Assembly: GCA_030141605.1 (NCBI GenBank) | Contig: JAQGDQ010002378.1 | Location: 280,514 to 344,513, forward strand | Source: Tubiluchus corallicola | Lineage: Eukaryota > Animalia > Priapulida | Length of the DNA: 64,000 nt | Direction: 5' to 3' | Shown: in pieces, positions 1 through 64,000 of the stretch | Layout of the letters: every line of letters starts with the position of its first letter | Position numbering within the stretch: the first letter of the stretch is position 1 | Made by a program: the position numbers and the translations under genes | The notes under the pieces: model-generated | What the model saw: the letters and a program-made list of their open reading frames with translations, nothing else | Told to the model about the DNA's origin: nothing | The model's database searches: none

Positions 1-352
1 CGAGGAGCAAAAACTTTCTAGTGTTGACCTGAACTACAGCTTGTAGCATATCTGATGAAAGGTCTTGACGAGATGAACTGAATGGCATAAATTGACAGGA
101 GTTAACCTACCTTTGACCCAAAGGTCACATGTGGAAAAGTTACAAGTTGCGATTTCATTTTGAAGTACAGTTCATAGGTAATGCAGTAATGTGAATTCAA
201 TAAAAATCAAAATTGTGATTTTCAGATAAAATGTTGACACTTTTTGAAATTCTAACTGCTTCTGTAACTAATTCTATAGCCACTGTTTGCAAAAACTCCA
301 GTTTCTCTCCACATCAGAAACGTTGTCAACTAGTTTTTATTGTTTGCTGTAG

Positions 353-8412
<8,060 letters not shown>

Positions 8413-8422
8413 GAAACTATAA

Positions 8423-8483
8423 ACACGCACGCATACGTACGCACACGTACGCACACACGCACACACACACACGTATGCATGCA

Positions 8484-8523
<40 letters not shown>

Positions 8524-8659
8524 CACACATGCACACACATGCACACACACACACACACACACACGCATGCACACACACACACACACACACACGTATGCAC
8601 GCACGCACACACACACACACGCACGCACTCACGCATGCACACGCATGCACACACACACA

Positions 8660-8691
<32 letters not shown>

Positions 8692-8692
8692 C
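8423..8692. repeat. (CA)n/(CACG)n microsatellite in the CYP 3' UTR
   Basis: Directly visible; explains the spurious HT/CV ORFs. Confidence 0.98.
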
Positions 8693-9103
8693 AACAGTTT
8701 TAAGCATGCTATAAGCCTACTTGTGAATAACATTATGAATATTATGAATAACATACTTTTAATAAAGCTGTATATAATGGATGTGAATAAAATTACTTTT
8801 AACCAATTTTTGAACATCGTTTGTGAGTTGCCACTAACAATATTAATTTAATTTTTTATGGTTTTAAATATGGTGAAGTTCTACAAACGTTCTCTGTCAA
8901 GTCTTGAAGGAAACCATTTACTTGCTAACTGAACATTTTGTATCATACGTACACAACTCTTGATCCAAATTAAATCTGACAAACTATTCAGCAAAAGCAT
9001 AACTGTGCAACATTAGATTTCTTTCGAGTCATTAACCTTGCAAGATGCTGATGAAAATAGTTCATGAAGACCCATTTTGTATCGGTATGTAATTGAGTAC
9101 TTA

Positions 9104-9476
9104 CAGGCCCTATTTTAGGGGGGGGGGTTAAGTGGGGACAATTCCCCGGGGCCTCACCCTCCAGGGGGCCTGATGCCAAGGTAACATTTTTTTGCTTTAT
9201 GCGAACATACTTCCTCCGCTCCCCCCTCTCTCTCTCTTGCCGCACGCGCGCCGTTTGCCAGTATTGACAAGTATTAAGGACTGGTTTTGAGAATAAAGCA
9301 GTTTTTCTTTCAATTGTTCTTTCCTTTAACAACTGTGTAACTCCATGTTTTCTCTTCGAAAATGCTTCTCCGGCGTTCTAGCAGTTCAAAATTTTTCTGG
9401 GCGCTTTGCCCTCCCCCTCGAGGGGGCCTCACACGCCCCACTTTCCCGGGCCTCTCTTAAGCTGAAAGAGGCCCTG
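9104..9476. mobile_element. hAT-type MITE, family A copy 1
   Basis: Termini CAGGCCCTATTT...AAAGAGGCCCTG; 8-bp TSD AGTACTTA on both sides; inverted homolog at 51651-52065. Confidence 0.9.
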
Positions 9477-10591
9477 AGTACTTAACTACAAATGTTACTT
9501 TTAATTATAAATGTTATGCTAATTAATTAAGCTAATATCTGTGAACTAATACCAGATACCTGTTATAGCATGTCATTTAACTCTCACAATATAAAACACA
9601 AAAATTACACTGTACGGAGTTTATTACCAGCACTTATAGGGGAACAAAATACACACACAAAAAATAGCTAAGTAACAGCACTACGCCCGAGGAGCAGCTG
9701 TGTCACAAATCAAGGCTCTAGTGACCTCTACACGCTTTTTTACTGGCATTCCAGGGCTGCTGGCTTCTTCCACCACGTGTAGGCCCAAACAAGACGTCTG
9801 GACCTACAAAAAAGGGGTGAGTCGCTGCTGACGTGAAAGCAGGGCGTGTAGAGGGCCCTACACCCGACACAGGTGCCTCTGTAACATTATACATGAACGA
9901 GCAAACCTTCTTAGTATTGTAATGCAAAGTATAAATAAAAATATCACATGAAATTATAAAGTATCGGGGAGGTTCAAATACCGTGCTCAAGTATATTATC
10001 TTTTAAATATGACGCAATTAAACATGGGAATGATCAAGCATGAACAAGCAAAAAGAATACACATTTAAAAATATCAGTCAGAACAAAAATCCATTTTTGA
10101 GTGGTGCAGAAGATTTTACAGCATTTGTCATCACCCTTCCTGACCATTTAAAAAAAATTTAAGCACCAAGTTAAGAAGTTAGCAATACCAGAATTCCCGG
10201 ACAGTCACCCATTCAAACGCAAAACCAGGTTCGAGATTGCTTAACTTCTGCATTTCGTTAAAGAGAGATAATATAGAAATAATAGATAGATTAAGGTGAA
10301 CGTAGGAACAAAGTATCTGTTTTGAATTTTTATATGAAAATCAAAAATAATTTTTGAAGGGCAGTGGCTGATTTTCTAGTTTTATTTTCATTTTTGTTCA
10401 CTTTGTGTGATATTCGAGAAACGTAACAAATAGATAGTCTTTCACATTAAAATGCCAAAAAAAATCAACGTAATGTCGAGACAGACATTTATTTCCACCA
10501 CTTCAACTTCCAAAAATCAAAAACAATACTGTCAAAATGATATGGTCGTGTTGTGCACACACTTTGATTGTTAATAATCACTCTAGCAAAA

Positions 10592-10711
10592 AAGTCTACA
10601 GCACGTGGTATTCCTAGGCGGTCCCCTATCCAAGTACTAACCACACTCTGCATTGCTTAACTTCGGTGATCAGACGAGAACCGGTGTATTCAATGTAATA
10701 TGGCCGTAGAC
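10592..10711 (-). rRNA. 5S rRNA
   Basis: Reverse complement GTCTACGGCCAT...CTGATCACCGAAGTTAAGCAA...TTAGTACTTGGAT...GGAATACCACGTGCTGTAGAC followed by a T-run Pol III terminator. Confidence 0.95.
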
Positions 10712-11356
10712 ATTAGCAGTTTCTTAAGATGAGTTAACATAGAAATGATGTACATGAATAAACAAACCTTTTTAGTATTTTAATGCAAAGTATAAATAGA
10801 AATATCATATGAAATTCTAAAATATCAGAGATGTTAAAATACCGTGCTCAAGTCTATTACCTTCTAAATATGACATAATTAAACATGGGAATGATCAAGC
10901 ATGAACAAGCAAAGAGATCCTTCATTTAAAAATATCAGTCAGAACAAAAATCCATTTTTGAGTGTTGAAGAAGATTTTACAGCTTTTGTCATCAGCCTTC
11001 CTGACCATTTAAAAAAATGTCAGTCCCGGGCAGTCACCCATTCAAACGCAAAACCAAACCAGGTTCGAGGTTGCGTAACTTCTGTATTTCGTTAAAAGAG
11101 ATAATATAGAAATAATAGATAGATTAAGGTGAACGTAGTAACAAAGTATCTGTTTTGAATTTTTGTGTGTAGTATTTGAGAAACGTAACAAATAGATAGT
11201 TTTAGACATTAAAATGCAAAGCAAATAAAAATCAAAATAATGTTCAGACAGACACTTATTCCTATCACTTCTACTTCCAAAAGTCAGAAACAATTCTGCA
11301 AAAATGAAATGGTCGTGTTGTGCACACACTTCAATAGTTAATAGGCACTAGCAAAA

Positions 11357-11477
11357 AAGTCAACAGCACGTAGTATTCCTAGGCGGTCACCCATCCAAGT
11401 ACTAACCAGGGTCTCTACATTACTTAACTTTGGGGATCAGACGAAAACCGGTGTTTTCAACGTGATTTGGCTGTAGC
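11357..11477 (-). rRNA. 5S rRNA, divergent copy (probable pseudogene)
   Basis: Full-length-size 5S match with many substitutions and an eroded 5' end. Confidence 0.8.
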
Positions 11478-12199
11478 TTGCTCGGCACAGCACAAGTAGT
11501 ATTTATAGTATTCATAATCTAGTAAAACCAGGTGTACGATAAAACAGCATTGGATTAGAGAGTTGTCTTCGCTGCCATCATATATTCCTATGAGAAAAAT
11601 ACAAATGAGAAATGTGTTACGTTTGACCATTTTCCAAGTTAATGGGACATGCTAAACCGATAAGAACTGGAATTAACTAATTTACTAGTAATAATTAACA
11701 ACGAATAGCAGTCTTACTAGGAGATTCTGTAGCGTGTACATCTTGACTGTACGTGATTAGTTTTTGAGTACATCTTGTACAACTTGTAAAGCTCTCAACT
11801 GAAATAACTATTATAGTAAATCAAGCAATCATTGGCAAATTCAAAATGATAATTGCTGCAGTTTGCAATATTTGATTTGACTCCTTGGGCTTTTACCCAT
11901 TATTTCTCAGATGCATACCTTTCGTCTCCGCTAGTGAGTGACCAAATGTGAGGTTATGCAAGACCTTGGAGTAACTTGGATCAACTTTTCATCGATTATG
12001 TCATTGCATGTCACATTACAATTTCGTGATTCTTGAAGATTACACTATTTGTATGTTTTGTGTCATTTTGTCTGTTTATCTATTTGTGTTTTTATTTCTT
12101 CGTAGCTTGAATATTGATTTTGTCTTAATTGTCTGCAGATAAATCACACAAATAAATAAGTAATTGTAAGTTTTTTAAATTATTTACTGAATGAGTGAA

Positions 12200-12370
12200 C
12201 GAATGACTGACTGACTGACTGACTGACTGACCGACCGACCGACTGACCGACCGACCGACCGACCGACCGACCGACCGAATGACTGACTGACTGACTGACT
12301 GACTGACTGACTGACTGACTGACTGACTGACTGACTGACTGACTGACTGACTGACTGACTGACTAACTGA
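12200..12370. repeat. (GACT)n/(GACC)n microsatellite
   Basis: Directly visible. Confidence 0.97.
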
Positions 12371-12966
12371 ATAAATGAATGAATGATTGTGTGTGAATAA
12401 ACGATTGAGTGAATTAATAAACAAACTAGCAAAGGCCCCGCAAAAAAATTTTGCTTATAAATCCACTCATAATCAAATATGCGCAAACATTCTACCTAGT
12501 GTTTGTCTGTTTATCTAACGCAAAGCCAGAAGCTTTTACTGAATTAAAGTTACAGGCAGAGTATAATGGATGACGTCACAACAATGGCTTTGCGTCAGCA
12601 GTTTTCCAAGCGAAAATTGCCAAAAATAGAACATCTAATTAAGTCGTCGTCACTGCTCTTGATGGACGTGTCCTAATATAGCCCACATCATCGTATAGCC
12701 CTGTTCTTCCCCTTTCTAAAGAGCTGTATATCTCCCTTCGAGAGTCCCACCAGGTGCCGTCAGAACGTTTTTTTCTGCAGGCTGTTTGAGCAAAAAAATT
12801 TCAAAAAAATCACTGGTAATATTTGTTATTTTAGTGTTTCATGGGAGTGGTAAAGTACGTTATAATTGCCGAGGAATGTATAAAAGTTAAATAACTGTTA
12901 TATTATATGAAAATATAATGGTAAATAACCAAATTTAATATTAATTATATTTTGTTTTTAATAAAG

Positions 12967-13190
12967 CTGGTGAGCATTTTTGGATTGGTTTAATGGACAT
13001 ACACGAGGAGGGTGACTGGAGGTGGTTTGCAACAGGTCGACCTGCCCTTTTTACTTCTTGGGATGTAGCAGATGGCCAACCAGAAAATTACGGCGATGGC
13101 GAAAGCTGCGCCATCTTGCGGGCAAATGGGAACACGTGGAATGACTTCTCGTGTGATACAGCAAAATTTCCGTATATTTGTGAATTCTAG
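12967..13190 (+). CDS. C-type lectin domain, terminal exon (upstream exons not identified)
   Basis: After an AG acceptor: FWIGLMD...EGDWRW...SWD..GQPEN...ESCA...WNDFSC....YICEF*. These are the canonical WIGL, QPx, WND and YICE CTLD motifs. Confidence 0.85.
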
Positions 13191-13464
13191 GCGACAAGCT
13201 AGATTACTTATCACGGAAATCCGAATTTTTGTCTTTTTTTAACTCGTTCACTTCCGTTCTTGAAAAAGTAAAAAAATCGAATCGATATAGGCTAATATTA
13301 AACATGTTTGTATACTGTTGTTACTGATTTGCATACTGATTGTTAATAAACGAAACTTAGTGTGGATTTTACTGGTATTTGAGGACAATTTATACGCATT
13401 AGTACATGTTCCTATGTAGCAAGTTTGCAATTCTTGTATATCACGCGCATCTGCTTATACACAA

Positions 13465-13697
13465 TTACGGCGTTGAAAATACCGGTTGTTCAAAACAGGT
13501 TGATGACAAGGGTTCTCGTCTGATCACCGAAGTTAAGCAACGAAGAGGCGGGTTAGTACTTGGATGGGTGACCGACAAGGAATACTAGGTTCAAATCACG
13601 TTGAAGACACCGGTTCTCTTCTGATCACCGAAGTTAAGCAACGAAGAGGGGGGTTAGTACTTGGATGGGGGACCAACAAGGAATACCAGGTGCTGCA
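13465..13697 (+). pseudogene. Two tandem 5S rRNA-derived pseudogene or SINE3-like copies
   Basis: ggttctc(g/t)tctgatcaccgaagttaagcaacg...ggttagtacttggatggg...ggaatac occurs twice, opposite in strand to the array, followed by (GAGT)n. Confidence 0.85.
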
Positions 13698-13699
13698 GG

Positions 13700-13820
13700 A
13701 GTAAGTGAGTGAGTGAGTGAGTGAGTGAGTGAGTGAGTGAGTGAGTGAGTGAGTGAGTGAGTGAGTGAGTGAGTGAGTGAGTGAGTGAGTGAGTGAGTGA
13801 GTGAGTGAGTGAGTGAGTGA
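13700..13820. repeat. (GAGT)n microsatellite
   Basis: Directly visible. Confidence 0.97.
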
Positions 13821-13999
13821 GGTAAAGTAAGAGTAACTTTACAGAGATGATCAATCAGTGTTAGTTAATAAAAACTTACACTGCTAAACTTACTGTGCAG
13901 TAATGACGAATAAAATCAAGCATATTTACAACTATGAACAAAAAACGAAAAAAGTATGATTTAATTAATATGGCCGTGGATATATAAATTCTGAATTAG

Positions 14000-15190
14000 T
14001 GTGTATGTTGTCGTACTGGTGTGATGATATTTCATATTAGGTTAATATTAGTTATTTTAATTTTGTTTTAAATGCTGATAGGGACTTGATTTGTTTAACC
14101 TGTAATGGTAGAGAATTCCAAAGTAGAATTGCTTGTTTGATTACAGAGTTCGTTCCATAGTGGGTATTTGTCCTAATTTGTTTTAGATTGCTTGTTCTGG
14201 AATTAACGATTAGACTTGGAAAAAAGGTAAATCTGTTATTCCGGAATGGTTTGCTGATGTTGTTAATGTATTTAAATGTAAAAAGCAGAGTAAAATATTC
14301 TTTGTGTGCTTCAATGATTGGGAATTTTTACGTTTTTCTCAGGTTAGTTGTTGAAGCTTTAAATTTTTGTCTACCTGCCTTACGTTTGTATGAGTACCCA
14401 GCTATTAATCTCAACACATAGTTCTGAAGGAGATTTAATTTTAAGTAATTTTCTCTTTTGGTTTTTTGAAGTAGCGTACATCCATATAAGAAGTGTGGTA
14501 GAACTAAAGTTTTATATATTAGTGACTTAGTTTCCTTTATTAGCTGCCCTTTAACTTGTCGGAGATATGATGTGCTTGATGCCATTTTTGTGTATATGTT
14601 ATTAAAGTGTCATCCCGTGAAAGATTATTGTCTACCTGTATGCCCAGAAATTTATCATTATTAGTTTGTTTGATTACAGCATTATCTATTGTCAAAGTGG
14701 TTGATGATGCATCATTAGTATTTAATGAGGGTGACAGTATCATGGTTTATGTTTTGTCATTATTCATATTTAGCTTGTAATGACTAAATGCCGTATTTAT
14801 ATTTTTTATATCTTTTTCTAAATAAATTTTTGCAGTTTGGATATTTTCATGGGCTATGTAGATTGTAGTGTCATCAGCGTTATTTGTGAGTGTTGTAATA
14901 CACTGGATATGTTGTTTATATATAGGCAAAATAATAAAGTAGTAGTGTTCCTTGCGGTATACGTCTGTTTAACGTTGCCCAGTCAGAAAAGTTGGTTGTA
15001 TCATTACTCGTTCTTGTCCATCTTTGAGATGATTTTCTATCAGTTTTAACGATATCGAATAAAATCTGATTTGTTTTAAGTTATCGTAAAGTAGTTCGAG
15101 CGTTAATGCTATCGAATGCTTTACTTAAATCCAAAAATGCCGCTAAAATGTATTGCTTGTTGTCTAAACTATGTCTCCAATTTTCTGTTG
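14000..15190 (-). mobile_element. Decayed non-LTR (LINE) reverse-transcriptase fragment
   Basis: Minus-strand peptides LDNKQYILAAFLDLSKAFDSI (~15110-15170), ADDTTIY (~14870), KFLGIQVD and YKTLVLPHFLYGC, broken by stops and frameshifts. Confidence 0.85.
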
Positions 15191-15547
15191 AGCACAATTA
15201 ACTACAAATCACTTACCCCCTGTACCCTTCAAGTTTTTTTAGGGAAAATAATTATCAGTATCAACAAAACACATGCATTCAAATAAAAGGCGTTTTTCCA
15301 ACCTTCCACTAACGTTAATTTACACTGGTAATGCACAGAGACGTCATTGTTTTTCTGTTTGTTTCATATTCAGTAACTGCCTTGCTAGGGCTTTAAATTA
15401 CATGCGCGGTCTCTCAGGACAGAAAACAACACTTTTATTTTGATGGGTGACAGAAGGTTGTTCGTTAAAAATCCGGCTGCTACTGCTGCTGCTGACTTCA
15501 GGTATCTGTGATTAAGAGCTTGACTCTCATGGTCACCAGCCGATGGA

Positions 15548-15640
15548 AGTATTTAAGGCGTGATGAGACCGGTGTTGCTACCATACGCCTGTCGTCTGTG
15601 GTACCACACGAATCTCAACTCAACTTATAATTGTAAGTAT
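15548..15640 (+). promoter_or_regulatory. TATA-like box and non-coding first exon of the Gly/Tyr-rich gene
   Basis: TATTTAAG at ~15550 and a GTAAGT donor at ~15633, upstream of the ATG-containing exon. Confidence 0.5.
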
Positions 15641-16468
15641 TTTTTACTATTACTAAAGTAAGCATTTTGAAGTTTTAGTATATGACCTAGTCATCTTACG
15701 AACTGCGTTTTTTATCGTTACAAACGGCAACTTTTTTTAAAATGTTTGAAAGATTTCTTGGTAATACATTCAGTGGTATTTTTTGAAGAGTAAACTTACA
15801 AGATGTTTCGTTTTATCTTAACATTTACGACAAACTTTATCTACAATATAGGAGTAGCAAGATTGAGACGAAATTATTTTACATTTTGAAACGTACGAGT
15901 CAGTAAGGGAAACTGTTTGAAAACGTAAAATGTACATACCTATCCCCGTTTTTGTCTCTTTTAGCTTTTCGAGTTTGTTTAATTTTTGCTAAGAAGGAAA
16001 TTTAGCACAAATGTCTTAATTTATTGCAAATTTTACATAATACGTTTACCTCTAAGCCATCAAAATATTGAACGTATCAAAATTCTGTTTTAAACGGTTT
16101 CCGCTACTAAACCGGCATAATCTAAACTTAATCCAGGCGTTCATTGATGCTTCACAGTCTTTTTGCGACTGCTTAACTTTGGCTACCAAAGAAATTTAGC
16201 ACAAACTGACTAATTGTCTTCTTTTTTGCGAAATTTAGTATAATACATGTTGTACTAATACATGTATCAAACACTTTATTTAACCCTTGATCAGCATTAG
16301 GTGAGTTTTCATCACTTTTGATTGCAGTCTCTTCACCAAACAACATTGATCATTAGAGCATTGTCAGTTTTATGCTAAAATAATTTGGAAAATGACAATT
16401 ATTGATTTTTTATCGAATGCCCATTCAAGTTCTAGTTTGTTAATTAAATATTTTTTCTTGTTAGGAAA

Positions 16469-17420
16469 ATGAAGATCACTCTAGCTTTCCTCCTTGCCGT
16501 TTTGGTAAGTCGTCTATGGACGGAATTTCACAATTTAGCCAATTGTTCATGTTCGAGTACCACACCTAGTTAATTTACATTCACGTTTCTATTTAATACA
16601 ACGTAGCCTTTACTGCATCAATCAAAGTACGTCGACACATGTACTTGGCATTGGTTTGTGTTAGCCAACAACATTTCAGTCAAACTATTTAATTACATTT
16701 GGAGACAAAAGAAGTTAAAAGAACAAGAAGTTTTTATTTGTATAACAGTTTCATTGATAATACATTTGTACAACAGTTTCATTGATAAGTTCATTTGTAC
16801 AACAGTTTCATTGATAAGTTCATTTGTACAACAGTTTCATTGATAAGTACATTTGTACAACAGTTTCATTGATAGTTCATTTGTACAACAGTTTCATTGA
16901 TAAGTTTATTTGTACAACAGTTTCATTGATAAGTACATTTGTACAACAGTTTCATTGATAAGTTTATTTGTACAACAGTTTCATTGATAAGTACATTTGT
17001 ACAACAGTTTCATTGATAGTTCATTTGTACAACAGTTTCATTGATAGTTCATTTGTACAACAGTTTCATTGATAAGTTCACGTGTACAACAGTTTCATTG
17101 ATAAGTTCATTTGTACAACAGTTTCATTGATAATACATTTGTAGGTTGCTGTAGTCAGTGCCAGCGGATTTTATGGTGGCAGCTACGGACGAGGCTTGGG
17201 CTATGGACGTGGCCTTGGCTATGGACGTGGATTAGGTTACGGATATGGAAGTGGATACGGTGGATTTGGTGGATATGGCGGTGGTTACTACGGACGTGGA
17301 TATGGTGGATTTGGTGGATATGGTGGATATGGCCGTGGTTACTACGGACGTGGATACGGTGGACTTGGTGGCTACGGACGTGTATCTTATGGCCGTGGAT
17401 ACGGTGGTGGTTTCTGGTAA
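16469..17420 (+). CDS. Secreted Gly/Tyr-rich (GGY/GYG repeat) structural protein, ~103 aa
   Basis: Exons 16469-16504 (MKITLAFLLAVL) and 17145-17420 (VAVVSA-SGFYGGSYGRGLGYGRG...GYGGGFW*). Clear signal peptide, phase-0 GT-AG intron, AATAAA downstream. Confidence 0.92.
16736..17143. repeat. ~29-30-bp minisatellite in the intron of the Gly/Tyr gene
   Basis: Unit atttgtacaacagtttcattgataagttc, about 14 copies. Confidence 0.95.
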
Positions 17421-18914
17421 ATCCTGTGATTCCCAAGTTGAACATAGATTGAACATTCTTTTTACAATACTTCTACAGTTATGGACAGTAGAATAGTTCT
17501 TCAACAGATCCGGAGTCCATCCGTGCTTGACGTAGATCCACTTCTCCTTGATATATCCACGTTTGTTTCAGATCCACTTGTAGCTGTTATATTTCAGACT
17601 GCCTTTTCAATGTTTTTCTAATGTAAAAGATGTAAATGCTAGTCTAAGTTATCTTTACTATATCTGTATGTGAAGGTAAAATATTCCCTTGTTTCGATTC
17701 GAGTCGTTTTGAGGATTCTCCATACAAAGAAAATAAATTAAAAGTTAATCGCTGCACGTTTATCATGAGACGTTAAAAATAGAAATCTAAATCGGTTGTG
17801 TATAATTCTGAAACTCTTCTTTGTGAGAAATAAATTTTTGTAAAAAAGAACAGCAAAATTGTCAATATGATAATTGTTATATTATATTAACATTATAATA
17901 TATTAACAATAAGTTCTACAGTTAATAGAAATTAATGAAAAGTAAAGTACAAATAGCACAAATAACTATAAAAATGTGAACTAAGGTTTGTATGCAAATG
18001 CAAACATAAGCAGCTAAATTTAGTAAAGGTACAAAGCTTACAAAGTAATAACATAAAGACGTACATGATTTTTATATTGAAGACCAGATAATACACAGAA
18101 ATCTGTTACATGGAAAACAGCTATACAAGGGACAAAGAGCGAAATCACGAACACAATTGACTAATTACATTAATGGAACACATGTAATGCCTTATATCTG
18201 AGAAATATCCCAACAATATCAAGCGGCAAAATACAGTTAACGCGAAAGTGTCATGGAAACAAATTAAACTTGAAAATTAATCAGTCAAATAAAAGAAAAC
18301 ACACAATCAACTCACTACTCTGCAAAGCACCTAAAAAGCTTTCCAAGTAAGCAAGCTAGGAGACATGCATCCAGTGTACAACACGACAAGCACATTCAGA
18401 ACTACACCTACTTCTCAATCAGTCAACCAACCAATCGGTTGTCTGAACAACCGACTTACTCACCAAACAACCAATCAACCAATGTCTGACAGCTAGTATG
18501 CCACCCAACCAACCAATCAAGCAGAGAACAAAGAACAGACAGAGAAACTGTTTATCAGACAACAATTATACAAGGAAGTAATGGAAAAACAGGCGAATAT
18601 GTGGGATTGTAATCACAGCATATGTCACAAAGCAACTACATTATAGCAATTACTGAAGTTAATTAGCTAAGTCTCTTGGTGTAACCGAAGGTCTTTAATG
18701 CAGCTAATCGCATTGATTCTAAGCTTTTTTCTGTGTAATTTTCTGAGCTGCTGATAATTCGTCGAAGTCTGCAGCATCTTGCAGTGGACTTTGGTTGCAT
18801 GAATCCGTAATTTTTTGCAAAAAATCCATGCCACGATTTTTCTCCATTGTTTTTGCTGACAATGGCAGTAAATGACCTTTTACTTTTAAGTATACGAAGT
18901 CTTGGTTTTAAAGC

Positions 18915-19686
18915 TCAATAGTGCACAGTAGACAATAGTGCACTGTAGACAATAGTGCACGGTAGACAATAGTGCACGGTAGACAATAGTGCACAGTAGA
19001 CAAGAGTTCACTGTAGACAATAGTGCACAGTAGACAATAGTGCACAGTAGACAAGAGTGCACAGTAGACAAGAGTGCACTGTAGACAATAGTGCACAGTA
19101 GACAAGAGTTCACTGTAGACAAGAGTGCACAGTAGACAATAGTGCACAGTAGACAATAGTGCATGGTAGACAATAGTGCACGGTAGACAATAGTGCACAG
19201 TAGACAAGAGTTCACTGTAGACAATAGTGCACAGTAGACAATAGTGCACAGTAGACAAGAGTGCACAGTAGACAAGAGTGCACTGTAGACAATAGTGCAC
19301 AGTAGACAAGAGTTCACTGTAGACAATAGTGCACAGTAGACAATAGTGCACAGTAGACAAGAGTGCACAGTAGACAAGAGTGCACTGTAGACAATAGTGC
19401 ACAGTAGACAATAGTGCACAGTAGACAATAGTGCACAGTAGACAAGAGTGCACAGTAGACAAGAGTGCACTGTAGACAATAGTGCACAGTAGACAATAGT
19501 GCACTGTAGACAATAGTGCACAGTAGACAAGAGTGCACAGTAGACAAGAGTGCACTGTAGACAATAGTGCACTGTAGACAATAGTGCACTGTAGACAAGA
19601 GTACACTGTAGACAAGGGTGCACTGTAGACAATAGTGCACAGTAGACAAGAGTGCACTGTAGACAAGAGTGCACTGTAGACAATAG
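18915..19686. repeat. 17-bp tandem satellite
   Basis: Unit gtgcac(a/t)gtagacaa(t/g)a, about 45 copies; explains the three spurious Cys-rich ORFs. Confidence 0.97.
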
Positions 19687-19751
19687 TCTACATTGCTTAA
19701 CTTCGGTGATCAGACGATTACTGGTGTATTCAATGTGATATGGCCGTAGAC
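19687..19751 (-). pseudogene. 5' half of a 5S rRNA gene
   Basis: tctacattgcttaacttcggtgatcagacg...tggccgtagac; the satellite occupies the position of the 3' half. Confidence 0.9.
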
Positions 19752-20589
19752 ATTAGGAGTTTCTTAAGACGAGTTAACATAGAAATGATGTACATGAACA
19801 AGCAAACCTTTTTAGTATTGTAATGCAAAGTATAAATAAAAATATAACATGAAATTATAAAGTATCAGGGAGGTTGAAATACCGAGCTCAAGTATATTAC
19901 CTTCTAAATATGACATAATTAAACATGAGAATGATCAAGCATGAACAAGCAAAAATATTCTTCATTTAAAAATATTTGTCAGAACAAAAATCCATTTTTG
20001 AGTGGTGAAGAAGATCTTACAGCATTTTTCATCACCCTTCCTGACCATTTAAAAAAGTCTAAGCACCAAGTTAAGAAGTTACCAGCATCAGCAGTCGCCG
20101 GGCAGTCACCCATTCAAACGCAAAACCAAACCAGGTTCGAGGTTGCTTAACTTCTGCATTTCGTTAAAAAGAGATAATATAGAAACAGTAGATAGATTAC
20201 GGTGAACGTAGTAACAAAGTACCTGTTTTGATTTTTTATGAAAATCAAAAATCAGTTTTGAAGGGCAGTGGCTGATTTTCTACGCATACTACGATTACTA
20301 CGATTTCCAAGCATAACAAAGTACCTGTTTTGATTTTTTATGAAAATCAAAAATCATTTTTGAAGGGCAGTGGCTGATTTTCTAGTTTATTTTCATTTTT
20401 CCTTACCTTGTGTAACATTCGAGAAACGTAACAAATAGATAGTTTTTCACATTAAAATGCAAAAAAATAAAAATCAACGTAAGGTCGAGACAGACATTTA
20501 TTTCCACCACTTCAACTTCCAAAAATCAAAGACAATCTAAAGTGTTCGTGTTGTGCACACACTTCGCTAGATAATTGTCAATCACTAAA

Positions 20590-20709
20590 AAGACTACAGC
20601 ACGTGGTATTCCTAGGCGGTCACCCATCCAAGTACTAACCACGCTCTACATTGCTTAACTTCGGTGATCAGACGAGAACCGGTGTATTCAATGTGATATG
20701 GCCGTAGAC
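20590..20709 (-). rRNA. 5S rRNA
   Basis: Full-length match to the other copies, with a T-run terminator. Confidence 0.95.
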
Positions 20710-21040
20710 ATTAGCAGTTTCTTAAGACGAGTTAACATAGAAATGATGTACATGAACAGCAAATATTTCTAGTATTGTAATGCAAAGTATAAATAAAAAT
20801 ATCACATGAAATTGTAAAGTATCAGGGAGGTGGAAATACCGTGCTCAAGTATATTGCCTTTTAAATATGACATAATTTACAAGTCCTGGGCAGTCACCCA
20901 TTCAAACGCAAAACCAGGTTCGAGGTTGCTCAACTTCTGCATTTTGTTACAGACAGATAACGTAGAAATAATGGATAGATTAAGCGAAACACAAGAACAA
21001 GGTAAACTGTTTTGATTTTTTTTTATAAAAATCAAAAATC

Positions 21041-23098
21041 ATCTTTGGGGGATACCAACCAGTAGATGAATTTCTCGTGGATTGCCACAAAGAATCTCTG
21101 GGTCACCTAGGATCATGCCCTTTAAGTCTCCTAACCAATCACCCTCAGAACATGCCGGAAAGGGTCTCACTAGTTTATCTTGGGTGGTGGCATTAAAGGT
21201 CACAATTTTTCCTGTATTTGTTCGAAGTTTAGCACGAACAATGTGGCATTTCTGTTGCGGTGTGCTAAGTCCACCCATAATAGCTAACGAAAGATTACGC
21301 TCGCCTATAATTTCGCAACCTGCTCGCTCTGCAACATCACACAAAATAAGAGAGGTAGTGGCACCAGGATTTATAAAAACACGAATAGGAATTGACGATT
21401 TGGTATCTTCCAAAACAGCAGTCGCAGTCATTAAGAACACAACATTCGTACAAAAAGACTGTAAATGAACTGATGGAACATCAACACTTGCATCAGAAGT
21501 ATTTGAACCTCTTTTAACATAAGGACTCACCTGGAAGCAGCCAGCAATTGAATTGCACAATAAATAATGATGCCATTTACTACATCGGTTGCATGGAGGT
21601 TTACGGCAAGTATCAGCTCTGTGGTTTAAACCAAGACACAAAAAACAACGGTGCTGCTCAGCAACCTTCTGTTTTCGCTCTTGCAAAGTCTTAGTAGGAA
21701 GAGACGCACAATCAAGCCACATATGTTGAGCTCTGCCACAAAATAAACAATGGGAATTCTTTGAAGCTGTAGGCGCATTTTTGGTGTTTCCACAAAAATC
21801 ACTAGACTGAAGAAGAGAAACTGAATCTAGGGTGCTCCTCACACCTAAATTCTTATACCCAGCACGACGACTAAATTCACCAGACTCTCTATGGCGAGTA
21901 TATGAAGCAGCCTTTCGTCTAATATCAACTTCGCTTTTCATGAACTGTCGAAATTTTTCAAAGCATGTTGTGTCATCTTCACGCTGTCATCTTCACGCCT
22001 TCTCATTCACTCCCATTCAACACGCCAAGCATATGGAATTTTTGCTAGAAAGAGAGGTTTTAGGGTTTTACCTAATTCTTCTGTACTAAGTCCCATTGCA
22101 CTGAGGCCTCTTATAACAACTTCAAGCTCATCTACAAAACTTCCTTGTGCTTCAATATTTTTCGAATCGGTGATGGGCTTTAACTGCCACAGTTTTTTTA
22201 ACAATGACATCTCGATTGCGTCTTTATCACCAAATCTCTCCTTTAACAAAGAAACAGCTTCCTTATAATTGCCATCTACAGGCTGCAGGCCATCTATCAC
22301 ATGAGCAGCTTCACCTTTAAGTAAGCTCTTTAAGTAAACAAGTTTATGAACGTCTGGTACAGGTTTAGCATCCACAGAGGCAACGAACATGTCCCAAAAT
22401 TCGTAAAACTTCAATGGGTCACCACTGAAAGTTGGCAGTTGCAATTTAGGTAGTTTTATGTTGGTGACTTCTGCACCGACTACATTATTAGTTGGTAAAT
22501 TCGCTGCACTTTCACTACGTGCTAAATCACAGTTATTCACTCGTCGCAAGACAAAATCATTATCACTTGCATGTCGCTGGAAATCACTAGGACTACATGG
22601 TCTTGAATCTGGTTTTAGCAAACTTAGTGCCTGAGCAGAAATTAATTCCGCTGTGTTGATTAATTCACTTGCCTCTATAATCGCTTGTTCAAGTTCTTCA
22701 CCTTCTAAATAATCTTCTAACTACACTTCTGTTTCATTAAAGGTGGCAATATATTTTCCAAGGTTCTCTAATTTTTGCTGAACAAACACAAAGTTAGGCG
22801 TTTCACTAGACATCGCCTCTTTTAGTAATTTTATGCCAGTCTTCACCCAACCCTTGGATCTACTTCTAGAGTGTTTAATTTTATCACACTCAGCCATACT
22901 CATCTAAAGGTCTCTTTTCCCGGCAGTTCCGTACCAAAATATAAATACAATCACGGATAAGTTCCAATTATTTAATACAAAAAGATTTATTTAAAACTGT
23001 AAATTGTTTATCACGCATAAAATCGAATTTTGCCACTGGAACAAAAATGGCGCACACATGTGGAACAAAAAAACACAATATGCAAAATCTTCGTGACA
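21041..23098 (-). mobile_element. Truncated BEL/Pao LTR retrotransposon (LTR, PBS-like site, gag, protease) within the 5S spacer
   Basis: LTR-like TGTCACG start at 23098; TGGTACGGAAC PBS-like site ~22936; gag KLPKLQLPTFSGDP..FWDMF..KLVYLKSLLKGEA..NYKEAVSLLKERFG (DUF1759-type); three CCHC knuckles; protease-like VFINPGATTSLI. In-frame stop at 22721, frameshift near 22000, no RT or integrase. Confidence 0.9.
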
Positions 23099-23873
23099 TA
23101 GTTTTACAAAAATATCTGTCAGAACAAAAATCCATTTTTGAGTGTTGAAGAAGATTTTACAGCTTTTGTCAGAACCCTTCCCGTCCATTTAAAAAAATGT
23201 AAGCCAAGGGCAGTCACCCATTCAAACACAAAACCAAACCAGGTTCCAGGTTGCTTAACTTCTGTATTTCGTTGAAAAGAGATAATATAGAAATAATAGA
23301 TAGATTAAGGTGAACGTAGGAACAAAGTATCTGTTTTGATTTTTTATGAAAATCAAAAATAATTTTTGAAGGGCAGTGGCTGATTTTCTAGTTTTATTTT
23401 CATTTTTCTTCACATTGTGTAATATTCGAGAAACGTAGCAAATAGATAGTTTTTGACATTATCCGACATACGAACACGATGATACTTACTCAAATCATAA
23501 TTTCATTTTTCCTAGACCTTACTAAACTAGTTTATATTTTATTTTTTGAATTTCTAGTTGCACTTATAGTTTAGCTTGCACCAGACGCATTTGCCTAGAA
23601 CAGTGTATGTTTTTTATATGGACTAACACTGATTGTCTGTCTTTTAATATGATGGTCAATGTTTTATAATGGCGAATAAAGATTTTACTACTACTACTAC
23701 TACTACTACTAGATAGTTTTAGACATTAAAATGCAAAGCAAATAAAAATCAACATAATGTCGAGACAGACACTTATTCCCACCACTTCGACTTCCAAAAA
23801 TCAAAAACAATACTGTTAAAATGAAACGGTCGTGTTGTGCACACACTTCGATAGATAATAGTCACTAGCTAAA

Positions 23874-23993
23874 AAGTCTACAGCACGTGGTATTCCTAGG
23901 CGGTCACCCATCCAAGTACTAACCACGCTTTACATTGCTTAACTTCGGTGATCAGACGAGAACCGGTGTTTTCAATGTGATATGGCAGTAGAC
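23874..23993 (-). rRNA. 5S rRNA
   Basis: Full-length match with a few substitutions; T-run terminator. Confidence 0.93.
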
Positions 23994-24696
23994 ATTAACA
24001 GTTTCTTAAGATGAGTTAACATAGAAATGATGTACATGAACAAGTAAACCTTTTTAGCATTTTAATGCAAAGTATAAACAGAAATATCACATGAAATTAT
24101 AAAATGTCAGGGAGGTTGAATACCGTGCTTAAGTATATTACCTTCTAGATATGACATAATTAAACATGGGAATGATCAAGCATGAACAAGCAAAAAGATT
24201 CTTCATTTAAAAATATTTGTCAGAACAAAAATCCATTTTTGAGTGGTGAAAAAGATCTTACAGCATTTGTCATCACCCTTCCTGATCATTTAGAAAAATG
24301 TAAGTACCGGGCAGTCACCCATTCAAACGCAAAACCAGGTTTGAGGTTGCTTAACTTCTGCATTTTGTTATAGACAGATAATATAGAAATAATAGATAGA
24401 TGAAGGTGAACGTAGTAACAAAGTATCTGTTTTGATTTTTTATGAAAATCAAAAATCATTTTTGAAGGACAGTGGCTGATTTTCTAGTTTTATTTTCATT
24501 TTTCCTTACTTTGTATAATATTGGAGAAATGCAACAAGTAGATAGTCTTTCACATTAAAATGCAAAAAAAATCAACATAATGTCGAGACAGACATTTATT
24601 TTCACCACTTCAACTTCCAAAAATCAAAAACAATACTGTCAAAATGAAACGGTCGTGTTGTGCACACACTTTGATAGTTAATAGTCACTAGCTAAA

Positions 24697-24816
24697 AAGT
24701 CTACAGCACGTGGTATTCCTAGGCGGTCCCCCATCCAAGTACTAACCACGCTCTACATTGCTTAACTTCGGTGATCAGACGAGAACCGGTGTATTCAATG
24801 TGATATGGCCGTAGAC
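24697..24816 (-). rRNA. 5S rRNA
   Basis: Full-length match; T-run terminator. Confidence 0.95.
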
Positions 24817-25774
24817 ATTAGCAGTTTCTTAAGACGAGTTAACATAGATATGATGTACATGAACAAGCAAACATTTTTGGCATTGAAATTAAAAATACAA
24901 AAAAATCAGGATAGTGCACAGATACTCGCTCTCACCACTTCAACTTCCAATCAAGAGAAAACGATTTAAAGTGTCAGAAAGGTATCGAACAGTTTTTTAA
25001 AGTCAGTAATGATTTAACTTAATGGATAAAAGATATTTTTTGAAAATTTGAATTTTTCGTTTAATTCACATTAGAATCTCCAAATTCTGTATTCGTATTT
25101 AAAACTTGGTATTGTTCATAATATGCGCATCTATTTTTACGGCAAACGGTTTACTGCGAAGCTTGCTCACCAATTTACAGGTTTACAAATAATTATTGGG
25201 TTTAGTCCTACTCTGCTTAGTTGCATACATCTCAAGGGCACGCACTGACTAATTTGTAACTAGTACTATAATTCCACACATTAGTTTACCTAGAGTAAAC
25301 TCATCTCCTAAGTAATTGTTGCTCTTTCTCATAGTTACTTTTTCTCATAAATTTTTCTATATTACACTTTTTATGCTTATTTTTTTCTTTCCGTACTCTC
25401 AGTTTTTAACTTTACTCACTAACCTTGGCCAAATTCCCCTGTTAATAAGACCCCATTTGAAACTACTACATATAATAATCCTAATTACTGAATAATTGTA
25501 TTGTTTTGTTTAGATCTAACTTTATTATTTTTTGTTTTCAGTTCTTTTTGAATAATTTGTATCATTTATACTGTTTTTATTATTATTTTTTTCTTATTTG
25601 TTTTTGTTTTTGTTATCTGCAGCATCACCGTTAATTTTTAATGTCTTAATCTATTTATAAGAAATGGCAGGAGACTAGAAGACCCTACGGTCCTTCCCTG
25701 CCCTGCTCCATGATTATAATTACTTAATATTTAAAAAACGTTTGATGTTAAACTAATTGGAGAAAATAAATGTT

Positions 25775-25896
25775 CTATGTCTATGTCTATGTCTATGTCT
25801 ATGTCTATGTCTATGTCTATGTCTATGTCTATGTCTATGTCTATGTCTATGTCTATGTCTATGTCTATGTCTATGTCTATGTCTATGTCTATGTCT
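25775..25896. repeat. (CTATGT)n microsatellite
   Basis: Directly visible. Confidence 0.98.
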
Positions 25897-27034
25897 AGAC
25901 ACATTAGACATTAGTTTTGTCAACGAGATGCTTATAAGGGACTGAAGAGTCGAACCCAATACCTTCTACACCGCAAAGAGACGTAACTTTTAAGAATGGG
26001 CATTGGGTTGTCCAGAAAGTCCTATTGAATGAAGCATGTTAAGTGAACAAATAATACTGCAAAATCTCATAGTGAATAACAGCAGCAAAGCATCAGCACA
26101 ACGTAACCACAGTCAAGTACTTATTTAAACAGTGAACATTGGAGGAATCGAACTCAATTCACAACTGCTATTAATTAGAGTAATATTAATTAGAATTCGT
26201 AAGTTTAAAACAAATGTCAAAAAGTTGCTATCATGTTCGTTGTTGCTAAGTTGCACAAGTTGCTAACACGTATAACCGAGCTTGTTAAAACACGTAGTCG
26301 TCATTAAATATTTTGCTTTTTCGATATCATTAGAGGTACAAATGTATATGGGTTGATGTAATATAGCGAAAAAAGACATAATAATTGAAAGGTTTGCAAA
26401 GTAACTGTGTATTCAAGTAAGACGGGTGGCCGGAAATGATGTAGTAGAAACACTGCATTTTTCTAATAAAAATTTATTGAAACTTGTTATACAATGATCT
26501 GTCTATGAAACGGATATTTTTCTGTAATAAACAATTTAAATCTTTATTAAGTTTACAGATACATATGATTATTTTTTAGAAAATACAACGAATTATCATT
26601 TCCTGAAACACAACGTACGTAATATGTCTAATTGAGGAGTCACTTATAAATTGTCATAAACCAATTCGTCATTATACTGAAGTTTCGATAATTTATACTA
26701 AAGTTTTGGTGTCCACGTTTGCCTAACACATAAAAATAGAAAAAAACGAACAACTAACCCGTGTTTCTTGCTGGAAACCTTTAAACATTAACACAGCGTT
26801 ATTGTCTATAAATGTAGGGCTTAATATCCTGTATATACGCTAACGATGGTAATTTTCCGCCCAGAAACTAGTGCATTTTCCTGAAATTGGCACCCAGTTT
26901 TTACGCCATGACCGCTATCATTTGGAGGACGTTTCTAATTGGCCTCTATAAATGCTTTCCACATTTTCCCGACTGCCACAGTTGTCAAATTGTTCCACAA
27001 TCGCAGGCCTACGGTCAGAGAGCAAAACTTCAAA

Positions 27035-29366
27035 ATGTAAGTGCGAGTAACTGTTTTTTTATTTCAAAACTTGATGTAAACGTTTGAATGATTTTGATAA
27101 ATCTGTAAAAAGTCATTTAGTTGCTAGCTTTATAAATTAACGATGCACAGAGTCCTATTCATTTTCTGAAAATGTTTTTTATTAGCAAGTTTAAAATTTT
27201 TGATCAGCAGTCTAGTCTAATTTGCTCAATTCAGCAGTCAGCATAAATAATCAATTTAAAAAAAAATGTGCAAACGTTTGATTTGAAGTTTAAAACTACA
27301 AAAATAGTATCGAAATAACAGCTTGTAATTGAAATATTCTATAAAAGGATTACAATAATGTTATCTAATAATATTATCTTCTTGTTAATAATGAAATGTA
27401 AATTTATTTGTAAAATTTGCAAATTATAGTGCGAACTTAGTACTGAAGCGCACAACAAGCTTTTGACGTATTTTTACATCCACGTTTGTGCAATTTTCTT
27501 TAAAAAAGTGGATACTTATGCTCATTACTGATTTCAAAGCTTATTCAATTAATTGATTTTTTAAATAAACATGTTAAAAAGATGCGAAAATTCAGAATTA
27601 GGACCACGTTCTTAAACTGTAAATCTAAATTTTGCAAAAGTTTTTGTTTCAAATTTTAAGTTGAATTTAGACCCATGCTTGTAAGAGTTGGGAACTTTAT
27701 CATCTGGCAAATACCAGTTCCGGGTAGTTATAATGTTGATGTTGCTTGTTGCTGATGCTACCGTCGTTGTTACTGTTAATCATGCTACTGTTGTTGTAAT
27801 TATTGTTGTAGTTTTAGTAGCAGTAGCAGTAATAGTAATGTAGTTGTAGAAGTAATTGTTGTTGTTGTTGTCGTTGTTGCTATTGCTGTTGCTGCTGCTG
27901 CTGTTTTGATGATGATAATGACGAATGATGAATGCAACTACGATGAAGACGACGGCGATGATCATGATGATGATACACTTCTTACCTGTGCACTTAACAC
28001 AAGGCTAATGCAAATTTTCGTTGCAGGGATACGATTCTTGTTGCCGTTCTAGCCGTTGCTGTACTTAGCATGGTAAGCGCCAGTGGGCCATCGTACCGGA
28101 ACGATGTGGCGTTTGCTCCCGGAGGTGCTGTTCCACACGGCTATAAGGGCAACACAGCAGCCTATCACAAAGTAGCACCAGCTCCAAAAACTTATTTTCA
28201 CACCACAACGTACGGACCGGTGAGCAAAGGCAAGTTGGAAGGAGATGGGCAGAAAAGTAGCGAAACCTCATTTTCTCGCTCTGGTCGGGCTCACGGAACT
28301 TTGACTAGTCAAGATAAATCCTACGCGAAGGAGACCTCAGCAAAATCTAGAGGTTACGACTACGATTACAAGTAAGCATACAGACAAAACTAAACAAAAC
28401 TAAACTAAAGTTATAATTCAAAACGGCTGAAACTTATTATATTGTTTTGCAATTTAACAAGCGCCAAAAAGTAACAAATTGTTTTGATAGTAATTATCTG
28501 GCAAATTATATGAACAACATTGTCTGAAATCAAGTGTTACTGAAATCATACTTAGTTTGTTTGCTTTTAAAACAGCTGTTCACTTGTTTAAATTCACTTG
28601 ATCGTGATTATTAAATTTCTTGTTTAACGATGGATAACGCAATCATGCCTAAAACCAGTTTGTAAGGTTCGCAGTGGGCACAGAACACTGATTAATTAAC
28701 TTATTCGTTAATAGATGTCACTACAGTGCACTTCGTAAAATTATTAAATTTATTAAAACAGAAGCTATGTTAATATATTTTTAACCAATTACCAAAATAT
28801 CAGTAAAGTAAGTTATGACTTTATTAGAAGTTAAATCGTAGACATACGAAAATTTTTCAGTAGAAACCGCTTTTTATTTCTCTTTTACTATAAAAATATT
28901 TTAACGAAATATTTTACTATAAAGAATAACAAGTTTATTTAAACACCCAACTGCAGCGATTGCATGTGTATTTTAGTCACGTGGTCTCGCTTGAATTTTA
29001 ACTCTTTTTTTGAAATGCATCTATTGCTACACCGAGTATATACATCGGGGTTAATATAGTTTAATTAACAAGTCGATGAACATAATTAAATGCTTTGCTT
29101 CTTGTCCTAGGGAAGGCCATGAATATTATCAACCAGAAACGTTATACAAGTACGACATAGTTCGACCAATATTAAGCCATTCTTACGACGGCTACGGCTA
29201 CGATTATCCATCAACGAAAACTTATCACAATGGCGGATATGCTAACGACGATTACAGCTACGGCCATCCCAGTAAATACCGACAGCATGGATATTCAACG
29301 AGTCCGATTCGCCATGATAACACTTTACATCGTCCAGTAGGTGGCCAACGATGTTATTGTTATTAA
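27035..29366 (+). CDS. Secreted Tyr/His/Gly-rich low-complexity protein, ~200 aa, unknown family
   Basis: TATAAA at ~26947. Exon 1 ends AT|GTAAGT (27035-27036). Exon 2 28027-28371 gives M-DTILVAVLAVAVLSMVSA (signal peptide)-SGPSYRND...GYDYDY. Exon 3 29111-29366 ends GQRCYCY*. Phases are consistent. Confidence 0.85.
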
Positions 29367-30567
29367 GTTAAATTCAGGGCATGCATGAAGCATTACTTAC
29401 TTCCGGTTATCAAAAAATTGCAATGTTAAATTTTACTGTTGGATTAAGTCCTTAGAATTAGTTTTGTATATAGATTTATTACAAATATATAAAAACGGCC
29501 TTAAAATGTCACAATTGCGATAACAACATGTAGTTTTTGTACAAATAATAAAAATTATCATAATACTCAACGATTTTGCATTATAGCTTTATTAATAAAA
29601 CTGAATTACAAAAATTACGCTATTGGGCATAATTTTTATTCATTTTTACAGTGTACTCCAATCTTAATGTCATTTTGCTCGCTTTAGAATGTGCATAATT
29701 CAAAATCAATTTTATGCAAAAATAATAACAATACTATTAACAAGGATAACAACAACGGTATGCAAAAGATGCATTCTGTCTTAACAATAAACGACAAAAC
29801 ATCAACAACAAAGTGAACGTTGCTATAACAACATAACATTAATTTCATGCACAAAAATTCTTTTTATTTAAATTTTGAACTTACGCGTAATTTAAATTGT
29901 ATTAGGAATTATAAACTGAAATCATTATAATCAATAAGTTAACGATGCCCAAATTTTGGCACGAATATACAGATAATAATGTTGAGAAAATCACTTGTTT
30001 TTAAAATCAGTTTGAGGAATAAAGTAATCGAAACAGAACCAGCTAATGAAGGAAAAAAACCAGATTATAGCTCTGTAGCTTTGGCCTAAATCAACTACTA
30101 GCAACATAAATACTATCACTAAAACATACTGTAAATAAAGCTATAGAACTACACTAAAGCTTCTACTAGTAACTTTGGAAAAAATATACTTTTGCCGGCA
30201 GTAGCAGGTCTAGTTGTTTTGGGCATAAGCAGCAAGAGTACCGAGCACCAAAGTCTTAAACGAAAGGCTAAGGAAGTTCTGCTCAGCTACAAAACAAGTG
30301 TTTCCTTTTAAAAAAAATATTACCTCAAGTAATAAAACCTGATCGATGATGTTCAAAAAGGCAGAAATGAAATTATCAGTTTTCCGCTGTTGCAATTCGG
30401 TTGCTGCTTTAGTCAATTACATTTATTTCCAATGATCTAGGTAATAAAAAGATACTGCTAAGCATTACTAGGACACTATTCCTCCCACTTTTGAAAAGGG
30501 ATTAAACATGGTCACAGGTAAACAGCAAGGACTGGCACACAAAAACAAATTAGTCTACTGCTACATA

Positions 30568-33500
30568 TCACGACTCTTCTCCACATTTACATATTACGGA
30601 TGTATCAACATTTTCCTTATCATCACACATGTATTTGAATGGATGAAAGACTGTTCCCTCCGGGCAGTTCATTGGAACACGCATTTCATTGGGTGTGTTC
30701 TGCCACAGACATAGATAGTACTTGCGACAGTTTATTGGATTTGCCATTACCATGTGCGAATGTCCGGAGCAAGAGGGACCTGGTCCTTTCACCTCACATT
30801 GCGTACTTTCTGTAGCCATTCCCACAGCGCCGTTTCTTCCAGAAGCAGATGAACCGGAATCCGAAAGTTTTGTTTCCTCCAATTCTGGATTATATGGCCT
30901 CTGCTCTTCCTGGGCAACTACTGGGCCAAGGCTTTCGCCCCCATGAGTATTACTGGGATATGTCTCGTGTCCAACAGTACCAGGTAATTCATAATCGTTG
31001 TAAGTATTACGTGGATATTGTTCATAGGATTGATTTGTAGGATACCCTTCATAAGAATAAGCTGTATGGTGTGGAAATGGAATACCAACTGTGGAAACAT
31101 GTGATGGATACGTATCATAGTGGCCTGGATAGCTTTCATATGCATCGTGTCCATGTTCAGGGTATGTTTCATGAGGATGCACTTCATAGTGTCCATGTTC
31201 AGGGTACGTTTCATGAGGATGCACTTCATAGTGTCCATGTTCAGGGTACGTTTCATGAGGATGCACTTCATAGTGTCCATGTTCAGGGTACGTTTCATGA
31301 GGATGCACTTCATAGTGTCCATGTTCAGGGTACGTTTCATGAGGATGCACTTCATAGTGTCCATATTCAGGGTACGTTTCATGAGGATGCACTTCATAGT
31401 GTCCATATTCAGGATACGTTTCATGAGGATGCACTTCATAGTGTCCATGTTCAGGGTACGTTTCATGAGGATGCACTTCATAGTGTCCATGTTCAGGATA
31501 CGTTTCATGAGGATGCACTTCATAGTGTCCATGTTCAGGATACTCTTCATGAGGATGCACTTCATAGTGTCCATGTTCAGGATACGTTTCATGAGGATGC
31601 ACTTCATAGTGTCCATGTTCAGGATACTCTTCATGAGGATATAATTCATTAGGATGAACTTCATAGTGTCCATGTTCAGGGTACGTTTCATGAGGATGCA
31701 CTTCATAGTGTCCATGTTCAGGGTATGTTTCATGAGGATGCACTTCATAGTGTCCATGTTCAGGGTATGTTTCATGAGGAAGCACTTCATAATGTCCATG
31801 TTCAGGGTATGTTTCATGAGGATGCACTTCATAGTGTCCATGTTCAGGGTATGTTTCATGAGGAAGCACTTCATAATGTCCATGTTCAGGGTATGTTTCA
31901 TGAGGATGCACTTCATAATGTCCATGTTCAGGGTATGTTTCATGAGGATGCACTTCATAATGTCCATGTTCAGGGTATGTTTCACGAGGATGCACTTCAT
32001 AATGTCCATGTTCAGGGTATGTTTCACGAGGATGCACTTCATAGTGTCCATGTTCAGGGTATGTTTCATGAGGATGCACTTCATAGTGTCCATGTTCAGG
32101 GTATGTTTCATGAGGAAGCACTTCATAGTGTCCATGTTCAGGGTACGCTTCATGAGGATGCACTTCATAGTGTCCATGTTCAGGGTATGTTTCATGAGGA
32201 AGCACTTCATAATGTCCATGTTCAGGGTATGTTTCATGAGGATGCACTTCATAATGTCCATGTTCAGGGTATGTTTCATGAGGATGCACTTCATAATGTC
32301 CATGTTCAGGGTATGTTTCACGAGGATGCACTTCATAATGTCCATGTTCAGGGTATGTTTCACGAGGATGCACTTCATAGTGTCCATGTTCAGGGTATGT
32401 TTCATGAGGATGCACTTCATAGTGTCCATGTTCAGGGTATGTTTCATGAGGAAGCACTTCATAGTGTCCATGTTCAGGGTATGTTTCATGAGGAAGCACT
32501 TCATAATGTCCATGTTCAGGGTATGTTTCACGAGGATGCACTTCATAATGTCCATGTTCAGGGTATGTTTCATGAGGATGCACTTCATAGTGTCCATGTT
32601 CAGGGTATGTTTCACGAGGATGCACTTCATAATGTCCATGTTCAGGGTATGTTTCATGAGGATGCACTTCATAATGTCCATGTTCAGGGTATGTTTCACG
32701 AGGATGCACTTCATAATGTCCATGTTCAGGGTATGTTTCACGAGGATGCACTTCATAATGTCCATGTTCAGGGTATGTTTCACGAGGATGCCCTTCATAA
32801 TGTCCATGTTCAGGATATGTTTCACGAGGATGCCCTTCATAATGTCCATGTTCAGGGTATGTTTCACGAGGATGCCCTTCATAATGTCCATGTTCAGCAT
32901 ACAGTTCATCAGGGTGTGTTTCATAACCATAACTTTCATAAGGATGAACTTCATAGAGTTCAGACCCAGGGTAAGTATCGTAATAATTGCTTTTTTCATA
33001 AGGGTACGCATGCGGCTCGTTTACTGGATATATTTCAGAACTTTCACGAGGATGTACTTCGAAATCATCATACTGTCCATGTGCTGAATATGCACCGTAA
33101 TTCTCATGTGTTTGATGAGGGTGCACGTCATACTGCTCCGGCAGATATATTACATAATTGTGAGCGTCATAAGGATAGCTGTTGCTAGGGTAGACTTCAT
33201 ATGCATCTCTGTGTGGATATGTTTCGTAATTGTACGTTTCGTGGGGAATCATTTCGTGTTCTTGATATGGTATGTAACTTCCTTGTGTTTGATGAGGATA
33301 CGCATCGTGATAATTCCCGTGCCGTGAATATGATGACTCCACTCTGCGACTGCGACTGTGCCCATGGTAGGCATGGTGCTCATCATATCCATGAACAGGG
33401 TGTTGTCCTTCTTGCTGATGGGATACATGTTGTACGTAGTGTCGCCGATGTTGCACAGTATGACGCCTGTACGTCTCACCGTGATGTGATGTTGCATAAT

Positions 33501-36500
33501 GTGGTTCTACTGCACCCGTTTCATACTTGTGCGGCAACTGCTGTAAAACATTTGAAGATTTTGTGTGGATTACATAGGTCACCTGTGTCACTTCCAGCAA
33601 TTCTGTTTTTATTGTGGTCAACAGAGGATTCCTTCCATGATTACAATGACCTTTAAAATCATCAAAACCTAATGCCCAGACCATAACGCCTCCAAGGTGA
33701 TTGTCGATCACATACTTGACCTACAAACAAAAACTAGTTAGACGAACCCTATTGTCAGTCAGGGAAAAATGAGGCCCGTTGATAACATGCAAATGCGTTG
33801 CAAAAATTACAAAAGTTGGTGATCAGTAACCAGTTGAATGCTAACTGTGGTCAACAATACGTACAAAAAAATTAGTGAAAGTTTGGTGATGGAAGTTCTA
33901 GAACTTGTCCAAATATACTGCAAAGGATTGTTACCTTTTCACTAATACTCCTTGAATCCTCGTAGCCAATCCATTGGTCATTTTTGTAAGCAAATGGAAC
34001 AAGCTGATCTTCAACCCAAAAGCTTTCATAGCTTGGCATCACTTCAGAACACACCTACAAAAGATTTAAGTAATGCAAGTCATTAAAATTAATAGAAATA
34101 AACCACAATTTTTATTTATTTGCAAATGTGACAAATGCCGCACATTGGTACCATTAAAATGTTTGTGAATTTTCCGAAACAGATTTGCGAATCTTTATAA
34201 TCTGCAAATTTTGTCGTAATTTATTCATTTATTATGAGTGAAGACGTAGATCTGTAAGTCATTCAAAAAATATTCGCAAGAAGCATTATCAGTTGTTCAG
34301 TTGGCTAAATCTATCACTTAAGCAGTAATAAGATTGGTGTTTACCAATCCACAAGAAGCCGAAAATCTTAATAAGAATAAGCTCAAGCAAAGTTTTGTGG
34401 GCACAAACCTCGTAGTACGGCATCATTCCTTCCTGTTGATACATGTGTCCAGCCTTGCCACTTCCTACAATAGGTGCATTTAACATGTGGTCAGATGGGT
34501 CTTGGAGAGTGTAAGTCTGTCCAAAAAGAGGAATTCCCAGCAGCAATTTCTTTGGATCCGTTCCATGGTTTATCCAATATTGGACGATGAATTCCTTAAA
34601 AAAAAGCAACGATAATAGGATTTAGGTTATCTAAGTACACTAAAAACTAAGGAACGCTATATGGCATGGAAGATTATTAAATTATCTAAGTACACTAAAA
34701 ACTAAGGAACGCTATATGGCATGGAAGATTATTAGATTGTCTAAGTACACTAAAAACTAAGGAACGTTATATGGCATGGAAGATTATTAGATTATCTAAA
34801 TACACTAAAAACTAAGGAACACTACATGGCATGGAAGATTATTAGATTATCTAAGTACACTAAAAACTAAGCAACACTACATGGCATGGAAGATTAATAG
34901 ATTATCTAAGTACACTAAAAACTAAGGAACACTACATGGCATGGAAGATTATTAGATTATCTAAGTACACTAAAAACTAAAGAACATTATATGGCATGGA
35001 AGATTATTAGATTATCTAAGTACGCTAAAAACTAAGGAACATTACATGGCATGGAAGATTATTAGATTATCTAAGTACACTAAAAACTAAGGAACATTAC
35101 ATGGCATGGAAGATTATTAGATTATCTAAGTACACTAAAAACTAAGGAACGCTATATGACATGAAAGATTACTAGGTTATTTAAGTACCCTAAAAACTAA
35201 GGAACACTACATGGCATGGAAGATTATTAGGTTATCTAAGTACACTAAAAACTAAGGAACATTATATGGCATGGAAGATTATTAGATTATCTAAGTACAC
35301 TAAAAACTAAGGAACACTACATGGCATGGAAGATTATTAGGTTATCCAAGTACACTAAAAACTAAGGAACACTACATGGCATGGAAGATTATTAGGTTAT
35401 CCAAGTACCCTAAAAACCAAGGAACACTATATGGCATGGAAGATTACTAGGTTATCTAAGGAAAACGATCATACCGCATCTTCATAGCTATTAGTCTCAA
35501 AAGTGCTTCCGTGATTTTCCAATAATTTATCCCTTTCACACACATGACACAAAAATGCTGCCCTTGCTTGTGTGTGATTTTCCAAGTTGTCTTACACTTA
35601 ACTGAAATTACTAAAAACAAAGATATTTCAAAGGCGACCTCTTCACTTACAATATTCGCAGTTTTGTCCACATCGTAGGAGTGAGGATGCAAAGGACTTC
35701 CATGACCAGCGTGTTTGTTCCATATTCCATTAAGGTGATAAGTCATCATTGGTAAATAATCACTAAACCTGCATTTAGAAATCAAGAATATTATGAGAAG
35801 CTTTTTCTCTTTGAGCACAAATAACCAGAGATGTTTTTTACACAAGGCGCTTTGCAAGGATTAATGGTAGTAGATGATAGATTTCAAGGACAATTTTGAG
35901 GTTAGTCACTTGACCTGCAGGGCGGTTATCTTCTACATAATAATTTATCATTCACTGATAATTCAACTTTTAAATAGCGTTATTAGTACCAATTATTTTC
36001 ATCAAAAATAAGAAACGTATTTATAAACGCACGAAGAGATTTTCGGGATGTCGTAACCCAAATCTATCCAGTATTTAGCGCCCGGTATCGTGGTGGCCAA
36101 GATTAGTTGATTGTTGCCGGAAAACTTGGCTTCCATCGTAAAGATCTTGTGAAGCTCCTAAAAATTAAACACACAATTGTACATAAATTTAAAATTGACA
36201 CAGAGATATTGGGTAAGAAGAGTCCTCACTTTGCATTAATTTGTTCAAGCCAAAACTACACCATATAGACACGAAGAACCGACGGTCAACTAGCAGAACT
36301 AACAACCTGCTTTAAAATGCTTGAAAAGATGAATTTCAAGAGCAAAGCAGTTAGAGTGTTATAGCCTGTCAAATACTACTAATATTTTTATATCAATACC
36401 TCTAAGAGCAGTGGTAAATTGTCTCTATCTGAAGGATGTCCACCTCTTCGTTCGTAGCCCGGAAACTCCCAGTCGACATTTAGTCCATCGAAACCATATT

Positions 36501-38970
36501 GTCTCAGGAAATGAAGTACAGAATTAACAAAGGTAAGACGTGAGTTGAGAGACCACGCCATATTGCTGAAACGCTGTGAACCTTCTGCCCAACCGCCTAC
36601 TGCTAGCAGTACCTTCAGATCTGGATTTTGGTTTTTTAGGGCCAGGATTCTCTGAAACAATTCTAAAAAAGAATTTTATTAAATGCTTCGACAGAAACAG
36701 TTAGTGCAAACGGATTTTTTAGTTAGGTATTACTGCAAATAGCAATTTAAAGCCCAACCAGCGTCTTAAACAATGCAATAACGATGTTTTAAAAAACGTT
36801 TAGCTCAAAATTTGGTTTAACAATGAATGCGACACATCATTTTTGTGACATGGGTTAAAGTGCATAAATGGCCTCTTGAAATTCTGACAAAATATAAAAT
36901 TTGTGGAAAGTTACTTCAATACTCATTGCTTCATTAGGTTTTTTCCTTGTACCACAGCTTTGAATGCACTTTTACTTGATCAGGTCTTTGTTCAGTTTGT
37001 TGCTTTCTTGCACCGTGTACCTTGGTTATTGTTAAGTAGGTCTTTACCAGGGATTTTTCAATGTGTTTTATATCGTCAATTTTTATGTGCTTTATCATTT
37101 AACAAAAAAGTTGGAAAAACGCAACAAAATTAAAGCAAAATTAAATCAATTTTTTTTATTTGCCATTGAAATAACTAAAACTGAACCTCATTTGGGTTTG
37201 TTAAGCTAAGAAGTGAGGAGAAGAGCATGTCAGAATGATTGATTTATGATTGATCCATTCATTGTACTATTTATTTCAGCATAAAAGCCACAAAAACATA
37301 CAATTAAAATTTACCTAGACTAAAACTAGAAGTGCTAAAAAATACTATATGCAGAAAGTGAGTAAAAGCATTTAAAATTAGAGCTACGAGCTTCAAAGTT
37401 ACGAAATTACGCGAGTTACCATTTCAGGAACAGAAGACATGTCTCGGGGTGAGTCTGGAAAGTTCACGATCCTACTCTGTAGAATTTTCAAACCATACCT
37501 GTTTTTGTTATCGCATTGTTGCTATCATTACGTATATAGTTTAATGTTTTGTGTTGCAAATCAGCCAAATAAAAAATTATTGAATTGAATTGAATTGTGT
37601 CCAATGTGATAATTAGCCAGAAAAGAAAGTCATCAATGATACCACAGGCTGGGGAGTTAAGCACAGGGTGCGCTGCGTTCGTGTGCTAGGCGTAAAATAT
37701 GAGTGGTGCATTCGGGGCTACGATAAGCTGAAACCATTTAACAAGCAGAGCCATCAAGATGTTGCAGACCTCATTTTATTTCTTCCCTTTGGCTGTAGAT
37801 TAAATTAGTTACTAGATCTATATCTAAATGCGATTAAGTGTGAAGTCGAGATTTCGTACCGCTTCTCTAAGAAAAGAACCAAAAAACCATGATTTTTATC
37901 ATATTGTCAATTTAGTAGGTTTGTGAACAGATTGTAAAACTAGTAAAATGATTATACTTATTTACTTCTATTTATAAACCTTTTTTCGTGAATGAATATT
38001 CGACTGGTGATCTTCAAGTAATTTTAACACTTTGCGTGCAATCTGAAAAGTATTTCGGGAGTGTATAAAATAGACCTGACGTTTTTTGGTATTTCTACCC
38101 ACAGTACCTGTTTAAACTCAAAACCCACTACCCAGTGTCCACGACTTCAGTCCCTAAACCTCGATACCTTTTTACCTCAGCTTGCAATCTCAATAGCCAG
38201 AACGACAATGTTGTGTATTCGTTTAATAGTCACGTCGTACTGTCTCTCTTCAAACACTTAGGCAAATACAGTGGCTGCGTAGCCTGATAGGTAAAACGTC
38301 CGAGCTCCGTACAGGAGGTTGCGTGTTCGATACGAAAGACAGTCATATAAAAAAATTAAAAAATGCTACGTGTAGTTGCCCTGTGTGACTAATCTCTGTT
38401 ATGTAGTTGTAATTCGTAATTTATCGTGGGCAATAAAAAATCTCATTGCAGCTTTGTTTGTCTGTTCTACTTAAAGCTGAATCATCATCGTTGTCGTCGT
38501 CGCCATAATCATCATCATCATCGCAATGAGCACAGAAATTTCTTTGGATGGTAAACAATAACACCATATTGGCAAAAGCACTTTGCAACAAGCAACTTAC
38601 CTAAATCTGACTCTGACTTGGCCGTCAGCTCATTATCCAATATTGTGGCGTATCCAAACACGATGTGCGTGCAAGTTGAGGGGTCGATGTCTTCTGGTAA
38701 GAACGTGGCTGGCGCGGGACGTCGAGCTGCCTCCCCCGGGTAAAAGCAGAACCGCACGTAGGAATCGTAGTCATGAAGATGACTTGGAACTTCTGGAAAG
38801 TAATTAAATAAAATAATTAGCTAATTAGTTATAAGTTTAAATTCGAGATTATCAGTTATTGGTAAAGTGAACACAATATATTTGAACCAGAAACCTTTGG
38901 AATTCAAACCAATGACTAGACAACACAGACACGTGTGAACGCGGGCGTTCTTAATTCAATCCCATGAGTA

Positions 38971-39016
<46 letters not shown>

Positions 39017-40195
39017 TTTATTAGTTTATCACCATTTTTAAAATAGCAAAATACATAACTAACAGATTTATAAATCTATACAACATACAATAATACAACA
39101 TTACAAAGTGCAAAAGTAATTATTGATTAGTGGTGAAAGGGTGGCGAAAGAACTATAAGTCATCGAGGTCAGCCACCCTCTCAGAATTGTTACTAATATA
39201 ATTAATTAGTTAATGCGCATGTATCAGATAATAAAAAATTATCAGATTTTGCATTTAAGACGAATGAAAATTGAACGTTATACGAATGTGTTAGTTTATA
39301 ATAAAATAATGTTCAATAATGGGAAAGAAGAGACACACGTGCCTATCTTTTAATAATAATTTAACCTTTACGTATTTAAAATTAATATTATGAGGACCTA
39401 GAGTCAAAGGAAGAAAAAAAATTAATTTTCCGCTTGAAGCTAGCAAAAGTGGATAAACATGTATGTTTAGTTATGAAAAAAAAGAGTTGAAAGAAAAGTA
39501 TCTTAAAATTCTTTAGGATTAGCGTTCATTATTGCATAATATTAGGTCACCAACCAAGGGAACTGTTAGTTTACTTACACTTAACTGTTTACTGTAATTA
39601 CTAATTACCTAACCATAATATGGTGTTTTGGATAATTAGTCTTTGATTGTAGTGTGAAAACAAAGAATTTAACAAACGATTGCGGTTTATGCTCACCAAC
39701 AGATAGCTGTTAATCGTAGATGGAAGGAATCGCAATGGATTGTTAAATTCTGATTAACACATTTAAAACATAGTAACATCGCTAATTTGGCTACTAAACA
39801 ATGGTGTTTCATTAACGGCACAGGCACGGAAACAAAGGTTCATATCAATAACATTTGATTTACTTTTATCAAAATCCCACACAAACCGTAAATGAAAAAA
39901 AGAATTTGCCAAAAATTGCGCCAGCGTTAATTAAGATTCTCCAGACATTTGCTGTCAAAATTTCATGTTGAAAAAAACCAATCAAACAATCAGTGAAACA
40001 ACTGCTGAACTTATAGAGATACAGATATGTTCATTTTCTTAATGTCTTACACCTAATAATGGCGAAATAATTTAACTAACCGACGTCAAACTGTATTTAA
40101 AATGTGAAACCAAATTAATACTTACCTGGCTGAGTTTCAGTAGATGATAGTCCTGCCAGTAATACCAATACCAGGCAAACACCTATCCCCTGCAT
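30568..40195 (-). CDS. GH18 chitinase-like secreted protein with a His/Tyr/Glu tandem-repeat region and C-terminal CBM14 (ChtBD2)
   Basis: Exons 40195-40126 (MQGIGVCLVLVLLAGLSST signal), 38792-38601 (IDPSTCTHIVFGYA), 36662-36400 (KVLLAVGGW, FDGLNVDWEFP), 36157-36033, 35768-35651 (MMTYHL), 34594-34409 (KLLLGIP), 34054-33935 (WIGYED), 33720-30568 (LGGVMVWAL, repeats, C..NPINCRKYYLC..CPEGTVF..C). Confidence 0.95.
31148..32900 (-). repeat. Coding 42-bp tandem repeat (PEHGHYEVHPHETY), ~41 copies
   Basis: In frame within the last chitinase exon; variants G/V, H/L, H/R, T/E/A. Confidence 0.97.
34620..35460. repeat. 55-bp intronic minisatellite, ~15 copies
   Basis: Unit ttatctaagtacactaaaaactaaggaacactacatggcatggaagattattaga. 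Confidence 0.97.
38271..38345 (+). mobile_element. tRNA-derived SINE head (degenerate)
   Basis: A-box-like TAGCCTGATAGG and B-box-like GTTCGATAC at tRNA spacing, without a proper cloverleaf. Confidence 0.4.
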
Positions 40196-40327
40196 ACTGC
40201 AAAAATAATCGAGTATTTTCATGATCGTTAGTTATCAATCATTAGTAGAAAAAAATTGTAATGCAAGCAAAAATTATTCTATATAATTCCGTGTTATAAA
40301 TTAAAGTAAAATATATAAAGTATAATA

Positions 40328-40590
40328 TAAAGTAAAAACCGGACCCAATCTTAAACTGTAGGTCAAAACAATCTACTCGTTAAAATATTGAAAGGAAACA
40401 TACTATATAAAGTAAAACCGGACCCAATCTTAAACTGTAGGTCAAAACAATCTACTCTTTAAAATATTGAAAGGAAACATACTATATAAAGTAAAACCGG
40501 ACCCAATCTTAAACTGTAGGTCAAAACAATCTACTCTTTAAAATATTAAAAGGACACATACTATTTTTTTTCAAAAATGACTTACATGAA
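40328..40590. repeat. ~80-bp tandem triplication, with a further copy at ~41410-41507
   Basis: aaagtaaaaccggacccaatcttaaactgtaggtcaaaacaatctactc...aaaatattgaaaggaaacatacta repeated. Confidence 0.85.
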
Positions 40591-42457
40591 AGAATGCTTA
40601 GCGCAATTTATCCCAAAATAGTTTAGCAAGCACAAAAGAATGGGACACACTCCAACAACAAGAGTAAAATTCACAGTTTAGTGGGAAAATAATCTGAGAA
40701 TTAGTGCACTTGTATTGCTGATGATTTTACTCGTCGTTTGTAAAACTTCGAAACTTAAAATTTCGATGTTTAAGTTGGCGAAATAGCGTTTAGGAAATAA
40801 ACCGGTAATACATTGTAGTTATAGTTCTGTCGGAATAGGCACGTAACTCGTATACACAGATTTATTTTTGTGGGAAAACCAAATTAAAACGTAAAAATGT
40901 TTTTCTTGCTAAGCATTTTACAATCACTGCACAGTCCCGAAAAGAAAATGAAAATGAGACTTCGGGTCTAGGCAGAAAAACGTCACAAACAGTGAAAATA
41001 TAACCACCCTTTTTCATATCCCATAAAAACCCTTCTCCGTTTCTAGGAAAAAACTATCCACAGACCAAGATGTTGGGTCAAATAAATTTTTCCGACAAAA
41101 TTAAAACAATGACAGAACATGAATGATGGAACAAAGATACAGTAAATTAAATTTTGATACTAAAGCCCAGAGACAGGAAATTTGAAAATAGATGGGATAC
41201 AGCCTGGATTTTGTCTCCCTATTTCCCTATTTCCAATGATTAAAGCAGCCCAAAGTTCATTCTTTTTGTTTGGTAAACTAATTTCAGCATTTCCACTGTT
41301 AGACCTCTTACACTGGAGTGAATCTAACAATTAACATCAATTTTGATCCTGAAATTTCTGTGGAAAATTAATGACTTAATTGAGTAACTAGAATCAAGAT
41401 TATTATTATTAAAGTAAAACCAGGCCTAATCTTAAACTGTAGGTCAAAACAATCTACTCTTTAAAATATTGAAAGGAAACATACTCTTTTTTTCAAAAAT
41501 GACTTACGTGAAATAATTAATACCCCAGAAATACAATTTCACGTTCGCGCCACTAGTTCTTCGCTGTTACATGCATTTCGCCATTCGTTAGCTAGACGGG
41601 CACTAGCGCCTGCATTTCAGAAACGCAATGCACAAAAAACAGGTGCTGTGCCTCTCTGTTCAGATGCGTTAGTTTGCGACGAACTACAAACATTCGACAG
41701 CTCATGCGTGAGCACAGCACTTATTCTGAAATTTGAATTTTTATATTAAAACTTGCCTTGCTTTGATACAACACACTGAATACCACTGTACTTTTCAAAC
41801 AGTTCAAACAAGCTAGTGGAGTATTTTTGCCTTTGAAAATTATGTTAATTGGTGATGTCATCAATAGGTGGGCTAGCCCGCCGTTAATTAAATTTTTAAT
41901 CTATTATTTAATTATGAGAACTACTTTTGCGGTATTAATTGTGTTAAAATGTATCCCTTTTATCGGACTTGAAATGGGCTGGTATATAAAAAAATCACCC
42001 TGTCTTCCTTTAAGGATGGAAAAAACCAACAATTGATGAAATTTTGATGCCAAACATGAAAGACAGTTAGATAAACACGAGTATTTTAGCTAGCAGCAAA
42101 ACTAGCAATGAACAGCAATCATCAAAATAGCAATAAAGGAAAACATAAGCGATGAACGGACTGTTTAGCATATATACTAAGTGCCTTTCTGGCTTTTTCC
42201 TTAGAGAAATTAAGTATAGCACCGTCTATCAATGATAACTCACTGTATCAAATCAAAGAACGAAAAATGCTTGAACTGGCAGTGTCTCTCTTCGGTAGGA
42301 CATTTTTACATACAACGATATAATGCGCTAAGATACTTAATTTATAAGTTTTTGTAGTTACATTACACTACAGACGCGAACAGCTAGTAGTTTCACAAGT
42401 GTGAATCTTTTCAATGGCTTCTATAATTTAACGAGCAGGGTGGGCTCTAGGTAGTCT

Positions 42458-44806
42458 GAGTGTGCATATCACGTTTAATTTTAAATTACAGAGGCAAAAA
42501 TCACTTGGACTAGTACAGCAGTATTTATTTATTAATTTATAAAACAGGTATATTTAAACTCTTAGTGAATTATTTTTGATGTCTGTTCGAAACATTAACG
42601 CAATTACGTACTTAAGACCTAAGCTAATTGCATGAGAGAAATTTAAAATACATACATAAACCATGTGGTGTACAGTAATATCAAATTGAAGTATCGTCTT
42701 TTTATTCAGATCTAAGGGGTCATGGCTAACACAATTTTCCTTAGTAGGCCTTAGGGAAAATTAGTTTTAGCGCCCCCTCTTCAACGGTCAACCCCTTCCA
42801 CGGTCCACACAGCACCCGCAAAATTGAATTTTTCTTGTATAATATTATAGTAAAGTATAATGCTACCTGTGCGTTAGGCTTATGCATGTGTGATAGATCT
42901 ACAGTTTGTGCTGTGTTGACGGAATTTGAACAACGGTCAACCCCTTCCACCCCGGTTCACACAGCATCAGCAAATTTGAATTTTTCTTGTATGATATTAT
43001 AATAAAGTATAATGGTACCTGTGTGTTAGACTTATGCATGTGTGATAGTGAACTAATTAAGTGTGGTCAATTACCTATCTACAGCTTGTATTGTGTTGAC
43101 TAAATTTGAAACTGACTTTATAACCCTATTACAGGAGCAATCAAATTTCTGTGATTTCAGCTCTTCTTGTTTAGATTTTCCCTCAGCTATTCGTCAGGAA
43201 ATCCTTGAAACTTTAACTTCTTTCTTCGTGTACATCCATTTCACTAGCTTCATCTGCTTCATAACTCTGGTTTTGTTGCAAATGCTTCACTGGCGAATCT
43301 TTCTGCTGTTCATTGTCGCCACCCGCCACCCGTCACCCGCTAGCTTTCTTGCTTTTCATTTCCTGTATAATTCCGCTCCTAAACACTTCGACTCTTGTAA
43401 GTTTATTTGGCATAATTAGACAAATGCTATAGAAAGAAGTGTTTATTAACGTAAGGGTCATTACAATAAGCACTTACGTAGCGAGGCTGCTCGATGCATA
43501 GAATAGAAAATGCTTGCAAAATCACGCGCAAGAAATGTCTGAGTGGAATGATGTAATCTTAGAAATACAAATAAAACTAAACTAGAAAGTGTTTTGCTGT
43601 AGGAATTAACTTCCTAGCATCGATGAATTATCCATTTCGACAGAAAGATTATGGTTCGTTTCGTTTGATTAGTGTTGCGCACTTAAAGAATTACACATAC
43701 GCTATGTTGTTACTTAAGCTATGTTATTACACATACACAATGTTATTACTTAATCTATGTTATTACACATACACAATGTTATTACTTAATCTATGTTATT
43801 ACACATACACAATGTTATTACTTAAGCTATATTATTACACATACACAATGTTATTACTTAAACTATATTATTACACATACACAATGTTATTACTTAAGCT
43901 ATGTTATTACACATACGCTATGTTATTACTTAAGCTATATTATTACACATACACAATGTTATTACTTAAGCTATGTTATTACACATACGCTATGTTATTA
44001 CTTAAGCTATATTATTACACATACACAATGTTATTACTTAAGCTATGTTATTACACATACACAATGTTATTACTTAAGCTATATTATTACACATACACAA
44101 TGTTATTACTTAAGCTATGTTATTACACATACACAATGTTATTACTTAAGCTATATTACTACACATACACAATGCTATTACTTAATCTATGTTACACATA
44201 CACAATGTTATTACTTAAGCTATGGTATTACACATACACAATTTTATTACTTAAGCTATGTTATTACACATACACAATGTTATTACTTAAGCTATGTTAT
44301 TACACATACGCTATGTTATTACTTAAGCTAAACTTCAAAATGAAATAATTACTTCCAGAATTTGACGCCAACCAAAATTTGGTGCCCTGCGCAACTGCCT
44401 GGTTTGCATTAATGGGAGAGACAGCCCTGTTAAGGAGAGTTATCATGGCCGACGTCGGCGGGTTTGTGTGTTTTGGCGGCCGTGTGTCATTGGTTTAACA
44501 CAGTTAGCTTAGTGACCACTTGGTCGTGAGTGCCAAGTGTTTATTCTAAATTGAAAATCTGAATAAAAAGACGATAATTAAATTTGATATTACTGTATTC
44601 CCTATGGTTTATGTATGCAGTGGCATCGTCTAAAAATTTCTCTCTTACAATTAGTTTAGGCCTTAAGTACGTAACTGCGTTAATGTTTTGAATATAATTG
44701 ACTAAAGTTTAAATATACCTCTTTTATAAATTAACGAATAAAAACTGCTGTACTAGTCTAAGTGATGTTTGCCTCAATAACCTAAAATTAAACGTGACAT
44801 GCACAC
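42458..44806. mobile_element. Pair of ~180-bp inverted repeats (42458-42640 and 44640-44806): foldback element or two opposed MITE copies
   Basis: cacgtttaatttta...gaggcaaa.atcactt.gactagtacagcagt...aggtatatttaaact is present reverse-complemented at 44700-44800. Confidence 0.6.
43690..44330. repeat. 36-bp minisatellite
   Basis: Unit ctatgttattacacatacacaatgttattacttaag, about 18 copies. Confidence 0.97.
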
Positions 44807-45682
44807 TAAAAACGTTTTTGTCAGATGGCAAATAAAAAACGTTTTTTAAAGTTGTTCTACAATGCACGTTAACTAGAGAAATGGTAGGTTATCGTTAATG
44901 CTAGGTGAGAATCCACTAACATTTAGGTGTAAAACTTAGTTCACTTCTAAAATACACGTAATCTTAATTTCTTGAAATACACTGAGACTACAGTAGCTAT
45001 AATGCAATGAATATATAATTTCATGAAAACTTTTTTTATAAGTGTGAACACGATCAACAAATTTTCCAAAAATTTACAAACTACAAAATTCTGTAAATGA
45101 AAATTGGGAGAAATTAATTTACAAAATGTTTAATTCTTACCTGGTATTGGTGGCCTATTCGTCGTGCTGATACGTCACAAGAAATCTGTATCATACACGT
45201 GTAACCTTGCAAAACCCAACACGTTGAATAACTCTCTGATCTTATGGAACTGTTTGAAGCCATACTGTCGGCCAGCATATTCTGAATAGGGAAGGGTTGC
45301 TTCAAACACAAACGCGCGATTTCATGAAACATCTACAGAATTTGACTGAACTGGCTTTGTGAAAGACAATTCAAAAAGACAGAAGAAAAAGTCCTGAGGA
45401 TCCAGACAGAAGACGAAATTTTAATGTTAGGTTTGACCAAGTCATTGTGAGCTTTCGAAAAAATTATTCTGTAACAAGCGGATAGTTTTGCAGTATTGTA
45501 GTCGCATGATCTATTAGTTCATCTCAGCAGTACTTGTGAATTATATCACTCTATTGACTATTCCAGTTAGTGAATTTTGTTAAATTCAACGGCTCTTGGT
45601 TGAAAGATTTTGGACATACACACGCACGCACGTACGCACGCACACACACAGCTCTTGGTTGAAAGATTTTGGACACACGCAT

Positions 45683-45733
<51 letters not shown>

Positions 45734-46526
45734 CATAACACTGGTGATTTTCCCACAAGTGTATTTGAAATGGTCGCCAGTTCTAAAAGATCGGAACCGC
45801 CATTGACAAGGATGATCTCCTCATTGTTAAAACTTCGATTTCTGCATTGGAATGAAGGGCAAAAAGGGGCTATAAGTATCGATGAGTCCCACGAGATCCA
45901 CCTCTTGGAGACAGGCCTTTGAGGTTATACAGATATGAGGAATACAGCTTCTGCAGATGACGGAAAACTGTGAGATTTGATTTCCAAGGAAATCTAAAGT
46001 TTTCAAGAATATCCGTTAGCTTGGAATGCTCTACCAATGATAATATTTTTCTGCGTGCTTTGTCAACTTCGCTTTCCAGTCTATACCAGGTAATAGTGGA
46101 ACTCTTCAAATGGACTGTGTATGCACAAGTTATCAGTGAAACCTCCTGCTATAAAATTGTTTCCCTTTCAACTTACAAGAATACTTTTGTTCTGGAAATG
46201 TACTCATATTTCCACTCCTATTGTAACTCTTTCCCTGAGTAGCTAATGGCCTTGTTTGAGACAATTTGTATCTAAAAATAAACGAAGTTAGCCGAACACT
46301 ACATTTAGTAAACGGAGAGCGAAGAGTTCCCAATTAGTGCCAATAGTGCTAATCATCTTAGAAAGGTTCTTTTAATGCTTTTGCATGTGCAATATTGATT
46401 ATAATATCGCTAGTTTGAACAATAAGTTAAAAAGGAAAAAAGCCAATTAAAAGCTACTGTTTTACTGAACAATAAAATTTATTTACATATCTCATCACAG
46501 ACAGTTTACATCAAAAATTAATCTGT

Positions 46527-60629
<14,103 letters not shown>

Positions 60630-62045
60630 CTATAAAAAGAAAACAACTATTTGGAAATCACCGCGAGAATAACCATTATAATAACAAAAATTACTTTCCC
60701 CTGGTGTACCTGTTTTGGTTTATTTTTTACAAAAAAAAATCCAAAACAAACGGACAGTGATAGTTTGGTGTTCGAATCTCAAGAATTCTGTAACCTGGAT
60801 GTTTTGTACATATTATCCCAATCAACGTTAGGATTTTTAGAACTAAGCCTTATATTAAAAAGCTATAATCAAGTCACAAAAACAGGTCGATGGGTTTTAT
60901 TACAATTTCCTACTGTCACCTATAGTTGAAGGCCACAATTTGCGTCACATGCTTTAAACATTGCCAGTCTGTGACAAATGCAGTAAAAGAGATAATTTCA
61001 ATAATTATTGTCAAGTACTGGTTCTACCAGGTCGTGAAGGTCTTACAGGACTTTTGGACAACTTTAACTTTCCCAGGTATTTCGGCCTCAGTAGTATAGA
61101 TGTTTTGCCTCTGGCCGATTTCCCCACCCCCCCTTTGGCTGCCCGGGGGGGTGGGGAAAAACACCCCTAAAAAAGTGCGAAAATCCGCGAAAACCCCTAA
61201 AAAAGTGTGAAAACCCGTGTGAAAGTGCGCACGTGACCGAAATCGACGAAAAAGCGCGAAAAACAAAGAAAAACGAAGAAAAGGCGTGTGAAACGAGGTA
61301 AAAATTTTGCAGTTTTTCCCTCCCGCATGGCTTCATTTGGATCGAATGACCTTGAACTCTAGGTCACGTGACCAAAGTTCATTGACCCCTGGATGGCTTC
61401 TTTTTTTGACACCCCATTTTAAACCGCGCAAAACCGCGCGAAAGCATGTGAAAGTGTGTGAAAGCGCGTGAAAGTGTGTGAAAGTGCGCGAAAGCGTGTG
61501 AAAGTGTGTGAAACGAGGTAAAAAGCGCCTCAAACGAAGAAAAAGGGAGAAGTGGAGTTCCCGCCGAGGACTAATTAGTGCTAATTGGCGCTAATTGGCG
61601 AGCCCCTGCCACCCCTCCGCCGCGTGCAAACGTCCGTCCCGGGGGTCGGGGACACCCCCCCTGCAACCCACCCCTCCGTCACGTGGAATCGTCCATTGCA
61701 GGCAATGAGGGAAATCTTCCCCCCCCCCACTCGCGCAGTGCCGGCCCTTTTCCGCGACCACTTCTCTCTCTCGGGTGCCCTCCCTTTTCCGCGACCACTT
61801 CTCTCGCGGGTTTAGATGTGTGTGTGTGTGTGTGTGTGTGGAGATTTATTTCAAACGCCAAAGTTCGATAAATGCATTTTCACAAATCTTTTTTATTGAT
61901 GGATTACAAAAAATTTTTTTTACATTTTTTTATGCAAAATACATACGTGCTAAAACTAGATTATTATTATTATTATGGTGACGTGATAGTTCTACATTTT
62001 ACGTTTTTTTCGCAAATTACACAAATTATGCAAATTACAGTAAAA

Positions 62046-62646
62046 CTACACTAATGACGACGAGCGAGTACATGGATTGTCGTCGTCGTCGTCGATGTGA
62101 TACAGACAAACGTTATTGTTGTTAAAAACGAATTCGTTAAATTTGCGGAAAACGTGAGAGAAATCCTCGACCTTTGTCCCGCCCATCATTATTATGCTTC
62201 CGGTGTGAAAAATGTTCAGAGTAATTTGCTCGCATTTGCAAGTTAGTTTGGGAAATAGTTCCACTTCGTAAAACACTTCTCTAAAAGAATGCGTCGAAGG
62301 ACGAACGAGTTCTTCGTACAGTGCACCCAGTTTCAATCTGCAGCGAATTTTGGCTCTGGCGGTGATGGTGCGAATTGCGATCCCGTCGGCGGGCGTCAGT
62401 CCGAGACCTTTCGAGAGTTCTTCGATCGCATTGCGTAGTACTTTTTCCTCCGAAAAACCGTTGGCCACCACGGAGCCGGAGGCAAAAATCATCAGCGTCC
62501 CGCCCAGTCGCTTTAGCAGAAGCATTTGCGGTTTTCTTTCGTAGCGTCTTCCGCCCGTTCTCCGCCGGAGTTCGTTCAGATCGAAGCGCTGCGAGAACGA
62601 AGCCGTGGCGACGATGTTGACCGTTTGGACTGACACGTTAGAACAT
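62046..62646 (-). CDS. Divergent TATA-box-binding-protein-like gene (intronless, element-borne)
   Basis: Two TBP repeats: VQTVNIVATASF..FDL...TLMIFASGSVVANG and IAIRTITARAKI...L..L...YEVELFPKL...ITLNIFHTGSIIMMG. The start codon is uncertain (see findings). Confidence 0.85.
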
Positions 62647-63088
62647 AGTTGGCAATCGTTTCGGACGCCCGAACCGCTCTGCCTCGTCCGTTGCTCTGCC
62701 AACGTATGGCGGGCGGCGGGTGGTCGCTTTCCAGATCCTCTACGCGTATGACCACGCGATTTTTGGGGAGATGTTTTTTGACGAAATCGTACATCTCTGC
62801 TCCCTTGACGTAGGTGATCCTGCCTCTGGTGGTCTGTCGTAGAATGTTTTCCAATTCTGCGTACTCGATCATTCCCTCCTCCCACGAGATGCCGTGTATG
62901 TGTCTGATTAGGTAGTTGTAGGTGGATCGCTTGTGCTGGGGAACACGATTCCAGGGGTGGGGCGGTTTGAAGGTGTAGTTGTGATATATGCCGGTCTCTA
63001 TTTCGCGAATTACCAAATTTTTGACCAGGTATTCTTCTTTTCCGCACTGGAAGGCATCTACGGTGAGAACTATGCTCGATTCAGACAT
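62576..63088 (-). CDS. Uncharacterised element ORF, putative DnaQ/DEDD-exonuclease-like fold
   Basis: Pattern VDAF..YLVKNL...HNYTFKPP..W......YL...HGISW..G..EY..L..IL...YVKG.E, recalled from Maverick-associated ORFs in invertebrate genomes; not database-checked. Confidence 0.6.
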   Translation of the reverse strand: MSESSIVLTVDAFQCGKEEYLVKNLVIREIETGIYHNYTFKPPHPWNRVPQHKRSTYNYLIRHIHGISWEEGMIEYAELENILRQTTRGRITYVKGAEMYDFVKKHLPKNRVVIRVEDLESDHPPPAIRWQSNGRGRAVRASETIANYVLTCQSKRSTSSPRLRSRSASI

Positions 63089-63377
63089 CTGTGACGATGG
63101 GGGGTCCTTCTACGCCGTCGGCAACGAGTTTTCCTTCGATGACGATTTGCTTGTGATTGTTCACAAATTCCAGAGACTTGATTTTTTCGAAGGTGTATTT
63201 TTTTATGACCTTGTTGGGGGCACTCTTGCGTGCGTTGGCGCGCTTGCCGCCCCGCGTCCCCGCTTGTTGTTGTTGCTTGCGAGGAACTGGACAAACTGGA
63301 CGGAAAGAAGTCTGCCAGACACGGACGTCGGCACCTCCGCCCCTCCGTGTAAAAGCAGACGCGAGAGAGGGACACGA

Positions 63378-63545
63378 ATGGACATCTTTCGAGAGGAGGA
63401 GGAGGAAGAGGAGAAAGATGATGATAAAGAAGAAGACAAACTCGTAATTTCCGCGACGCCCCCTCCATCGCCGCCGATGGTGCTCACCCCCACTGCCCCC
63501 AAAAAACCTAGAAATCTGAAAGAATGGCTCATCAAAAATGCCTAG
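63378..63545 (+). CDS. Small acidic/Pro-rich ORF, 55 aa
   Basis: MDIFREEEEEEEKDDDKEEDKLVISATPPPSPPMVLTPTAPKKPRNLKEWLIKNA* in the spacer between the arms. Confidence 0.45.
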   Translation: MDIFREEEEEEEKDDDKEEDKLVISATPPPSPPMVLTPTAPKKPRNLKEWLIKNA

Positions 63546-63596
63546 TTGTCGTTAGCGAACAACAATACTATAACTATTGTTCTTCTTCTCTTGCAG

Positions 63597-63827
63597 GATT
63601 TCAAACAACCTCTAACCACCGTTCCTCGCAAGCAACAACAACAAGCGGGGACGCGGGGCGGCAAGCGCGCCAACGCACGCAAGAGTGCCCCCAACAAGGT
63701 CATAAAAAAATACACCTTCGAAAAAATCAAGTCTCTGGAATTTGTGAACAATCACAAGCAAATCGTCATCGAAGGAAAACTCGTTGCCGACGGCGTAGAA
63801 GGACCCCCCATCGTCACAGATGTCTGA
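63597..63827 (+). CDS. Small basic ORF or terminal exon in the element
   Basis: Strong acceptor ttcttcttctcttgcag at 63596, then DFKQPLTTVPRKQQQQAGTRGGKRANARKSAPNK...GPPIVTDV*. Its stop overlaps the next ATG (ATGTCTGA). Confidence 0.5.
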   Translation, partial: DFKQPLTTVPRKQQQQAGTRGGKRANARKSAPNKVIKKYTFEKIKSLEFVNNHKQIVIEGKLVADGVEGPPIVTDV

Positions 63828-64000
63828 ATCGAGCATAGTTCTCACCGTAGATGCCTTCCAGTGCGGAAAAGAAGAATACCTGGTCAAAAATTTGGTAATT
63901 CGCGAAATAGAGACCGGCATATATCACAACTACACCTTCAAACCGCCCCACCCCTGGAATCGCGTTCCCCAGCACAAGCGATCCACCTACAACTACCTAA
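63820..64000 (+). CDS. Second (mirror) copy of the exonuclease-like ORF, partial
   Basis: MSESSIVLTVDAFQ..., identical in protein to 63088-62908; runs off the window. Confidence 0.7.
   Translation, partial: MSESSIVLTVDAFQCGKEEYLVKNLVIREIETGIYHNYTFKPPHPWNRVPQHKRSTYNYL

Follow-up and report, generated by a model that had tools for sequence, protein, structure and literature searches.

A TATA-binding protein with a changed DNA-binding face on a probable Polinton-type element of Tubiluchus corallicola

Does a mobile element in a priapulid genome carry its own TATA-binding protein (TBP) and, if so, what kind of element and what kind of TBP are they? The question is raised by the right end of a 64,000-nt stretch of Tubiluchus corallicola DNA (Priapulida; assembly GCA_030141605.1, contig JAQGDQ010002378.1, positions 280,514-344,513, forward strand), which we call the window. 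The original prediction placed here a Polinton-like endogenous virus with a TBP of its own; the TBP fold, the (AGT)2 motif at the true element edge and a MAEL-like neighboring gene support a TBP on a Polinton-type element, but the copy present is not an intact virus.

Edge, copy number and gene content of the element

A sharp boundary had been proposed at AGTAGT (61090), and both composition and public contigs fix the edge there. GC content shifts from 0.35 on the left to 0.49 on the right, and CpG o/e from 0.80 to 1.25. The match of a flank contig of run X1 ends exactly at 61089, with 44 letters left over, and that of a contig of X3 starts at 61090, after 208 unrelated letters. Because AGTAGT is common in the window (26 sites, both strands counted), only its position at this read-defined edge carries weight. 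The element terminus (61090..61095, plus strand) has the (AGT)2 motif; (AG)3 or (AGT)2 is given for Maverick termini in excerpts of PMC8097293. The six host bases before it (61084..61089, plus strand) are a candidate target-site duplication, the second copy of which would lie beyond the window.

The subterminal repeats noted at first inspection were recovered as arrays of 10 and 37 nt together with a 15-bp G/C hairpin (61119..61159, plus strand; fold z=-3.6, with 0 of 200 shuffles as stable). The arrays, a 10-nt repeat and a 37-nt duplication, share the non-coding region 61148..61851 (plus strand) with a GT microsatellite, and this is the probable region of the terminal inverted repeat. No second copy of the element or of its terminus occurs elsewhere in the 64-kb window. 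A bacterial promoter scan returned chance-level results and is not relevant to this DNA.

The element is very high-copy and integrated at different sites. Depth in X2 was 536 on the TBP contig versus 3.85 on the flank contig, and element depth exceeded that of the flank more than 100-fold in X1, X2 and X3, which is a measure of depth and not a copy number. One contig carries a different flank at 61090, placing the element at more than one site.

Beside the TBP gene lies a 170-aa ORF (62576..63088, minus strand), whose last 22 codons overlap the 5' end of TBP in another frame and which is likely the MAEL-like gene of adintoviruses and Polintons. In the Atlas comparison it matched unnamed, mostly arthropod clusters at 0.94-0.96, Maelstrom at 0.86, which by the tool's own grading is a lead only, and a 3'-5' exoribonuclease cluster at 0.78. 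It has just two Cys and no Pfam, PHROG or NCBIfam match; a word-index search retained 0 of 52 candidates, and the related-locus search was empty. MAEL adjoins the ITR in the adintovirus maps, as far as the text of Suppl. Fig. S2 of PMC8502044 conveys them. A literature search outside subscription papers found nothing that joined adintovirus with DEDD.

In its (AGT)2 end, its integrated high-copy state and the MAEL-like gene near its terminus, the element resembles Polintons/Mavericks (adintoviruses), specifically the Alpha class with MAEL (Starrett et al. 2021, PMC8502044; Barreat and Katzourakis 2021, PMC8097293; Pannagram, 10.1101/2025.02.07.637071; parts of each). It differs from them in that this copy is palindromic, has TBP between the MAEL-like gene and the terminus, and holds no core gene in the window: pPolB, rve integrase, ATPase, protease and the major and minor capsid genes are all absent from the 2.9 kb of the element inside it. 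Because no core gene was seen, Polinton membership is something we infer; the parent element is probably a Polinton/Maverick.

A TBP on such an element is less new than originally supposed. The text of the adintovirus Suppl. Fig. S2 (PMC8502044) has no TBP label, but the legend to Fig. 5 of the same paper names one on a MELD virus, which likewise joins a TBP-like gene to a midsize eukaryotic dsDNA virus, there with an adintovirus-like PolB (see also parts of 10.1101/697771); in the portion of PMC8502044 concerned, a section on non-animal datasets, that TBP is only a map label. A search by title and opening of abstract, outside subscription papers and Repbase, found no paper on Polinton TBPs besides the versions of Starrett et al.

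The TBP gene and its relatives

An ORF with both TBP repeats had been predicted, and we found it as a frame of about 185-195 aa (62046..62642, minus strand). Pfam recognized two stretches of PF00352 (E=5.8e-22, 77.8 bits versus a cut-off of 22.9), and all 32 PDB sequence matches contain TBP. The AlphaFold model has a pLDDT of 94.6 (33 when predicted without an alignment), and in Foldseek it aligned with solved TBPs at TM 0.70-0.81 and probability 1.00, giving the TBP saddle fold. Downstream, the AT-rich 3' region (61845..62045, minus strand) contains AATAAA at 61897 and 61850, which we infer from the sequence to be poly(A) signals in use.

Like cellular TBPs (PF00352; PDB 1ytb, 1cdw, 3oc3), the protein is a two-repeat saddle, at a TM of about 0.8, in which N69, V71, F116, V122, F190, P191, F207 and the acidic stirrup are present. 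It differs from them in its low identity (20-26%), in the replacement of F99, L114, T124, N159, V161, L205 and T215, in a less basic helix H2, and in having neither an N-terminal extension nor an in-frame AUG. Identity to canonical TBPs was 23-25% in five of the five rows checked, and grouping with canonical eukaryotic TBPs was rejected (AU p=0.0035) in a quick tree of 33 rows, a set without a named animal TBP in which the analyst assigned the canonical and group labels. A host TBP retrocopy was rejected on these two results, the ORF not being nested among canonical TBPs. It falls instead with short, unnamed TBPs. Three quick trees, all with long branches, gave this group as a whole support of 89, 79 and 99, the groups having been named only after the first tree had been inspected.

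A word-index search with TBP retained one of 271 candidates (P0001, 59% identity), and a search with alignment A1 gave 18 of 1495 candidates at E<=1e-10, none of them named. Of 20 clusters looked up, two were named, both as generic TBP. Related loci of the TBP were absent among the viral and metagenome sequences searched, as they were for the 5-row alignment A2, P0015 and A3. Alignments A4 and A5 yielded 20 loci that by sequence resemble archaeal-type, canonical or giant-virus TBPs, in the analyst's reading; the 12 of these placed in the tree fell outside the short-TBP group except for one long branch. The related-locus searches returned no genomic context for members of the short-TBP group.

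The matches also bear on whether the carrier might be no Polinton at all, but a different mobile or viral element that acquired a viral TBP, such as some other cut-and-paste or foldback transposon or part of a larger DNA virus. The closest named structural neighbors in BFVD are nucleocytovirus TBPs, the top Atlas clusters are 75% viral, and the element portion in the window is devoid of core genes, all as that account would have it. Giant-virus TBPs, however, matched in structure at only 7-22% identity, no closer than cellular ones, and the motif at the exact edge, the MAEL-like gene beside the terminus and the high copy number speak for a Polinton; we regard such a carrier as quite improbable.

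TLF/TRF2 has lost Phe residues, whereas F116, F190 and F207 are kept here, and the TBPL1 cluster ranked only 25th of 30 in the Atlas comparison. On these two points the earlier statement that this is not TRF2 is plausible; no recognizable TRF2 occurs among 117 TBP matches, and the trees contain no named TRF2 sequence. The protein does resemble TRF2/TLF/TBPL1 in being a divergent, TBP-paralogue-like protein with altered DNA contacts (parts of PMC3142196). TLF is a host gene with about 40% identity to the TBP core according to the same excerpts; the element TBP has about 25%, belongs to a mobile element and retains three of the four Phe.

The span first proposed, 62046-62646, proved wrong: it is 601 nt long, and its AUG (62646) lies in another frame. 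The open TBP frame extends from 63080, has no in-frame AUG upstream of repeat 1, and reaches its first in-frame Met at 62525, within repeat 1; P0001 is likewise called from the equivalent internal Met. The full two-repeat protein may thus not be made, and the TBP could be a dead or half-translated passenger, either a pseudogene or a product from the internal Met only. We consider this most improbable: the repeat 1 residues upstream of that Met (the N69 strand and helix H1) are conserved and confidently folded, and contigs about 15% diverged span the TBP/MAEL-like overlap with no gaps, keeping both frames. Candidate natural starts on the minus strand are an in-frame GUG at 62636 and a nearby AG acceptor-like site. 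Translation without AUG might proceed from a near-cognate start, by splicing or by recoding.

The inverted repeat and the origin of this copy

The region had been described as tightly packed with ORFs. They are packed, but in part one gene block was counted twice, because a large inverted repeat had been missed. Its left arm (62908..63287, minus strand) and right arm (63621..64000, plus strand) are identical at 379 of 380 sites, the one difference being a synonymous C/T change at a CpG. The right arm, in which a small exon appears for the second time and the MAEL-like ORF begins (63820), runs off the window and is predicted to continue through a second TBP to end near 65818. Between the arms, a 333-nt loop (63288..63620, plus strand) contains an acidic, proline-rich ORF from 63378, without a family match, and a strong splice-acceptor-like site before 63599; this ORF is probably part of a small spliced gene ending at 63827. 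Since the arms are inverted and the copy turns back on itself 2.2 kb from the element end, it is probably a fold-back derivative of about 4.7 kb and not a virus, and appears to be a small dependent remnant.

Our best explanation, which we hold to be about evenly balanced between right and wrong, is that the window ends in a likely fold-back derivative, of which it includes the left half, that this derivative is non-autonomous and comes from a high-copy probable Polinton, and that the altered-face TBP likely serves as the parent's promoter-selective initiation factor. Copying would have begun at one terminus; 2.2-2.5 kb inward, at an inverted homology of 9 nt, the new strand would have switched template, and copy-back to the same terminus would have produced a palindrome of ~4.7 kb, in the order terminus - TBP - MAEL-like - loop - MAEL-like - TBP - terminus. 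Such a palindrome would depend on polymerase and integrase supplied in trans. The 9-nt homology is present at the junction (63279..63287), where the bases that close the left arm also occur in the parent-type sequence: parent-type contigs depart from the window at 63279 and continue through 63621.

The junction itself is where a different account enters, namely that the element and its TBP are real and the fold-back is an assembly or library artefact, from a chimeric long read or an amplification chimera. The locus would then hold a longer Polinton, perhaps a full-length one, and the window would show its right end. Amplification chimeras, too, characteristically leave inverted arms separated by a short loop, with microhomology. 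Among the best 32 of 7707 pieces no contig bridges the junction with 31 letters on each side; loose contig ends fall before 63279 in X1, X2 and X4, depth in X2 is zero at 63124-63274, and X2 has only the parent-type path. A single-copy junction, however, is easily missing from contigs and from those 32 pieces, X2 may lack the insertion and covers the flank thinly (3.85), and the one arm difference is as expected of decay in a genome. We rate an artefact as rather unlikely.

An internal deletion, with no copy-back, in a parent whose terminal inverted repeats exceed 2.5 kb, and so include TBP and the MAEL-like gene at each end from the outset, would leave the same window sequence and the same 9-nt junction. 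Polinton terminal inverted repeats are 100-1,500 bp long (PMC10748475), though, and published maps have MAEL once, near one ITR, which makes such a parent improbable.

If the fold-back is true, its junction homology offers a snapshot of strand-displacement replication gone wrong, and the form would parallel the defective genomes of other linear DNA viruses. No paper on fold-back Polintons appeared, by title, among the best 15 of 160 listed in a search outside subscription papers and Repbase.

The DNA-binding face and the role of the TBP

The landmark residues named in the original prediction, on yeast TBP numbering, were read correctly: N69, F116, F190, F207 and the E-x-E acidic stirrup are kept, and F99 and N159 are lost, so that the canonical set of four intercalating Phe and two central Asn is incomplete. 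We compared the 16-row group of short, unnamed TBPs with 20 canonical rows and found that the residue changes are common to the group. In 15 of 16 group rows, and in no canonical row (0/20), a [KRQ]P-x-M-type motif stands where P-x-R-F is expected. Position 159 is T or S in 12/16, versus N in 20/20, and position 205 is N in 11/16, versus 0/20, whereas F190 and E188 are retained in all 16. The fold, the tree result, the (AGT)2 motif at the edge and the MAEL-like neighbor together support a Polinton-type element that bears a TBP whose DNA-binding face has changed.

Loss of one of the four Phe and one of the two central Asn, with E188 intact throughout the group, could also describe a DNA-binding-impaired decoy that titrates host TFIIB or TBP partners, dampens host or antiviral genes and acts with the MAEL-like gene as a counter-silencing module; the TBP does adjoin that gene and not capsid genes. 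We think this unlikely. The protein retains F116, F190, P191, F207 and N69, its core carries a net basic charge (26 K+R versus 17 D+E), and the substitutions are conserved in kind (as with N at 205), which fits a new specificity better than decay.

On our preferred reading, that of a promoter-selective initiation factor, the C-terminal half, which keeps F190, P191, F207 and the acidic stirrup, would still be able to kink a TATA-like box at its 5' end and to dock host TFIIB. Readout at the box center and 3' half would change with the loss of F99 and N159 and the polar residues at L205, T124 and V161, and contacts with TFIIA/TAF1-type partners would be looser because helix H2 is less basic. In the parent element the TBP would recruit host Pol II to viral promoters, probably late ones, and would thus probably help to switch on the element's genes. 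As a further and less likely reading, animal Polintons may carry a distinct and widespread family of bare-core TBPs that dock TFIIB but read a non-TATA box, serving as a late-gene switch on host Pol II; the present gene would then be translated without an AUG and multiplied in pairs by a copy-back satellite able to provide the factor in trans to its helper element or to interfere with it.

KSHV ORF24, a herpesvirus TBP mimic, and nucleocytovirus TBPs (the BFVD matches; papers listed as PMC5825884 and PMC12917281) are likewise viral proteins of the TBP fold whose DNA face is more polar. In excerpts of PMC12529657, whose Table 1 lists the TBP-DNA contact residues, ORF24 shares with the element TBP an Asn in place of T124 and a polar residue in place of L205, and it reads a non-canonical late-promoter box. 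ORF24, a large protein of several domains that works in a complex of six factors, has all four Phe and no TFIIB acids; the element TBP, in contrast, consists of the bare core, with the TFIIB acids kept and F99 lost.

Two points limit the weight of these findings: the lack of a link to core genes, and a junction that no listed contig bridges. At 190 residues, a TBP whose rewired DNA face is conserved is nonetheless easy to express and assay, so that promoter control in Polintons becomes directly testable, and the protein represents a natural altered-specificity TBP. We know of no account of the timing of gene expression in Polintons/Mavericks, and to our knowledge virus-encoded TBPs have been studied only in large viruses.

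As a minor observation, TGTGAAA occurs at eight places in the 10-nt repeat array within 61206-61513, and may be considered a candidate binding site of the element's TBP.

The TBP reading frame and its relatives

An ORF at 62046-62646 was originally predicted to carry both repeats of a TATA-binding protein (TBP), and this assignment held up for the minus-strand frame at 62046..62642. Against Pfam TBP, the frame ending at 62046 scored 77.8 bits over two stretches; a PDB sequence search with it gave 32 matches, with TBP present in every one; and the predicted structure, made from a 21-row alignment, reached a pLDDT of 94.6, its modeled saddle giving TM values of 0.70-0.81 against solved TBPs. We compared the frame with the DNA-contact residues listed in Table 1 of PMC12529657 (yeast numbering): N69, V71, F116, V122, F190, P191, and F207 are retained, whereas F99, L114, T124 (to Asn), N159 (to Thr), V161 (to Thr), L205 (to Asn), and T215 (to Met) are changed. 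The landmarks called earlier (N69, F116, F190, F207 and an acidic stirrup present, F99 and N159 absent) came out the same, and the stirrup reads E-V-E. Helix H2, which contacts TFIIA and TAF1, has fewer basic residues than in the canonical rows. We regard the protein as a real variant TBP, carried on a probable Polinton derivative.

The proposed start did not fare as well, as the AUG at 62646 does not share the reading frame of the TBP, and contigs of all four public sequencing runs (X1-X4) differ at one base within it. The first Met of the frame is at 62525, within repeat 1, with none earlier, and the gene call of the closest relative, P0001, starts from the equivalent internal Met. The 5' end of the frame overlaps the final 22 codons of an upstream 170-aa ORF (62576..63088, minus strand). 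Because there was no indel in 62046-63287 among the 12 of 74 indel rows listed, and because two contigs that are approximately 15% diverged span the overlap gap-free, the absence of an in-frame AUG before repeat 1 looks like a family trait and not a lesion of this particular copy. Candidate start features are an in-frame GUG at 62636 and a nearby acceptor-like AG.

A full-library protein search returned 117 proteins at E<=0.001, of which P0001 was 59-60% identical and the others 23-38%. In a quick tree of 116 rows (two long or tandem rows excluded), the TBP fell within a 16-row group of TBPs of 145-204 residues (support 89), apart from the canonical eukaryotic (20 rows) and archaeal-type (44 rows) groups, whose labels were assigned from sequence. 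Support was 79 when 12 TBPs from IMG/VR contigs were added, with one long giant-virus-type branch drawn in, and 99 in a 33-row tree. A host TBP retrocopy, the origin named as counting against the original prediction, is disfavored by this placement and by the rejection of a tree constraining the TBP and P0001 to the canonical eukaryotic TBPs (p-AU 0.0035; 33 rows, groups picked after the first tree, long branches), to the extent that quick trees and sequence-based labels allow.

A [KRQ]P-x-M-type motif, defined post hoc from the alignment, replaces P-x-R-F in 15 of the 16 group rows vs. 0 of 20 canonical rows; it also occurs in 15/15 extra proteins recovered by profile, which are not independent of the motif. 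N159 is T or S in 12/16 rows and L205 is N in 11/16, and F190 and E188 are retained in all 16. Cluster look-ups and related-locus searches found no informative names or genomic context for group members. Two IMG/VR contigs of approximately 77 kb each carry divergent TBPs that pair with each other with support 90 (L012:10067-10600 and L013:9986-10504).

Edge and abundance of the element

We took advantage of public contigs from the four runs, which derive from two samples and contain 66-70% of the window's sampled words, and aligned them to 59500-64000. The predicted sharp boundary at AGTAGT (61090) is confirmed both by composition, with GC of 0.49 and CpG observed/expected of 1.25 in the last 2.9 kb vs. 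0.35 and 0.80 elsewhere, and by contig breakpoints that fix the edge at this position: the match of an X1 flank contig (depth 162, 2 differences) ends at 61089 with 44 letters unmatched beyond, and a second X3 contig has 208 unrelated letters and then matches from 61090 on, which indicates a second insertion site. Another X3 contig, with no differences, extends 28 letters past the edge into the element. Sample S1 thus apparently contains both filled (X3) and empty (X1) forms at 61089/61090, which hints at an empty allele; if so, the insertion would be recent and polymorphic.

X2 depth is 536 on the contig over the TBP vs. 3.85 on the flank, and the contrast exceeds 100-fold in X1, X2, and X3 (the flank is uncovered in X4), although depth is not copy number. 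A further high-depth repeat, for which the contigs show numerous joints and variants, lies at 59500-59950, directly left of a microsatellite block.

Polinton-like layout and a probable fold-back

The element's first six bases, AGTAGT, are one of two terminal motifs by which Mavericks were searched for (PMC8097293). The 170-aa ORF had no match in profile searches (Pfam, PHROG, NCBIfam); its Atlas scores were 0.94-0.96 for unnamed, mainly arthropod clusters and 0.86 for Maelstrom. In the figure text of Suppl. Fig. S2 of PMC8502044, MAEL is labeled four times in the Alpha panel, and one gene order reads Penton, Hexon, MAEL, MOSUB, ITR; mael-associated polintons are described in insects in the Pannagram preprint (10.1101/2025.02.07.637071). 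The order 170-aa ORF, TBP, terminus fits this adintovirus map, in which one gene separates MAEL from the terminus, and we take the MAEL-like layout as a lead that ranks behind only the end motif in supporting Polinton ancestry. A second class of variants in X2 (depth ~262) covers the ORF end at 62650-62760 but contributes nothing to the depth at 62535; some members of the family may therefore be without this TBP or have a far more divergent one. Upstream of the MAEL-like ORF lies a probable small, spliced plus-strand gene (63378-63827) with an acidic/proline-rich first part and a basic second exon; a strong acceptor-like site precedes 63599, and family profile searches found no match.

Positions 62908-63287 and 63621-64000 form an inverted repeat identical at 379 of 380 bases, with just one difference, a CpG transition that is synonymous. 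In X1, X2, and X4, contigs diverge from the window's sequence before 63279, whereas one X2 contig, of depth 1026, is continuous across 63581-63998, so that in the common family form the loop and right arm are one strand, continuing upstream into sequence outside the window. Nine nucleotides (63279-63287) are common to both paths, and the simplest reading is that this copy arose by copy-back at short inverted homology, which would predict a palindrome of 4,729 bp ending near 65818. Core genes have no space in the mere 333 nt that separate the arms, and such a copy could not be autonomous. That the fold-back is instead an artefact seems unlikely to us, though no bridging contig was present among the 32 of 7707 pieces listed and X2 depth is zero directly left of the junction.

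Possible role of the TBP, and other features of the window

The TBP of a parent element would be made early and bind a box of non-canonical type; its retained stirrup would dock host TFIIB, and Pol II would thereby be recruited to viral promoters. Such a role, which we consider likely, would resemble that of KSHV ORF24, a viral TBP mimic that brings Pol II to late genes and likewise has a polar DNA face, although the TFIIB acids present in the element's TBP are absent from ORF24 (PMC12529657). The main functional rival, that the TBP serves as a decoy, we consider unlikely. "TBP" appears as a label, without analysis, in the Fig. 5 legend of PMC8502044; no publication on animal Polinton TBPs came up in our searches of the open-access literature.

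The host side of the window resembles animal DNA, with microsatellites, a chitin-binding gene, and a retroelement fragment. The gene is a 3.1-kb minus-strand open frame (30571-33720) of approximately 65 tandem His/Glu/Tyr/Pro-rich units of approximately 16 residues each, with a C-terminal CBM14 chitin-binding domain (Pfam E=9e-9) and a start whose motif we take to resemble the end of a GH18 chitinase; a His-rich linker this long could serve in metal binding or in stiffening a chitin matrix. The gag-like fragments at 21042-22720 (minus strand; DUF1759, E=4e-26) are presumably of the BEL/Pao type.
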